Part shown: positions 1 to 64,000 of the stretch, piece after piece | How the letters are laid out: the number at the start of each line of letters is the position of its first letter | Numbering within the stretch: the stretch's first letter is position 1 | Source: Nitrosopumilaceae archaeon | GTDB lineage: Archaea; Thermoproteota; Nitrososphaeria; Nitrososphaerales; Nitrosopumilaceae | Assembly: GCA_965208905.1 (NCBI GenBank) | Contig: OZ242365.1 | Span: 1,280,001 to 1,344,000, forward strand | DNA: 64,000 nt | Direction: 5' to 3' | The notes under the pieces: model-generated | What the model was told of the DNA's origin: nothing | Databases searched by the model: none | The model's input: only the letters and a program-made list of their open reading frames with translations | Made by a program: the position numbers and the translations under genes

Positions 1-1337
1 TATCCATACCAAGCGGTAGACAGTGGATAGTGGGTCATGACGAATTGGATGTTTTATATCATAAAAAACGAATACGTTTCACAGAGAAAAGAGCAGATTG
101 GATATACTATCCAGAAGATGCTCCAAGAATAATAACAAATGTCTGGGAAGGGATGCAAATAAATCAGAAAAACTATGTGATTGAAACAAAAGACAAGGTA
201 CTGGAACGGTGCATACAACTAACCACGGATGTGGGTGATTTAGTACTAGACATTACCGGTGGAAGTGGCGTGACCGCATATGCTGCCGAAAAGTGGGGCA
301 GGCGTTGGATAACATGTGATGTATCACGTGTGTCTATTGCAACCATAAAATGGCGCCTACAAACTGCTTCATTTCTCTGGTATAAACTGACCAATGATGT
401 CGAAGGTGTGGATAGTGGTTTTGAATACGAGACGTTCTTCAAACGATCCGCAAAGACTCTATCAAACACTGAAGATTTGGATGAGAGCATTCGGTATGAC
501 AAACCCAAGATAGTAAAGGAGAGGAGTCGCGTAACAGGACCATTTACAATAGATGCCATACCGGCACCCACAATATCAAACGATACCGTCAAGACTTCTG
601 TACGAAGCGACTGGTTAACAAAACTGGCTGACTCTGGTATTGTGACAAATACCGGACAGCGACTGGTGTTTGATAGAGTAGAGCGAAACACGGATGTAAA
701 GTCCCCAATACACGCCTCTGCATTTACGGGAAAGAAAAAGACTGCCATCTCCTTTGGGTCGGAACATGGGCCCATGAGTGTGTATCAAGTGGAGTCTGTC
801 TTGAACGATGTTAGTACTGATGCTATCTTTATTGCATTTGTCTTTGATCCACACGCACAGTCTCTTATAGGCAATACAGAGAATGCATTTGCCGTTAGCA
901 TGAACAACGACATATTGATTGAGGATCTTAAATCCAAATCCACTGACCAACCATTTAGCATCATCGGTGAGCCAGACATTAAAATCCGCCACAACAACGA
1001 CAAATTCACAGTAGAGTTGTTGGGCTATAATTACTACGACCCACATAAAGGGAAGAACATAGTCGGCAACACACAGAATGTGGCAATGTGGATGCTGGAT
1101 ACTGATTATGACGGAAGAACATTACGAGTTAAGCAGTTCTTCTTTCCAAATAAACAAGATGCGTGGAAAGATCTAGAAAAAACACTGCGCAGTAGTGTAA
1201 ATACCGAACTGTTGGAAAAGTATCTTGGCACAGAATCTATCCCATTTGAAAGTGGAAATTATAAAAAAATTGCCATCAAGGTGATTGATATGGATGGTAA
1301 CGAGTCTATGAAGGTGGAAGGATTAGAAGAATGGTAA
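1..1337 (+). CDS. mod: Type III restriction-modification methyltransferase (Mod), 5'-truncated by window edge
   Basis: SAM-binding motif VLDITGGSGVT, AAEKWGRRWITCD, RVTGPFT and WMLDTDYDG..F segments typical of long Mod subunits; overlaps the res start. Confidence 0.9.
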   Translation, partial: SIPSGRQWIVGHDELDVLYHKKRIRFTEKRADWIYYPEDAPRIITNVWEGMQINQKNYVIETKDKVLERCIQLTTDVGDLVLDITGGSGVTAYAAEKWGRRWITCDVSRVSIATIKWRLQTASFLWYKLTNDVEGVDSGFEYETFFKRSAKTLSNTEDLDESIRYDKPKIVKERSRVTGPFTIDAIPAPTISNDTVKTSVRSDWLTKLADSGIVTNTGQRLVFDRVERNTDVKSPIHASAFTGKKKTAISFGSEHGPMSVYQVESVLNDVSTDAIFIAFVFDPHAQSLIGNTENAFAVSMNNDILIEDLKSKSTDQPFSIIGEPDIKIRHNNDKFTVELLGYNYYDPHKGKNIVGNTQNVAMWMLDTDYDGRTLRVKQFFFPNKQDAWKDLEKTLRSSVNTELLEKYLGTESIPFESGNYKKIAIKVIDMDGNESMKVEGLEEW

Positions 1338-4075
1338 AAGGTATAGACAAGCTCATAATCTGCAACCCATATGAAAAGCCCAACCAATACTACAAGTACG
1401 ACTCGGAACTTGACGGTTATCACAAGATGACTGGGAGGCGTCCATCCGGATACCAAAGCATGAATGAAAATGGTGTATATGGCATACATAGGGAAATACA
1501 CACTGTCAATAAAATACGAAAACTTGTTGATGAGTGGCGGGATGCTGGTTATCCAGATACTACCAAAACCACCAAAAAACTACTAAATCACTGGAAAAGC
1601 AAGAAAGAGATGAGATTGTTTTTCTGCCAGATGGAGGCTATAGAGACCATCATATATGCAATGGAACATCGAGATAAAGTCAACAAAATAATACAGGGGG
1701 ATGATGGTCCATTCAGCCGTTATTGTACCAAGATGGCTACCGGTACTGGCAAGACAATCATAATGGGGCTGTTGATTGCATGGCAGGTTCTAAACTCCGG
1801 TTCAAGATACACAAAAAATATTCTGGTTGTAACCCCCAACCTAACAGTCAAGGATAGACTACAAGTACTACATCCTGGCAATCCCAAGAACATCTATGAT
1901 GAGTTTGACATGATGCCACCGGGAATGAAGCGTGAAATGTTGGGCAGTGCCCGCATCACTATAACCAATTTTCAGCAGTTTAAACCAAAAGAGGGAAGTA
2001 AGAACAGTGTAGTAAAACTTGGTAGACAAGGTGCAAAGTCATTTGCCGCATCCATTGTAGGTAGGCAGACGAAAAACATTCTGGTCATAAATGATGAGGG
2101 GCATCATGCGTGGAGACCATCATTTTATTCTAATGCAGATAAAAAAGAGGGTAAAGAGGCGGGAATGTGGACAAACGGTCTGGACCTCATACACGGTATT
2201 TGTAAAATCACCCAGTGTTGTGATTTTTCAGCCACACCATTCGTTCCAACCGGTAAGAGTGCTACAGAAGACACTTTGTTTGGGTGGATTATATCAGACT
2301 TTTCACTTAGTGATGCAATAGAGTCGGGCCTTGTCAAGACTCCTAAAACACCTAAAACCGGTGATAGTTTTTACCGCCTGTATGATGAAGATGTTGCAAA
2401 AGCCCTTGGCTCAACAAAGATGGATAGACTGCCAGACAAGGTTGAAAGAGCATACAGCCTTCTTGGTAAAGGATGGGAGAAAGTTAACAAGTTATGGAGA
2501 GAAAACAGGCGGCCCACACCACCTGCCATGATTACTGTTTGTAACAACACACGTCATGCCAAACGCATAGCAGATAATCTTGAGCGAAACACGGTTGGAC
2601 TGAATACAGATCTTGTCAAGTCTGAATCCCTTCTACATATTGATTCAACAACCATAGAAGATGATACAAGTATGCGGGACAAAGTAGCTACAGTTGGAAA
2701 AAGTGGCGAGTCGGGTGAAAAAATCTGCAATATTGTATCTGTTGATATGCTGACTGAGGGATGGGACGCGAGAACAGTCACCCATATTATGGGACTTCGG
2801 GCCTTCAAATCACAACTTCTATGCGAGCAGGTGATTGGCAGAGGTCTGCGCCGCACCAGTTACGATGTAAATGAAGACGGATATTTTGAAACGGAGCATG
2901 TTGACATATTAGGTGTTCCCTTTGCCGGCATATTGTCAGAAGAGGCAGAACAACTTGGAGGAGGGACGACAGTAATACCGGTGGATATTTATCCAGACAA
3001 GCCGGAACATATTATCGCGTGGCCCATCATAACGGAGATCCGCGAGACCGTTACGTATAAGACTGAAATAGACTGGGAAAAAATCACACCACTTGACTTT
3101 GACAAAACAATACCTTCGTCAGTGTCACTAGGCCCTCTTATTGATGGATGGGTTTCCAAAGACAGTGTGACCTTTGAACTCAAAAACCGAAAGCAGACGG
3201 TCATGTATGGTATTTTGCAGAGTATAATGAGTAACTACCACCAGCTCGAAAGGGAGCAGATAATTGCAGAGTATAGTCCATATGTCAATAATCCACAGGG
3301 GCTGACTATATCCATACTTTACAACATCAAAGAGTATGTGAGAAGATTCATTGATATGAAATTTCCAGACAGATCTGAACAGGTATTGTTTGACCACCGC
3401 GATGATGTTGCGCGACATATTTACAAAAATCTCGTAACTGCTGAGCCACTAACAAAGCCCAAAGTAGAAGTCGATGGTACAGATAACACAGACATACCGC
3501 GTAGGGCGACTACGAATCAAAGGCGCTTTGCTCCAAAAAAGACGCATCTTAACTTAATTACCGCGGCCAGAGATTTTGAGATACGTATAGGTAAGATGCT
3601 TGACAAGGATCAGCATGTACATTCTTGGATCAAGTCGGATATGGTGAGATTTTCCATACAATACGAGCATCCCGACGGTTCAAGACGCAACTATCTGCCA
3701 GACTTTATTGCACATTTGAATACTGGTGTTCAACTAGTCATAGAAGGTAAGGGCAAAGAAGATGATGTTGATATTGCCAAGAAAAAAGCATTAAGACGAT
3801 GGGTAGATGCAGTTAATCAAGATGGGAGGTATGGTGTATGGGATTCTACTACACTATATTCAGACAAGGATCTCCAAGCCAGCCTAACAGATGCCATACA
3901 GGCTTCATCGGATAGGCCATATACAGTAGTATGTGAGAGGTGTGGTTTCACCGCTAGCACGCTTGCCGAATCAGTTGGTGTATTTGGTGTTGAGAATAAC
4001 AGGGGAATACTCAAGGTATCTACACTATGCGTTGACTGTCAAAAGGTGATTAAAAACACATCAAGCAACAACTAG
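1331..4075 (+). CDS. res: Type III restriction endonuclease/helicase (Res) with C-terminal Cys4 extension
   Basis: Walker A MATGTGKT, DEGHH, FSATP, MLTEGWDA, QVIGRGLRR helicase motifs; PDF..VIEGKG nuclease motif; tail CERC..CVDC. Confidence 0.92.
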   Translation: MVKGIDKLIICNPYEKPNQYYKYDSELDGYHKMTGRRPSGYQSMNENGVYGIHREIHTVNKIRKLVDEWRDAGYPDTTKTTKKLLNHWKSKKEMRLFFCQMEAIETIIYAMEHRDKVNKIIQGDDGPFSRYCTKMATGTGKTIIMGLLIAWQVLNSGSRYTKNILVVTPNLTVKDRLQVLHPGNPKNIYDEFDMMPPGMKREMLGSARITITNFQQFKPKEGSKNSVVKLGRQGAKSFAASIVGRQTKNILVINDEGHHAWRPSFYSNADKKEGKEAGMWTNGLDLIHGICKITQCCDFSATPFVPTGKSATEDTLFGWIISDFSLSDAIESGLVKTPKTPKTGDSFYRLYDEDVAKALGSTKMDRLPDKVERAYSLLGKGWEKVNKLWRENRRPTPPAMITVCNNTRHAKRIADNLERNTVGLNTDLVKSESLLHIDSTTIEDDTSMRDKVATVGKSGESGEKICNIVSVDMLTEGWDARTVTHIMGLRAFKSQLLCEQVIGRGLRRTSYDVNEDGYFETEHVDILGVPFAGILSEEAEQLGGGTTVIPVDIYPDKPEHIIAWPIITEIRETVTYKTEIDWEKITPLDFDKTIPSSVSLGPLIDGWVSKDSVTFELKNRKQTVMYGILQSIMSNYHQLEREQIIAEYSPYVNNPQGLTISILYNIKEYVRRFIDMKFPDRSEQVLFDHRDDVARHIYKNLVTAEPLTKPKVEVDGTDNTDIPRRATTNQRRFAPKKTHLNLITAARDFEIRIGKMLDKDQHVHSWIKSDMVRFSIQYEHPDGSRRNYLPDFIAHLNTGVQLVIEGKGKEDDVDIAKKKALRRWVDAVNQDGRYGVWDSTTLYSDKDLQASLTDAIQASSDRPYTVVCERCGFTASTLAESVGVFGVENNRGILKVSTLCVDCQKVIKNTSSNN

Positions 4076-4291
4076 ACATAACACTAACAACATAGGTAAA
4101 AAAGTATCTGCAACACAGTTACCTTCTCCCAAAACACTTGAGAAGTGATAATAGTTCAACTAGTTTCCTTCTAGATGAACATCATCCCTGAGCGACAACT
4201 TCGTACTGACAATGACTGACATAACGAAGAGAAATGTGAGAACACCAAATGTTACCACATTTCCCACATTTTTCTAGGTTGCTGTAACTTT

Positions 4292-4327
4292 CCAGTGCCT
4301 CCCAGTGCCTCCCAGTGCCTCCCAGTG
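4292..4327. repeat. 10-bp tandem repeat (CCAGTGCCTC)x3.6
   Basis: tccagtgcct cccagtgcct cccagtgcct cccagtg read directly. Confidence 0.9.
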
Positions 4328-4504
4328 TGTATGTTTATGCTTAGGATACTGAATTTCCCAGAAAACCACATGAATGGGAACTTCAATTGAAAATCTTGAT
4401 CAAATACAGAGGCAAAATTAAGAGGGTTTAGTCATGAAGGGCACATTCCCTCCAGTCATACCGTAAATCACCACCTTAAATAGTGCCGATACGTTACCAC
4501 ACAA

Positions 4505-5806
4505 ATGAATTACAGAAAACAGAGAGGCATATTGATAACAAAACAAAAGAATCAGATTCGTCAAGTAGATGATTCTACATACGAGGTGTGTTCACAGACT
4601 GAACCTGGCATCAAGTATACGTTGACACGTACATCCCGTAGTTGGGATTGTAACTGTCCTGATGATGCGATATATTGCAAGCATGCGTATGCTCTGGAAG
4701 AACACCTTGGCATGAAACCACGCGTAGACAGGGGCCGTTTAATACACGAGATGGGAGGTCAGGTGGAGTGCATATCACTAGACCACTATCTAGTCAAATC
4801 ACAGAGTATTGATGAATCATACGAAGTACGTGATTTTGGTAGTGGTTGGATATGTTCATGTCCAGACCACATACATACAGGGAGTACATGCAAACACATT
4901 CAAGCCGTACAGTGGAGCAATAGAGAACGGCGTGTAATAGAAGAACCAAGGCAGATTTTATGTCTGCGCTGCGGTTCATCCGACATTATACAGAAGGGGG
5001 TGCGCAGCGGCAATCACCGGTTCCAATGCAAATCATGCGGCAAATACTTTACAGACAATCTTGGATTTGAGGGGCGGCGTTCCGCCCCAGAGTACATTAC
5101 AGTCGCTGTAGAACTGGTGTATGCGGGACTGTCCATACGAAAAACCGTAAAGGCACTACACTCAATATACTGCAAGGTTGGCCGCTCTACCATACATCGC
5201 TGGGCAGACCAGTACGGCCATATGATGGATGAATATCTTGATGGGATAACTCCACTGGTGGGGGAGGAGTGGCGTACCGACGAAATATACGTAAAGATAC
5301 GCGGGAAGCGAAAGTACCTGTTCGCGATGCTGGATTCAGAGACAAGATATTGGATTGCCAGACAGGTTGCCACACACAAAGGTACTGATGATGTACGACC
5401 GATGTTTAAGCAGGCCAAAGACATAACAGGTAAAATTCCATCCAAACTGATATCTGATGGTGCATCCAACTTTGCCGAGGCTCACAAAGATGAGTACGCT
5501 CCCAAGAACTACCTGTGGAAGAGTTCCGTGCATGAGTCACACATACGCATGGATGGCGATATACACAACAACCAGATGGAGTCTTTCAATGGAAATACCA
5601 TACGGCTGCGCGAGAAGATTGTACGCGGTTTGAAGAAGGAGGATGCGGCACTGCTTGCAGGTTTGAAGGTGTATCATAACCATGTAAGGCCACATCTGGG
5701 ACTGCCTGACGGACAGACTCCAGGCGAGGCATCAGGTATACATGTTGATGGTGTAAACAAGATACTCACGATTATACGCGCTGCTGCCAAGGCGCGTAAC
5801 AACTAG
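4505..5806 (+). CDS. IS6-like DDE transposase with two N-terminal SWIM fingers and a Zn ribbon
   Basis: SWIM CNC..CKH and CSC..CKH; CLRC..CKSC ribbon; HTH; DDE motifs WRTDE, ISDG, NNQMES; paralog of 57783-59027. Confidence 0.9.
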   Translation: MNYRKQRGILITKQKNQIRQVDDSTYEVCSQTEPGIKYTLTRTSRSWDCNCPDDAIYCKHAYALEEHLGMKPRVDRGRLIHEMGGQVECISLDHYLVKSQSIDESYEVRDFGSGWICSCPDHIHTGSTCKHIQAVQWSNRERRVIEEPRQILCLRCGSSDIIQKGVRSGNHRFQCKSCGKYFTDNLGFEGRRSAPEYITVAVELVYAGLSIRKTVKALHSIYCKVGRSTIHRWADQYGHMMDEYLDGITPLVGEEWRTDEIYVKIRGKRKYLFAMLDSETRYWIARQVATHKGTDDVRPMFKQAKDITGKIPSKLISDGASNFAEAHKDEYAPKNYLWKSSVHESHIRMDGDIHNNQMESFNGNTIRLREKIVRGLKKEDAALLAGLKVYHNHVRPHLGLPDGQTPGEASGIHVDGVNKILTIIRAAAKARNN

Positions 5807-5850
5807 CTTTTTCATTTTTTATTCATTCGGTATCTGGGCCTTTTATGCCT

Positions 5851-5965
5851 GGAGTAGAAACGTAGGTTGTCTTGGCGGAGTGGAAATATGGGTCTGGAGT
5901 GGAAACGTAGGTCAGGCAGATGTCAGGCGCCACTTTGGGACAGGCGCCATTAATGGGACAGTTCA
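5851..5965. mobile_element. Probable right end of the IS6-like element, with three subterminal repeats
   Basis: GGAGTRGAAAYRTRGGT at 5851, 5877, 5896, then CCACTTTGGGACAG..GGGACAGTTCA; same motif set with the same 17-bp spacing recurs at 50695-50744. Confidence 0.65.
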
Positions 5966-6174
5966 GATACGTCTGCAAAGATGTACATCTGTATATCTAC
6001 TTTCTGACTGCAAGTATACCTTGAAATATCACATATGTGTGATTTTACACCATGCTGATACTGCATATGGTTAACCCCAAAATCTCCAAAGAACGAGGAT
6101 CGGCCAGTTGATATGGAGTCCTTCAAGATTATATAACAAAAGTAATATGTAACAAAAGCGTAGTAAAACCAATC

Positions 6175-6561
6175 TTGGCTGAGAGGTTGTATCGTTATAC
6201 GCAATTGTGCGAACAGGTGTTGAGTTTAGATGAACAGATACGGTTTGCAGGAGTTATAAGCGAGAGGGGACGTTTGGTTGCTGGCGGAATGCGCGAGGGT
6301 GTAAAACCATTAGAAAAAGAGAAAGATGATGAGGTTCTGTTTATGGAGTTGGCTCTACGAGTTCGCATGCGCCGAGAATTTGATCGACAACTTGGCCCTG
6401 TAAACTTTGCCATGGCATCTAGGCGACGTGCAATAACTATGAGCTTTAGAGTGAACAACGACATATTGTATGTGGCCGCCGAACCTGATGCAGACTATTG
6501 TAATCTTCCTCGTATGATACTAGACACAATGAAAGACTCCTCCCATAAAGACCACAAATAG
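6175..6561 (+). CDS. Conserved thaumarchaeal protein (roadblock/profilin-like fold suspected)
   Basis: IRFAGVI...GRLVAGG pattern typical of a family expanded in AOA; start uncertain. Confidence 0.65.
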   Translation: MAERLYRYTQLCEQVLSLDEQIRFAGVISERGRLVAGGMREGVKPLEKEKDDEVLFMELALRVRMRREFDRQLGPVNFAMASRRRAITMSFRVNNDILYVAAEPDADYCNLPRMILDTMKDSSHKDHK

Positions 6562-6855
6562 AACATCATAATGTCCGTCTCCCTAAGTGGAGCTATATGA
6601 TGATCTTTTAGATTGGCCGATATCATATTACTCAGACTGACATCATTAGTCTAGGTTACATACAGTAGTGGGTATCCGAATAATCATACAAGTGTTATAT
6701 AACAAACACCCAAGGTTTACTGCAAAATCATAACTTATCTATAGAACAGTTCTTGATAAATTCCACATGTGTAGTATTATCAAAAAACCCTATGGGTTTA
6801 GGCTAAATTTGGAACATTTTGGTCTTGCTGGCTGAGAACACAACAAAATGACACA

Positions 6856-7110
6856 TCATACCATTGAAAACTCTGCTATACTAACCAGTGGATTGTATAT
6901 GCGCAACTCATCACAAATTTGTTTTACCTTCTCCATGGCTACCTGTGAACTCTCTGCACTCACAGAAAAACGTAATCCCTTACTGCAACGTATCTCTGTT
7001 ATGTCATCAGTACCACTCCGTAATACTAAATCGGTGAGTATTGTACTGCCCTCAGGATCACTTATTTCAGGTTTGTTCTGTATGGTTACAAGTACTTTGT
7101 AGGTGCCCAC
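6856..7110 (-). CDS. purS: Phosphoribosylformylglycinamidine synthase subunit PurS
   Basis: NKPEISDPEG and IYNP motifs, 84 aa. Confidence 0.9.
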   Translation of the reverse strand: MGTYKVLVTIQNKPEISDPEGSTILTDLVLRSGTDDITEIRCSKGLRFSVSAESSQVAMEKVKQICDELRIYNPLVSIAEFSMV

Positions 7111-7294
7111 ACATTTTACTTCATTTCAAATTATATATAGATAGTTTTTTGTCATATTGTTGTACTGTAATACGATACGGCAGCAGACTCTTGGATAAAC
7201 CTGCATGTTGATATCTGAGTCACTCTCAGATTCTATAATTCAGGTTTGCCGTAGAATACTTACCTATAATTATGTGATACTTTATTCGAATACC

Positions 7295-7759
7295 ATGGCT
7301 CGCGCGCGATACTGGAAGATGACGCCTGAAGAGGTGGCTGATTTAACATACGATGAGCAGTTTCTGTTAAACTGGGACATAAAATGTGTGCGCCAGCCCG
7401 AGGAGGATGCTATATTCATAGGGGTCTTTATGTATAGGCGCGGCACTCCGTTGGACTATACGCCAATACAGGGCGTAGTGTTTTATCACAATCACATATC
7501 TAATGATGAGGTATCTCGTATAATTCAGCATCTGAAGAGTAGGTACGGCGGCAAAGAGACTAAAAAGGGTGATAGGGTGTTTTTAACAGGATCTAAAGAG
7601 TTCTATGATCCTGCAGGCATATCGTCATTGGCGCTATCCATGGAAGAGTCCTTTAATACCAAATCCGTGATTACCTTGGAGTTTGAGGGTATGAGTCAAG
7701 AGGCGATGCGCATTGCCGGTCTACCAGACTCTAAACTATTACCTATACCGGGCAAGTAA
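7295..7759 (+). CDS. Conserved hypothetical protein
   Basis: Clean ORF; ATG at 7295 (MARARYWK) preferred over 7205. Confidence 0.6.
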   Translation: MARARYWKMTPEEVADLTYDEQFLLNWDIKCVRQPEEDAIFIGVFMYRRGTPLDYTPIQGVVFYHNHISNDEVSRIIQHLKSRYGGKETKKGDRVFLTGSKEFYDPAGISSLALSMEESFNTKSVITLEFEGMSQEAMRIAGLPDSKLLPIPGK

Positions 7760-7787
7760 TATGAATCAGCAAACGTAGTATGAAATT

Positions 7788-8573
7788 ATGTCAGGTCTAG
7801 ACGGCATAAGCGATCATCTTGAGGAGCTGCGCAAGAGAGTAATACGCATATCTGTATCTGTGATGGCTGTAACTGTATTTGCTATGACGTTTCATATTGA
7901 GCCAGGTGTCTTGTGGGGCTTTCCTGTATACTACCCATTGCCAGAACCCATGAACAACCTGGCGGCCCAGATTACAGACTTTATGAGCGAGCAGTTAGTG
8001 CCCGAAGGTGTAGAACTAATACAGACCGCACCAGGCCAAGCATTCTTCTCTCAGGTGTATATTGCAGCCCTGCTGGGAATCGTGGTATCTGTACCCGTTA
8101 TAATACGAGAGGCAGTGGCATTCATATCGCCGGCCCTTCGGCAGGCTGAGATACATACTGGAAGATTCATAACATTTCCCGCCTTGTGCCTATTTGCTGT
8201 AGGCTGCATATTTTCGTATTTGATGGTCGTCCCATTCATATTGGATTTTTTGTACCAGTATGGTGATTCTGCTGGGCTGATAACATTTCTAAATATCATG
8301 GATTTTGTGGCGTTTGTATTACAATTTTTGATAGCGTTTGGACTCTCTTTTCAACTACCTTTGATAATGTATGCTGCATCATATTCGGGTATAGTAGATG
8401 TAAAATTTTGGCGGAAGAATATACGATACGCCTTGGTAGCCATAATAGTATTTGGTGCCATAATAACACCAGATGGTAGCGGAATTACAATGTGGTTTGT
8501 AGCTGGGCCCATGATAGCATTGTACCTTGCAGGCATGTTGATAATCGAACGAAAGAAAAAGTCCCTAACGTGA
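7788..8573 (+). CDS. tatC: Twin-arginine translocase TatC
   Basis: HLEELRKR, FISPAL, FQLPL, ITPDG motifs; multi-TM. Confidence 0.95.
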   Translation: MSGLDGISDHLEELRKRVIRISVSVMAVTVFAMTFHIEPGVLWGFPVYYPLPEPMNNLAAQITDFMSEQLVPEGVELIQTAPGQAFFSQVYIAALLGIVVSVPVIIREAVAFISPALRQAEIHTGRFITFPALCLFAVGCIFSYLMVVPFILDFLYQYGDSAGLITFLNIMDFVAFVLQFLIAFGLSFQLPLIMYAASYSGIVDVKFWRKNIRYALVAIIVFGAIITPDGSGITMWFVAGPMIALYLAGMLIIERKKKSLT

Positions 8574-8717
8574 AGCACCCAGTTTATGTGCGCAACAGCA
8601 TAAGCTATTTTTGACTAGCTGATTATACGTATTCAGCATTTGGTGCATGGTCACAAGCATGAATCTCCAAAACTAAAAGTCAAAGATTTAAATCACTTAT
8701 TATATAATATAGTAATA

Positions 8718-8912
8718 ATGTTTGAAAATCTGGCATTGTTTATCGCAGGTCAGGAATGGATTATACTTATTGTAGTCGTGGTTGTGCTGATATTTGGCGC
8801 CCGCAAGATACCCGAATTGGCCCGCACGTTCGGCAAGGCCAAAGGTGAGTTTGAAAAAGGCAAGATAGAGGGTGAAAAAGAACTCAACAAATACAAAGAT
8901 GAAAAATCCTAA
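8718..8912 (+). CDS. tatA: Twin-arginine translocase TatA
   Basis: GQEWII..LIFGARKIPELARTFGKAKGEF; ATG at 8718 after TATA-like TTATAT. Confidence 0.92.
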   Translation: MFENLALFIAGQEWIILIVVVVVLIFGARKIPELARTFGKAKGEFEKGKIEGEKELNKYKDEKS

Positions 8913-9298
8913 AACTCTAACTGTAATTTGACATCATTCAGCAAGGCTGTATAGTCACTTAGTATACCTTTACTTCTAAATCCAAATAAACTAACTTTCC
9001 AGTCTATGGACATATTTACTCGTGTACCATCTGGTATCTCTTCAAGCCTTTGAACTACACTACTGCCCTTGGCATCGCCGCCTATTACGGTGTATGTGTG
9101 TACTGATGGTGCCTCAAAGAGGTGCTTTACCATACACTTGTATGTCTTGCCGTTCAAATACATGGTCTCTTCATTGACCGCAGATTCCGGACGTTCAGAA
9201 CGCATCTTGACTTTTACTATTGTATTATTTATCTTGGACAATTCAGCATGATTCGATAATAATTCATAGACTGAACCAATACTTGCCTGTATGTCCAT
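8909..9298 (-). CDS. SRPBCC/polyketide cyclase-like protein
   Basis: Size and GT.V...IDW pattern; start uncertain (ORF track extends to 9331). Confidence 0.55.
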   Translation of the reverse strand: MDIQASIGSVYELLSNHAELSKINNTIVKVKMRSERPESAVNEETMYLNGKTYKCMVKHLFEAPSVHTYTVIGGDAKGSSVVQRLEEIPDGTRVNMSIDWKVSLFGFRSKGILSDYTALLNDVKLQLEF

Positions 9299-9312
9299 GG
9301 ATATTGTGCCCT

Positions 9313-9885
9313 TCAGGAACCCTCGCCCCATCTCTTGTAGAGATCATGGTCAATGTCAAACTGATCCAAGCACTTGCCAACTGCATGGTTTACCATATCT
9401 GATATGCTCTGGGGTTTGGTGTAGAACTCTGTCATTGGAGGAAGCATAACCACGCTCAGTCGGGCCAGTTTTAACATGTTCTCTAGATGAATTGCCGAGA
9501 GGGGTGACTCCCGCACCATGAGAACCAACCTTCTCGACTCTTTTATGGTGACGCCGGCTGCGCGCGCCACCAATGTGTCGTCATATCCGTTTGATATTGC
9601 TGCAAGTGTCTTCATACTGCAAGGTGCCACGATCATACCACCAGTCTTATGAGTGCCACTAGATACACTAGCTGCCATATTGGTATCCTTGGATGTGACA
9701 CTGGCTAATCCATACACGTCCTTGAGATCATAATTGGTCTCCATGAGTATACACTTCTCTCCCCACTTTGTGACTATGAGGTGTGTATCATGACCTAGTC
9801 GCTTTAGCTCCTCTAGTAGACGTATGCCATATATCGCTCCTGTGCTACCAGTTATGCCGATAGTTAGTATGTTTTTGTTGCTCAA
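9313..9885 (-). CDS. ubiX: Flavin prenyltransferase UbiX
   Basis: GITGSTG, SSG, APCSMKTL, RESP motifs. Confidence 0.93.
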   Translation of the reverse strand: MSNKNILTIGITGSTGAIYGIRLLEELKRLGHDTHLIVTKWGEKCILMETNYDLKDVYGLASVTSKDTNMAASVSSGTHKTGGMIVAPCSMKTLAAISNGYDDTLVARAAGVTIKESRRLVLMVRESPLSAIHLENMLKLARLSVVMLPPMTEFYTKPQSISDMVNHAVGKCLDQFDIDHDLYKRWGEGS

Positions 9886-10024
9886 CTAAAACCACTTACA
9901 CATTACGAATAAAAAAACTGTACGATGACTAGTGCCATTTTTGTAATGCACACACATGGCATCTTGGAGAAGACTGACACATCAAATAAAAGAGTTATAA
10001 GGATTTTCAATTGAATTACAACAC

Positions 10025-10098
10025 GCTTCGATAGCTCAGCCTGGTAGAGCGTTACCTTGGTAAGGTAAAGGTCGCGGGTTCGGATCCCGCTCGAAGCT
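10025..10098 (+). tRNA. tRNA-Thr(GGT), intronless, no encoded CCA
   Basis: Acceptor GCTTCGA/TCGAAGC, D-arm GCTC/GAGC, anticodon stem TTACC/GGTAA with loop TTGGTAA, T-loop GGTTCGGATCC. Confidence 0.96.
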
Positions 10099-10200
10099 CC
10101 TTATGTTTAATGAAACTCTTCTCAATGGTACGAGTGTAATGGGTATGGTGCTCCCTCAATACCTGTGACTTTTAAATGATGTACTTTAATCACATGGCAG

Positions 10201-11016
10201 TTGAAGATAGAAAAGATTGTAATTGGAGCTAAATTCGGATCTGCAGAGGCAGAAGTGGCGGCACGTGATGTGGCGCAGACGTTTATACAGCGGGGATGTT
10301 GCGTATATGCCCTATCACCAATATCGGTGGATGGAGCCATACCCATAGAGGTAATTGAAGACTTGGGAGATGTACAACTGGATCTGGCCGTAACACTAGG
10401 TGGTGATGGCACCACTCTACGTACACTGCGATACCTCTCAGACGAGACGCCAATACTCACCATAAACGTTGGGGGGAACAGGGGAATATTATCTGAAATT
10501 ACACTGGAACAGCTCCCTCAAGCCATATGTCAGATGGAGTCTGATGACATAATACTGGAGAAGCGAATTAGGGTTGTGGCATCATACAATGGTGAGGAGT
10601 TTCCACCGGCGTTAAATGAGATATACATTACCAGATCCAACCTCACCCGTACTGCAAATATGATGATAAAATTCCAAAACGACACTGTAACACAAAAGAT
10701 GGATGGCGTAATGATATCTACGCCCAGTGGTTCTACGGGCCACTCTTTCTCCTTGGGAGGGCCCATACTACACGAGAGCCTTGATGTATTGATAATCACC
10801 CCCGTGGCCCCAATGTATAGATTGGCGTCCATCGTTGTCCCTGATGATATCATAGAGATAATACCATCTCATGACTGTAGTATTGTAATGGATGCTCAGG
10901 TAATAAAGTATGCAGGATTCAACGAAACTATAACAATAAAAAAGTATGATAAGAGGGCGGTCTTCGTACGACTCAAAAAGAGAGGACTACGACAGATGAG
11001 CAAGATGGGATTTTAG
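10201..11016 (+). CDS. nadK: NAD(+) kinase
   Basis: GGDGT, LNE, DG..ISTPSGSTGHSFSLGGP. Confidence 0.93.
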   Translation: MKIEKIVIGAKFGSAEAEVAARDVAQTFIQRGCCVYALSPISVDGAIPIEVIEDLGDVQLDLAVTLGGDGTTLRTLRYLSDETPILTINVGGNRGILSEITLEQLPQAICQMESDDIILEKRIRVVASYNGEEFPPALNEIYITRSNLTRTANMMIKFQNDTVTQKMDGVMISTPSGSTGHSFSLGGPILHESLDVLIITPVAPMYRLASIVVPDDIIEIIPSHDCSIVMDAQVIKYAGFNETITIKKYDKRAVFVRLKKRGLRQMSKMGF

Positions 11017-11504
11017 TCTCTATTTACTAACTTTTTGCGCAAGACGCTGCCACAGATGCTACATATGCGTCCTGGTGGTCGCTGTGTGCGACATGCCGGA
11101 CATCTATATCTCCATATGCCTACTGTCTTTACTCCAGAGGTCATAACCGGAAACACTGACAGTCCTAGATGTCTGGCGGTATTGGAGATGGCATAATCAT
11201 CAGTTATTATGGATTGTTTCATCTGTAACGCCAGTGCTATAACAGAGATATCTGCCTCTGACAGTTGTGGTCTATCGCCAGCTCTTTGTGCAAAACCCAG
11301 TACCTGTTTTACATACATGTGATCTGGCGAATATATGGCAAGCCTGCCCAAATTTACTAATGTACCTATGGCATCCTGCCTCTTTTTAATGTGTGATATC
11401 TCATCGTATATCTGCGGTGTCGTACAATAAGACTCCAAAGAACCAAAAGGTACGCCAGCATAAAAGGCACTTGCATCCAATATGACACGACTAGAGTCAA
11501 TCAA
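11013..11504 (-). CDS. nob1: Nob1-family PIN endonuclease
   Basis: ILDASAF, LSEAD, ITDDYA, C-terminal CPAC..CSIC. Confidence 0.88.
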   Translation of the reverse strand: MIDSSRVILDASAFYAGVPFGSLESYCTTPQIYDEISHIKKRQDAIGTLVNLGRLAIYSPDHMYVKQVLGFAQRAGDRPQLSEADISVIALALQMKQSIITDDYAISNTARHLGLSVFPVMTSGVKTVGIWRYRCPACRTQRPPGRICSICGSVLRKKLVNRD

Positions 11505-11511
11505 GCAAACA

Positions 11512-12051
11512 TCACTCCTCTATGGGCGCCCAACCATCACCACGAAACAGATACTCTGTGTCAGCAATAGCCCGATATAATCGCCATCTAACAGTCTTGG
11601 AGTCAAAACGATACGATATGGTGGCAGTATTAGGAGGAATCTTGTCTTTATCAAGATGGTATGGTAGTAACTCCAATACAAAGTCTATCTTTTCGACAGA
11701 GTTGTCAAACCACTGTTTGTCCTCTGAATCCATGGTAAAAGTGATGGTGGGCTCTCCAGAAAATATCAAATTCACCTTTAGGGCATTACCCGAACCCCGC
11801 CGCCTCTTTATCTCCTTGAATAGCGACTTTACCTTCTCCCAGCGTCTATAGTCGAACCAGATAAAGAACTCTTCACTAAATGCAACAGGTATGTACAGTG
11901 ATAGTTTGCTGACAAACTCAACATCGTCAGGCTCTATCTCATCTTGTACTACATCAAAACGGGATCTAAAGTAGCCATACAAAACCTCTATCTCCCAAGG
12001 CGAGATGCCATAGTATCGAAATACTGTCTGTGCCATTACTACATAATGCAA
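11512..12051 (-). CDS. Conserved hypothetical protein
   Basis: Clean ORF in tandem with nob1. Confidence 0.65.
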   Translation of the reverse strand: MHYVVMAQTVFRYYGISPWEIEVLYGYFRSRFDVVQDEIEPDDVEFVSKLSLYIPVAFSEEFFIWFDYRRWEKVKSLFKEIKRRRGSGNALKVNLIFSGEPTITFTMDSEDKQWFDNSVEKIDFVLELLPYHLDKDKIPPNTATISYRFDSKTVRWRLYRAIADTEYLFRGDGWAPIEE

Positions 12052-12088
12052 GTACCAAATATATATTACAGATTGTGGTTATGATGTT

Positions 12089-12409
12089 GTGAAGAAAGAG
12101 TTTGTTGTGAAGAGCATAGATGCAGCTCCAGATGGTTCTCCCTATGTTGTAGTATCTCTCTCCTCACTAAAGGATGTGAATGAGGGTAACGTCTCACCCA
12201 TGTCGCCGTTTGGACAGCAACCTAAAATGATGGAGTTCACCAACATGAATGATATGGTAAAAGACATAAACAGAATGTTTGCCGGTATGAGTGGATCTGC
12301 AGGACTTACTCAAATAAAGATAGACATGCACGAGTACAAAGATATGGGCCTTTCGGTAGGTGACAAAGTATATCTGGAGTTGACCAAAGCCGAGACACTA
12401 GGCATTTAG
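12089..12409 (+). CDS. Conserved hypothetical protein
   Basis: Clean ORF ending in YKDMGLSVGDKV. Confidence 0.65.
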   Translation: MKKEFVVKSIDAAPDGSPYVVVSLSSLKDVNEGNVSPMSPFGQQPKMMEFTNMNDMVKDINRMFAGMSGSAGLTQIKIDMHEYKDMGLSVGDKVYLELTKAETLGI

Positions 12410-12957
12410 AGAGTATGCACATACTTCCACAGATAAAATACACCTACTGTACCTATCACAAACAACATGGGCTTCCATGCTAATACAGGTATGCTGGGCG
12501 TAGAAAGTTTCACCTTATAATCATCATAGATGGAGCGCACGTATCTCTTTATGCTATCATTCCAGACCTTGTGGTCGATATTATACTTATTTAACACATC
12601 TTGAATCTCGTATATTACAGGCGTCCTCTGGCTGAATAAGTGTTGAAGGTAGTCTCTTGAAACTTCGACCTCTGCATGAATGCCTATTAGGCCCTCCTTT
12701 ATCTGCACCATGCGCACGTGTAACTCCCAGGGCTTCTTTAATTTCAAGTTGAAGCCTCGTCCTAACTGATTGGGCTGCTTGTGCTCAAACTTTACTTTGG
12801 TAAACCCCTCCTTGGAGAATATGCGGCTTATCTCTTCAAAGCTATTCTGTACCACCACGTGCAGCTGTTCAAGCCCTTCATAAGCGTCAATTCCAATACG
12901 CCGGCGTACTCCATCTACCATAAATACCGTCTTTGGATATCGGGTCGCATACTCCAT
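12406..12957 (-). CDS. Conserved hypothetical protein with C-terminal TM anchor
   Basis: Clean ORF with hydrophobic C-terminus. Confidence 0.65.
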   Translation of the reverse strand: MEYATRYPKTVFMVDGVRRRIGIDAYEGLEQLHVVVQNSFEEISRIFSKEGFTKVKFEHKQPNQLGRGFNLKLKKPWELHVRMVQIKEGLIGIHAEVEVSRDYLQHLFSQRTPVIYEIQDVLNKYNIDHKVWNDSIKRYVRSIYDDYKVKLSTPSIPVLAWKPMLFVIGTVGVFYLWKYVHTL

Positions 12958-13116
12958 GGTCTAAAAATTAAATTTTTATATTTAAATTCGTTACGTTGCA
13001 GGGTTCCCCTCCAAGTGGAATAGCGAGCTAAACGCCCTCTAAATTATACAATATGGGCGATGAATATGGATAGATGTGCTCCTGACACATCAGTATAATT
13101 ATTATTTGGTTAATGG

Positions 13117-13311
13117 ATGCCAACTGTTATGGCAGTCTTGGAAGGATTGGTAATATTGACTATAATACTGGTGGGGGTCTGGGTAGGATATGCCTACTGG
13201 GATGGTTATACACACAGCGATGACTATGGAGAATCACATCACCACATGCCTGATGTATTACCTGCGTCGCATTATCCATCACCACTACAGATACATACAT
13301 CATGGCACTAA
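13117..13311 (+). CDS. Small membrane protein with His-rich tail
   Basis: One TM helix, then HHH-containing tail. Confidence 0.4.
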   Translation: MPTVMAVLEGLVILTIILVGVWVGYAYWDGYTHSDDYGESHHHMPDVLPASHYPSPLQIHTSWH

Positions 13312-13505
13312 CCCAACGTGAAAGAGTAATAGTTGCAGTATCCAATGCTCTAACAGTATATGCAATCAAACGCAGTGAGAATGCTATACCGTCCAATGTA
13401 ACACCTCATAAATTTGTTCTGGACCATGTACAAGAGAGTATTCGTCCCTTGGTGTCAGTGGATATAATCGATGATACGTATGTTGCACTAACAAACGGTT
13501 CATAA
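13302..13505 (+). CDS. Small conserved hypothetical protein
   Basis: 67-aa ORF directly upstream of purP. Confidence 0.6.
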   Translation: MALTQRERVIVAVSNALTVYAIKRSENAIPSNVTPHKFVLDHVQESIRPLVSVDIIDDTYVALTNGS

Positions 13506-13522
13506 AAGGCTCACACTTTGCT

Positions 13523-14545
13523 ATGGTTATGGTTACAGTATCCACCTTGGGATCTCATTGCGCATTACAACTCCTGAAGGGTGCAAAAGATGAGGGACTA
13601 GACACATTACTGGTATGTGAGAAACGACGATTGAGTCTGTATAGCCGATTTTCATTCATAGACAAGATTGTGCCGGTGGACTCTTTTACTGACATATTGC
13701 AAGAACCATGCGCTTCTGAGATACAAGATACAATATTGATACCTCACGGAACACTGATATCACAACTAGATAGTGAGAAGATTGAGAGTATACAGACGCC
13801 AATCTTCGGCAACAAATACATACTGAAGTGGGAGTCGGATCGTGAACTAAAGGAGCAGATGATGAGGAAGGCCGACTTGCCTGTGCCAAAGGCAATAAAC
13901 TCACCAGATGATATAGATGATATGGTAATTGTAAAACGCCAAGGCGCAGCCGGCGGCAAGGGCTACTTTATGGCATCAACTACTCAAGAGTATCATACAC
14001 GTCGAAAATCTCTAATAGCAGATGGTGTGATATCGCCAGATGAACCATTATACATACAAAGATACGTCTCTGGAGTTTTGGCATATCTGCAGTTCTTTTA
14101 CTCACCAATACGTGATGAGGTGGAGTTTTTTGGATGTGACCAGCGTCATGAATCTGACATAGAGGGTATCTCCCGCATACCCGCTTCGAACCAAATTACT
14201 TCAAGTACTCCATCATTCAATGTTATAGGTAATAGTCCACTAGTTCTCCGAGAGTCTTTATTGGATGAGGCATACAAGATGGCTGAAAGATTTGTAGATG
14301 CTGCTAGGAGATTAGCAAGTCCGGGTATGAACGGACCCTTCTGTATAGAAGGAGTGTATGATGCTGATGCCAAGTTCAGCGCCTTTGAGTTCTCTGCTCG
14401 TATTGTCGCGGGTACCAACATATACATGAACGGCTCGCCATACTACAATCTACTGTTTAACGAACCCATAAGTATGGGGAGGCGTATATGTCGCGAAATT
14501 AAAGATGCTATTGCAGTGAATAGTCTAAAGAACGTAATTACATAG
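13523..14545 (+). CDS. purP: Formate-dependent FAICAR synthetase PurP (ATP-grasp)
   Basis: TLGSHCALQ, GAAGGKGYF, GPFCIE, EFSARIVAGTN. Confidence 0.93.
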   Translation: MVMVTVSTLGSHCALQLLKGAKDEGLDTLLVCEKRRLSLYSRFSFIDKIVPVDSFTDILQEPCASEIQDTILIPHGTLISQLDSEKIESIQTPIFGNKYILKWESDRELKEQMMRKADLPVPKAINSPDDIDDMVIVKRQGAAGGKGYFMASTTQEYHTRRKSLIADGVISPDEPLYIQRYVSGVLAYLQFFYSPIRDEVEFFGCDQRHESDIEGISRIPASNQITSSTPSFNVIGNSPLVLRESLLDEAYKMAERFVDAARRLASPGMNGPFCIEGVYDADAKFSAFEFSARIVAGTNIYMNGSPYYNLLFNEPISMGRRICREIKDAIAVNSLKNVIT

Positions 14546-14780
14546 TCAATCATTCCAGTGGACAGCACTCATTACTCCACGTTGTGACTTTATCACATAT
14601 CTATCTCGAAGTTTGACACTTATCAAGTCGATCACCAATACGGCCAACAATACAACCAACATGAAGAATGCCGCCTTACCCAGTCAGGGATTGTTGTTAC
14701 TGCATAAGCGTATTGTGCAATTGGAACATAACCATCACAGCCAGCAGCACTAAACCTAATAGTATATTTTTATCGTTGTA
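14546..14780 (-). pseudogene. Chimeric remnant: secreted-protein N-terminus joined to a PhnE-like permease C-terminus
   Basis: Minus strand gives NILLGLVLLAVMV / VPIAQYAYAVTTIPDWV (frameshifted), then GKAAFFMLVVLLAVLVIDLISVKLRDRY in another frame. Confidence 0.45.
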
Positions 14781-14950
14781 ATTTGGTTCGTGGCAAACCA
14801 TTATGCAAGTGACTACACATTACATAATTACGTTATAAAACGTGATAGTTTTGATTCCATTCTATATGATGTACTCTGAGACCAGACCTGCATCGCTATC
14901 TGGAAACCACCACACTGTAATAATATAAGATACCTTGTCTGTATATTGGT

Positions 14951-15280
14951 GTGTCAAAAAGGAACATAAATGTAAAAGTATCATCTACCGCAACACCTGA
15001 TGATGTAACACAACTACAGGAGTATCTGGACGAACTACCAACCGCTATAGTACTATCAGGATTAAGTTTCGCTCAAGCTAGATGGCGTCGACAAAACTCA
15101 GGTACCTTGAAGGTGGGACGTAAAGGAGTCGTTGACATGGAGGTGGATGCGGTAACTCCAGAGCAGGCAGCGTGGCGTTTGAGTAATTGGAAGATGATGA
15201 TATCCGAATACAAACAACGTGGCTATAGTTACCCTACAATATCAAGAATTAAAAAGAGATTATGTAAAATATCAAACTAA
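14951..15280 (+). CDS. Conserved hypothetical protein
   Basis: Clean ORF with GTG start after a TATA-like element. Confidence 0.6.
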   Translation: MSKRNINVKVSSTATPDDVTQLQEYLDELPTAIVLSGLSFAQARWRRQNSGTLKVGRKGVVDMEVDAVTPEQAAWRLSNWKMMISEYKQRGYSYPTISRIKKRLCKISN

Positions 15281-15967
15281 TCATGCCAGTTCACTTTGGC
15301 GTTTTGGTGGTTCCCGTTGCTGTATCTGTGCAGATACGATATTGGACTCTGCAAGTAAATCTTGTGGTACAGCCGGTATGGTTGCCTCAGCTTCACGAGT
15401 CAACACGGTGTGTGCTTCATCCAATATATCCATGGCCTCACGGTTTCGGGGCATATTTGGAGCAAGTAGGTCTTCAGAAGTTATGCGTGACTGACTCATC
15501 ATATCGCCCATTATCTCTGATAAGTCATTCATGGCATTGGATGCTTCGGGGATCATGCCTGATATGGTAGGCCCTAGGTCTCGTATTATCGACATACATG
15601 GACTTAGTGTTACTACTATGTCTCCCAACTCTGAGACGGTATTGAGACGTATTTTCACCTGCTCCATAGAGAGCTTTGCTGTAGTTACCATACTCTTCAT
15701 CTTGCGGACATGACTTAGTTCATTGGCATACATTTCGGCATATCGGTTGTTGCGGGCACGTTGTGCAGCTATAATGCGCTCAAATATCTGTTCCTCTTTT
15801 ATACGCAACTTTTCATCAATGGCCTGCAAGCGAGTTATGGGAATCTCCAAGGTCTTTTGTGCTTCCGCTATCTTTCTGGGCGTTAATGCATCTTGGTTTT
15901 TACGTTTTAGTATGTTTGAGAATCGTTCACCTTTTTTATTATTATCATTCCAGTAATCCGTTATCAT
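15281..15967 (-). CDS. cdvB: ESCRT-III/Snf7 (CdvB paralog)
   Basis: Coiled coil with YANEL..VRKM, RLNTVSELGDIVVTLSP, ILDEA. Confidence 0.88.
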   Translation of the reverse strand: MITDYWNDNNKKGERFSNILKRKNQDALTPRKIAEAQKTLEIPITRLQAIDEKLRIKEEQIFERIIAAQRARNNRYAEMYANELSHVRKMKSMVTTAKLSMEQVKIRLNTVSELGDIVVTLSPCMSIIRDLGPTISGMIPEASNAMNDLSEIMGDMMSQSRITSEDLLAPNMPRNREAMDILDEAHTVLTREAEATIPAVPQDLLAESNIVSAQIQQREPPKRQSELA

Positions 15968-16077
15968 AAGTATATGAATAGTTCAATATATCGTTAAAAA
16001 CTAGCATGTAACTGCCCCCTCATTTACCACGGTGACAGATGTGCAGGGTGACAAATTTACACCATACATTACAAGGA

Positions 16078-17169
16078 CTAACCAAAAGTATATGTGAATA
16101 TCTCTACACCTGGAGTTGTAATTCGTAACTCCAACATATGTGTGCCGGCAACATCTGACGTCACTATGTTGTATAGTCCAGGCTCTGACACCTCTAATAT
16201 GTAATCGTCTAAACTATATCCCTGATAATTGGTAGCGATGGGTTCGCCATCAAGATAGACCTCTATGGTTCCTACACCTTCAGTAACTATATTCACCTCT
16301 TTTGCAAAGTATTGTAGATGGATTGCACCTGAATCTGACTCCAACTTCATACTTTCCGGACCATTCTGCCATGTTCCCACCATGTAGAATTTGTGTGTAT
16401 CTAGCGTATCTGGGATACTACTATACGTGATGGATTGGTTGGGGCGAAATCCTTCATCATTTCCCAACTGTGAGCGTCCAGCTGCCAGCTTGTATCCAAG
16501 ATATAGTTCGGGTGTCCGGGATGACGTGTGCTGGAAAGACTCTAGTTCCACAAGGTCCTGTGAAGGCATACTTGACTGCATTGCAAAAGCCCGCTCTGCT
16601 AACAACTCTTGTATTACTCGTTCGGTCTCCTGATATGCGCCCTCGCCTATGTGATCATACCTGATGTATCCTTCATGATCTGCGATATATTTACGAGGCC
16701 AATACCTATTTTCAAACGCCTTCCAAGTATCCATGTCGTTGTCCATAACTACCGGATACTCTATACCATGCTTTTCCATGGCCGCCATTACATTTACTGG
16801 ATCTTTCTCAAACTCAAACTCGGGACTATGTATGCCAATTATCAACAAACCTTGATCAGAATATTTGTCATCCCAGGCGGTTATGAACGGTAGTGTGCGT
16901 ATGCAATTGATACATGAATATGTCCAAATATCATATAACACAACACTATCTTGAATTTTAGTATTTAATTCCTCTGGAGTGGTATTGATGTATTCTGCAA
17001 TACCTACAATCTCTGGAGCCACCCTAAAGTTGGACTTGTCCACGGGGGATACTGTAAACTCTTGTACTGCCTCTTGCTCTATACTGCCTAGGTAGACCGA
17101 CACCAGACTCACGCCAGCAGCTATTACGATACCTAGTATTATGGCAGTCTTTATCTCACTCTTCATCAT
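16078..17169 (-). CDS. Membrane-anchored thioredoxin-like protein (DipZ C-terminal type)
   Basis: WTYSCINCIRT, HSPEFEFEK, NRYWP, TPELYLG. Confidence 0.88.
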   Translation of the reverse strand: MMKSEIKTAIILGIVIAAGVSLVSVYLGSIEQEAVQEFTVSPVDKSNFRVAPEIVGIAEYINTTPEELNTKIQDSVVLYDIWTYSCINCIRTLPFITAWDDKYSDQGLLIIGIHSPEFEFEKDPVNVMAAMEKHGIEYPVVMDNDMDTWKAFENRYWPRKYIADHEGYIRYDHIGEGAYQETERVIQELLAERAFAMQSSMPSQDLVELESFQHTSSRTPELYLGYKLAAGRSQLGNDEGFRPNQSITYSSIPDTLDTHKFYMVGTWQNGPESMKLESDSGAIHLQYFAKEVNIVTEGVGTIEVYLDGEPIATNYQGYSLDDYILEVSEPGLYNIVTSDVAGTHMLELRITTPGVEIFTYTFG

Positions 17170-17172
17170 ACA

Positions 17173-17904
17173 TCATCCTAAAGCGATCAACTCATTTAGT
17201 AGTGGAAAATTAGCTAAATATGCCAGCTGGTTGGTATATACCAATATACCTAGTATTATTATGAATGCACCTAACATTATGGAATAATACTTCAAATGTC
17301 TGCCCATGGCCCGAATTATTCTCTGGGCTCTTGAAAAGAATATGGCCATCAGTATGAATGGAATTCCGAGACTTAGCGAATATACTAATAATAGATTAAA
17401 GGCGATTGCGGGAGTTGTAGCCGCCAATGTTAGAATTGTTCCCAATATTGGACCTACACATGGAGTCCATCCTACAGCAAATGCCAAACCAAACACAAAC
17501 GACAGTGGATATGATGCCTTCTCCCGGCGTACTAGAATCTTTTTTTCCATATTTAATGCATTTATTTTTGTAGAGAGAATTAAAAATGCACCAAAACCGA
17601 TTATTATAATACCGCCTATTTGATTTAATAAATTAATGACCTCTCCGCCTACTCCGACAAATATACTGTTTATGGTCACTCCGATCACGGAAAACACCAC
17701 CGAAAAGCCTAAGACAAAGAATACTGAATTTAATATAATGTTAGTTCTATTGACCACAACCGTACCCTCTTGGGATTTATTGATGTCTGCCAGTGTGGTC
17801 CCTGATATATATGCCAAGAACGCCGGTATCATGGGTAGAATACACGGTGCCCAAAACGAGCCTAGTCCTGCTAATGCTGCTATGGCCAATGTAACTTCTA
17901 CCAT
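17173..17904 (-). CDS. ccdA: CcdA/DsbD-type thiol-disulfide transporter
   Basis: APCILPMIP and GWTPCVGPIL motifs; multi-TM. Confidence 0.9.
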   Translation of the reverse strand: MVEVTLAIAALAGLGSFWAPCILPMIPAFLAYISGTTLADINKSQEGTVVVNRTNIILNSVFFVLGFSVVFSVIGVTINSIFVGVGGEVINLLNQIGGIIIIGFGAFLILSTKINALNMEKKILVRREKASYPLSFVFGLAFAVGWTPCVGPILGTILTLAATTPAIAFNLLLVYSLSLGIPFILMAIFFSRAQRIIRAMGRHLKYYSIMLGAFIIILGILVYTNQLAYLANFPLLNELIALG

Positions 17905-17947
17905 GATATTATAACTACTACCTAATGTAAAAACCTACTGCATAATT

Positions 17948-18066
17948 GACAGTGTTTCATAATTCGCATGTCTTTCGACTGCGGATCGGCATCCCGCACG
18001 GTCCGGGATCCACATGGCGGCCGGCCTGTCCAGATTGCGTTAGATCACGAATTATGAAATACTGTC
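17948..18066. ncRNA. Candidate structured RNA (~119 nt), minus strand slightly favoured
   Basis: 19-bp closing stem (18/19) enclosing a GC-rich core with nested stems and a GTC-GAAA-GAC tetraloop on the minus strand. Confidence 0.5.
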
Positions 18067-18109
18067 GCTTAATTTTTCAAAGTATTTTATTATACATGGT
18101 AAAAAAATG

Positions 18110-18727
18110 CTATTTTATACCAACAATAAATAGAGTTCCGTGTTCTCTCTTCCATTTAATTGGACTGTCCGGCTGTCGCACCCTATAATACGATGCATCA
18201 AAGCCAGATTTAACAAACATCTCCACCCACTCAGACTCGGAGTGCAGATGCATAGTTATGGGCATCGAGTCCGCCCAACATTTAGTATCTGGATTTTCGG
18301 TATAATAATCTGTACCGCACACAAATCGACCACCTGTAAGTAGCATTGAGTATATCTTTGATATGGACCTTGACACAGATTCAGTATAGTATAATGACTC
18401 CATTGAAAATATCAGGTCAAATGGAGCAGACGTCCATCTATCTAGGGACATGATGTGATATTGCTCATGCGGACGTCTTTGTAATTTTTTGGCATTTTGT
18501 ATCATGAGACTACTTTTATCTATACCTACTGCTCGTGTACAGTGTGGGTTGGCCGCCATGCGCCGCACCACCCATCCGTTTCCACACCCCACATCCATAA
18601 ATGAGAATGATTTATCCATGCGTATTGTATTTAAAATCGCATCTACACTGTATTGGTGTCCTGTCGCCATAGTTTTATCGCGCCCACTAGTGACAAATTC
18701 ATCAAATACCCGGGATATGTCATCCAT
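18110..18727 (-). CDS. Class I SAM-dependent methyltransferase
   Basis: MDVGCGNG, GIDKS, FDLIFSMESLYY. Confidence 0.88.
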   Translation of the reverse strand: MDDISRVFDEFVTSGRDKTMATGHQYSVDAILNTIRMDKSFSFMDVGCGNGWVVRRMAANPHCTRAVGIDKSSLMIQNAKKLQRRPHEQYHIMSLDRWTSAPFDLIFSMESLYYTESVSRSISKIYSMLLTGGRFVCGTDYYTENPDTKCWADSMPITMHLHSESEWVEMFVKSGFDASYYRVRQPDSPIKWKREHGTLFIVGIK

Positions 18728-18768
18728 ACATTTCTGATAATATTGTACTGTATTTTAATTACACAAAT

Positions 18769-19605
18769 TTAAGTTGAAATATGTGGTAACAACGCCTTAT
18801 GAACATCTTGTAGTTCAGTCTGCATCTGTGTAATTATGCGTGATGATATTTTATTGGGAATGGATTGGCGAACCTTTCCTTTCATATACTCTACATCAAA
18901 ACTGCACAAATACCCTTCCTCACCGGTCACTAATCGAGCATCATCTATCATCGTGGGCGTGGTCTGATATGTCTCTATTAGCAGACTGTCTAACTCGTTG
19001 AACAGTTTGGCCTTCTGTTCGTCAAGCTGGCGTATATTACTTCCCCGAATATCATCGGTCTTATCTTCTAAATCTCGACGAAGCTCATCATTTTGATACA
19101 TCTTCTCGAACAATTCCTGAGGTTGCAGCTCCCCATACATGGATATTAGTTTGTCTGCAATTATCTTGTCAGATATTTTTGCAAACTCTGACTCATGCGA
19201 TTTGGTCTTGTCAATTATGCGGGACAACTCCAATTGACAATCTATTACGCGTTGGTCCAGCTTGTAATACAGTAACACATGAAACTGTATGGAGAGGTGG
19301 GCAGATATTATGTAGTTGCCCACCATGGTGCTAAACTTGACAAAGATACGCCGTATATCCTCATTATTGGTGGTGGTGACACCATCACTACTCCATCGCG
19401 GCAAGCGTCCAATAACACCAGCAAATATCTGTTCTATGGGTGCAAGATCAAATGTGGACTGCTCTGTAACTGTGGCATCGCCCAGCATCACAGGCACCTT
19501 TGTCATTGTTACACGATTACTCATTATGGTATTGTATGTTGCACTGATATCTTCTACAATACCAGACAGTTCATCCAACGGACCTGTGGATACTCCTATG
19601 CGCAT
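18769..19605 (-). CDS. Hypothetical coiled-coil protein
   Basis: 278-aa clean ORF. Confidence 0.65.
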   Translation of the reverse strand: MRIGVSTGPLDELSGIVEDISATYNTIMSNRVTMTKVPVMLGDATVTEQSTFDLAPIEQIFAGVIGRLPRWSSDGVTTTNNEDIRRIFVKFSTMVGNYIISAHLSIQFHVLLYYKLDQRVIDCQLELSRIIDKTKSHESEFAKISDKIIADKLISMYGELQPQELFEKMYQNDELRRDLEDKTDDIRGSNIRQLDEQKAKLFNELDSLLIETYQTTPTMIDDARLVTGEEGYLCSFDVEYMKGKVRQSIPNKISSRIITQMQTELQDVHKALLPHIST

Positions 19606-19657
19606 ATTCTAACAGTATGCCACTATCTTATATATTGACATCAATATTTTATTTCTC

Positions 19658-19774
19658 GTGACGACAATACGATGCGACCATTGCGGAGGTGAGATATCGT
19701 GTTATTATGACAAGGAATATGAGGGTATCCGCGGCAAATGCAAACGTTGTAAAGTGGATTTTCCATTGGAGTAG
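19658..19774 (+). CDS. Small Zn-finger protein (38 aa, absent from the ORF track)
   Basis: GTG start; TTIRCDHCGGEISCYYDKEYEGIRGKCKRCKVDFPLE with two CxxC; TATA-like TTATATA ~25 bp upstream. Confidence 0.65.
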   Translation: MTTIRCDHCGGEISCYYDKEYEGIRGKCKRCKVDFPLE

Positions 19775-19836
19775 ACTGTCAGACTGTATAACCGCATCTA
19801 TAAATTAATTATGAGGTATATTGTATTATCATCAAT

Positions 19837-20820
19837 ATGGCAGGGGACATACAAAACTTGGTTGAGCGGTGCTACAAAACGGCTCATAACAGACAACAGA
19901 TACAGTATAGTGACTTGGAGATGCTCTTTGATATTCCACATGAGTACATACATGTACTGACAAAAGCGGCGGGCAGACTAACTATTGATGCGCAAGGTAA
20001 GTCGGTGGATGTTGAGCAACTGAACAACATAAAGAAGAACGCATGCAGTGAGGACTGCTCATTCTGTGGACAGTCTGCGTTCTTTGACACCGGCATAGAG
20101 ACGTATAGCCTACCACCATCCGAACAGATACTATCTGATGCGCAGAGGGCAAAGGAGCAAGGAGCCTCATCATACTGTCTGGTGGCGGCCTGGAGAGAAC
20201 CACCTTTGAGGGACTTTGAACGAATATGTGATATAGTAAGAAAAATACGTCAGGAAGTTGACATATCTGTGGAGTGTAGTCTGGGTTTTCTCACTGAACA
20301 ACAGGCTCGGGCTCTCAAAGAGGCGGGTGTCAAAAGATATAATCACAATCTTGAGACGGCGCCATCAAAGTTTCCTGATATATGTACAACACATACATTT
20401 CAAGATAGGGTAAATACACTAAATGTTGCCCGAGAAGCGGGTTTGGAACTGTGTACTGGCGGCATAATTGGTCTGGGGGAGAGCCGTCAACAAAGAATGG
20501 AGTTGTCTTGGGAGATAAATAAATTAAATCCTGAAGAAGTAACCATAAATATTTTAGTACCAATACCCGGGACTCCTTTGGAGCTGCAGACTCCCTTATC
20601 ACAATACGAGATAGCTAGAATGTTTGCTGTGCTGAGATTATTACTGCCAGACTCAATCATAAAGATATCTGGTGGCCGGGAACGCGCCACAAATGATTCT
20701 GGCGAGTCCCTCCTACTTGGAGGCGCTAATGGAATTATTACCAACGGATACCTGACCATGCCCGGCAACAGTTCGGATAATGATGTATCCATGATACGAC
20801 GCGCTGGACTTGAAGCATAA
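19837..20820 (+). CDS. bioB: Biotin synthase
   Basis: CSEDCSFC, YNHNLET, CTGGIIGLGE, SGGRE. Confidence 0.95.
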   Translation: MAGDIQNLVERCYKTAHNRQQIQYSDLEMLFDIPHEYIHVLTKAAGRLTIDAQGKSVDVEQLNNIKKNACSEDCSFCGQSAFFDTGIETYSLPPSEQILSDAQRAKEQGASSYCLVAAWREPPLRDFERICDIVRKIRQEVDISVECSLGFLTEQQARALKEAGVKRYNHNLETAPSKFPDICTTHTFQDRVNTLNVAREAGLELCTGGIIGLGESRQQRMELSWEINKLNPEEVTINILVPIPGTPLELQTPLSQYEIARMFAVLRLLLPDSIIKISGGRERATNDSGESLLLGGANGIITNGYLTMPGNSSDNDVSMIRRAGLEA

Positions 20821-21928
20821 TCTGTCCCATCTGGGACCTCATCTGAATAATTTAAGATATAATGGAATATATCGTACACTACAACATGGACAAACCAAAG
20901 GAACTCGTATTATAATAGATGGAAAGAGTATGATAAATTTAGGTTCCAACAATTATCTGGGAATATCATTAAATGATGATATTGGTGAACATTCGTCCAG
21001 TTCTAGATTGATATCTGGCAACCACACATCATATGATACACTTGAAAACATATTGGCATCGAATCATTCTCATGAACGGGCACTTGTATATCCAACTGGA
21101 TACATGGCAGTGTTAGGTGCGATCACATCTTTGGGCGCATCAAACTGTACCATACTCAGCGATCAACTAAATCATGCTAGTATAATAGATGGTTGTAGGC
21201 TGTCTAATAGTAAAATTCGTATATTTGAGCATAATGATATGGATGATCTACGAATCAAAATACGTGATATCGATACTGAGGATATACTGATAGTTACTGA
21301 GGGGATATTTAGTATGGACGGCGACTACTCTTTGCTACCAGAGATTGTGGAGGTGGCAGAAGAACATAACGCATTCATATTGTTGGATGATGCTCATGGG
21401 GACTTTGTGGTGGGGAATGGACATGGAACAGCTGCTGAACTCTCGGTGGAGGGTACCATATATGCCACGGTAAGTAGTCTGAGTAAAGGGTTGGGGGCTC
21501 TTGGTGGCTATGTCTCTAGCAATAACGAAGTTGCAGATGTTCAGGTGAATAGTTCTAGACCATTTGTATATACATCCGCCTTGCCACAGGGCCTCATATG
21601 TAATGCCATAAGAAGACTGGAGATGGACTTGGATCTACGCCGACAGCAACTATGCCGCAACGTACGTCGATTAAGCAAGGGTTTGGAGAGTCTGGGGCTG
21701 TGTTCTGGAAGCCAGTCTCATATAATACCAATAGTGATCGGAGATGAACAACGTGCAGTTAGATTTGCAGAAAAGTTGGCTGCCTCGGGCATATATGCAA
21801 AAGCCATACGATACCCCACTGTGCCATACAACTCGGCAAGAATTCGAGTATCTGTTACGGCAACCATGTCCGACCAAGATATGGAAGATATACTGTCGGG
21901 TTTTGAGTCTGCTCAGAGATTAACGTAA
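20810..21928 (+). CDS. bioF: 8-amino-7-oxononanoate synthase
   Basis: SNNYLG, NHASIIDG, FSMDGD, DDAH, SLSK; follows bioB. Confidence 0.9.
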   Translation: MKHNLSHLGPHLNNLRYNGIYRTLQHGQTKGTRIIIDGKSMINLGSNNYLGISLNDDIGEHSSSSRLISGNHTSYDTLENILASNHSHERALVYPTGYMAVLGAITSLGASNCTILSDQLNHASIIDGCRLSNSKIRIFEHNDMDDLRIKIRDIDTEDILIVTEGIFSMDGDYSLLPEIVEVAEEHNAFILLDDAHGDFVVGNGHGTAAELSVEGTIYATVSSLSKGLGALGGYVSSNNEVADVQVNSSRPFVYTSALPQGLICNAIRRLEMDLDLRRQQLCRNVRRLSKGLESLGLCSGSQSHIIPIVIGDEQRAVRFAEKLAASGIYAKAIRYPTVPYNSARIRVSVTATMSDQDMEDILSGFESAQRLT

Positions 21929-22036
21929 CTGATCAAAGTTACCAAACATGGGAGAACCCACAAAGAATGCTGCCACAATTATTGCGCCTAGCACCACGCC
22001 AATTATAATAAACCGCTTATTCAATAATATTGCCAT
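21920..22036 (-). CDS. Small single-TM protein (38 aa)
   Basis: MAILLNKRFIIIGVVLGAIIVAAFFVGSPMFGNFDQLR. Confidence 0.55.
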   Translation of the reverse strand: MAILLNKRFIIIGVVLGAIIVAAFFVGSPMFGNFDQLR

Positions 22037-22105
22037 TTAATTGCTAAAATAAAACGTTTCTATGACAGCAATATCTATTTAGCAAGCTAACTTATACATC
22101 ATGTA

Positions 22106-22765
22106 ATGCCGCAGATTGGTGAAAAGGCTCCCGAACTTGCTATATCTGAGTGGGTACAGGGACTCCCCACTACTTTTGCCGACGAGAGGGATCATGTAGT
22201 CTTAGTGGAGGTCTTTCAGGTGAACTGCCCGGGCTGTTTTCTGTACGGAATACCCGAGGCAATAAACATATACAACCAATATGCTGATGATGGTATTCGT
22301 GTAATGGGTGTAGCTACTGCCTTTGAAGATTATGACAAGAACACGTTAGAGAATTTACATGCCCTAGCAGAGCATGGGACCGTTATAGGTGAGACTCACC
22401 GTGCACTAAAACAGTACGGACAACTAGAGAACGGCACCCTTCCTTACAAGATCCCCTTTCCATTGGGTATGGATGAGTTGACACGGGTCAATGGGCAGGT
22501 GAGTGATGATTATATAATGGCATACATCAAAGCTCAACTTCCAGACTTTGATAATGAGAGTTTAAGTCGTCGTCAGGATATAATACAGAGAGTTCGAAAC
22601 TATATGTCGACAAAAGAGTACTCGGCCAAAACATTTGAGATGTATGCACTGCGCGGAACACCATCTACAATACTGATTGACCGGCGGGGTATACTTCGTG
22701 ATGTCGCTTTTGGACAGACTGGTACAATAGAGAGCAAAGTTGTAAAACTTCTTCAAGAAGACTAG
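22106..22765 (+). CDS. Redoxin/TlpA-like thiol-disulfide protein
   Basis: GEKAPEL, FQVNCPGC, GTPSTILIDRRG. Confidence 0.85.
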   Translation: MPQIGEKAPELAISEWVQGLPTTFADERDHVVLVEVFQVNCPGCFLYGIPEAINIYNQYADDGIRVMGVATAFEDYDKNTLENLHALAEHGTVIGETHRALKQYGQLENGTLPYKIPFPLGMDELTRVNGQVSDDYIMAYIKAQLPDFDNESLSRRQDIIQRVRNYMSTKEYSAKTFEMYALRGTPSTILIDRRGILRDVAFGQTGTIESKVVKLLQED

Positions 22766-22877
22766 TGCTCCAATGCATCCTATTGTATATAATATCATAA
22801 ACCTCCAAATTTTACTACGACATCGCAATCTGTTCATGATACAATTCTGGTAAACCTTGACTCTTGCCTGGAAAGCC

Positions 22878-23330
22878 CTATTTCATAGAAAATCGTTTTT
22901 TCATGCTGGGGTCTTTGTATATTCGAGGGTGCATTACATCAGCCAATATCACCTCAAACCAATAATGCACTCCGTCTTTGTAAACAAAGTATGAGCCTAC
23001 CAGACGCATATTGGGATATCTCTCTAGGACTCTATTTTCGGCGACTGTGCGCATGTTGATGGCAGCCTTTATTTTGGTCACACCAAGATGTTTGGGCCTA
23101 CGGCCTCCCTGAGGCCTCTTCTTTCGCATACCACCGGTACCAACCCTCATTCTAACTACTACGATTCCTTGTTTGGCTTTATAGCCCAAACGTCGGGCCC
23201 GCTCTATTCTACTGGGACGGTCTATTCGTGTAATGGCGTTCTGTTTTCTCCAAGACACAATTCGCTGCCTAATGTCTAGCGAATTCTTTCGCCATAACTG
23301 TACCCATTGTGCGTCTTGATGGTTTACCAT
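22878..23330 (-). CDS. rpl15e: 50S ribosomal protein L15e
   Basis: ARRLGYKAKQG, GRRPKHLG, WFEVILAD. Confidence 0.95.
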   Translation of the reverse strand: MVNHQDAQWVQLWRKNSLDIRQRIVSWRKQNAITRIDRPSRIERARRLGYKAKQGIVVVRMRVGTGGMRKKRPQGGRRPKHLGVTKIKAAINMRTVAENRVLERYPNMRLVGSYFVYKDGVHYWFEVILADVMHPRIYKDPSMKKRFSMK

Positions 23331-23644
23331 ATACGCAGTACAGTAAAACCCCCTTTATTAACTAGTACTTTGGTGAATCCGATACTACTAAAGTTCACGT
23401 ATCCAAAAACCCAAAGTAAATGTTGAGGATTGGTATGTTTGATCATGATGTGCACCACATTCTAAACTGTGTAATTTGAGAGTGCATAATCCGTAGAATG
23501 TCTAGACTAATGTCAGTTTTTGGCATATGCGACTTGTATAACTTTGATGTATCATAGACGGGAGTCAGGTGATGTTGGTTGATTGCCTAGTTTGATGGAC
23601 AGTTTAGATGCAAGATGTAGATTCTTTTTTAAATTGGCTTTGTA

Positions 23645-24271
23645 ATGTATGTTAAAATGGTAATTCAATACATGTTTATTTTGATTCTGTGTATATCTGG
23701 TATATCTTATGCGTTTGCTGAACCATTGATGGTATACACGGATAAGCAGATATACAATCATGGTGATCATATCGTAATAACCATAACTGTTCAGGACGTA
23801 ACTGGAAACAACGCCATCATGTATATTCGAGACTCTTACAACGTGACTAGCTCACCCATCCCCATACCTGTATCTGACAGTAACACCGTGTGGTCAGCAC
23901 CATTTCCGTTTGAGCGTGAAGTATTCGCCGAAGATACATATCATGTCGATGTGACATATGGAGACTTGTTTGCCAGTACATCATTTCAGATAGTGGATAT
24001 TGGTAATGTTGTAGTTCCGATATGGGTAAAACAAGTAGCATACTTATGGGCAAATGGTGAGGTCTCTACTTCTCATTACATTGATGCCCTCGAAAATTTA
24101 CAAAACCTTGGCATAATGCAGACTAGCAGTGATTATTATGAGGATGATCCATTCATACCATATTGGTTAAGCGGTATAACCATGTGGTGGCTAGGTGGGC
24201 TGGTTAGCGATGATGAGTATGTTACAATGATGCAATACTTGGCCAATAATGGTATAATTCACGGTCTATGA
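23645..24271 (+). CDS. Secreted protein with thaumarchaeal IPxW..WW repeats
   Basis: Signal peptide ending YAFA; [12 protein letters not shown] and [12 protein letters not shown]. Confidence 0.75.
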
Positions 24272-25186
24272 ACTTTTTTGTCTATTTCTATATCTGTTGC
24301 GCAGTCTACCAGGTAGCCAGAGTACTAACAGAATGCCCACGGCTAGTGAGAACCCTGCCGTAGCTGCAACTCCAAGTTGCAGTCCAGCACCCTGAGTTTT
24401 ATACTCCACAGCACCACTTGTAGTGGGAGTTGTTCCACCTGATGATGTGGCTACACATTGATTATCAACAAGAGTTGTACCTGGACCACATGTCAACTCT
24501 TTTTGTACACATTGACCATCCATGACTTCTGCACCACTTGGACACTCTAGTGTTACTGCATCTGCTAAGGCCTGATACTCTGATTCTGTTATGCCCAAAC
24601 CTTCGTAGAATGGTATATCTGAATAGTACTCGTTGTACCACGCAGTAAATGTATTATCATTCAGATATCTGTCTACGTATGTACTCAACTCCACACCAGG
24701 CTCGACAAAGCTTAACGGTCCAACATCCATGGCAGTATCGGTTATTGCAGGCGATATTGTAATCGGCTCTACTACAGCCGGCTCTACCACAACAGATTCT
24801 ACGTCGGACATGCCTGTAGATTCAACTACAAAGACTAGACCAGTTAGAGTTAACGTAACTTCGCCGATGGGGACATTTATCTGCAATGTAGTATCCGTAT
24901 CAGATTGGTCTTGCTCAAACTCTACCGAAGTACCATCAACAAGAGCATCAAAACTATCTCCCAGCATTAACAGGGAGTTGTCCATAGTTATTGTGATTGT
25001 CTCATCATAGGTTAACAGATCAAAGACTACCATATCCTCAAAGTCATCAACCGTGACAGATATGGTATCGCCACCATCCAGCATAATGCCGGGTACCTCT
25101 TGAGCCATCACATCGCCAACAACTACAGTGGAGATCCCGATCAAGAGTAAGAGTACGGCTGATTGTAACTTTGCGTTATTCAACAT
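24266..25186 (-). CDS. Membrane-anchored surface protein
   Basis: Signal peptide, acidic domain, CPSG/CGPGT..C repeats, C-terminal TM with basic tail. Confidence 0.75.
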
Positions 25187-25226
25187 ATGGCATACAAACT
25201 TCCTAAATTAAAACGATTACTAAACA

Positions 25227-26153
25227 TTAAATTACTCCACGTTCAATTTGAACCAATTTTTCTGCTATTACGTGGGCCGCTAACTTTTGTGCTTCGACAG
25301 TCTGTGCCCCCAAGTGAGGAGTCATTACTACATTATCGAGATTAGATAGTGGCGTATTGTCGGGAGGTTCGGTCTCAAAGACATCAAGTGCCGCGCCACC
25401 CAAATCTCCATTCTTTAATGCTGTATATAGGGCCGCCTCGTCAATTATTCCGCCTCGAGATGTGTTTATTAGACAAGCCGTCTTCTTCATTAGAGACAAC
25501 TTTTCGGCATTTATCATGTATCTGGTAGATTCTAGCAGTGGTACATGCAACGACACATAATCTGAACTCTGCAAGAGGGTACCCAGATCAGTCTTTATCA
25601 ATCCCACCTCCTGCACAAACTCGGGATTGATTGGTACTACATCATATCCAATGATATTCATGTTGAATGCTCGAGCCAACCGACCCAGTCGTTGCCCAAT
25701 ATTTCCCAAACCAACAATTCCTAAATACTTGCCTTTCAACTCGGTCCCCTTGAGACCCTTCTTCTCCCACACTCCTTCTCGCATGGTTCTATCTGCCCGG
25801 GGTACATGTCTGGCCAGAGACAGCATCAATGACATCACCAGCTCAGCTACTGCATTCATGGCGCCCTCTGCGGCGTTTATAACACGTATTCCCTTTAACT
25901 TTGCAGCTTCTTGATCAATATTATCCAAGCCAACCCCTACACGAGCTATAATTTTGCAGTCTTTGGCGGAGTCTATTATCTCGGCAGTTACTTTAGTCCT
26001 GCTGCGGACCACTAGGGTATCATACTGTTTTGCAATGCGCAATAGTTCATCCTGAGTTACTTCGGGCTTGTAGTTGACTTCCATCCCGTTATCCTTTAGG
26101 ATTTTTGGTAGTATGCCATCCACAGCATCACACACCAACACCCTCTGTGCCAT
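25227..26153 (-). CDS. serA: D-3-phosphoglycerate dehydrogenase
   Basis: VRSRTKV, GLGNIG, NTSRG, LDVFETEP, TPHLGAQT. Confidence 0.9.
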   Translation of the reverse strand: MAQRVLVCDAVDGILPKILKDNGMEVNYKPEVTQDELLRIAKQYDTLVVRSRTKVTAEIIDSAKDCKIIARVGVGLDNIDQEAAKLKGIRVINAAEGAMNAVAELVMSLMLSLARHVPRADRTMREGVWEKKGLKGTELKGKYLGIVGLGNIGQRLGRLARAFNMNIIGYDVVPINPEFVQEVGLIKTDLGTLLQSSDYVSLHVPLLESTRYMINAEKLSLMKKTACLINTSRGGIIDEAALYTALKNGDLGGAALDVFETEPPDNTPLSNLDNVVMTPHLGAQTVEAQKLAAHVIAEKLVQIERGVI

Positions 26154-26305
26154 GAATTGCGTGTATAGTACACCTCATATATGGATATTGGGTAAATCTC
26201 TGATATGTCGTACCCAGACCTTTTGTGGTGCCAAAGAGTTGCATATACTGTTGATAGGGACTGCAACAATAAAGCATATTCAAAAAATGAAAATAAAAAA
26301 AGTTT

Positions 26306-27694
26306 CTAAGATGGTAATCCTAAGCTTTCAAAGGCTGTCCAAAGAGCAATTGCTCCTTCGTCAATCTTTTGCTGAGCAGCTTCGTCAGTGTACAATCCGT
26401 GTACGTTTATTGCTGGATGAGCAATGCTGTTCATGCCCATGGGTGGAACCGCATCACTGGGGTTGCCTATTGCATAAGCATAAGATGGTCCTGTACCCAA
26501 CCCTGCACCTTCAAGTGTCGGGTTTAGGCCAAAGTAGTCCCCAGCCACAAACACTGTGGCAGCTCCGGTGTAGATTGCAGCATAATCGTGGTTGACTGCG
26601 GCATATGTACCAGGTTCATCAAAGACAAGATCTACGATCATGTTCTGTGAACCGCCCAATAACCATGTCTCAGTTGCAGCCGACTGTACTCTGTTGCCTT
26701 GTATCACTCTGTCTAGTATCTCACCCACTATGTGGAAGTATACTGGCTCATTGCCTTGGTTCTCTACGAAGATTCTTACGTGTTGGTCAGTCTCAACATA
26801 CAGTAACTGGGATTGATACTGCTTAAACTCAGACTCATTCCATGGCTGAGCCACGAATATGTTTGAGTTTGCGTCACCCTTGATCAAGTAGTTATGAACT
26901 CCGTTGGGCACATACCCAAATTGCATGCCGTTAACAACGGTTGCAGTGTTTTGGTGTTTGTGCATTGCAACTGCATCATATGTACCTGCATCAGTAAGGT
27001 ATAGTTGGTTATACTGTAGTTGGAACTCCAATGCATCAGCACTGTAGTACTGTCTATCTAGAACAACTTCTCCGTTTTCGACTTTGGTCTTTTCTACCAT
27101 TAATCTGTCGTAGCCGTCAATTGGATCAACAATTGCTATACCATACATACCAGACAGTACGTGCTGGTCCATGGCTAACAAGTCTACACCAGAACAGTGA
27201 TACTTGAAGACACCTGCAGATTCGGCAATGTAGCAGTAGGTAGCAGACTCACCTGGTTGTACTGCGCCAAAGTAGGCAGAGGACATCTGAGATGAGTGCA
27301 TGTCGTTACCGTGTGCGGTCATTTCCTCAGCTGGTATTGTGAGTGTCATCTTTACAACATCACCTTGTGTAACACGAAGCGTTGGTCCTGGTACTTGACC
27401 ATTAAAGACCATGGCATAGTACTCACCACCACCCATTATTGGCAACATTACAGATTCGCCAATTAGGTTAAACTCTACCACGTTACGGCCACTATTCTCC
27501 AATGCACCGCAGTCTGTTTCGGCAAATGCTTCTGGCATTACCAATTGAAGACCGCCCATGGCATGGATTTGTTCAATAATAGGATCGACTTCCATGGCTT
27601 GTAGTTGAGATGTACTATAGTTACTACCAAGTAATATTGCTCCAACAATGGCGACTGTTGCCACTGAAAGAATTAAACTAGTAGTCTTTTTCAT
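26306..27694 (-). CDS. nirK: Copper-containing nitrite reductase (AOA type)
   Basis: FNGQVPGPTLRV, HGNDMH, YHC..HVLSGM, FHIVGE, VNHD. Confidence 0.93.
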   Translation of the reverse strand: MKKTTSLILSVATVAIVGAILLGSNYSTSQLQAMEVDPIIEQIHAMGGLQLVMPEAFAETDCGALENSGRNVVEFNLIGESVMLPIMGGGEYYAMVFNGQVPGPTLRVTQGDVVKMTLTIPAEEMTAHGNDMHSSQMSSAYFGAVQPGESATYCYIAESAGVFKYHCSGVDLLAMDQHVLSGMYGIAIVDPIDGYDRLMVEKTKVENGEVVLDRQYYSADALEFQLQYNQLYLTDAGTYDAVAMHKHQNTATVVNGMQFGYVPNGVHNYLIKGDANSNIFVAQPWNESEFKQYQSQLLYVETDQHVRIFVENQGNEPVYFHIVGEILDRVIQGNRVQSAATETWLLGGSQNMIVDLVFDEPGTYAAVNHDYAAIYTGAATVFVAGDYFGLNPTLEGAGLGTGPSYAYAIGNPSDAVPPMGMNSIAHPAINVHGLYTDEAAQQKIDEGAIALWTAFESLGLPS

Positions 27695-28112
27695 TGCGTA
27701 TAAAGCAATATTGTAATTATATATTTGTTTATCGTATCAACATTTGTTGGTGCAAAAGTCGTACTTATCAGAGTGACCCACCACAGTATATTGTCTCTTA
27801 TTGGTGCTTTTGGCTCCGCCTATGCCTAGCTTGAAGATCAATTTTATTTTAGTATATTTAAGGTAAGACCTGAAAATTTTTCTGATTTAGGATGTCAATG
27901 AGTATATCCTCACACTATGTGTATGCCTATCTAAATCAGAAGTGATTGCAGTCCAAGTCTGCACCTGAGGTCTGCGTAAGTTGTAACAATGATGGTTGTG
28001 ACCTGACATATGATATCTTAATTATGTGAGCAGTTGGATTATTCGTATCTTAGATTTGAAGTGTACGCGATACAACTACAAATTCAAATAATGGAATATG
28101 TCATGCAAAACA

Positions 28113-29508
28113 ATGTCAGTTAGATATGACGAGGACTCTTTGGGGAAGGTAGAGGTGCCCAGTGAGGCATACTATGGAGCATTCACTGCTAGGGCTTTAA
28201 AACAGTACCAAGTAACAGGCCTATAGGGCTTTAAAACAGTACCAAGTAACAGGCCATGCATCACATCCAGCACTGAGAGACTCGTTTGTCATGATAAAAC
28301 GATCTGCTGCAATAGCAAATATGCGTACCAACTCCTTGGATACTGTAAAGGGGGATGCCATCACTCAAGCATGTGATGATATACTGAATGGCAATCTAAC
28401 TGAGTGGTTTGTTGTAGATATGATAAACTCTGGAGCCGGTACTGCATTTAATATGAATACAAATGAGGTCATTGCAAATGCAGCCCTGCGCATATTGGGC
28501 AAAAACTTAGGTGAGTATCAGCATTTACATCCAAACGATCATGTAAACATGTCTCAGTCAAGCAACGATACATATCCCACCGCTATGCATATGTCAATTT
28601 TGATGGGTGCAAACAAGCTGATACCTGAACTGAATCTACTGATAAGATCCCTACAAAGTAAGGCTGAAGAGTTCAGCAAATTTCGTAAGATAGGACGGAC
28701 TCACCTTATGGATGCATTACCACTTACACTGGGCGATGAGTTTGCAGCATATGTTGTTGCAGTGACCAAGTGTACTAAATTGGTACAATATACAATAAAA
28801 GAGTTGTACCCGGTGGCGCTAGGTGGGACGGCAGTGGGTAGTGGGGCCAATACACCAGATGGTTATCGCAGTATTGTGATATCTGAGTTGGCAAACATAT
28901 CATCATTGCCTCTGGTTATGGAACCCGATATGCGACATGGACTACAGAGTCGGTTTGCCGCAGCCGCATTCTCTGGAGCACTACGGGGCCTGGCAGCTGA
29001 GTTGGGCAAGATATCCAACGATATACGGCTTATGGCATCTGGACCCATGGCAGGCCTCTCGGAGATTGGAATTCCTGCTGTACATGCAGGTTCATCCATA
29101 ATGCCCGGCAAGGTAAACCCGTCACTGGCAGAATGTATGAATATGATATGCTACAATGTTATGGGAAACGATGCATCCGTATCGATGGCTGCAGGCGCCG
29201 GTCAGTTTGAGTTGAATGTAATGCTACCAGGTATGCTAAAGTGCATCTTGGAATCTACAGACATGTTGTATAGGTTTATCCCTGTATTTCGTGCCAATTT
29301 AATAGAGGGCTTGACAGCAAATACTGCGCGATTACAGAGTGATATGCAGCGCAGCCCAGTTATAGTGACTCTTTTGGCACCTAAAATAGGCTACCAAAAA
29401 TCTGCACAATTATACAAAGAGTCTCTGGCTACCGGCAAGACAATACGCGACTTGGTAATATCTTTGAATTTAATGACCGCCGATGAGGTGGATGAGTTAC
29501 TATCCTGA
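28113..29508 (+). pseudogene. fumC: Class II fumarase/aspartase, frameshifted by a 34-bp duplication
   Basis: N-terminus MSVRYDEDSLGKVEVPSEAYYG from 28113 stops at TAG 28224-26; remainder (HPNDHVN, GRTH, GSSIMPGKVNP) is in another frame; removing 34 bp restores one frame. Confidence 0.85.
28190..28255. repeat. 32-bp direct repeat separated by TA
   Basis: TAGGGCTTTAAAACAGTACCAAGTAACAGGCC at 28190-28221 and 28224-28255. Confidence 0.95.
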
Positions 29509-30770
29509 TGGCTCGCATATACGTTGAAGCTCATGGATGTGCCGCCAGTTATTCGGATTCTGAGATGATATCAGGTATATTGTCTGGAGCGGGTCATACA
29601 CTTACCGGTGATAGGAGTGAATCTGACATAGGCGTGTTGGTCACATGCTCGGTCAAGGATGCGACTGCGAACAAGATGATACATCGAATTAAGACCATGG
29701 GAGATCGACCTTTGGTGGTGGCAGGATGTATGCCCAAAGCAGAACAAAAGACTGTGGAGAAGTTTGCAGACAATGCTAGTTTAATGGGCCCTAACTCTAT
29801 AGGGAGTACTCTTGATGTGGTGAATGATACACTAGTTGGTATACGTCGAGAGGAGCTGAATGTTGATAAATCTGACAAACTTACTCTTCCCAGAGTACGA
29901 ATAAATCAGTCCATATCCATAGTGCAGATAGCAACAGGATGCATGAGCGACTGCTCATTCTGTCAAACTAAATTGGCCAAGGGCGACATATCCAGTCATC
30001 GTATAGGTGATATAGTTAGGCAAGTACGTCATGATGTACAGGATGGCTGTAAAGAGATATGGTTGAGCAGTACAGATAATGGGTGCTACGGATTAGACAT
30101 AGGTACTGACCTGCCTAGCCTGATCAATGCTATAGTGAAGATAGATGGTGATTTTATGATACGTGTGGGAATGATGAACCCAATGTATATGCCTCGTATA
30201 CGGGACTCTTTGTTAAAGTCGTATGAGTCAGAGAAAGTGTACAAATTTTTACACCTACCCGTACAGAGTGGAAGTGATGATACGCTGATGGGAATGCGTC
30301 GTGGCCATACCAGTAAAACCTTTCGTAGTGTAGTTGAACAGTTCCGACGTAAGTTTCCACGCAGTACCATCTCCACAGACATAATAGTGGGATTTCCCAC
30401 AGAGACCGATGAGGATTTTGCTGGCACTGTATCATTAATCAAAGATATGCGTCCAGATATGGTAAATCTGTCTCGGTATGCTGCAAGACCCGGCACCGAA
30501 GCTGCACAGATGACCCAAATCAGTCCGGATATCGTAAAACAGAGGAGTCGCACACTACATGACATTACTAGGAGGCTATCTCTAGAGTCAAACAAACAAT
30601 GGATTGGATGGCAAGGCGAGGTGTTATTCTCGGAGATGTCCTCAGGCGGAGTACGAGGGCGCAACAAAGCGTACAGACCCATACATGTTGATGGAGCAGA
30701 ACTATCTGTATGCCAGAATGTTTTGGTAAATAATGCCACCGAACATGGCTTAGCTGGGATAATTGTATAA
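29508..30770 (+). CDS. tRNA methylthiotransferase (MiaB/e-MtaB family)
   Basis: HGC..TCSV..GC UPF0004 domain, CMSDCSFC, HLPVQSG, TRAM-like C-terminus. Confidence 0.92.
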   Translation: MARIYVEAHGCAASYSDSEMISGILSGAGHTLTGDRSESDIGVLVTCSVKDATANKMIHRIKTMGDRPLVVAGCMPKAEQKTVEKFADNASLMGPNSIGSTLDVVNDTLVGIRREELNVDKSDKLTLPRVRINQSISIVQIATGCMSDCSFCQTKLAKGDISSHRIGDIVRQVRHDVQDGCKEIWLSSTDNGCYGLDIGTDLPSLINAIVKIDGDFMIRVGMMNPMYMPRIRDSLLKSYESEKVYKFLHLPVQSGSDDTLMGMRRGHTSKTFRSVVEQFRRKFPRSTISTDIIVGFPTETDEDFAGTVSLIKDMRPDMVNLSRYAARPGTEAAQMTQISPDIVKQRSRTLHDITRRLSLESNKQWIGWQGEVLFSEMSSGGVRGRNKAYRPIHVDGAELSVCQNVLVNNATEHGLAGIIV

Positions 30771-30836
30771 AATACACTATTCTCAAAGATCACAAGATGG
30801 ATTGGCATAATAATTATGCCTTCTTAAGCTTCTGTA

Positions 30837-30990
30837 GGGAATTATGTACAAAAGTACACAGCCTCGGCTGTACACTCATGCCTTTTCTGACGACCTCGTT
30901 GTATAGAACGGAGCATGGCGGGTGTTGGCTTGTAGCCCTTCTTATGCCCCGGCCGTCTAAGGACGACGTTCCCCGCCGCCCGATGCAAAA
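30837..30990 (-). ncRNA. Putative omega/reRNA scaffold overlapping the tnpB 3' end
   Basis: GC-rich non-domain ORF tail with hairpins, incl. GTGTACAGC-CGAG-GCTGTGTAC (30875-30854); position expected for TnpB RNAs; boundaries inferred. Confidence 0.5.
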
Positions 30991-32197
30991 TATTCCAGGC
31001 GGCATTGACATCCGCGTGAAACACTCTGGTACAGTTAGTGCAAATGAATTTGTCGCACGTGATACGCGACTCCGAGTCTACGTGACCACACATATGGCAC
31101 GTCTGGTTTGTATATTTGGCCATCACCCCGCATAGCGGAATTCCCTCCCTCTCGCATCGCTGCGCCAACTTCCGTAGAAACTCACCAAGTCTATTCTCCC
31201 GCATGGAGCGATTCATGTGTCTTTTATAATTCCCGCCATGTGTAGTCATGCCCTGTATAGATAATATCTCGGCTATGATGGCATCCGCGCCTTGTACGAT
31301 ACACGATACGGTCTGATTTATGGTGTTTACGGCGATGCCATCAGCCTTCCTGTATAGTTGCTTTATTTGGTCGTTCAATATGTGCCACTTCCGGCCATGC
31401 CGTACCTTGTGGTCGCGCAGGCTCTTGAGAGCGTCTATCTCCCGCAGGATTTCTCTATGGCGTGTGTTGTGTATTATTACATTGCCGTTTGTATCGACCG
31501 TAACTGCAAGGTGCTTGCCTCCCACATCAACACCCCGTACTATACCCGTATTACGGTGCGGTTTTACCGGTATATGCACTGCAATATGCAATTCAAACAT
31601 GTGGTCTGACGGCTTGGTGTATTTGGTTACCTTCTTGGTGACATCGACTATCTTGAATGACCGCATATCCCATGATACGTCAATGGGCTTGGCGGTCTTT
31701 ACTGTGCCGTATCCGGGGATATGTATGGTATGCTCATCCTTCCGTACAGGCGGTGTAACGGAACTAAGTATAATGCGGCCGTCTTTACGGCGGTATGGCG
31801 CGTGGTTGGAGTTGTCATCCATAACTCTTCTACATGCAACCGAGGCATCCTGTATGGCGCCGCGTCCAAATACCATAGGTAAGTCAGATATCCAATCTGA
31901 CTCTGCGCGCCACTCCGTAAGTTGTTTGTACATGCCGTACTTTAGTTTCCTCTTTGATGGCCCAAAGTCATATACCTGGTAGTCATCTTCCAGTGTAGCT
32001 GATGTAAAACCATCCAGTGTGTTTGGTAGTTTGAATGGCTGTAGTATATATACCACCACCCTCTCCATATATTCGCCGCCAAACATATACTCTGATACGG
32101 CCCTATTGTACACATACCGTACCACATGGCCCATGCGGTGCGCCCAATCTGCAAACAACTCATCCCTGTATAGCGGTACCCTGACTATCCGTATCAT
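30842..32197 (-). CDS. tnpB: TnpB-family RNA-guided endonuclease
   Basis: RYVYN helix; RuvC-I GVDVG, RuvC-II IIAEIL, Zn finger CHMC..CTNC, RuvC-III HADVNAAWNI. Confidence 0.93.
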   Translation of the reverse strand: MIRIVRVPLYRDELFADWAHRMGHVVRYVYNRAVSEYMFGGEYMERVVVYILQPFKLPNTLDGFTSATLEDDYQVYDFGPSKRKLKYGMYKQLTEWRAESDWISDLPMVFGRGAIQDASVACRRVMDDNSNHAPYRRKDGRIILSSVTPPVRKDEHTIHIPGYGTVKTAKPIDVSWDMRSFKIVDVTKKVTKYTKPSDHMFELHIAVHIPVKPHRNTGIVRGVDVGGKHLAVTVDTNGNVIIHNTRHREILREIDALKSLRDHKVRHGRKWHILNDQIKQLYRKADGIAVNTINQTVSCIVQGADAIIAEILSIQGMTTHGGNYKRHMNRSMRENRLGEFLRKLAQRCEREGIPLCGVMAKYTNQTCHMCGHVDSESRITCDKFICTNCTRVFHADVNAAWNILHRAAGNVVLRRPGHKKGYKPTPAMLRSIQRGRQKRHECTAEAVYFCT

Positions 32198-32494
32198 AAT
32201 GTGTTATACGGTATATGGTATTTAAGGGGATTGATGCAGTCACGAAATCTGTGTTGGGTCAGCATTGACTCTCAAAACAGAGGCTGTGTACTTTTGTATG
32301 TAATTCCCCTTCTGTACTATCTACGTGAGTTGGCAACCACTGTAACATGTGTGAGTTGGGGCCGTAGTCGGAGGATCCGATCTTTGTAAGAATGAAAAAG
32401 GGCAAAGGGTGATGGTTAGACTGCCAACCTTGTGGCGACCTGTATGGGGGTCATCCACTTGTTGGTTCCTTCGATGGTTATCCCGGCGGCCTAG

Positions 32495-32956
32495 TCAACC
32501 GGTCGGTTCAATACATGCCGTACTGCTGATGTACTCGGCAACGAACAGACTATCTATGCGAACCATTGGACCTTCGTTGCCCTGTATGCACTCGGCATGC
32601 GTGTGCATGTTATGCTGGTGTGTGCTCAGGTGCAGGATGAGCTGCGCGCCTGTTTCAAGATTGGCTACCCCGACGCGCAGCGAACCGCCGCCGATATGGG
32701 CGTTACCTTCGAACTCCTCCTTGGCGTTGGGGAACCGCTCGTACATTGTCAGATACGCCGGATGTTCCGCAAACGCCTCCATCAACTCCTCGTTGGACCG
32801 AGTGTCGATGCTCAGCCTCCCAAGATCGCTGTACAGCACCAGCCCGGGGACGACCGTCAGCAGGAACAGGGTGAACAGGGTAATTCCCATGCCTATCCCT
32901 AGATAGTATGCAAGGCGTTGAATCTTTTCCAATGGATGGTACCCGCGAACAATCAC
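32495..32956 (-). CDS. Membrane-anchored protein, paralog A
   Basis: N-terminal TM; aligns with 32989-33408; start uncertain. Confidence 0.7.
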   Translation of the reverse strand: MIVRGYHPLEKIQRLAYYLGIGMGITLFTLFLLTVVPGLVLYSDLGRLSIDTRSNEELMEAFAEHPAYLTMYERFPNAKEEFEGNAHIGGGSLRVGVANLETGAQLILHLSTHQHNMHTHAECIQGNEGPMVRIDSLFVAEYISSTACIEPTG

Positions 32957-32988
32957 ATTTATCTGTGTCTAGCAAATACATCGTCCCG

Positions 32989-33408
32989 ATGGAGGCCCTC
33001 AAGAAAGCTACCTATATCACGGTCATATCAGTATCACTCATACTATGCGTGATATTCGTGTTGATGGCGATACCCAACCTAGCAACTACCTGGGAACATC
33101 ATCAAGAGCGCATAGATCCCGACGAGGCAATCGCCGCGATACGGGACGATGCCGCCTACCGGGCACTCTACGAACGATACCCAGACGCGGTTGAAAGGGT
33201 CAACCAGGACCGCTACCAGGTGGAACTGGAGGCTGGGGTAATGAACACTGATACCGGCAACCAACTCGTCCTGAGGATATATGCCTTTCCGGGAGACCGC
33301 CACATAACGGTGCATTGCTTCTACATGGCCAACGACGAGGAACAATACGTTGACGGACTATTCGCCGCCGAGTTTGTCAGGACGACAGACTGCATATCCG
33401 CACCATGA
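32989..33408 (+). CDS. Membrane-anchored protein, paralog B
   Basis: N-terminal TM; AY..YER.P.A, G..N..TG.QL.L, D.LF.AE....T.CI shared with paralog A; ATG 32989 preferred. Confidence 0.7.
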   Translation: MEALKKATYITVISVSLILCVIFVLMAIPNLATTWEHHQERIDPDEAIAAIRDDAAYRALYERYPDAVERVNQDRYQVELEAGVMNTDTGNQLVLRIYAFPGDRHITVHCFYMANDEEQYVDGLFAAEFVRTTDCISAP

Positions 33409-33697
33409 CCGCCGAGGTTATATCGACAGGCAAACCCACCGCAGGTAGTTTTGGGCCGGGCGTGAGCCGAACCCGCTAGGGCCTAGTTTTGAGTGACCTC
33501 CTACCAATTCTTGAGAAAATCAGAGCCCAAACACCCAAAGTCTTTGTGGTGGACTTTTATCTGTAGTGCTGACCAGAACTAGCTACTGCCAAATTGTGAG
33601 ATGAATAACGAATCTAATCTGTATGTCTAAATATTTTGATAAACAGTCATGAAAAATTATCCAAATATCTTTTAAACTCTTAAAACATACAATCTCT

Positions 33698-34621
33698 GTG
33701 ACAGGTAATAGAGCATTGATTATAGGTATTGGTGGCGGATCTAGATTAGCAGAGAATACGTATAACATGCTAGATGCGGACTGCCTAATCGTGTCAACTG
33801 ATACGGCAGACACTGCGTATCCTCATCCACACATACGTATTTTGTGTGATAATATGGTGAATCCTTCGGTAGAATCGATAAGAGCCTCTTCACAGGAGGC
33901 AATGGATAGTTTGTATAGAGTGATGGTTGAGTATGATACTGTAATCGTCCTGGCCAATCTGGCAGGCAGAACGGGAGCTGCTATAGCGCCTCTTATAACA
34001 GAGATGGGCTATAAACTACAAAATACGGTAATATCGTTTTGTATAATGCCATTTCGATTTGAAAAAGATCGTATTTTTAACGCTGGAGTCTCTCTACACA
34101 AAGTTCAAACTAATTCAAACTCTCTGGTTATACTAGATAATGACTCTTTACTAGAATGCAATCCAAATCTTACTATAGATGAGTGCTATCGCGTAGGAAA
34201 CGATGCCCTGGAGAGTGTTCTGGCATCATTTGGCCGCGCCCAATTATCGGGTCAATCTGTAGTTGCAACAGGCCCAGAAAGGAATGATGCAGATGAATCA
34301 CTACATGATGCAATAAAGATGTTATACGCCACAGCGCCCCCCAACAGCGTAAAGCGATCCATAATTTATGTGTCCGGCAACATACCGGTGGGGACTGTTG
34401 AGGAGATATCTAAACTGACTGCCGGAGTTACAGATGCATCTGTAGAGATAGTGACTGAACATGATGATACAGGTGTAATGCTGGTCTCAGCATTGAGTAC
34501 ACTGGGCAAGTTTGAAGCGTATGATCCCTTGAATGACATCCCCACAAAACTTGATGACGAATACCCTGATGGTGTGGGTGTGAAGCTCTTTACAGATACA
34601 GAACTGTATAGTATAGAATAA
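33698..34621 (+). CDS. ftsZ: Thaumarchaeal FtsZ-like protein
   Basis: IGIGGGSRL, degenerate NLAGRTGAA, MPFRFE, LDNDSL. Confidence 0.82.
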   Translation: MTGNRALIIGIGGGSRLAENTYNMLDADCLIVSTDTADTAYPHPHIRILCDNMVNPSVESIRASSQEAMDSLYRVMVEYDTVIVLANLAGRTGAAIAPLITEMGYKLQNTVISFCIMPFRFEKDRIFNAGVSLHKVQTNSNSLVILDNDSLLECNPNLTIDECYRVGNDALESVLASFGRAQLSGQSVVATGPERNDADESLHDAIKMLYATAPPNSVKRSIIYVSGNIPVGTVEEISKLTAGVTDASVEIVTEHDDTGVMLVSALSTLGKFEAYDPLNDIPTKLDDEYPDGVGVKLFTDTELYSIE

Positions 34622-35047
34622 CTATTTTTTATCTTCTTGAGCAGGCGGCGTATCTTCAGTTTTAGATGTGGTGGTCTCTTTTACAGTATCTGCCGACTCA
34701 GTCTGATCTGACTCTATCTGAGGCGTCTCGTCTTCTGCCCTTTCTGGCTTGGTTGCATCAGGCTCACTGACCTCCACCGATGAGGTCAGCTCTCCATCGT
34801 AATTCATCACAATGACAGCGTCAGTAGTATCGTCCTCTATTATCTCTACAGTTATCTTGCGGGGCGGACTCCGAACACCTCGAGCCCATATTGTTTCAGC
34901 CAATTCTGAATCTATCTTTACATGGTCATTTCCAGTGTGGCGCTTTACATATTCTCTGATCATGTTGATCGCTCTAACTGCCCTATGCTGTCTTTGAGAT
35001 AACAACACCTTGCCTAGATTTATCGTGTAGACATTCTCCATGGACAT
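34622..35047 (-). CDS. rpl31e: 50S ribosomal protein L31e with acidic C-terminal extension
   Basis: YTINL, RAVRAI, IWARG..SPPRKI. Confidence 0.93.
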   Translation of the reverse strand: MSMENVYTINLGKVLLSQRQHRAVRAINMIREYVKRHTGNDHVKIDSELAETIWARGVRSPPRKITVEIIEDDTTDAVIVMNYDGELTSSVEVSEPDATKPERAEDETPQIESDQTESADTVKETTTSKTEDTPPAQEDKK

Positions 35048-35206
35048 TTAACCCACTCTCGTCCTGGCACTTCTCCATGATCTACGTTTTGGATTGGTTC
35101 GTACTCCCTTCTTTGTCTTTAATATGACCCATGTGGGAACAGGTCTTGCCTCTTTTGATTTTTTAATGAGTCGAATCTTACGGGATGATGATTTACGTGC
35201 AGCCAT
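35048..35206 (-). CDS. rpl39e: 50S ribosomal protein L39e (absent from the ORF track)
   Basis: MAARKSSSRKIRLIKKSKEARPVPTWVILKTKKGVRTNPKRRSWRSARTRVG; abuts rpl31e. Confidence 0.93.
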   Translation of the reverse strand: MAARKSSSRKIRLIKKSKEARPVPTWVILKTKKGVRTNPKRRSWRSARTRVG

Positions 35207-35231
35207 ATCAGATACCAAACAGGTGCTATTT

Positions 35232-35771
35232 TTAAACTATGGTTTTCTTTACTTGGTATAGGATGCGCGCCGTTGCCCCCCAAATTATCATATCCTTGTA
35301 GTATAGATTGAACATATGCGGACCATGCTCGGTATCTGGTTCTAACGTGTCAAGTAGGGGCTCTAGCGGTATCTGTAAAATACGGGATACCTCTGCATTT
35401 GGAGACAATTTTGGGATGTCATTTAGTATGGCCACAAACGGCAGTATCATGAACTTTGAGTTTAGAGTACGAACGGCATCTAACTGCCCGATTACGTTCT
35501 GACGATCAACTCTCAATCCAACCTCTTCGTGAGTCTCCCGTAGTGCCGTGTGACACAAATCAATATCTCCACCCTCGGGCTTACCTCCGGGAAATGATGC
35601 CTCACCAGCATGTATGCGCATATGTTCGGATTTTACGGTCATTATTATGTGCGGACAGCTTCCGTATATGAGCAGTAGTACCGATGCGGGCTTCAAGCCG
35701 TTTGGCTCCAGAGTTGGGTTTAAAGGCGTGTTTAAGCATGACCTAACAGTACTCAAATCCATACATGTCAT
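35232..35771 (-). CDS. Nudix CoA pyrophosphatase
   Basis: HAGEASFPGG..ALRETHEEVG, IWGATA. Confidence 0.9.
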   Translation of the reverse strand: MTCMDLSTVRSCLNTPLNPTLEPNGLKPASVLLLIYGSCPHIIMTVKSEHMRIHAGEASFPGGKPEGGDIDLCHTALRETHEEVGLRVDRQNVIGQLDAVRTLNSKFMILPFVAILNDIPKLSPNAEVSRILQIPLEPLLDTLEPDTEHGPHMFNLYYKDMIIWGATARILYQVKKTIV

Positions 35772-35823
35772 GTATTATGGTGATATTTCAAGAATTTTAA
35801 AGAAGGTATCATAACAACAGTAC

Positions 35824-36558
35824 ATGACCCTGACATATGAGGCAAATCCTCCCAAAGTTACACCAAATACTACAAACACAGACAACATTGTACAATTTGT
35901 GAATAGACTTGGGCGTACGGCCGAAGTATGTGGTGGTATTCACATAACCGAAAATGTTCTGGGGTATAGTCGTGTGTCACCAATATTGGTAGGACATCAT
36001 CTTTACGAGTACATGCCTGGCGTTATAATGACACTCACAATGCGTGTTCGTGACAAAAGCACATCGGAGATAGATGCATTTGTACATGATGCAATAGATG
36101 AAGAGTTTTCAGGTGTACTGGTGGTAGCTGGAGACGGCACTCTGGATTCACCAAACCTGAACCATGCCCCTAGCAGTGTAGTGCGTAGACTGCGCAAGGA
36201 CGGTATAGACAAAAATCTGAAACTATACCTATCTGTACCTGTAAATCCAGTTTATACGCGTATGACATCAAAGATCAATGCGCAGCCGCATGGCTTTATG
36301 ACACAAGTTATACAGGACTACTCTCAGGTGGAGGACATAATGACAAACCTCCCAGACTTTGATATAATTCCAATTGTTCTATATCCGTCTCCCAAAAACC
36401 ACAAAGCCGCCTCATTTCTGCAGATAGATATGTCTCAATATGTCGATAACTTTCCATCATTTGTTGATAAGATACATGATCTGACCGGTAATGTCTTACT
36501 GACCTCCCCCGGAGATCATGCAAGTCTGTATGAGTTTTTGGCGACACATCGATATTAG
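35824..36558 (+). CDS. Methylenetetrahydrofolate reductase-like protein
   Basis: YEANPP, HITEN, RVRD, VAGD, FMTQ; next to a methionine synthase domain gene. Confidence 0.7.
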   Translation: MTLTYEANPPKVTPNTTNTDNIVQFVNRLGRTAEVCGGIHITENVLGYSRVSPILVGHHLYEYMPGVIMTLTMRVRDKSTSEIDAFVHDAIDEEFSGVLVVAGDGTLDSPNLNHAPSSVVRRLRKDGIDKNLKLYLSVPVNPVYTRMTSKINAQPHGFMTQVIQDYSQVEDIMTNLPDFDIIPIVLYPSPKNHKAASFLQIDMSQYVDNFPSFVDKIHDLTGNVLLTSPGDHASLYEFLATHRY

Positions 36559-36691
36559 TGTCGGATGGATTGATACGCAAAACAGAACCACATTTCATAA
36601 GAATATATGTTGATCATAACACGTCAAATTCACAAAGACACTGAATCTGTCTTGTATCGTATAGACATCTCAATCTGTATACATCAGAGCA

Positions 36692-37633
36692 CTATTTGGC
36701 TCGGGAGTCTATTATCTCTCGCATTGCTTTGATGTGTTTTGGATTTGTGCCACAACAACCCCCAATTATGCGGAGGTTGGAAAACTTGTCAAGAAAGTCA
36801 TCCAAGATGGATGCCATCTCATCCGGCTTCATCTTATATACGGCAACTCCGTTATCATTTTCGGGCATTCCTGCATTTGGTACCACAAGTATGGGATGAG
36901 ACGACTCTGCATTCAACCATCTTATACTGGGAGTCATCTCAACAGGACCTGTCGAGCAGTTTAAGCCGAACACATCTATCCCCATATCTGCCACAGTTGT
37001 ATATGCTGCCTGTATTGGTGTCCCCAAAAGCATTCTGCCGTACGGATCCAACGTGGCATTGACAATTATGGGCACTCGCCTCTGTGTGGATTTTTGAGCG
37101 CGTAAGGATCCCTCGATGGCCAACTTTACCTCTAGAATATCCTGACTTGTTTCGATCAATAGTGCATCTGCCCCACCCTGTATCAGTCCGGTAGCTTGCA
37201 GTTCAAAGGCCTTGGATATCTCATCTAGAGGCTTTTGTCCCAAGTCGGGATCATTGGTACTAGGAAGGTATCCTGTGGGTCCCATACTGCCTATGACATA
37301 TCTTGGAGTGTCTGTATACTCTTGGCAGACACTCTTTGCCAACTCGGCCACGTTCTTGTTAAAAGATACTGTACTATGACCAAATCCATACTCATCCAGC
37401 TTTATGGTATTGGAGCTAAATGAGTTTGTCTCAACACAATCCGCCCCGGCATCCAAATATCCCTTATGTATATTGCGTATCCATTCCCGATGTGTGACTG
37501 TCAAACCATCATTAAATCCATCTTGATCATTAGGAAAATCGATTGGCTGTGGATTTAAACTCTGAATCTGTGTGCCCATGGCCCCATCAAACAACAGTAT
37601 CCTGTTTTTGAGTGCTTGAGAAAACGACTCCAC
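36692..37633 (-). CDS. metH: Homocysteine S-methyltransferase domain (split MetH)
   Basis: DGAMGT, GLNCSTG, PNAGMP, GGCCGT. Confidence 0.9.
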   Translation of the reverse strand: MESFSQALKNRILLFDGAMGTQIQSLNPQPIDFPNDQDGFNDGLTVTHREWIRNIHKGYLDAGADCVETNSFSSNTIKLDEYGFGHSTVSFNKNVAELAKSVCQEYTDTPRYVIGSMGPTGYLPSTNDPDLGQKPLDEISKAFELQATGLIQGGADALLIETSQDILEVKLAIEGSLRAQKSTQRRVPIIVNATLDPYGRMLLGTPIQAAYTTVADMGIDVFGLNCSTGPVEMTPSIRWLNAESSHPILVVPNAGMPENDNGVAVYKMKPDEMASILDDFLDKFSNLRIIGGCCGTNPKHIKAMREIIDSRAK

Positions 37634-37907
37634 GGCTTTTAGACTACCTTTAGTAGTTTATGTCTTTTGACTTTTTCCACAGTATGATATTATTCGTCAG
37701 TATAAGTTATCCAAAATCTAGGTAAAACTAAGAATACCTAGTTCTTGAACCTTCATTTATGGCGATTTTCCTACGATTGAAACTGTCCAGACAAATCCAC
37801 AGACTACATATTTGATCGCATCTACATTGGAGTTGTAACACACTGCGCCTATACAGTGAATCATATCACTATATCTTGATGTCGAATTTCCATAGATAAT
37901 ATGGAGT

Positions 37908-39056
37908 ATGTGCCAATCATACACTGTGCAGATTCAAAATGTAGTCAGAGCAGCCACGTTCTTTCAACACGCAGGTATAGCCATGATTATAGTCTTTATA
38001 CCCATAATGGCCAAAGATATAACTGCGTCATTTCTGGAGGTTGGACTCATTGTAGCCTCGTATAGTCTGGCACAGATACTATCGGAGTTATACTTTGGTC
38101 GAAGGTCTGATGCATCAGGACACCGCATGATATTCATTCGAGCGGGCTTTATCGGATGCGCCATTGTCTTTGGCCTTCATTATTTTGCTACTGATGCATT
38201 GTTACTACTTGTGGCTCGTATATCTGCAGGTATCGTCACGGGCATAATGATACCTGCATTTGTAGCATACTCGTACGAGCTGACCGGTGACGGACGGCAG
38301 GCAGCAACTGTAATATCCTTTCATGCATTGGGCTGGATGGTTGGTATACTGGCCACAGGTGTGGTTGGAGATATAGGCCTGGCATTCTTGGTCAGCTCTG
38401 CCTTTTTTGTTGGGGGATTTGTTTTGACTCTCCGGTTGCCAGAGGCGGGTTTTGGTTCGGGCCCAGTATCAGGTTCCATCCGTCGCATAATATCAAAGAA
38501 CAGATATCTATTTTGGGCAGTACTGCTACGACACATTGCTGCAAGTGCAGTATGGACAATACTGCCAGTGATATTGGTGGAATATATGGATGCGCAACTA
38601 TACCATATATCTGTAATATACGTCGTGAATACATTCACCGCTTTTATAATCATGAATATGATGGTTCACAAGATACAGATCACGGATCGTCGCAAGATAC
38701 AGGTGGGACTAGCCGGAATAATTCCTGCCATTCTAGGAATGTCCATAATAAACGAGTGGTGGATGGCCATGCCGTTTATGGTACTAGTGGGGATATCGTG
38801 GGCCATGCTCTTTGTGGGAGGTAACTTTTACCTAATGGAACGTAATCCACACTCTACATCCTCCGGCCTGTTCAGCTCTACAATATCCGTGGCTACTGTG
38901 ATAGGCCCTGTGATTGGAGGTACGATAGCAGCCATCACCGACTATCAATACGTGATGTATGTATCTGCAATTATAGCGGGCGGTGGTCTGATGTCATCAA
39001 TACTGATACCTACCTTAAGCCCCAACGAGACATCACCCGATCCTCCACCTTCTTGA
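37908..39056 (+). CDS. MFS transporter
   Basis: About 12 hydrophobic segments; GRRSDASG motif A variant. Confidence 0.88.
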   Translation: MCQSYTVQIQNVVRAATFFQHAGIAMIIVFIPIMAKDITASFLEVGLIVASYSLAQILSELYFGRRSDASGHRMIFIRAGFIGCAIVFGLHYFATDALLLLVARISAGIVTGIMIPAFVAYSYELTGDGRQAATVISFHALGWMVGILATGVVGDIGLAFLVSSAFFVGGFVLTLRLPEAGFGSGPVSGSIRRIISKNRYLFWAVLLRHIAASAVWTILPVILVEYMDAQLYHISVIYVVNTFTAFIIMNMMVHKIQITDRRKIQVGLAGIIPAILGMSIINEWWMAMPFMVLVGISWAMLFVGGNFYLMERNPHSTSSGLFSSTISVATVIGPVIGGTIAAITDYQYVMYVSAIIAGGGLMSSILIPTLSPNETSPDPPPS

Positions 39057-39765
39057 AGACGAACCCATCTATACCAATACCAATACCCATTATCAGTATC
39101 ATGATTGCGATTATCTGACTGACATCATTTAGTTGACGTCCTACATTCAACAAGAAACCCAGACCTAAAAATGAGAAGAGTAGCTCAGCGCCAATTACTC
39201 CCCTCCATGCAAAGGCCCAACCTTGCTTAAATCCAGATATTACGTATGGAAATGCTGCAGGTATCAGCAGTCTTATAACCATATCTCTTCCATTTGCGCC
39301 CATGTTTCGAGCCGCTTCAATGTAATGAGGATTGATGTTCTGTATTCCTGAGCTGGTGTTTATGGTTACTGCAAATATGGCGCCTATTGCTGTCACAAAG
39401 ATTATTCCCTCATCGGTAAGACCAAACCAAAGTATTGCCAAGGGCACCCATGCCACAGAAGGTATGGATTGAAGTCCCAAGACCAATGAACCTATGGTTT
39501 GATCAACTATCTTGACTCTGGCCATAAATATTCCCAAGACCAGACCGCCTAAAGCCGCTATTAAAAAGCCAGAGACTAACCTGAAGAGACTAGTCCCCAT
39601 ACCGTGAAACAGACTACCGTCACTGGCCATGAACGCCAAATCTTCAACAACTTGGTATGGTGATGGGAATATGTTGTTGGGCCACAACTCGGACATGGCC
39701 ACCGCCTGCCATACGGCTATAAGTGCAACATAAAATGCTATTTTTTTGGTTAATAAAGGGATCAT
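39010..39765 (-). CDS. ABC permease (TauC/SsuC type)
   Basis: FPSP, IPSVAWVP, EAARNMGA, GAEL..GLG. Confidence 0.9.
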   Translation of the reverse strand: MIPLLTKKIAFYVALIAVWQAVAMSELWPNNIFPSPYQVVEDLAFMASDGSLFHGMGTSLFRLVSGFLIAALGGLVLGIFMARVKIVDQTIGSLVLGLQSIPSVAWVPLAILWFGLTDEGIIFVTAIGAIFAVTINTSSGIQNINPHYIEAARNMGANGRDMVIRLLIPAAFPYVISGFKQGWAFAWRGVIGAELLFSFLGLGFLLNVGRQLNDVSQIIAIMILIMGIGIGIDGFVFKKVEDRVMSRWGLR

Positions 39766-39988
39766 CTAATATATTCCACCCCTTTGTAATCCTGCAACTC
39801 TTTGATATATCTCACTTGTGGGATTGAGATTGGCAAGTATGCCGACCCGATGAACCATAACCACCAATTCATATCTGTACAGACACATCAAAGACAACCC
39901 TGTGTAATCTTTATATCTAGATTTATTATATCTCGGTCTTTCATACGACCATCTTGATGTGTAGAATGGTGGACTTTAAGAGTATACA
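39766..39988 (-). pseudogene. Possible degraded remnant of the ABC ATPase gene
   Basis: ATG overlaps the SBP stop; short frame ..HQDGRMKDRDIINLDIK then stop; only ~220 bp where an ATPase gene is expected. Confidence 0.35.
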
Positions 39989-40987
39989 TTATGGACTTCC
40001 TGAAATCATGTATAGCCCCTCTAAATTATACCCATTTCGACCTAGATATCCCAAGGCATCTGCACGTTCAGCAAATACGTCTATCGAAGTACTTACTGTG
40101 TCAGTCGTAAAGTGAATGTTCTGTAATGCTATATCTATTATGCCATCCGGAAATGCCCGGCCCAGTTCAGACTCCACATACTTGTTAAACAACTCCCGCG
40201 CCTCTGTGGGGTTTTCACGAATCCAGTGTGCAGTTGAATTATGTGTCTTTAGCCATGCGGATACGGTCTCTGGATTCTCTTCCACAAACTGCTGTCGGGC
40301 TACCAACACTACTGATGCAAACATCCCGTCCTCCCATAGCTCCTCCTCATGGAATAGTCTATGACCATTCAACTCTTCCACAAGAATTGTGGCCCATGGC
40401 TCTGGCACCCAGGCTGCATCTATCTCTCCCTTTACAAAGAGCGTATATGTGTCCGGATTGGCAATATTTAGCACAGTCACACTTCCACCCTTTTCTGCTG
40501 GAACAAGATTGTGCTGTGCAAGATAGTGTCTTAGTGATATGTCCTGACTGTTTCCTATCTGTGGAGCCGAGATTCGAGTGTTATGCAAATCCGATGCTTG
40601 CGCAATCTGTGAGTCTGGGTGTATCACAAAGCTACTTCCGCCACTGGCAGCACCTGATATTATGCGAACCGAGCCGTCTGTAGACTTTAAGAATCCATTT
40701 ATGGCAGGTCCTGGCCCAACATACGCCATATCTATAGAACCCGAAAATAAGGCCTCTATGGCCTGTGGACCACTATCAAACAGTCTGACCTCCAGATTTA
40801 CTTCCTCCCCGATACTCCTCTCGAAAGAACCCATCTCCATACCTATTACGGGAATTGCATGCGCAACATTGGGAAAGAATGCAACTCGAAACCTATTCTC
40901 ATTGGAATCTTCAAGCATCGTGGCATAGACAGCTAGTCCCACCATAACTGCACCCGCACAAGCCATGACTAAAATTTTAGGTATCAC
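39989..40987 (-). CDS. ABC substrate-binding protein (aliphatic sulfonate/taurine type)
   Basis: FFPNVAHA, SGP..EAL..G.ID.AYVGPGP, PQIGNSQD, WVPEPW. Confidence 0.9.
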   Translation of the reverse strand: MIPKILVMACAGAVMVGLAVYATMLEDSNENRFRVAFFPNVAHAIPVIGMEMGSFERSIGEEVNLEVRLFDSGPQAIEALFSGSIDMAYVGPGPAINGFLKSTDGSVRIISGAASGGSSFVIHPDSQIAQASDLHNTRISAPQIGNSQDISLRHYLAQHNLVPAEKGGSVTVLNIANPDTYTLFVKGEIDAAWVPEPWATILVEELNGHRLFHEEELWEDGMFASVVLVARQQFVEENPETVSAWLKTHNSTAHWIRENPTEARELFNKYVESELGRAFPDGIIDIALQNIHFTTDTVSTSIDVFAERADALGYLGRNGYNLEGLYMISGSP

Positions 40988-41130
40988 ACATTAGGGGTGT
41001 GTTCCACTAATATAAAACCCCGAAGTCTTCTCCGGCAGCCCTACACTAGTCATTGATGGCCTTGTAAATCGAAAGTTAAATAATCTTGAAGAATAGTATA
41101 TGTTAGAGAAGATATTGAAGGGGTTTAGCT

Positions 41131-42603
41131 TTGAGTGGAAGATTTGAAAAACGCATAGCGGTGAGAAAGACCTTGGATCCTATGACTCGATCTGTGGATC
41201 TTGACGGACGTATCATAGATTGTAACGACAAGTATGCCCGTATGCTCGGATATATGAAAGACGAAGTTATCGGCATGTCAATCTTTGATCATACTCCGGA
41301 AGAGAGTCACGAGCGACTTAAAACCATATTTAACCAATGGAGATGTCATGAATCTGTCAACAATCGTCGATTCCCACTGATTACTCGAAGTGGTAATGTA
41401 TTTGATGTTTTAATAACAGTGGGGGATGTGGTTGGTAGTGATGGTAAACTGGTTCGAAGTCGTACAGTACTTTTAGACTATGAGGAAGTACAAAATCTGC
41501 AAGAGTTGGTAAAACTCAGCAAGTATGAAAGCTTGTATGAGCATTCACCAGAGATGTACAGAACTGTAAATACTGACGGTATAATAGTACACTGCAACAA
41601 CAGGTATGCAGAAAAGATGGAGTATGCAAAGTCTGAAATAATTGGCCGTAACCTAGTAGAACATACTGCAGACAAAAGTATCTCGGATATTTTAATAAAT
41701 ATGGCACAGTGGCGTTTTAGTGGTGTATGCCATAGTGGTGAAATATGGATGAAGCCAAAGACCAGCAAAGAGTTTCTTGCCCTAGTTACCCCTACTAATC
41801 TGTATGATGATGAGGGTGCACTGATAGGACGTAATGTAGTAATACAAGATATGACAAAGATGCAAGAGACGACACAAATGTTGGAAGAACGTCGCAAAAT
41901 TGATCAAATGAAAGATGAGTTTCTTACAGGGATAACCCATGAATTAAAGACTCCGTTAACTCCAATTATTGGATTTTCCCAAGCATTAGGAAAGCCAGGA
42001 ATGTTGGGAGACCTTAACAAGAGACAGGCTGATGCTGTAAATACAATCCTGAACAACGCAACTCATCTGAAACAATTGGTGACGGATTTATTAGACATAC
42101 ACAAACTGGAGCTCGGAAGAATGAAGTTCAAGATGACTGAATTTGATCTCAAAGATCTATTGAACAACGTAACATCATCTATAATACATGCTGCAAATGA
42201 AAAAAATATAAAGATCAAAGTTACATCCAAGACGAGAGGAACGATTGTCGGTGATCAGTTCCGTATAGCTGAGGTAATGACGAACATACTGTATAATGCG
42301 ATTGACTTTTCTCCCAATGATACTGGCAGAATAGAGATAATTGTTGAAAAAGAAGATGAAATGATAAAGTTCTCCATAAAAGACAACGGCGCAGGTATTC
42401 CCGAAGATAAGCAGTCCGAACTATTCAACAAATTCTATCAGATTGCCACATCTATGGAACGTAGGCATGGTGGGACTGGCCTAGGCCTCTCTATATGTAA
42501 AGGATTGGTAGAAGGTATGGGTGGAACCATCGGTGTTGTAAGCAAGATGGGTGAGGGCAGCACATTTCACTTTACGATAAACCCAAGAGGTGTAGAATCT
42601 TGA
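41131..42603 (+). CDS. Cytoplasmic double-PAS histidine kinase
   Basis: Two PAS repeats, HELKTPL, NAIDF, DNGAGI, GTGLGL. Confidence 0.93.
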   Translation: MSGRFEKRIAVRKTLDPMTRSVDLDGRIIDCNDKYARMLGYMKDEVIGMSIFDHTPEESHERLKTIFNQWRCHESVNNRRFPLITRSGNVFDVLITVGDVVGSDGKLVRSRTVLLDYEEVQNLQELVKLSKYESLYEHSPEMYRTVNTDGIIVHCNNRYAEKMEYAKSEIIGRNLVEHTADKSISDILINMAQWRFSGVCHSGEIWMKPKTSKEFLALVTPTNLYDDEGALIGRNVVIQDMTKMQETTQMLEERRKIDQMKDEFLTGITHELKTPLTPIIGFSQALGKPGMLGDLNKRQADAVNTILNNATHLKQLVTDLLDIHKLELGRMKFKMTEFDLKDLLNNVTSSIIHAANEKNIKIKVTSKTRGTIVGDQFRIAEVMTNILYNAIDFSPNDTGRIEIIVEKEDEMIKFSIKDNGAGIPEDKQSELFNKFYQIATSMERRHGGTGLGLSICKGLVEGMGGTIGVVSKMGEGSTFHFTINPRGVES

Positions 42604-42971
42604 AGATACTGGCCGTGGATGACAATCCTGATATCATCAAGCTTGTGCAATTAACGGTCGAAGTGATGGGCCATGAATTTGAGTCTGCTGGTGGCGGGGT
42701 TGAGGGCCTAGAAAAAATAAAAGAAACAAAGTACGATATGGTGTTTTTGGATTTGTCTATGCCTGACTTTACCGGTATGGATGTTATTGAATCATTGGAG
42801 AAAGATGGCACGATAAAAGATCAACACATCATACTCTTTACCGCCTCGTTTCTTGGAATGGGTGAGCTGGAAGAGGAGCTGATCAAAAAAGGAATTCACT
42901 CGGTTCTTGCAAAACCTGCAGATATCGATAAAATTATGGATAAAATCAACAGTATTGAAGCAATGCTGTGA
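42600..42971 (+). CDS. Single-domain response regulator
   Basis: VDDN, LDLSMP, FTA, KP. Confidence 0.93.
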   Translation: MKILAVDDNPDIIKLVQLTVEVMGHEFESAGGGVEGLEKIKETKYDMVFLDLSMPDFTGMDVIESLEKDGTIKDQHIILFTASFLGMGELEEELIKKGIHSVLAKPADIDKIMDKINSIEAML

Positions 42972-43041
42972 CTGTATGTCGGTGGACTGAAATACTTGAT
43001 ACAGAGGTAACTATATGAATTAGTAGTGTAATATTTAGACA

Positions 43042-44673
43042 ATGCATTGTACATGGATGTGCTCATCACTCATCTTATTTACACTTACCATATTGATCAT
43101 AATACCCGACACATATGCACAGATGTCTGAGTTGCATTCTAGTACCATATCGGTTACTTTGAACGACGCTGATACATACAGCACTCACAATATGGTGGTA
43201 TCATGCTCTGATTCAGTACTGGTGTATGGAATTAACTTGATCATACAGCACAATGATGCTGCAGACAGGTATGCCATACATGAGAATACTATACGACTAG
43301 GAGCACATACACTACAACATACAACATACATATCAAATAATCATAACACTGATGTATTGTTGTTTGGAGAGGTCATAACAGATTTAAGATACCCACTTTT
43401 GATACCAAAATATACGTCGCTAATTATACCTGTACAGGTACACGATGATACGCCGGGAAAACCTGCCAAGGCAGTATTAGATATTACATATGTATCTGAT
43501 CCTGAGGTACAATGTACTCAAGTAGGGCTTTATGGGCCTCAAAGGATTGGTTTTTTGGATAATGTGAACCCAAATAGTGTACATATAGACCGGCAGAGGC
43601 TAGAAGCTATAAATTTATCTGTAGACGACTACAATGAATATCTGAAAGATCTGGGAGAGGAGTGGTGGATAGATGTGGTCATTAAAGATAACAACTCTGA
43701 CACTGAAGTATCATTGATAAAGACTAGAGAGTTTCATGATGAAGGCATAGACATCATAATTGGACCGTCTGCAAGTAGCTCAGTCGCTGCAGTCTATGAC
43801 TATACTAAACGTAACGACATGTTACTGATATCATGCTGTTCCACTGCTCCCTCATTGGCCATACCTGATCATATATTCCGCATGGCCCCGGATGACACTA
43901 ATCAAGCTCAGGCACTAGCCGCCGTTATGACTGATGATGGAATAGATACGGTAGTCACCATATATCGAGATGATACTTATGGTCAGGGTCTTAGCGATGA
44001 GCTTGTAAATGCGATGGAACAGCGGGGTGGCATAGTTGCCTCTACAATACATTTTTCGCCTAATGTCGAAGATCTTGATGCAACATCCCTTGTCGCCCGC
44101 TTAGCGTCTGTAGTACAAGACCTGAGTGAAGTGAATGGTTCAGACAGGGTAGCTGTAGTTGCAATATCTTTTACCGAAATTACAGATATAGTGGAGGCGG
44201 CATTGGATTATCCAGTACTTAGTCAAGTACGTTGGTATGGTTCAGAATCTGTTGTCAATCTAAGAGATATGACCGAGGGTGAACTTGGTGTATTCTCAAA
44301 TACAGTAAATCTCAGCGGCGTGATACAACATGTCTCTCCAAACCCGTTGAATACACAGATAGAGAGTAAGATACGTATGCAATTAGACCTGTTGGAGGAT
44401 GAATCTGTAAACATATTCGCATACACTGCATATGATGCCATACTGGTATTGGGTAATGCGATGCTGACTACACAGAGTTCACAAACAGATTCATTGATAG
44501 ACGCACTACCTCATGTGTCTATGAAAACGTTTGGGGCGTCAAACAGTGTCCAATTTAATGAAAACGGGGATCTAGCTGCTGTCGACTATGGCATATGGAG
44601 GGTAATGGATGAACATTGGTCCCTGGTGGGCATATATACGCAATCATCAGATACAATAACAGGGTTGTCATGA
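43042..44673 (+). CDS. Secreted type-1 periplasmic-binding-fold protein (LivJ-like) with extra N-terminal domain
   Basis: Signal peptide; IIGPSAS, STAPSL, FRMAPDD, DDTYG, AYDA, FNENGD. Confidence 0.85.
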   Translation: MHCTWMCSSLILFTLTILIIIPDTYAQMSELHSSTISVTLNDADTYSTHNMVVSCSDSVLVYGINLIIQHNDAADRYAIHENTIRLGAHTLQHTTYISNNHNTDVLLFGEVITDLRYPLLIPKYTSLIIPVQVHDDTPGKPAKAVLDITYVSDPEVQCTQVGLYGPQRIGFLDNVNPNSVHIDRQRLEAINLSVDDYNEYLKDLGEEWWIDVVIKDNNSDTEVSLIKTREFHDEGIDIIIGPSASSSVAAVYDYTKRNDMLLISCCSTAPSLAIPDHIFRMAPDDTNQAQALAAVMTDDGIDTVVTIYRDDTYGQGLSDELVNAMEQRGGIVASTIHFSPNVEDLDATSLVARLASVVQDLSEVNGSDRVAVVAISFTEITDIVEAALDYPVLSQVRWYGSESVVNLRDMTEGELGVFSNTVNLSGVIQHVSPNPLNTQIESKIRMQLDLLEDESVNIFAYTAYDAILVLGNAMLTTQSSQTDSLIDALPHVSMKTFGASNSVQFNENGDLAAVDYGIWRVMDEHWSLVGIYTQSSDTITGLS

Positions 44674-45335
44674 TGGACACAAACGATATATCCAAAGAAC
44701 CACTAAACATACTGTTCAATCCGGACACCATATCAAAAAAGAATGTATGGGATATAGATCTGGCGGAGATTTTAAACATGTTGTCTATGCTACTGGAGAA
44801 AAAAGAGAACAAGGATCTTCAAGTAGCCGGAATAGCCGCCCTGTCATCCTCTCTGATATATAAGATGAAGGTGGACAGTATATTTGCTCTTCAGGCAGAG
44901 GCCATGGCAAAAAAGCCGCCCCCACAACGTGTACACATGGATATACAGACAATACCTATGCCGTATAGGCATCAATCTACATATGCAGTATCTGTTGATG
45001 ACCTGTTAACACTATTACAGAATCTGGTTGTATCCATGGCAAATCCCCGGAACCACCGATCTGGCGCACCAAAAACTACCATTGAACCAGCTTTTGATAT
45101 TGAGGATCATCTACTATCGTTGGAAAAGATCATAGGCCGGTACCAAGATCTCATTCTACTAAAGATAAAAGATAACGACCGTGTCAGTCTTTATGATATT
45201 GTAACTGGATTAGATTCGTTGGACTCCATTAGGTGCTTCTTTGCAGCACTGTTTTTGGCTCGGGACCGGCAAGTAGAGTTGGAACAAAACGGTGAAGATA
45301 TCATGATAATGTTACCAACAAATGATATACAATAG
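44670..45335 (+). CDS. scpA: Segregation/condensation protein A (kleisin)
   Basis: VWDIDL, IYKMK, CFFAALFLA...LEQ..EDI. Confidence 0.85.
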   Translation: MMDTNDISKEPLNILFNPDTISKKNVWDIDLAEILNMLSMLLEKKENKDLQVAGIAALSSSLIYKMKVDSIFALQAEAMAKKPPPQRVHMDIQTIPMPYRHQSTYAVSVDDLLTLLQNLVVSMANPRNHRSGAPKTTIEPAFDIEDHLLSLEKIIGRYQDLILLKIKDNDRVSLYDIVTGLDSLDSIRCFFAALFLARDRQVELEQNGEDIMIMLPTNDIQ

Positions 45336-45489
45336 ATTGGTACTGATGCCACATAATTATATTTGAGAATGATAAAGCACAAGAGTCACACAAGGCATAT
45401 CACGTGGTTAAGATGACTGGTGTTCAGACACTCAACAGACATAAAAGGCAAATCGTTTATTATGTTAACTACGCTATCCATATTTAGAT

Positions 45490-45879
45490 ATGAAGATACT
45501 CATCATAGATGATAATACAGACATACGAATGTTGTTAGAGATGACCATTAACGCGATGGGTCATGAATTTAATTCTACTCCCAGCGGGTTGGAGGGTTTG
45601 GAGATGATAAAGAGAGAGATATATGATCTTGTGTTATTGGATTTGACCATGCCCAACTTTTCTGGACTTGACGTTTTAAATGCCTTAGATGAAGAAGGAT
45701 TATGTACTCGACAGCCAATAGTACTATTTACTGCATCATTATATCTTAGCACATCCGATATGGAGGAAAAACTCATGAACAAAGAAATCCATTCTATACT
45801 GTCAAAACCTTCAGATATTGATCAAATAATGCAAAAAATAAACGAAATACAGGCAGAGTATGAGTCTAAAAATAAATAA
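45490..45879 (+). CDS. Single-domain response regulator (paralog of 42600-42971)
   Basis: IDDN, LDLTMP, FTAS, KP; colinear similarity to the upstream regulator. Confidence 0.92.
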   Translation: MKILIIDDNTDIRMLLEMTINAMGHEFNSTPSGLEGLEMIKREIYDLVLLDLTMPNFSGLDVLNALDEEGLCTRQPIVLFTASLYLSTSDMEEKLMNKEIHSILSKPSDIDQIMQKINEIQAEYESKNK

Positions 45880-46836
45880 CATATCGAAAGATGGAAATGT
45901 GCTGTGACTAGGTATGAAAGCCTCTCAGACACGATCTAGAACCATTTGTGAAGAAAATTACTAATCTAGTTGGTAAGCTTTGACTTTGGCGGTCATATCG
46001 TATAGCATGCGGAAACACAACAACAGACATAGTATCATTCTAAAATCCGTATATAGCCACAGTGTGGAATGTCTGTGTATTTGATAATGTTGATCGTTTT
46101 CAAGATGTTTGCTACAATGCTTGCCGGTAATTTCCCACAACGTATTGAATGTGATGATCTGACCAACCCATATATAACAAAAAAGATAGGCCAGGAGAGA
46201 AAAAACCTAACAAGAAAACAGCCAGGCAACTGCAAAACATAACCGGGAGTGAGTACTCAAAGATATGTCTGACTATGCTCAAAGGGCTGAATCTACAGTT
46301 CTCTGACAAGATCATACAAAGTGGAATATAGGCGACTTTTATCGATTTATTGTATCCATATGCACCAACGGCAAAGCAAAGAATACTGGTGTGTGACAGT
46401 ACGAGAGTAAAAACAGAGTGTGGCGTAGTTGCCCAGTAAAAGATCACTCTACAATAAAATCAAATACACTACATGTTAAACTACCATGTATCTATGGTGT
46501 TGCGCATGGTAAAACACTCCAAGCGATACGGCTATCATGCAGTGCAGTCGATGATCCATCGACATACATAACATACCACTGTACGCCAAGACCGCTTGGG
46601 CTTGCCATACGGGGCGGGATTAACCGTCTGGTCCTTTTGTTTGGATATGATCTTTAGATTCATATAGCGCGCTACATACTTATCAATCTGACTGTCCGTA
46701 GGGGTCCGCAATGCCGACTCGCAGTAAAAAGGCATGCGAATTATGAAACTCTCCGAATTCAAAAACATTTGTCTGCTATTGGAGTGGACCCCATAGAATG
46801 TTACTGTTTTCGGCATGATTTTACATACATCTTCCA

Positions 46837-47694
46837 TCATTTATTTGTCATCTCCAACTGTTCGGCAAATTCTACTGGTGTCATGTATCCGATAGAGGAA
46901 TGAATCCTCTCGGTGTTGTAATCTACAAAGGCCTTTGCAATGATCGTCTCTGCCTCCTGATAGTTCGCAAACTCGTGCGGCCAGATGTATTCCTTTTTCA
47001 GCGTCTTGTGAAATGATTCGACATGTCCGTTCTGCTCCGGCGTATTCTTGTAGATGAATTCATGTTTGCCGATGCCAAGGGCCTGAACCGCATGTCTAAA
47101 GTCGCGGCTCGTATACTGGTTGCCGTTGTCCGTACGCAATCGTAATTGTGAGCAGTCAGGTTTCTCTGCGGCAACCGCGTTGGTGATTGAGGTGATTGCA
47201 ATGTCTCGTGTGGCATTGACATCAAACGCGTAGGCGATCCACTTGCGCGTAAAGCAGTCAATTACGTTGAAGCAGTAGCACCAGCCGTCTATACCGCACC
47301 AGATGTATGTGATGTCCGTCTCCCACAACTGGTGTGGGGCTTTGGGTTTGAAGAGCTTTTGACCCGCTCGAATGATGTCGTTTTTGGTATTTTGTGGCTG
47401 GATGTAGCCCATTTTGCGATATATCCGCTGTATCTGCTTGCGGTTCACCACAATTCCCGTATCGCGCGTTATCTGGGCCGCCATGCGCCGTGTGCCGTAC
47501 GTGGGCCTCTTTCTGCTCGTATCTAGCACAGTGCTCAATATATCCGGATTCAATCCCATGTCTCTGGGCTTGGGTTTGTAGTACCATTGGCGCCTGGATA
47601 CGCCCGCATACCCTAGCGACTTGCGCAGGCTCAAATGTTGTTCCTGCATGATTTTTACCGCGTTCAATCGTTGCTTGCCTCCAAGGTTTTTTTT
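46837..47694 (-). CDS. IS3 OrfB (rve DDE integrase), likely reached by -1 frameshift
   Basis: YGTRR, WETDITY, TDNGNQY, NGHVESF, YN..RIHSSIGY.TP. Confidence 0.92.
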   Translation of the reverse strand, partial: KKNLGGKQRLNAVKIMQEQHLSLRKSLGYAGVSRRQWYYKPKPRDMGLNPDILSTVLDTSRKRPTYGTRRMAAQITRDTGIVVNRKQIQRIYRKMGYIQPQNTKNDIIRAGQKLFKPKAPHQLWETDITYIWCGIDGWCYCFNVIDCFTRKWIAYAFDVNATRDIAITSITNAVAAEKPDCSQLRLRTDNGNQYTSRDFRHAVQALGIGKHEFIYKNTPEQNGHVESFHKTLKKEYIWPHEFANYQEAETIIAKAFVDYNTERIHSSIGYMTPVEFAEQLEMTNK

Positions 47695-47954
47695 AAAGCG
47701 TCGTTTGCGATTGTCAGATCCCCTATGATTCGCTTTAGGTCGCCGTTCTCCTTTTTGATGGCCTTTATCGGATCCTTCTTTCCGTGATGGGTCAGTCCGG
47801 ACTTGCCTGCGTCCATGAACTTTTGCCGCCAGGCTTGAAACGTTTGGGGATGAACGTTGTGCTTGCGGCACAGCTCGGCCGTGCCAATATTGGTCTTGAT
47901 TGATTCCAAAACGATCTGGATCTTTTGGTCTGGAGTAAACTTTGTTCTTACCAT
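47664..47954 (-). CDS. IS3 OrfA (HTH + zipper)
   Basis: FTPDQKIQIV..ELCRKH..W; A8 run (T8 at 47687-47694) at the orfA/orfB overlap. Confidence 0.9.
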   Translation of the reverse strand: MVRTKFTPDQKIQIVLESIKTNIGTAELCRKHNVHPQTFQAWRQKFMDAGKSGLTHHGKKDPIKAIKKENGDLKRIIGDLTIANDALKKTLEASND

Positions 47955-48444
47955 GGCATCATCCCTCCCATTACGACTTTAAGCTGTATGAACGTGAGTG
48001 TTCTCATTCTAGCGGGGTCCCCACCAATACAGGCACAATCTGATTTGCGTTTAGAATGCCTTCAGACAATTTCGGAGACTTATGTTAACTCTACTGACAA
48101 TACTCTTGACAACATGTTTAACATTATTGAGGAAGGCCGTTTAACTGGTAATACAGCGACTCATGCGTTAATTATTGGTCAAACACGTGTTATCATAGAC
48201 AGTACAACTAGTCTTATCCTTGCCGATTTCTGTAGCTCTTTCGGATAAATGTATGTTTTATCTTAGTGTTTTGAACAATGCCTTCTGGGGTAGTGATACT
48301 TGCATACAATCATGTTATGACATCAGGCCCATAAACTTGACAGTTCCTAGAAGCACGTATGATAACTTTTAAAGTGTAATATTATACGAATAACCAATGA
48401 AAAAAATGACTATAGTTAGGTGCATAAATAACCCGACACCAGTT

Positions 48445-49452
48445 TTACACCGGTAGGATTTTGTCTAAATTTCTGAACAGAATGCTGCGCGGATCAAACT
48501 TTATTTCCAGCGACTCGTATATCCGCATGATTTTCCTCCGGAAATATCTCTTGGCAGGTCGCTTGAAAGTCCGCCGTATCCTTGCCTTGCCGTTGAGCCA
48601 CAGCCATTCGGCCGGATTCAGAAATGGTGAGTACGGCGGCAGAAATATTAGTTTGATGAAATCACTATTCTTTTTCAAGTATCGCTTTACGCGGCTAGAG
48701 TTGTGATATGCAGCATTATCCAGTATTACGGCAACCTTGCCGAACCGTTTTTTCGTCTTGTTCAAATATCTGATAAAGGACCTGTCGTTGGCCTTGCTAG
48801 CGGCCATATAGCATGTCTGCCCATCTAGCGTGATGCCACCGTATATGGTCTGGCGCTGGTTGCCGAGTGGCGTTTGTACCGGTATGGCATCACCGCGTGT
48901 ATAGACTGCGCCGCTGCCAAACATACTTAAATTTTGGTGGCTTTCGTCTACCATCACGAGTGTAAAACCGTCCTTTTCAAACATTTCTGCCTCCTTTTTG
49001 GTGTCTTTCTGCCAGATTTCGAGATCTTTCCTTGGTGGAATTCGGTCGGATATCCGGGGAGTCTTCCGTATAGTGAAGCCAAGAGACCTAAGGATACGGC
49101 GCGCTTGTGATTCGCTGTATTTTATGCCGGTCTTTTTCTCAGCCAGTTTAACAAATCCGTAGGCGGTAAATCGCTTGACACCGTTAATTATGTTCTCTAA
49201 TGTGTGGCGCGGTACGAAAGATGGACGGCCAGGCCTCGCACCATCGGCGAGGCCATCCAGGCCTTTGTGGTCGTAGGCATTAAGCCAATCATATATGGTG
49301 CTACGATCGACACCAAGCACATCCGCTGCCGCAGAGATGGTATATCCTTTAATGCGCACCATGTTTACGGCTACGATACGGGCGTGCTGTGTCGCACTCT
49401 TAGTCTGTTTTAGGGCAGCCTTTATTTTTTGGGCATTAGTTTGGTTATTCAT
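48445..49452 (-). CDS. IS630-family transposase
   Basis: HTH, RPGRP, VDES, LDNAAYH, LPPYSPFLNPAE. Confidence 0.93.
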   Translation of the reverse strand: MNNQTNAQKIKAALKQTKSATQHARIVAVNMVRIKGYTISAAADVLGVDRSTIYDWLNAYDHKGLDGLADGARPGRPSFVPRHTLENIINGVKRFTAYGFVKLAEKKTGIKYSESQARRILRSLGFTIRKTPRISDRIPPRKDLEIWQKDTKKEAEMFEKDGFTLVMVDESHQNLSMFGSGAVYTRGDAIPVQTPLGNQRQTIYGGITLDGQTCYMAASKANDRSFIRYLNKTKKRFGKVAVILDNAAYHNSSRVKRYLKKNSDFIKLIFLPPYSPFLNPAEWLWLNGKARIRRTFKRPAKRYFRRKIMRIYESLEIKFDPRSILFRNLDKILPV

Positions 49453-49526
49453 ATAATTAGTTAGTAATTTTGATCATTTATGTATTTCTAATAGAGTGTA
49501 GGATTATTTATGCTCCCAACTATATA

Positions 49527-50291
49527 ATGCTGGCATGCGGTATGATAGTATGTACAGGATTGCTTGCATGGTCACAGTCTAACAATGTGACAGCCGAGGC
49601 CAATACCACAGACGAGATTGCCATGAAGGGTTTTTCGCCCGATATACTGGCGCATAATGTAAAGTATGAAGTGGTAAGTGTTGAATCGTTTTATCACGAT
49701 ACAATTGAGTATCTGGATTACTATGGTACGGGATTTGTGTATGATTCCGAGCATATTATCACAGCAAGGCATATAGTTGAGGATGCAATAGACGATCCCG
49801 ATAATATTACTATCGATGTAACTACCGAATATGGCATAACATGTGTTGGCTACGTCATTGGCAGTATGGAAGATTTAGACATAGCAGTGATAAAATTATA
49901 TGACAGTCCTAATTGTTTTGATCTGAATGATGATGATCTGGAAGATGTCGACGATCATGGTTTAATGTCAGTGTCCGTATCGAGTCAGGGTGTGGATGTT
50001 GGTGACTGGGTTATGAGTGCGGGATATATAGACGACTATTGGCCAGTTTATACCGTTGGTGTGATAAGCCATACTGGTTTCGCAAGCGAACTAATATCTA
50101 CGGATGTTATAGTACATAGTGCTGCCTTGGGAGATGGTTCTAGTGGTAGTCCTGTCTATGATTTATACGGTAATGTAATCGGCATGACTTATGCTGGCTG
50201 GTCAGGTGAGCATAGAATATCCCTCGCTCACACCATACCAATAGATGTCGTATATGATGCCGTTGAGTTTATTATTAGATATTCGAATTAG
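49527..50291 (+). CDS. Secreted trypsin-like (HtrA-type, no PDZ) serine protease, very acidic
   Basis: GTGF, ITARH, DIAVIK, GSSGSP catalytic triad; start uncertain. Confidence 0.85.
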   Translation: MLACGMIVCTGLLAWSQSNNVTAEANTTDEIAMKGFSPDILAHNVKYEVVSVESFYHDTIEYLDYYGTGFVYDSEHIITARHIVEDAIDDPDNITIDVTTEYGITCVGYVIGSMEDLDIAVIKLYDSPNCFDLNDDDLEDVDDHGLMSVSVSSQGVDVGDWVMSAGYIDDYWPVYTVGVISHTGFASELISTDVIVHSAALGDGSSGSPVYDLYGNVIGMTYAGWSGEHRISLAHTIPIDVVYDAVEFIIRYSN

Positions 50292-50355
50292 GTAACTTTT
50301 CATTTTTTTATTTTTGTTACAGCCGATTAGGGACTTGACAGTGAAGAGTATACAA

Positions 50356-50547
50356 TTACGTCACTTTATCTTTTTCAAGAATCTTATATATCAAAGAGTA
50401 TATGTTAGTCAATGAACCAGCTAACAGTAAGGCAAGCGTCAATCCAGCAACACTGACCAACTCCATCTGTGTATCGCTGAGTTCGGGTAGGATGTTAGAA
50501 CCAAGTATGATAAAATATGCTGCGTATACAATGATCACCAAACACAT
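50356..50547 (-). CDS. Small hydrophobic hypothetical protein
   Basis: Two hydrophobic segments. Confidence 0.35.
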   Translation of the reverse strand: MCLVIIVYAAYFIILGSNILPELSDTQMELVSVAGLTLALLLAGSLTNIYSLIYKILEKDKVT

Positions 50548-50561
50548 TGCCTGTTTTCAAG

Positions 50562-50662
50562 TGGAGTGAACCCCTCGTTTTGATACCACTTTTTACATTA
50601 AATTCCGAATGATTCTAGCCGTCATTAATTTGTCATCTCCCACTGTGCGGTAAATTCTACTG
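50562..50662 (-). mobile_element. IS3 right-end remnant
   Basis: TGGAGTGAACCCC IR plus TCATTAATTTGTCATCTCCCACTGTGCGGTAAATTCTACTG matching the OrfB 3' end at 46837-46877. Confidence 0.8.
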
Positions 50663-50744
50663 CCTGGCGGGGAAATTACATAGGCGAGGGTCCAAGTGGA
50701 AACGTAGGTTAAGCTGAGCTCACATACCACTTTGGTACAGTTCA
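50663..50744. mobile_element. Orphan end of the IS6-like family seen at 5851-5965
   Basis: AGTGGAAACGTAGGT-N17-CCACTTTGGTACAGTTCA. Confidence 0.7.
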
Positions 50745-50902
50745 CGCGTCACCGGCAGTTAGTAAACTGGACTTTATTTGCTGGTAAGTAAGTAATATTA
50801 TCAGCCCATAATATTACCAGCTGACAGATCACGTCTAATATATTCCTGAGTTAGTAATATAATAATCATTAAACCTTAATACATTGGCAAATATACGTCT
50901 GT

Positions 50903-52033
50903 ATGGACAGAAGCGACTTTGGCAACCCGTTTGGGGTACTGATGGAAGAGTCGGACTATCACGCGTTCATTCCCGGCAGGATCCCGCCGAAGATTGAGTA
51001 CGATAATATCTTGGTTGGTGAGATAAACAGGACCGAGAGCAGTCTGGGCGAGCTCAGAGCCACGGCAGAATCGTTTCCCATACCCAAGGCGCTGGAGAGA
51101 CTCTTTGGAAGAATGGAGGCGGTCAAGAGCTCAAGCATAGAGGGGACGACGGCATCATTCCAAGACACTCTGAGGTGGGATCTTGACCAGATGTCATCAG
51201 ATGAGGCCCGACGCCTACGCATGAGAGAAGTACTCAACTGTCGATCTATACTACAGAAGAGGTGGCCGGACGCTAGGTCTGGTGAGCAACTGAATAACAA
51301 CACCATAAAGGTAATGCACCGCTCTCTGTGGCATGATATGGAGGGGGAGGAGATGTTCTCCGGTGAGTACCGCCTGCACCAGAACTGGATCGGGGGAGGG
51401 GGAAACGTGGACGATGCAACATATATTCCGCCCCCGCCCCGATACATTCCCACGCTGATGGATGAATTGGAAGCGTTCATCAATGATCCGGTCGGGGTGC
51501 CCGGCCTTTTACAGTGCGCTATAGTACACTATCAGTTTGAAGCGATACACCCATTCCATGATGGGAATGGGCGAGTTGGTAGGATCATGCTGTGCCTCAT
51601 GCTGTCGGTCCATGCGCAGCTTATCTGGCCGCTGGACATAAGTACGTACATTAGGCGTAAACAGATACAGTACCAAAACAGCCTGTTCAGGGTCAGCACC
51701 TGTAGTGAGTGGTATGGGTGGTTCAGGTTTGTCTTAGGTGTAATCCAGGATGTCGCTACCGGCTCCATAAGAAGAATACGGCTCCTTCAAGAGGAGATAG
51801 AACGATGCAAGGGATTGTCAAGTACTAGTAACGGTATTGAGCTGGTAGACATGTTGGTGGAGCACCCAATGGTTACAATTCCACAGATCCGTGCCCGCCT
51901 AGGTATGTCATACCCGGGAGCCAAGCACCTAGTCGAGACATTTGTGGAGATTGGTATACTGACGGAGCTCCACACCAAAAGGAAGCCTAGGTTGTTCTTT
52001 GCTCCTAACATAATGAAGCTGGTTCATGATTAG
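50903..52033 (+). CDS. Fic-family protein with N-terminal inhibitory helix and C-terminal wHTH
   Basis: HPFHDGNGRVGR; SSSIEG motif; YR..QNWIG. Confidence 0.93.
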   Translation: MDRSDFGNPFGVLMEESDYHAFIPGRIPPKIEYDNILVGEINRTESSLGELRATAESFPIPKALERLFGRMEAVKSSSIEGTTASFQDTLRWDLDQMSSDEARRLRMREVLNCRSILQKRWPDARSGEQLNNNTIKVMHRSLWHDMEGEEMFSGEYRLHQNWIGGGGNVDDATYIPPPPRYIPTLMDELEAFINDPVGVPGLLQCAIVHYQFEAIHPFHDGNGRVGRIMLCLMLSVHAQLIWPLDISTYIRRKQIQYQNSLFRVSTCSEWYGWFRFVLGVIQDVATGSIRRIRLLQEEIERCKGLSSTSNGIELVDMLVEHPMVTIPQIRARLGMSYPGAKHLVETFVEIGILTELHTKRKPRLFFAPNIMKLVHD

Positions 52034-52146
52034 CCGTCGGGCATCATACGTGGACAGGGTGCGCTGCCAAGTTTTCTGGCAACCACCTCGCTCTGACAGG
52101 CAACCAAGCAGATGGTAATACTGTGTCCGTACGACCTCTCCTGATC

Positions 52147-52257
52147 CTGCTTTCTGAGCACGGCGGCCTGTAGCCTGTCTCTGGACTTGCCGGGGTGTTC
52201 GCGCCTGTATGTCTCTTCCAGCTCGGATCAATGCACCCTCAATAGGTATCTTCTCAT
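52147..52257 (-). pseudogene. Probable IS630 transposase N-terminal remnant
   Basis: MRRYLLRVH*SELEETYRREHPGKSRDRLQAAVLRKQ resembles the pre-HTH segment of IS630 transposases. Confidence 0.4.
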
Positions 52258-52510
52258 CTCTTTACCAGTGTCTCCTTTGGCATAGGTGGTAGACAGGCCG
52301 AACTCACAAGATTAGACTTTAGTAAAAAGCGAATAGAATAATCCCCCATAGACATACACTAAGTTGGGTCTGGCAAATATGCTTGATTAGGCTAATGTCT
52401 GTTTGGATGGTGGTGACCGATTACAGTCGGTCTGACTACTACTAAAAGTGTCCGAGTCGCTACTATCTAATTTTGGTTACAAACCACTCACAAGTCTGTT
52501 GTTGAGTTTT

Positions 52511-52558
52511 TTGTAATATATATTACAATAATTTATATTATGTAATGTCTATTACATA
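52511..52558 (+). promoter_or_regulatory. TATA box flanked by two TGTAAT-N4-ATTACA palindromes
   Basis: TTGTAATATATATTACAA 52511-28, TTTATA 52532-37, TATGTAATGTCTATTACATA 52539-58. Confidence 0.65.
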
Positions 52559-52564
52559 TTTAGT

Positions 52565-52981
52565 ATGAAAATAACATTACTTGAAGATTTTGACAAAATC
52601 TTTGAGCAGATATTCTCAGGAAACTGTTACATGGCACCATCACTGTGCTACTGCCATGATGCGACCAACTCTAATAACATACCGGACATACAAACGTCTC
52701 AAGGCAATACAATACAAATAGACACTATTCACGACAAAGAGAATAATGAGATAAAGCTAGTATCAGAAATACCTGGTGTCGAAAAGAAAGACATACAGGT
52801 TGTCGTCGATGACAATGTTGTCTCAATTGATGCTGTTCGTGATGAGCGAAAGTATCATGCTCATATACGACTTAATCAGTCGCTGTCTGGCGATGTTAGT
52901 GCTACATACAGGAATGGAATCCTAGAGATCACCTTGGGTCTAAATAGCAGACCAAAAGGAAGAGAGGTGAAGGTAGAATAA
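52565..52981 (+). CDS. hsp20: Small heat-shock protein Hsp20
   Basis: EIPGVEKKDI, ATYRNGILEI. Confidence 0.9.
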   Translation: MKITLLEDFDKIFEQIFSGNCYMAPSLCYCHDATNSNNIPDIQTSQGNTIQIDTIHDKENNEIKLVSEIPGVEKKDIQVVVDDNVVSIDAVRDERKYHAHIRLNQSLSGDVSATYRNGILEITLGLNSRPKGREVKVE

Positions 52982-53021
52982 CCTTCTTTTTTTATTATTT
53001 TTATGGGAGTGTATGGGGTGA

Positions 53022-55172
<2,151 letters not shown>

Positions 55173-55206
55173 CATAACTGTGAAAAATAGTAACAACTCA
55201 TACCCT

Positions 55207-55504
55207 GTATATACAGTTTCATAACAACCTGACGGCTGCCAGTTATGTATATCTCATCAAACACCTGCACCGGCATTACCATGCGAAAGTGCTGGACGAC
55301 GCGTGTGATGACATAGAGATACTGCACCTGCCGCCCCACACCCCGCAGCTCAACCCCATCTAGGCAGAGTGGAGGAAAGTAAGGGCGGCCATCGCCGACA
55401 TCTTCTTTGATGGCCTGTACAGTATGCGGAATGCCATAAGGCAGATTATTCGCAACGGGGAGATGACAATAGTTAAAATGTTTGACTGGCTGCTGGTACC
55501 ATAG
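55207..55504 (+). pseudogene. IS630 transposase C-terminal remnant
   Basis: ..HLPPHTPQLNPI*AEWRKVRAA..; catalytic Glu position is TAG; LDNA region appears deleted. Confidence 0.75.
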
Positions 55505-55755
55505 CGGCCCGATGCGTCTTGGAACTATCCCGGGGCCGGAAGTGGCCTACCCGTCTTCCGCAACCAGCTCTCTACAGGCGATGGGGCGGTAATGTCTATC
55601 TATTCATTCTGAGTTTTTCCATTCTTTTTGACGAGTACCATACATGACAATCCGGGTGCTTGGGAATGGCAATCGTATTTTTGAAGCCATACAATTTTGG
55701 GCGTAGACCTACCGTTCCTTTAGATCATCTGTGATAGTACGGCACTTGTGCGGCC

Positions 55756-57691
55756 TTATGGTGGCAGATCCGCGGGAGCAAGTATGTCCGACACATAATA
55801 TCCTGACCCAAATATCAGACCATCGTGCATTACAAGCCATGTGCGCTTGGTCTCTTCGTTGCTTGTTACCGGATTTATATGGTTATAGGCGACCCATGTG
55901 CCGGTTCCACGGCTGATTGCATCTATAATGTCTTGTGTGGCGAGCACCTCTGTAATGGCGCCCCAGTCTGCGACCTGTCCTATCAGATTTGGATTTACGT
56001 TCTGCGCCAGTGTGGTTCCTGTCTGCGGGTCGACTACAAAGAGATATGTGGCGAGTGGTTCGTCCGGTGTAGCATCAAATGCTGCAATGGCGGCATCCTT
56101 ACCCTTGTCCTCATATTGAAGTACGCTGCTAAACGTCACGGCCTGCACCTGTGAGTCCAGTATGTAATAACCCGAGCCAAAGACCAGTCCATCGTGCAGC
56201 TGCAAGTATGTGCGCTTTAGTTGCTCTACACCCGTAGCCGGATTGTGGAATGTGTACGTAAGCCATATTCTGCCGTTCTCTCTTAGCTCTGCAAGCACAT
56301 CATCAACCGACCTGCCGGATGTGTCAAGTATGGTCTCGGGTTGTCCCACCCTGGCAGGCACTACCCCATCGGCCAATCTGGTCCAGGATGTGGCGTTTAT
56401 CACAAACGGGTATAACGCGTCGGTAATGACAGGTTGTTTAGGCGTTATGATGTCAACCCACGCGTTGTTCTCACGGTTCGACTCGTAGATAAACCTAGCA
56501 TAGTCTGTCACCGACTGAGTATCAGCATCTGCAACGGTATATGGTGATAAGAAGATATAGTCATCATGGAAAATATACCATGCGCGTTTGATCTGCGTTA
56601 TACCGGTAAAAACGTCGTAAAATGCAACCTGTGTCCACCATGAATCTCCCTCCTCGAGTTGGTCTAACATCACATCGTTGCCCGTTGTCGATAGGGGGCG
56701 AACAGACCCGGCTAGACTGGGTACTCCCCCATGTGCAAGAATGTGTGTCGAGTTTGTCGCCACAGGATACATATCAATATGGTTAAGCATGCCCGAAGAA
56801 ATGACATCAAAGCCCGTCTCGGGATTGTTTCTGTATGTATAGATAGTATCGTCTACTACTGATTGTACCCGAATATCTGGTAGTGATATGCTTGCACCAA
56901 ATATGTAGCCATCATACAATATGATATACGAATGAGTGAGCTGGTCAGTCTGGGTTGCTGGATTTCGTGACATATGCCACACCCAGATACCGTCCTCATG
57001 AGACTGTAGCTCTTCTTTGATGTCTTGCAGAGATTTGTCGGCCATATTCAGGTAGGGGCTGATGGTTCCCACCAGTCCGGGCGCCCTTCCATGAGCCTCC
57101 ACCTCCAGCGTTGCGGCATTAAGCACAAAGGTCGACTGTGTCGATAGGGGATCGGGTACATCCGGTGTTATGATATCAAAGGCAGCAATACCGCGGGCCA
57201 TATACAGGATTTTGGCCGAGTCTGCCAGAGACTGGGCCCTGAAGTCGTGCGGATAATAACCCGAGCCAAAGACCAGTCCATCATACAGGTAGAGCCAAGT
57301 ACGTTTGAGCTGACTCACATCGGTAGCCGGGTTGTGGAATGTGTACGTCACCCATACACTGCCCCTTACCTCTAGTTCATCTAGCACATCTGTAACAGAC
57401 CTTGAGGAGGTATCAAGTATGGTCTCGGGTTGTCCCACCCTGGCAGGCACTACGCCATCGGCCAATCTGGTCCAGGATGTGGCGTTTATTATAAATGGGT
57501 ACAGCTCATCTGTTATGACGGGCGCCTCGGGGGTGATAATATCAAAGGCACCAACACCATGTGTCTCGTACAGCTGCACTGTATCCTCTATAAATTGTTG
57601 GACCTCAGAGTCTGGCAGGTAGTACCCTGCGCCAAATATGTAGCCATCATATAGGTGCAACAGTGTGCGCTTTGTCTGTGGCTGTCCGTTG
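55756..57691 (-). pseudogene. Multi-Cache-domain protein, 5'-truncated by the IS6-like element
   Basis: About five repeats W..Y.F.NP.T...QLKR.....DG.IFGSGYY; frame runs open (NGQPQTKRTLLHLYDG) into the TIR with no true start. Confidence 0.75.
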
Positions 57692-57782
57692 GGAACTGGT
57701 GCATCTTGGTGACCTAGTGTGTGGTGGTGCGTGGGTGACCTGAGTTGAATTACTCAAATTAAAATGAAATGAAAAGGGGGAT

Positions 57783-59027
57783 TTATGCTGTGGATTTAGT
57801 TGCGGCTTGAATGAGTGTCATCCATTTGTTGTTACCTTCAACGGTAATACCTGCGGCCTCTGCTGGGGTTATTTGATTCGGTAATCCCAAGTGGGGTTTT
57901 ACAAAATTGTGATATAATCGCAGTCCAGAGATTATGCCAGAGTCTTCACGCTTAAGGCCACGGCACACTTTCTCTCTATGTCGCAGTGTTGCTCCGTTGA
58001 ATGATTCCATTTGGTTGTTATGATGTATGCCGTCAAACGCCACATCATGAATGTGTTCTGTATCTTTGTGTAGGAAGTTCTTTGCCTTGTATTGTTGCTT
58101 CCATGCATGATGGAAGTTAGCCGCTTTATCACTGATTAATGTGGTTGGGACTTTGCCTGTTACTTTTTTGGCTTGTTTAAACATGGGTGCCACATCATCA
58201 TTGCCCTTGTGTTCTGCTACCATCTTGGCTATCCAGAAGCGTGTCTCACTGTCTAGCATGGCGAATAGGTACTTTCTATTACCCTTGATTTTCAGATATA
58301 ACTCATCGGTACGCCATTGTTCACCAACTTGGGGTTTAATCTTGTCAACGAAGGTTTCCATCAGTTCTGCGTATTGTTTGCCCCATCGTTGTATGGTAGT
58401 GTGTACTACTGTAATACCAACCATCTTGAGTGTATTGGCCACCTTCCGTGAGGATAATCCACTAAACAGGAGATCTACTGCTTGAGTGATATGTTCAGGT
58501 GATGCCTGCTTCTTTTCAAATCCTAGGTTTTGGATAAATCTCCTGCCACACGTCCTGCACCCGAACTGTTGTTTGCCACGCTTAATACCCTTCTTGATAA
58601 TATCAGTTGAGTCACAGAATTTGCATTTTGTAAGGTCAACAACCTTGATAGTAGTGGTAACTTCCTCTTGGACGGCTGCCCTCATTCGCTTGCTAATTTC
58701 GATTGCATGAGCGTGCTTGCATACAACACCCCTGTACATTGAATCGGGACAGGAACAAACCCATCCTGATTCTGTATGTATCACCTCATAGACTTTACTA
58801 GAGGATTGACTTCTTACAGTATAGGTTGTATCATCTATTCTGGTTATCTGATTAGGCTTGCCTGCTATCTGCGCACCCCGTGTGATTCTAGCCGCCTGAC
58901 CGGGGCTATGGTTCTTATGGGGTGATAAGATAGTAGGCTCAGAGTGCAATTTGCTCTTCATTGGGATGGTCGAGATCCCTCTGACTTTCTTTTCATCATC
59001 GCCATACTTTGTTATTGTTTTATTCAT
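57783..59027 (-). CDS. IS6-like DDE transposase with SWIM finger and Zn ribbon
   Basis: CSCPD..CKH, CKFC..CRTC, WRTDE, ISDK, NNQMES. Confidence 0.9.
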   Translation of the reverse strand: MNKTITKYGDDEKKVRGISTIPMKSKLHSEPTILSPHKNHSPGQAARITRGAQIAGKPNQITRIDDTTYTVRSQSSSKVYEVIHTESGWVCSCPDSMYRGVVCKHAHAIEISKRMRAAVQEEVTTTIKVVDLTKCKFCDSTDIIKKGIKRGKQQFGCRTCGRRFIQNLGFEKKQASPEHITQAVDLLFSGLSSRKVANTLKMVGITVVHTTIQRWGKQYAELMETFVDKIKPQVGEQWRTDELYLKIKGNRKYLFAMLDSETRFWIAKMVAEHKGNDDVAPMFKQAKKVTGKVPTTLISDKAANFHHAWKQQYKAKNFLHKDTEHIHDVAFDGIHHNNQMESFNGATLRHREKVCRGLKREDSGIISGLRLYHNFVKPHLGLPNQITPAEAAGITVEGNNKWMTLIQAATKSTA

Positions 59028-59105
59028 GTATGTTATTAACGGTACGGTTATTTAACTGTTGCCAAAACCGCACGGTTTTTATATAGACATGTCTGTAATG
59101 TAATA

Positions 59106-59294
59106 ATGACGCGATGGAAAAAGAACGAGACAGAGTTCAGAGTCAAGATGCACCATTATAAGAACAGGGACGGCTCCGGCACATCAAGTTGCCGGATTCC
59201 CAGTCCTATAATTAACTACATGGGAAAGCCCAACGAATTGATATTTGTGATCAATAATAAGACGGGGGAGGTAGTCGTAAGTGCAGGTGACTAA
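59106..59294 (+). CDS. Small AbrB/MazE-like putative DNA-binding protein
   Basis: G..S.RIP.PI...G....L.F pattern; divergent from the transposase; overlaps the MTase start. Confidence 0.55.
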   Translation: MTRWKKNETEFRVKMHHYKNRDGSGTSSCRIPSPIINYMGKPNELIFVINNKTGEVVVSAGD

Positions 59295-60342
59295 AACACT
59301 GGCGTATGAACCAGATGCCGTATCTGACTTTGACCTGCTTATGGGCGATTCGGCAGACGTACTGACACGATTTCCGGATAATTCGATCAACTGCACCGTC
59401 ACGTCCCCACCGTACTGGGGACAACGCGAGTATGACACAAAAGACAGCATCGGACATGAAGGTTCGTTTGATGAATACATGCAACACTTGATATGCGTGT
59501 TTGACCAAGTGTATAGGGTAACGGCAAAAGATGGGTCGTTGTGGCTCAACATCGGGGACAGATACCACAACAAGAATCTCATGGGTATGCCTTGGAGGGT
59601 CGCGCTTGCCCTGAAGGATCGGGGATGGATACTGCGCAATGACATAATTTGGAACAAGGTACGCATGACTCAGAGCGCAAAGGACAGGCTCCGTGACCTG
59701 CACGAGTATGTGTTTCACTTCGTCAAGAATCCAAAATATTACTATAACAGGAAGGCTATACTGATCAAGCACGACGAGAAACCCAAAAGACGTAACGGTA
59801 GACTTGTGTCAATCACAGGTACAAGTGGGATCCGTTACAGGGAACAGATACGACTGTCAACGCATCTCTCAGACACGGAAAAACAAAACGCAGTTACGGC
59901 ATTGGACAATACACTACACGACATGGCAGACGGCAAGATTGTGGATTTTCGCATGGCCATACGCGGACAACAAAGAACGTCACATGGTTCCAGTGAAAAG
60001 ATCAGTGGTAGAGCAAAAGAGATAGAAAAGTACGGATTCTATGTCATATCGCAGAGTTCGGAGGGATACATGCCTACCGACTTGTGGAGTATCGTACCGG
60101 AAGACACACACCGAAAAGACATACACTGCGCGGTATATCCAACTACCCTCTTGGAGATCCCGATAAAGGCGACATGTCCACCGGGAGGACTCGTACTAGA
60201 TCCGTTTACGGGAACTGGTACTACTATAGTGGCCGCCCTCAAGCACGGCAAGCGTGGTATAGGCATAGACGTGAGTAGCGCTTATCTTACACATGCAGAA
60301 AACAGGATAAAGACATTCCAGCAGACGGGACTAGAATGTTGA
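59281..60342 (+). CDS. Beta-class amino-DNA methyltransferase (N4mC likely)
   Basis: TSPPY before DPFTGTGTT; LRNDIIW, HEY, H.AVYP. Confidence 0.93.
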   Translation: MQVTKTLAYEPDAVSDFDLLMGDSADVLTRFPDNSINCTVTSPPYWGQREYDTKDSIGHEGSFDEYMQHLICVFDQVYRVTAKDGSLWLNIGDRYHNKNLMGMPWRVALALKDRGWILRNDIIWNKVRMTQSAKDRLRDLHEYVFHFVKNPKYYYNRKAILIKHDEKPKRRNGRLVSITGTSGIRYREQIRLSTHLSDTEKQNAVTALDNTLHDMADGKIVDFRMAIRGQQRTSHGSSEKISGRAKEIEKYGFYVISQSSEGYMPTDLWSIVPEDTHRKDIHCAVYPTTLLEIPIKATCPPGGLVLDPFTGTGTTIVAALKHGKRGIGIDVSSAYLTHAENRIKTFQQTGLEC

Positions 60343-61176
60343 GACCGGATCACTTTTGTTTATTTTTGCCCCTATGATTTTTTTGGCGTCCTCATAGTTG
60401 ATGAGCAGGTTACCATCAACTGCAAACGAGAACAAGAGATCAACCCACCTCGTGGCCATAATCTTCTTTCTGCGTATGCGGTATCGTTTATCTTCTTCTA
60501 CAAGTGAGTACAGGAAAAACATGAATGTCTCAGTAGAGTAGGACTTGATCTCATGCGTTTGTATCTTGAATTTCGATGTGAACTGCTCCCACAACTCGTC
60601 CTGCATGACGGCTATATATGGCATCTTCCATTCGTCGAACAACTGTCCCTTGAAGATAAACTGTGGTAGAAATCCCTTGAAGGACGCAAGCGTATTTAAC
60701 CCAAATGTGTAACTTTTTTTGAGCCTATCATTTAACAGGTCATCTATCGCAGTCGCAAATGATCCCGTACCCGTTGTGGCATCGGACTGTATCTCTACCC
60801 CTATGAACCTGTTTGGGTCTCTGACCGGTGTTAATATCCAGTCAAGATTACCGTAATCAAATCTCTCGTTGTCTGTCTTCTTTGCCAGTTTGACTTCGTT
60901 GCGTGCGTCAGTTTGTACCTCGGATCCCCAAATAAAGTCTCGTATTTCGTGCAGTATCTTATAATCGTCCTCATAAAATCGCCGCGGGCAGATGATCCTG
61001 TTTCTGTCTCCCAGACATGCAGAACAGTTGCCGTATTTCGATGCAGTTCGGTTGGGCTTGTCACACTGGACGATGCGCCTGTCAAACGGACACCCATAAT
61101 CGCGGTTGCGAAAGCGGGCCTTGGCCACGTCTGAATCGAATTTTTCGCCAAACGCCTCCAACTGTCTATTTGTCAT
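60331..61176 (-). CDS. NotI-like type II restriction endonuclease
   Basis: EAFG, CPF..C.K...G.CS...ICPRRF Cys4 cluster, EV, GNLD, GVEIQ nuclease core. Confidence 0.8.
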   Translation of the reverse strand: MTNRQLEAFGEKFDSDVAKARFRNRDYGCPFDRRIVQCDKPNRTASKYGNCSACLGDRNRIICPRRFYEDDYKILHEIRDFIWGSEVQTDARNEVKLAKKTDNERFDYGNLDWILTPVRDPNRFIGVEIQSDATTGTGSFATAIDDLLNDRLKKSYTFGLNTLASFKGFLPQFIFKGQLFDEWKMPYIAVMQDELWEQFTSKFKIQTHEIKSYSTETFMFFLYSLVEEDKRYRIRRKKIMATRWVDLLFSFAVDGNLLINYEDAKKIIGAKINKSDPVSTF

Positions 61177-61644
61177 GAAATATGTTGACTGACTTGTTTA
61201 TAATATATCTTGAGAGTGTGTGATATAATTCCCGGGGATTCCTAGGTCACCCACGCACCACCGTACAACAGGTCACCAAGATGCACCAGTTCCTATTTCG
61301 TGCAGTATCTTATAATCGTCCTCATAAAATCGCCGCGGGCAGATGATCCTGTTTCTGTCTCCCAGACATGCAGAACAGTTGCCGTATTTCGATGCAGTTC
61401 GGTTGGGCTTGTCACACTGGACGATGCGCCTGTCAAACGGACACCCATAATCGCGGTTGCGAAAGCGGGCCTTGGCCACGTCTGAATCGAATTTTTCGCC
61501 AAACGCCTCCAACTGTCTATTTGTCATGAAATATGTTGACTGACTTGTTTATAATATATCTTGAGAGTGTGTGATATAATTCCCGGGGATTCCTAGGTCA
61601 CCCACGCACCACCGTACAACAGGTCACCAAGATGCACCAGTTCC
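60943..61644. repeat. Tandem duplication of 351 bp (60943-61293 = 61294-61644)
   Basis: Identical by eye; each copy ends at the TIR terminus CAGTTCC; yields the truncated REase copy 61273-61527. Confidence 0.95.
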
Positions 61645-61688
61645 AAAATAACGTTACTGATATATACTTTGATTCAATAGCATCTGTT

Positions 61689-63266
61689 ATGGCTGGAAAG
61701 CGAATAGTTCTCACGGCCGACCGTAGTCTGATGACTAACTACCGCGGGAACTTTTTATACGGTTTTATCGCTTGTGGCCCGTATGAAGTTTTACCTGAAT
61801 GGGTATTCGATAAAGTATTCTGCCCTGCCGTAGAGACTGACCCACAGACCGGCGAGGCCAAGGTTGCGCAGGTGGGATTGAGGCGGGTAGAGAGCGCACT
61901 ACTTCAGGGGTATGGTCGAGACGAGGTGTTTGTGGCCAATCCAGATCATCTAGACAAGGTCATAGGTCCAGACACCAAAGTGGTAGGAATCAATGTTATG
62001 GACCCTCTGGGAATGGCACCGGTTACCACCACCATGTCACCAGAAAAGTTGTCATATGTGGCAATGAAATTCAAAAAGATGTGTGCCTCGATAATTCAAC
62101 TAAAGAAGAAGCATAACTTTCACGTGGTCGTGGGTGGAAATGGAGCTTGGGAGCTGGCAAAGACTGACCGTATGAGAATACATGGCGTAGACACCGTGGT
62201 GGTGGGCGAAGCAGATGAGTTGGCTTTAGATCTATTTCATGATTTGGAGGCGGGTGATGCCCCCGAACTGATGCACTGCTTTGTCAAAAACATACAGAAT
62301 ATACCCCGAATACAGGGGCCTACTGTCAACTCACTAATTGAGGCCATGCGGGGTTGTGGGCGAGGATGCGACTTTTGTGACGTCAATAAACGCTCCAAAA
62401 AAGATCTTCCCATAGATAGACTCCAGACCGAAGCAAAGATCAATCTGGATTATGGATTTGACTCCATATGGCTACATTCAGATGAGATGCTCCTATACGG
62501 GTGTGATAATCGTGACTTTATACCCAACAAAGATGCCATCACCGAGTTGTGGAGCGGTATGAAGAATTTAGGGGCTAATTTTGTGGGAACGACACATATG
62601 ACATTCTCGGCAGTGGCCGCAGATCCGGACCTGATGTATCAGATAGCAAACATCAATCGTCAACATGAGTCTGGAAGATGGCTTGCCACAAACCTTGGTA
62701 TAGAGACTGTGTCTCCCAAGATGGTAAGAAAGCACTTGGGGGTCAAAACCAGACCGTTCTCATATGAAGAATGGGGTAGTGTGGTTAGGGAAGGTGCTGC
62801 CATACTTAACAAGAATCACTGGTTCCCGGCAGCCACCATAATAATTGGATGGCCGGATGAGACCCCTGAAGATGTACAGTATACGATAGACATGATGGAT
62901 GACTTCCGGACGATGGACTTTAGAGGACTGGTGGCACCATTACTATATCAAGACTTTAGTGAAAAGAACTCTATGCATTTTGGTAACTTGAACGAGGCCC
63001 AGTTTACACTATTCTGGAGATGCTGGGAGAATAATCTACGGGTAATCAACGATATTATTCCAATAATACTGCGCAACAAGACATATGGCCCGCCCATGAA
63101 AGTGTTTATGTATGGTATAATCAAGGCTGGAACGTGGGCTATAATGAGATATCTTCGGGGTCTCTGTAAAGATTTGTTTAATGGCCGTACCCCCGATGAA
63201 ATAATCGAAAAATACTCAAAGAGTCGTTCTGTCTCTGCTCCCCGTATGCAAACAAAGAAACTCTAA
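61689..63266 (+). CDS. B12-binding-like radical SAM protein
   Basis: VVVGG, VVGEA, RGCGRGCDFC, GIET, IIGWPDET; ATG 61689 (ORF-track start lies inside the TIR). Confidence 0.9.
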   Translation: MAGKRIVLTADRSLMTNYRGNFLYGFIACGPYEVLPEWVFDKVFCPAVETDPQTGEAKVAQVGLRRVESALLQGYGRDEVFVANPDHLDKVIGPDTKVVGINVMDPLGMAPVTTTMSPEKLSYVAMKFKKMCASIIQLKKKHNFHVVVGGNGAWELAKTDRMRIHGVDTVVVGEADELALDLFHDLEAGDAPELMHCFVKNIQNIPRIQGPTVNSLIEAMRGCGRGCDFCDVNKRSKKDLPIDRLQTEAKINLDYGFDSIWLHSDEMLLYGCDNRDFIPNKDAITELWSGMKNLGANFVGTTHMTFSAVAADPDLMYQIANINRQHESGRWLATNLGIETVSPKMVRKHLGVKTRPFSYEEWGSVVREGAAILNKNHWFPAATIIIGWPDETPEDVQYTIDMMDDFRTMDFRGLVAPLLYQDFSEKNSMHFGNLNEAQFTLFWRCWENNLRVINDIIPIILRNKTYGPPMKVFMYGIIKAGTWAIMRYLRGLCKDLFNGRTPDEIIEKYSKSRSVSAPRMQTKKL

Positions 63267-63583
63267 AGGTTGTCCAGTGCCTTGTCTGCAATCGTGTTGC
63301 GTTTTGGTGTCAGAACGACAAAGTACATCTTGTCAGCACGCTCGACTGATTCTACGATGTGATGTTCGCCTGTTGAGATGTCAAACTCATAGATTCCTGG
63401 TTCAAGTGACCCTTTAGCGTATACCATCAGAAAGCTGTCGGTATTCTGTGACAGTGGTATAAATGACATCAGGTATCCTTTATACGAGTTTATTGGTAGC
63501 GTATTCTTCATCGGTGCTGCTGCCGAAGACAACAGCATGAAGACATCTTTTAGACTATCAAATTCAGTATATTCTACATTCAT
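63263..63583 (-). CDS. Conserved hypothetical protein
   Basis: Clean ORF ending PKRNTIAD. Confidence 0.65.
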   Translation of the reverse strand: MNVEYTEFDSLKDVFMLLSSAAAPMKNTLPINSYKGYLMSFIPLSQNTDSFLMVYAKGSLEPGIYEFDISTGEHHIVESVERADKMYFVVLTPKRNTIADKALDNL

Positions 63584-63844
63584 GTCAATGTGCTATAATC
63601 AATCTATAATAATAATCTAGACACAAGAGGGTAACTTTTGATCAAAATGCCAACATCACCGTGTTGTATGGTATACTGTGAACGTTACACATTTTATTTC
63701 GCTTGCCAAAAAGTAGACTATAAGATGAGTTATTCTTACTGTGCAGTGGGTTGTGTAGAATAGCAGCACATTTTTGGTTCTGGTTACGAGTGTTTGTGGG
63801 CTGTTTTTCGGTCAGCTGTAACCAAACAAACACATTTAACAGTG

Positions 63845-64000
63845 ATGACTCTGAATAACGATGTGAAGATAAAACGTGTTGCCAACGTTATACTCGCAGT
63901 AAAAGATCTAGATCGTTCGTTGCACTTTTATCATGAAATAATTGGCTTGCCAATAAAGATGCAGAGGCGCACATGGATTGACTTGGGAGTGAGTGGGGGA
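63845..64000 (+). CDS. VOC/glyoxalase family protein, cut by window edge
   Basis: VILAVKDLDRSLHFYHEIIGL. Confidence 0.8.
   Translation, partial: MTLNNDVKIKRVANVILAVKDLDRSLHFYHEIIGLPIKMQRRTWIDLGVSGG

Follow-up and report, generated by a model that had tools for sequence, protein, structure and literature searches.

A tnpB element within the 64-kb stretch of DNA analyzed here (the window) is, with a probability of about 0.8, an IS1595-type non-autonomous carrier of a functional tnpB that is moved in trans. The element would be an IS1595-family derivative in which tnpB occupies the place of the transposase gene, and an IS1595-family DDE transposase supplied by another element would bind the shared terminal inverted repeats (TIRs) and move it.

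Inspection of the sequence and a repeat finder define a unit of 1472 bp (30837-32308) bounded by TIR arms of 29 nt that are 27/29 complementary (93%). The arms lie at 30837..30865 on the tnpB-3' side and at 32280..32308 on the tnpB-5' side, and a TIR pattern search allowing <=3 mismatches returned only these 2 matches in the 64-kb window and 0 matches in 100 shuffles. A perfect 8-bp target site duplication (TSD), CTTCTGTA on the plus strand, stands flush with the arms at 30829..30836 on the tnpB-3' side and again at 32309..32316 on the tnpB-5' side. The single long ORF of the unit is tnpB (30842..32197, minus strand, 451 aa), and there is no other gene. The tnpB stop codon (30842-30844) is inside the TIR, 5 nt from the outer element end, and this TIR codes for the last TnpB residues, VYFCT, and the stop. 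A TATA-like box, TTAAATA (32219..32225, minus strand), was read from the sequence and is centred ~25 nt upstream of the ATG. By the archaeal promoter rule for TATA spacing and leaderless transcripts, this predicted position is consistent with a leaderless transcript. A sequence-only reading of the window had described the same unit, with its TIRs, its TSD and the stop codon inside the TIR, and all of this was confirmed; its account of tnpB as the sole gene, with the RuvC acidic residues and a zinc finger, was borne out by the ORF list and an alignment.

Pfam and structure profiles were used to identify the ORF product. The 451-aa protein matched Cas12f1-like_TNB (PF07282) at 8e-16, with 58.4 bits against a cut-off of 26.3; OrfB_IS605 scored 20.5 bits, under its cut-off of 30.5. 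A profile of these proteins matched solved TnpB structures, and the match to ISDra2 TnpB (8h1j, 8bf8/8exa; E ~4e-21) is taken from the results table, residue-level alignment having been seen for 9yyg only. That designed TnpB-like nuclease was the best profile match, and its GVD.G, vEdL and D.NaA.NI motifs were aligned. The RuvC-like D-E-D triad is intact, and D224 (GVDVG), E310 and D396 (HADVNAA) are invariant in 7 sequences of 3 divergent families. The C4 zinc finger between RuvC-II and RuvC-III (CxxC...CxxC) is formed by C367, C370, C386 and C389, which the alignment shows to be invariant across the same 3 families. The triad, the zinc finger and the profile match together place the protein in the TnpB family.

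The genome contains 15 near-full-length copies of the element that are 79-88% identical to the window copy. The 450/451-aa ORF is intact in 14/15 copies, the stop codon is 5 nt from the end in 15/15, and the median dN/dS of tnpB is 0.21 (91 pairs). Purifying selection acts on the TnpB ORF, which retains its catalytic residues. An inert or domesticated passenger (for example, a TldR-like regulator) with no nuclease role in the spread of the element is improbable. The weak covariation in the RNA fold described below favors a passenger, but neither the RuvC triad nor the zinc finger varies among three families, the gene is present in many mobile copies rather than fixed at one locus, and the 14 intact paralogous copies with their dN/dS of 0.21 imply selection on each mobile copy.

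The copies also define the boundaries of the mobile unit. Homology among them ends at the TIR ends, and the TIR was found 31 times in the genome compared to 0 times for a reversed control. Perfect and mutually different 8-bp TSDs flank 10 of the 14 paired copies, and 1 more matches at 7/8 positions. Empty sites were recovered from the sister genome G005 for 6 of the 8 copies tested, with the two flank pieces overlapping by exactly 8 nt, and the site of copy e339k is empty in genome G008 as well. The window copy and copy e33k lack a clean empty site; at the former, the left flank is 98% identical in G005 and synteny is lost at the insertion point. The window insertion is present in all the DNA contigs compared, which came from 4 runs of 2 studies, and none of them has an empty-site joint. 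Two signs that the sequence-only reading had named as support, other copies with the same ends and different 8-bp TSDs and an empty site with a single 8-mer, were thus found, the latter at sites other than that of the window copy.

A genome search was used to look for the transposases that usually accompany TnpB. The genome is a 99.6%-complete single contig with 65 TnpB-like frames, and it gave 0 matches to Y1_Tnp (PF01797) and 0 to Resolvase (PF00239); the PF01797 control search was positive in 6/14 known genomes. The 29-nt TIRs, the 8-bp TSDs (10/14 paired copies), the single 8-mer at empty sites and the lack of PF01797 matches separate the element from IS200/IS605, and the TIRs and TSDs with 0 PF00239 matches in the genome separate it from IS607. 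An IS200/IS605-type (IS1341-like) tnpB element nested in an unrelated MITE, to which the TIR and TSD would then belong, is scarcely credible. All that speaks for it is that TnpBs of prokaryotes are generally expected on IS605/IS607 elements, but homology reaches the TIR ends and stops there in 15/15 copies, and every copy, like the members of a second and a third family, has an ORF that terminates within the TIR. No such TIR pair was found to enclose the inner part minus tnpB; the short derivatives that do occur are internal deletions of the tnpB element, and the genome is devoid of a Y1 transposase or serine recombinase. The vehicle is therefore of the TIR/TSD, DDE type, as the sequence-only reading had held, and the copies, TSDs and empty sites support this assignment over IS200/IS605 or IS607.

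Termini identify the family of the vehicle. Four full IS1595 transposase elements in this genome have GGGAATTATA(TAC) ends and perfect 8-bp TSDs, and the terminal GGGAATTATATAC is common to these four and to the tnpB element, whose terminus reads GGGAATTAT... The autonomous elements with matching ends encode the IS1595 transposase (PF12762, 2.8e-40 and 5e-36), so that the tnpB element combines an 8-bp TSD with termini common to DDE_Tnp_IS1595-encoding elements. Between the tnpB element and the IS1595 elements of its own genome, the contiguous terminal match is only 13 nt (15-17/24), and the best-matching autonomous IS1595 element sits in the sister genome G005: the TIR of family F1 is identical to its ends at 20-21/24 nt, and the F2 TIR at 29/36. 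The tnpB element has no IS1595 transposase of its own, tnpB being its sole gene; it is therefore non-autonomous and must be mobilized in trans. No IS1595 transposase was found within 3 kb at any of 80 related TnpB loci. Judged from these sequences, the element is very probably moved in trans by an IS1595-family DDE transposase that is encoded elsewhere and binds the shared TIRs. The earlier proposals that a DDE transposon had captured tnpB and that the element is mobilized in trans are supported to this extent, and the autonomous element with the same terminus that was to reveal the transposase exists and points to the IS1595 family.

The same reading had offered the SWIM-IS6 enzymes as candidate mobilizers, and this is a misfit, as the matching autonomous elements encode IS1595-family transposases (PF12762). 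The genome has 13 IS6-type transposase matches over the Pfam cut-off, 2 of them in the window, and IS6 elements make 8-bp TSDs too. Other TnpB families in this genome have GGCACTG-, GGGCTG- and GGTTCC-type ends, and IS6-like ends flank other TnpB families both here and in a related MAG. All of this speaks for mobilization by the genome's IS6-like (SWIM-IS6) transposases, but the terminus GGGAATTATATAC is that of the PF12762 IS1595 elements and not of the IS6-like classes, nor is it the GGTTCTG / GGCACTG type of the PF13610 transposase elements of IS6 / IS26. IS6 mobilization of this element is very improbable.

The same design, with TIRs that track those of co-resident IS1595 elements, was found in related archaea and in three bacterial MAGs. 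Two IS1595 elements of the bacterial genome G043 share a TIR of ~22-26 nt with co-resident TnpB elements, and in G042 the match between IS1595 and TnpB element TIRs runs ~30 nt. The carriers are Cenarchaeum-like archaea and Caldilineaceae, Arenicellales and Ca. Porisulfidus MAGs, and these names alone suggest a common sponge-associated habitat. Viral loci with TnpB relatives had paired IS1595-type ends in 0/80 cases; the viral proteins reach a best identity of 31-36% over >100 matched residues and up to 46% over shorter stretches. Four such TnpB elements, three of them with perfect TSDs, lie in the bacterial genome G041, whose search gave no PF12762 match, as would be expected if TnpB itself moved the element without a DDE transposase. 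Movement by TnpB is hardly to be believed: the staggered 8-bp duplications, and TIRs that also bound transposase-encoding elements, are signs of a DDE enzyme, the PDB profile matches are to TnpB nucleases and, to our knowledge, TnpB acts only as an RNA-guided nuclease.

The flanks of the insertions were compared for a candidate target-adjacent motif (TAM). A total of 63 elements was examined, and the 42 with a TSD of <=1 mismatch were used for the flank count. On the tnpB-5' side, the base directly preceding the TSD (position -1) is G in 36/42 insertions and in 13/13 within the family of the window element. The mirror +1 position is C in only 9/42 (Fisher 3.6e-9). In the empty sites, G already stands at -1 in 5/6; for copy e339k, the occupied site has G at this position, and T is found in both empty sites. 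At the window copy, the candidate TAM is ATAG on the tnpB strand (32317..32320, minus strand), immediately 5' of the TSD, and in an empty site it would abut the TSD and the flank that form the predicted guide target.

That the one-sided G is a TAM letting TnpB cut the empty site is, from these counts, an even bet. A target-site preference of the IS1595 transposition complex, or another property of the vehicle, with TnpB as cargo and the guide logic unrelated, is a rather unlikely source of the G that still carries weight. The -1 G is common to an archaeal and a bacterial TnpB clade that are not sisters in the tree and share only IS1595-type ends, a pattern that a vehicle property and a convergent TAM explain equally well. 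Where elements with these ends lack TnpB, the outward G is present on 7/16 sides, above the genomic G frequency of 0.229. These sides are not consistent, however, and autonomous IS1595 copies likewise favor neither side. The TIRs are identical over ~24 nt, and a symmetric transpososome should therefore give the mirror C that was seen in only 9 of the 42 insertions. Families F5 (0/2) and G044a (1/4) have the same TIR class and lack the G, which also counts against a property of the vehicle.

Two further ideas about this site were rejected. An arms race, which would leave extra substitutions in the TAM and target of empty alleles, was not seen (11/120 there vs 8/120 and 10/120 in neighboring windows). 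Inheritance of a G-ending TAM from IS607-type ancestors was dropped after a neighbor count covering 101 flanking ORFs of 48 loci, in which TIR-less TnpB relatives adjoin Y1_Tnp in 6 loci and Resolvase in 1.

The 3' end of tnpB was analyzed as a source of guide RNA. The candidate omega-RNA scaffold region is the final 250 nt of the element, read on the tnpB strand (30837..31086, minus strand); it includes a terminal hairpin that stops 11 nt short of the element end. The consensus fold of these 250 nt is stable (-78 kcal/mol, 68 pairs) and conserved. In the fold, 97.9% of cells are paired, and compensatory change occurs in only 4 pairs, a number that 38/500 shuffles reach. The tnpB dS falls to 0.29-0.37 in the last 100 codons. 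An Rfam search matched no family, and a sub-threshold HDV-like match (22 bits vs 44, E 0.26) was taken as chance. No RNA run was found to contain the locus.

In the proposed mechanism, the last ~200-250 nt of tnpB and the TIR would encode the omega-RNA scaffold, and transcription would run out of the element, giving a guide composed of the TSD and the next ~8 nt of flank. At the window copy, the flank at 30821..30836 (minus strand) is the predicted guide because the tnpB 3' end and the TIR abut it; it comprises the TSD copy at 30829-30836 and the adjoining 8 nt further downstream of the tnpB 3' end, and reads TACAGAAG then CTTAAGAA on the minus strand. As TAM, the model takes the G-ending motif that adjoins the other TSD copy on its 5' side. 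Only where the element is missing would TAM and target be contiguous, either on a sister chromosome without the insertion or at a donor site that has been resealed across its two 8-bp repeats once the element was excised. TnpB would cut such an empty site, and recombination with the occupied copy would restore the element. At the occupied locus, the copy beside the TAM would match no more than 8 nt of the guide, and the complete match, on the opposite side, would be preceded by ...TCCC; therefore, neither site should be cut. This model follows the retention and homing logic reportedly set out by Meers et al. in 2023. The scaffold, the flank guide, the G-ending TAM and empty-site homing, taken jointly from the sequence, stand at roughly equal odds of being right or wrong.

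A broader reading is tentative, and we rate it somewhat under even. The whole TnpB complement of this archaeal lineage may have left Y1 and serine transposases behind, with TnpB re-fitting its homing to a DDE vehicle by way of a TAM placed one TSD-length away. By the same tentative reading, TnpB genes switch between IS1595-type and IS6-type ends, and the design arose or spread in bacteria too. The case shows that dozens of TnpBs can be maintained in a genome that has no TnpA. The locus is a natural test case, an active, multicopy and selected TnpB family on IS1595 ends, to which it adds matched autonomous partners, empty sites and a readable candidate TAM and guide. RNA-guided homing with a TSD-making transposase becomes directly testable; if the model is true, only an empty or precisely resealed site joins the TAM to the guide target.

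The tnpB element resembles members of the IS1595 family in its termini, which start GG(G), its 8-bp TSDs, its AT-rich targets and the TIRs that it shares with them. Some family members carry passenger genes, which in this genome are DNA methyltransferases. The tnpB element differs in that it has no transposase, and in that its sole gene is tnpB, with the C-terminus and stop coded by the TIR. Fanzor is said to lie in eukaryotic DDE transposons, as reported by Bao and Jurka in 2013 and Saito et al. in 2023. It is likewise a TnpB-family nuclease between the TIRs of TSD-making DDE transposons; unlike the present proteins, Fanzors are eukaryotic or viral and longer, and the comparison here is by shared TnpB family only.

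IS200/IS605, the IS1341 group and the ISDra2 TnpB-omegaRNA system contain the same protein family, and the ISDra2-type system is also alike in the presumed omega-RNA at the tnpB 3' end, with a guide derived from flanking sequence. The accepted role of TnpB is the rescue of scarlessly excising IS605/IS607 elements. Passages of a 2026 review (PMC13565253) hold that this rescue logic fits DDE transposons poorly and that such prokaryotic associations are rare. As described in passages of PMC4810608 and PMC13565253, IS200/IS605 elements have no TIRs and no TSDs; they have subterminal hairpins and a Y1 TnpA, and the TAM is directly beside the left end. The present element, in contrast, has TIRs and TSDs, a Y1 transposase is missing from its genome, and an 8-bp TSD lies between the candidate TAM and the element.

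The sequence-only reading had presented the locus as a novel prokaryotic parallel to Fanzor, and this was overstated, as DDE-associated TnpBs were published in 2023 (PMC10691335). Main-text passages of that paper (Altae-Tran et al. 2023, PNAS) report six TnpB branches associated with DDE transposases (DDE-1 to DDE-6), which have inverted terminal repeats, as well as solo TnpBs between the same ends, some inferred to be mobilized in trans. The DDE-1 to DDE-6 proteins are, like the one described here, prokaryotic TnpBs in inverted-terminal-repeat elements with the tnpB 3' end near the transposon end (PMC10691335). IS630 is named as a DDE partner in the main text of PMC10691335, and passages of the review PMC13565253 list ISL2, IS630 and IS1031; IS1595 and IS6 are not named in the main text that was searched. 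To the main-text passages of PMC10691335, the present locus adds a candidate TAM one TSD-length away and the evidence from empty sites. It also adds compact archaeal TnpBs (~450 aa), possibly with a short G-ending TAM.

The window element spans 30837-32308 and has the anatomy described in the sequence-only reading: terminal inverted repeats (TIRs), an 8-bp target-site duplication (TSD) and a single tnpB. A repeat finder placed one 29-nt TIR arm at 30837-30865 and its inverted partner (27/29) at 32280-32308. The TSD copies, CTTCTGTA at 30829-30836 and CTTCTGTA again at 32309-32316, were read directly from the sequence. No further occurrence of the TIR pattern was found in the 64-kb window, and 100 shuffles produced 0. 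An ORF search gave tnpB (30842-32197, minus strand, 451 aa) as the only long ORF of the element, with its stop codon 5 nt inward from the element end. The protein matches the Pfam Cas12f1-like_TNB domain (8e-16), OrfB_IS605 falls under the cut-off, and the profile of these proteins matches solved TnpB structures, including ISDra2 TnpB (E 4e-21). The D-E-D triad and four zinc-finger cysteines are invariant in an alignment with two other families. In DNA sequencing runs X5 and X6, an A replaces the G at window position 32314 in the right TSD copy, which leaves a 7/8 TSD in that population. A sub-threshold Rfam match to an HDV-like ribozyme at 30942-31003 (minus strand), within the tnpB 3' region, scores 22 bits against a gathering score of 44 (E 0.26) and is probably due to chance.

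The window's own genome (G000) is a single 2.21-Mb contig, 99.6% complete, and contains 15 near-full-length copies of the window element's family (F1) with 79-88% identity to the window copy. Homology among the copies stops at the TIRs, and the TIR count in the genome is 31 compared to 0 for the reversed control. The expectation that other copies would share these ends and differ in their TSDs was borne out: among the 14 copies with both ends found, a perfect 8-bp TSD is present in 10, all different, and a 7/8 TSD in 1. The 450/451-aa ORF is intact in 14/15 copies, and all 15 have their stop codon 5 nt from the element end. The 14 intact genes have a median dN/dS of 0.21 (range 0.10-0.32, 91 pairs), and therefore F1 TnpB is under selection in each mobile copy. 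At G000:C1:1972621-1975198, an insert of ~1.1 kb in tnpB extends one copy to 2578 bp; the TSD of this copy is still perfect (AAAAGATA). Three remnants of ~165-205 nt (G000:C1:2197132-2197327, 1493807-1494012 and 1694379-1694542) keep only the tnpB 3' end, which is the candidate omega-RNA region, and the adjoining TIR.

Eight F1 copies were compared with a sister genome, G005, in which the flanks are ~97-98% identical. Empty sites were identified for 6/8 copies with flank pieces that overlap by exactly 8 nt, so the empty sites hold one copy of the 8-mer. Five of the six are clean; the site of copy e102k is clean for ~50 nt on one side only. The site of copy e339k (G000:C1:339644-341109) is empty in genome G008 as well. 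The predicted empty site with a single 8-mer was thus recovered for related copies and not for the window copy itself; the G005 comparison gave no clean empty site for the window copy or copy e33k. The window insertion is present in all DNA contigs examined from two public studies.

The element termini point to the transposase. Four G000 elements of 2.1-2.8 kb have GGGAATTATATAC, the first 13 nt of the TIR, at their ends, and each is flanked by an AT-rich, perfect 8-bp TSD. They encode a 313-aa transposase of the IS1595 family (PF12762, 2.8e-40) with an IS1595 zinc ribbon at 24.8 bits, just short of the 25.4 cut-off. The ends of an autonomous IS1595 element in G005 (PF12762, 5e-36) are identical to the F1 TIR at 20-21/24 nt and to the TIR of F2, a further TnpB element family, at 29/36 nt; G000's own IS1595 copies match the F1 TIR at only 15-17/24 nt. 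The four G000 elements and the G005 element supply the autonomous relatives with matching ends that the sequence-only reading anticipated. It had favored SWIM-IS6 enzymes as the mobilizer, and this assignment was rejected because the ends match those of PF12762 IS1595 elements instead. IS6-type transposase matches number 13 in G000, and two (PF13610) are in the window at 5267-5689 (plus strand) and 57897-58319 (minus strand). Neither a Y1 transposase nor a serine recombinase was found in the 2.21-Mb genome, which has 65 TnpB-like frames. We therefore regard the vehicle as a non-autonomous element of the IS1595 type, and we place at roughly 0.8 the probability that its tnpB is functional and that an IS1595 transposase mobilizes it in trans.

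Translations read by eye gave DNA methyltransferase-like passenger ORFs in one of the four G000 elements; IS1595 elements with such ORFs are at G000:C1:1770047-1772736 and at G005 loci L077 and L078. One IS1595 derivative has lost the transposase and kept the methylase-like ORFs, and L077 contains a nested IS630-type (DDE_3) gene. F2 includes two identical TnpB elements (1639 bp, 470 aa) at G000:C1:1455264-1456902 and 2049469-2051107. One of these two is flanked by the 8-mer GGAAATTA 5' and the other by the same 8-mer 3'; it seems that the flanks were swapped by inter-copy recombination or that the assembly was mis-threaded there.

Other TnpB vehicles are present in G000 and its relatives. A systematic scan of G000 detected further TnpB families with 8-bp TSDs in TIR classes GGTTCCTCCCGCAAG..., (T)GGGCTG... 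and GGCACTGTCAAATC.... There are at least four of these families in the genome, with TIR classes GGTTCC..., GGGCTG... and GGCACTG... (examples at 28035-29550, 239554-241169, 376973-378455 and 768095-769464), and the TNB domain is above cut-off in all proteins of these other-TIR families. A Nitrosopumilus sp. MAG (G044, loci L232-L246) has many TnpB elements of ~380-400 aa (open frames ~402) with IS6-like ends GGTTCTGTGAAG..., perfect 8-bp TSDs in 7/14, and TTTG, ATTG, ATTA or AATA as the 4 nt before the TSD. A quick maximum-likelihood tree was calculated from 70 proteins, consisting of 25 hand-picked rows and 45 of 48 outgroup ORFs after removal of 3 duplicates. One clade of 13 (SH-aLRT 99) contains the archaeal TIR/TSD TnpBs and mixes IS1595-type with IS6-like ends; within it, the GGGCTG and GGCACTG families are the sister group of F2/F4 (SH-aLRT 100). 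The bacterial TnpBs with IS1595-type ends group apart in a clade of their own (97-99). Rows L223 and L224, on very long branches, allow no interpretation.

The same TIR occurs in 5/41 genomes searched, a set made up of G000, itself one of the five, and 40 relatives. In G015, from another genus, a third TnpB family (434-550 aa) lies between the same ends, and the TIR encodes the TnpB C-terminus (...VYFCI) and stop codon. Among named relatives, identity is highest for Cenarchaeum sp. MAG contigs (62-64%) and the Nitrosopumilus sp. MAG (38%). TnpB between IS1595-type ends with perfect 8-bp TSDs was also found in three bacterial MAGs (Ca. Porisulfidus, Arenicellales and Caldilineaceae). Co-resident PF12762 elements share ~22-30 nt of TIR with the TnpB elements in 2/3 of these genomes; the Arenicellales genome had no PF12762 match. 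A scan for relatives that covered each species by one genome gave 80 loci, and an IS1595 transposase was within 3 kb of TnpB at 0/80. Of the 48 loci that yielded an ORF of 330 aa or more, only 5 passed a TIR-plus-TSD screen, and therefore the screen does not find TIRs everywhere. Neighbors at the remaining screened loci include Y1_Tnp (6 loci) and Resolvase (1 locus). The Caldilineaceae MAG (G042, ~3.8 Mb) has >100 TnpB-profile matches, and IS1595-type ends flank most of 20 sampled. An Acidimicrobiales MAG has a 1256-bp TnpB element (L124) with a different TIR (GGTAGTGGGT..., 17/18) and a perfect 8-bp TSD preceded by G.

For an analysis of insertion-site flanks, 7 genomes supplied 63 elements that have IS1595-type ends, each oriented to put tnpB on the plus strand; 42 were kept (TSD with at most 1 mismatch) and 21 dropped. 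The base directly 5' of the TSD on the tnpB-5' side (-1) is G in 36/42 insertions versus C at the mirror position on the other side in 9/42 (Fisher 3.6e-9), and the genomic G frequency is 0.229. The -1 G is present in 13/13 F1, 5/5 G015-family, 8/8 Caldilineaceae-family and 3/3 Arenicellales insertions. The F1 consensus for the four bases before the TSD is A-T-N-G, and the window copy has ATAG. Eight elements that share these ends and lack TnpB have an outward G on 7/16 sides, and the side is inconsistent. The G could be the end of a TAM, the motif presumed to be recognized by TnpB, or could stem from the vehicle. The vehicle origin is the main rival and would suit a G common to non-sister TnpB clades, but it is rather unlikely given the asymmetry between the two sides and the low occurrence of -1 G in F5 (0/2) and G044a (1/4), which have the same TIR class. 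The -1 G already exists in 5/6 empty sites. The e339k site has G when occupied and T in the empty sites L257 (G005) and L258 (G008), and this base adjoining the TSD is the sole difference from L257 within 60 nt on either side.

The last ~250 nt of the element adopt a stable predicted fold (-78 kcal/mol, 68 pairs) with 97.9% of cells paired and few compensatory changes, and synonymous divergence falls in the last 100 tnpB codons. The fold, pairing and lowered synonymous divergence fit a candidate omega-RNA scaffold ending at the element end. Under the TAM reading, the guide would be the TSD plus ~8 nt of flank, and the TAM would be the G-ending motif adjoining the other TSD copy. Candidate TAM and target would be contiguous only where the site is empty or precisely resealed; TnpB could cut such a site, and recombination would then restore the element. 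This TAM, guide and homing scheme extends beyond a trans-mobilized carrier, and we consider its chances about even.

Sections of a 2023 survey distinguish six TnpB branches that are associated with DDE transposases and have inverted terminal repeats; they also report solo TnpBs flanked by the same ends, and they name IS630 (Altae-Tran et al. 2023, PMC10691335). Sections of a 2026 review list ISL2, IS630 and IS1031 as DDE partners of TnpB and call the associations rare (PMC13565253). A full-text literature search found no earlier description of an IS1595- or IS6-borne TnpB, although the 2023 supplements may list such elements. Judged by titles and abstract openings, no paper that mentions TnpB with IS1595 deals with an element of this kind, and none on IS1595 MITEs in archaea deals with TnpB; for TnpB in Thaumarchaeota nothing relevant came up. 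The earlier interpretation was right in kind, with the wrong transposase family and an overrated novelty. What the element contributes is natural evidence of unusual completeness, together with a prediction of TAM and guide that can be tested. A retention model is known for IS605, and the scheme proposed here for TnpB mirrors it.

Follow-up and report, generated by a model that had tools for sequence, protein, structure and literature searches.

The locus described here raises the question of what an RNA-guided nuclease gene does between the inverted repeats of a transposon that duplicates its target, and from where such a nuclease would take its guide. Most of what is understood of prokaryotic TnpB comes from IS605 and IS607 elements, with their scarless excision, and its role in DDE cut-and-paste transposons is raised as a question in the cited sections of a 2026 review (PMC13565253). 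The gene lies in a 64,000-nt stretch of archaeal DNA (the window, to which coordinates refer unless given otherwise). The original prediction for this stretch proposed that an omega-RNA overlaps the 3' end of tnpB and is fused to the terminal inverted repeat, with a guide taken either from the flank or from the element's own end. Our analysis favors the flank, and we put the probability at about 0.6 that the whole model holds, namely, that a tnpB cassette of IS1595 type makes an omega-RNA reaching to its terminus, uses the target duplication and the adjoining flank as its guide, and cuts empty alleles.

The element is 1472 bp long (30837-32308), and tnpB is its sole long open reading frame (ORF). 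Its parts at the DNA level are as follows.

30837-30865: right-end terminal inverted repeat (pair I1), overlapping the ORF end, the 3' arm of the terminal hairpin and the tail of the RNA scaffold
32280-32308: left-end terminal inverted repeat (pair I1), 29 nt, complementary to 30837-30865 at 27/29 positions (93%)
32309-32316: left copy of the target site duplication (8 bp, TACAGAAG in the direction of tnpB), identical to 30829-30836
30842-32197, minus strand: tnpB ORF, 451 aa, ending within the right repeat with a TAA (30842-30844) that leaves 5 nt to the terminus
32219-32225, minus strand: TTAAATA, resembling a TATA box, 22-28 nt before the start codon (ATG) of tnpB

The right copy of the duplication reads TACAGAAG from 30836 to 30829 on the minus strand, and the flank before the left copy reads ..GATAG, as had been noted before. 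The original prediction was also correct in that the tnpB ORF continues through the structured region of the minus strand; it had neither named the 8-bp direct repeat as a target duplication nor recognized the IS1595-type character of the ends. The element is bordered by housekeeping genes, one for a MiaB-like methylthiotransferase and one of fumarate-lyase type. A CDC48 AAA ATPase and an archaeal-type MiaB are also encoded in the window and indicate an archaeal host.

The whole protein matches the NCBIfam model guided_TnpB (NF040570) with 138 bits against a curated cut-off of 100 (E = 4.9e-40), and Pfam PF07282 (Cas12f1-like_TNB) is matched with 58.4 bits against a cut-off of 26.3 (8e-16). 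The solved structures closest to the 451-aa protein are TnpB and Cas12f chains. When it is aligned to 8iaz_A, a solved chain, the D and E of its motifs GVDVGG and AEILS, respectively, fall on the D and E of that chain; HADVNAAWNI is present too, with its D shifted by two positions in the same alignment. We provisionally take these three motifs to carry the D-E-D residues of a RuvC domain, and the CHMC and CTNC motifs visible in the translation to form a CxxC..CxxC zinc finger. The TTAAATA upstream of the gene, which is likewise found in a copy of the element that bears an internal deletion, is a possible promoter for a leaderless tnpB mRNA, a reading that draws on general features of archaeal promoters.

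The cassette is one of a family. The 2.2-Mb genome holds 15 full-length copies that are 79-88% identical to the window copy, and further copies include one interrupted by an IS630-type insertion (DDE_3) and the one with the internal deletion. Among the full-length copies, the ORF of 450-451 aa is intact in 14/15 and ends 5 nt from the terminus in all 15, and the 8-bp duplication is perfect in 11/15, with one more matching at 7/8 positions. The terminal 12-mer occurs 92 times in the genome (at most one mismatch), against about 10 occurrences expected by chance, and pairs of such termini with an 8-bp duplication delimit 26 bounded elements, 16 with a TnpB match and 10 without. All four strong matches to PF12762, the IS1595 transposase (E ~1e-41), lie within TnpB-less elements of this kind, and those four elements have the same GGGAATTATA.. 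termini and the 8-bp duplication, with 10-13 terminal bases in common with the cassette.

Members of the IS1595 family have inverted repeats starting with GGG and an 8-bp duplication, and some of them bear passenger genes. The cassette is like them in its repeats and duplication, and the four autonomous copies in this genome share its 10-13 terminal bases; it differs in that it encodes no DDE_Tnp_IS1595 transposase and in its cargo, an RNA-guided nuclease whose predicted RNA and whose ORF both make use of the repeat. Because its termini are shared with elements that do encode an IS1595 transposase, the cassette is most probably a transposase-less passenger moved in trans by IS1595-family enzymes, rather than an autonomous member of that family. 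Membership in IS200/IS605 as a TnpB-only element of the IS1341 group was also considered and is ruled out by the 29-nt inverted repeats and the 8-bp duplication.

Elements with these termini come in several other forms. One autonomous IS1595-family element (G000:C1 1770047-1772736; PF12762, 2.8e-40) bears a passenger ORF of its own, an N6/N4 DNA methylase fused to an HNH nuclease domain, and a group of miniature elements, 45-450 bp long and devoid of TnpB, shares these termini and has 8-bp duplications. Their locations are as follows.

G000:C1 658457-658571, 341419-341790, 759618-760047, 177091-177540 and 882738-882782: miniature elements

In addition, three solo right-end fragments of 164-200 nt (G000:C1 1493807-1494006, 1694379-1694542 and 2197132-2197325) keep the whole scaffold region, with no left end nearby, and could be either decay remnants or stand-alone guide-RNA genes.

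If the nuclease is guided, its RNA should be sought at the 3' end of the gene, and the last ~145 nt of the tnpB strand indeed look like a conserved RNA scaffold, which we predict from paralogous sequences to consist of four stems and a terminal hairpin.

30961-30981, minus strand: stem A, 30981-30974 with 30968-30961, around the apical loop GGGAA (30973-30969); 97% paired, 4/8 pairs changed on both sides
30889-30957, minus strand: stem B, 30957-30952 with 30894-30889, enclosing stems C and D; 97.8% paired, 2/6 pairs changed on both sides
30950-30944 with 30916-30910, minus strand: stem C; 90.4% paired, 5/7 pairs changed on both sides
30938-30936 with 30922-30920, minus strand: stem D; 94.7% paired, 1/3 pairs changed on both sides
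30848-30881, minus strand: terminal hairpin, with 5' arm 30881-30867 (coding), loop CGAG (30866-30863) and 3' arm 30862-30848 (inner part of the repeat); 96.3% paired, 12/14 pairs changed on both sides

Paralogues were used to define this structure because the window copy folded alone is not significant (z = -1.70, with 16/200 shuffles folding equally well). The helices were defined on A3, in which the terminal 150 nt of 20 copies are aligned without gaps; 95.8% of its cells are paired, against 41-54% when the partners are slid. A covariance model built on A3 found 39 instances in 54 loci of five genomes: 20 in this genome, 6 in G008, 11 in G006 and G001, whose TnpB proteins are only 54-56% identical, and 2 in G003. 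In the resulting alignment, 94.7% of cells are paired, and both partners have changed in 24/43 pairs; slid controls gave 5-10 such pairs, and no shuffle out of 500 gave as many as 24. These covariation figures are generous, as the 39 copies are kin and their alignment was fitted to the covariance model; the ungapped family alignment with its slid controls agrees with them. Thus the structure is conserved among homologous loci, a comparison that had been named as a check on the omega-RNA, and an omega-RNA that overlaps the 3' end of tnpB and is fused to the inverted repeat gains support from conservation and covariation in 39 copies from five genomes.

The terminal hairpin lies where the original prediction had placed it, as GTGTACAGC-CGAG-GCTGTGTAC followed by 17 nt and the flank TACAGAAGCTTAAGAAGGCA. 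It is real and turns out to be longer than described, with 14 pairs and one mismatch between 30881-30867 and 30862-30848. The claim that it forms at the right end only also stands: the 60 nt of the right end fold with a mean of -15.4 kcal/mol compared with -6.9 for those of the left end, and the right end folds more stably in 13/14 copies. In the c0728/c1344 subfamily, a change to CTTATC in the repeat is met by a change to GATAAG in the coding arm. The hairpin includes G-U pairs, which would be C-A on the opposite strand. Such pairs are numerous across the structured region, and in 19/20 copies its antisense strand folds less well than its sense strand. Two upstream pairings that the original prediction had named fared differently. 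CATGC..GCATG is paired in 88% of cells, shows no compensatory change and is broken exactly where column 107 varies, and CGTT-CTATAC-AACG is paired in only 53.8% of cells (20 copies); we therefore reject both as conserved structures, the conserved upstream stems being those listed above. We also dropped a 3-bp hairpin between stems C and B that appears compensated by eye when the window copy is compared with the G006 lineage, but for which the alignment registers differ. A scan of 30000-33000 against Rfam returned only two chance-level matches (E = 0.44 and 0.83), one of them to an HDV-like ribozyme model with 22 bits against a gathering score of 44. For residues that are identical, codon identity is 0.85-0.87 over the final 75 codons of tnpB, against a mean of 0.77 over the first 401, and it is high in the first 25 codons too.

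Where the scaffold would end, and the guide begin, is suggested by its last five bases.

30837-30841, minus strand: terminal UUCCC, last bases of the scaffold and candidate pseudoknot partner of the GGGAA loop
30817-30836, minus strand: candidate guide, consisting of the right copy of the duplication (30836-30829) and 12 nt of unique flank, different at every copy

The terminal UUCCC is complementary to the apical loop GGGAA of stem A, 133-137 nt upstream, and the two are paired in 98% of cells within the family and in 88.6% across lineages. Both partners are almost invariant, so that none of the 5 pairs shows compensatory change in the 39-copy alignment, and both are otherwise constrained, one as a Gly codon and the other as the transposase-bound terminus. 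According to the passages of Yoon et al. cited here, TnpB RNAs are annotated with a pseudoknot that joins the apical loop of stem-loop 1 to the five nucleotides next to the guide, and a pair between positions -130 and -3 of the ISXfa1 RNA was confirmed by mutation and rescue (PMC10711439). By analogy, UUCCC probably pairs with the GGGAA loop in the same way; with the published geometry, the scaffold would end at the terminus and the guide would start at the first base of the flank, which is the first base of the duplication. Such a guide would be specific, as none of 20 flanks has a second genomic site with fewer than two mismatches (18-nt search).

A guide of this kind predicts a target-adjacent motif (TAM) on the other side of the empty site, and a motif is found there. 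Insertions were oriented by tnpB and the left flank was read upstream of the left duplication; loci L042 and L034, in which a 7-bp and an 8-bp duplication are equally possible, locus L063, which has no duplication, and all loci with only a right end on the contig were left out of the count. The position directly before the duplication (-1) is G in 15/17 insertions in this genome (binomial p = 2e-8), in 13/13 of those here whose duplication has at most one mismatch, in 7/8 usable insertions of relatives and hence in 22/25 overall. The two insertions lacking this G in this genome are copies without a duplication, and the single one in the relatives belongs to an atypical copy in which both ends are of the right type. 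Over the 25 insertions, T is found at -3 in 14/25 and A at -4 in 13/25, and the duplication starts with T or A in 24/25, while its last positions have no conserved base. The bias is one-sided, since the mirror position of the right flank is at background (C at +1 in 4/17, against 15/17; Fisher p = 4e-4). The comparison of flanks from multiple insertions, which had likewise been named as a check, thus yields a motif of approximately A-T-N-G on one side only, and in the window copy it takes the following form.

32317-32320, minus strand: candidate TAM, reading ATAG in the direction of tnpB, immediately before the left duplication

Where the site is occupied, ..TTCCC stands before the guide sequence in place of this motif. 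Together with the complementarity of UUCCC and GGGAA, the G at -1 in 22/25 insertions leads us to favor a guide taken from the flank combined with a biased insertion site, which was one of the two options originally offered.

These observations lead us to propose how the cassette may work. It would be a non-autonomous cut-and-paste unit of IS1595 type (30837-32308) with tnpB as its only gene. The tnpB mRNA, perhaps initiated from the TATA-like box at 32219-32225, would be read through the right repeat; the 3' part of the transcript, from 30981 to 30837, would become the omega-RNA scaffold, and read-through into the flank would supply the guide, namely, the 8-nt duplication and then some 8-12 nt of flank. 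At an unoccupied or precisely restored site, the match to this guide would be preceded by the left flank, with approximately A-T-N-G acting as the TAM, and the occupied site would be protected because the guide sequence there follows ..TTCCC. The TnpB complex could then cut empty or restored alleles, and recombination with an occupied copy would copy the cassette back. What the sequences show directly is the anatomy of the element, the termini it shares with IS1595 transposase elements, a conserved and covarying structure and the one-sided flank bias; the ends of the RNA, the pseudoknot, the role of the motif as a TAM, cleavage and homing are steps that we infer. In keeping with this scheme, we tentatively read the one-sided A-T-N-G as a mark of survivorship, in which only insertions with a TAM on the 5' side of tnpB are defended and persist and the duplication serves as the seed of the guide, a proposal to which we would give somewhat less than even odds. 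If it is true, the flanks would constitute population-genomic evidence that an OMEGA nuclease makes a DDE cut-and-paste transposon homing, and does so in an archaeon. Contigs of 4 runs from 2 studies covering 30300-32850 showed only occupied junctions; none of them spans the element's site in a joined form, and no empty allele was recovered. Other points also weigh on the model: family III, described below, has the same ends and the same design of a hairpin within the repeat yet no motif, so that the logic is not visibly general, and cut-and-paste excision itself leaves a break, which makes the benefit of homing less obvious than for IS605, as discussed in the sections cited of the 2026 review (PMC13565253).

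The same data can be read in other ways. If the omega-RNA is real but A-T-N-G is an oriented target preference of the mobilizing transposase, the motif would not reveal the true TAM and guide geometry. Such a preference would fit the 10 TnpB-less elements with the same termini, in which G is found at 9/20 ends (p = 0.02, background 0.23), a mild excess, so that the transposase may contribute to the G bias. It would also fit the AT-rich duplications both of the window family (family I) and of the four autonomous IS1595 copies, while the duplications of family III differ and are less AT-rich, and different transposases may be at work there. Yet DDE transposases making staggered cuts usually have two-fold symmetric target preferences, whereas the bias seen here is restricted to the 5' side of tnpB (15/17 against 4/17). 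Moreover, the repeats of family I are near-identical for 24 nt and offer little basis for telling the ends apart, and the motif is placed exactly where a TAM must be if the guide starts at the terminus, so that we consider a pure transposase preference unlikely. A different geometry, in which the duplication belongs to the scaffold, the guide begins after it and the TAM lies within it, has a precedent in Fanzor1 and Fanzor2*, for which repeats and duplications are predicted parts of the scaffold and RNAs reach ~15 nt past the duplication, according to the passages cited (PMC10711439). The duplication of the cassette differs at every copy, however, and cannot be a fixed part of a scaffold; its last positions have no conserved base, and the G at -1 upstream of it would be left unexplained, which together make this geometry improbable.

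No less improbable, in our judgment, is that the conserved pairing reflects a feature of DNA or mRNA, such as a subterminal transposase site or an element for translation or stability, instead of an omega-RNA. The structure matches no Rfam family, and the transposase binds the 3' arm of the hairpin as DNA either way, both of which would agree with such a feature, but stems A to D covary and are located beyond the repeat, at 50-145 nt from the terminus. The many G-U pairs and the poorer folding of the antisense strand in 19/20 copies point to RNA, the structure agrees with TnpB RNAs in position, size and the geometry of its candidate pseudoknot, and the protein has kept its TnpB family score and putative catalytic motifs. 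Least probable of all, we think, is the second option of the original prediction, that the RNA stops at the terminus and that its last 17 nt (UUUUGUAYAUAAUUCCC) are a fixed guide against the repeats of its own and sister copies. These 17 nt are nearly invariant, they do differ from the other element end at 2 positions, as had been stated, and the target would be preceded by GUGUAC, which is present at both ends. Against this idea, binding by the transposase already accounts for the invariance, all ~15 copies of the element would be cleaved through their own ends, and the flank bias would be left unexplained. The last 5 nt, in addition, complement the conserved apical loop and occupy the position of the pseudoknot partner in other TnpB RNAs, as described in the part of the literature cited (PMC10711439). 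We thus return to a guide drawn from duplication and flank as the preferred reading.

At least three more TnpB families, 25-28% identical to the window TnpB, are found between the same GGGAATTATATA.. termini in this genome.

G000:C1 1455264-1456902 and 2049469-2051107: family II
G000:C1 352058-353477, 2062478-2063897 and 553922-555341: family III
G000:C1 913845-915398: family IV

Family III, whose TnpB is only 28% identical, repeats the design of the cassette: its ORF likewise stops at a TAA in the repeat, 5 nt from the terminus, the repeat again forms the 3' arm of a terminal hairpin, and the 8-bp duplication is as here. Among its 24 insertions, no TAM-like motif was found beside the duplication (G at -1 in 7/24), and a search for a loop that could pair with UUCCC gave only an ambiguous GGGGAAGG stretch. 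Because family III shows no such bias, the bias of family I is not general to this kind of transposition in the genus. The two copies of family II are identical over 1639 bp and have exchanged flanks: one copy has GGAAATTA at its right end and the other has it at its left end, an arrangement suggestive of recombination between them. Within family I, the copies L058 (G006) and L032 (G001) have an identical right-end flank in two genomes of the genus and are probably an orthologous insertion, and L058 has a right-type end, hairpin arm included, at both sides.

In ISDra2-type systems, the RNA and the 3' end of tnpB overlap, the right flank provides the guide and the TAM is the sequence to the left of the element. 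The cassette is predicted to resemble these systems in that its scaffold would end at the element boundary, with the bases next to the guide pseudoknotted to an apical loop. It departs from IS200/IS605 in its mode of transposition, as those elements use a Y1 HUH transposase with scarless excision, whereas the cassette has inverted repeats, an 8-bp duplication and a presumed DDE mobilizer; as a consequence, the first 8 bases of its guide would be the duplication itself. The sections cited of the 2026 review describe IS200/IS605 elements as lacking inverted repeats and duplications, as inserting 3' of a short motif and as homing restoratively, and name ISL2, IS630 and IS1031 as the DDE families with TnpB, an association that is called rare and of unclear benefit (PMC13565253).

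An architecture of this kind has been known since 2023, when Altae-Tran et al. described six DDE-associated TnpB branches (DDE-1 to DDE-6) with inverted terminal repeats. In the parts of that paper cited here, the TnpB 3' ends are at most 250 bp away from the transposon end, and there are solo TnpBs bounded by the same ends (PMC10691335). The cassette is like those elements in having a TnpB between the repeats of a DDE transposon, a 3' end near the transposon end and solo copies. Set against what those parts cover, the predicted RNA structure, its overlap with the repeat and the proposed placing of the TAM relative to the duplication are features of the cassette described here; the main text names neither IS1595 nor ISXO2 (PMC10691335). 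Fanzor RNA scaffolds include inverted repeats and duplications, and the pseudoknot is conserved in the RNAs of TnpB and Fanzor2 (Yoon et al. 2023, PMC10711439, in the passages cited). Like Fanzor1 and Fanzor2*, the cassette would have an inverted repeat within its RNA scaffold and a nuclease RNA adapted to a cut-and-paste transposon. In those Fanzors, as the same passages present them, the duplication is a proposed part of the scaffold with the guide after it, whereas in the cassette the duplication is variable and the flank bias would put the TAM upstream of it; moreover, Fanzors reside in eukaryotes or their viruses, and the cassette resides in an archaeon. Among papers on TnpB with IS1595 that were judged by title or the start of the abstract, none concerned this architecture. 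What is new is a scaffold, supported by covariation, whose DNA is also that of the repeat and of the ORF end, together with a one-sided, TAM-like motif and, as we read it, a variable 8-bp duplication at which the guide would start.

With about 15 intact copies in one genome, diverged relatives and an RNA model backed by covariation, the family offers a natural test case for TnpB in a DDE transposon. It displays a triple overlap of ORF, predicted RNA scaffold and transposase site, and it comes with a predicted guide (duplication and flank) and a predicted TAM (A-T-N-G). If confirmed, it would show how the boundary of a guide RNA adapts to a transposon with a variable 8-bp duplication, and it would provide a small archaeal nuclease with a defined scaffold.

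A few further observations concern the window itself. At 1331-5806 lies a tract with an ORF resembling restriction endonucleases of the BPTD_3080 family (721.7 bits, under the cut-off of 800), and the next ORF of the same tract has a weak match to IS6-family transposases (92.5 bits against a cut-off of 125). At 60990-61640, a 351-bp stretch is tandemly doubled; it takes in the start of a gene and a string, GGGAATTATATC.., resembling the element terminus. Finally, contigs of two runs from the second study carry the identical tnpB insertion with base changes at 32314 and 32318, that is, in the left copy of the duplication and at the N of the A-T-N-G motif, and the G at -1 is kept.
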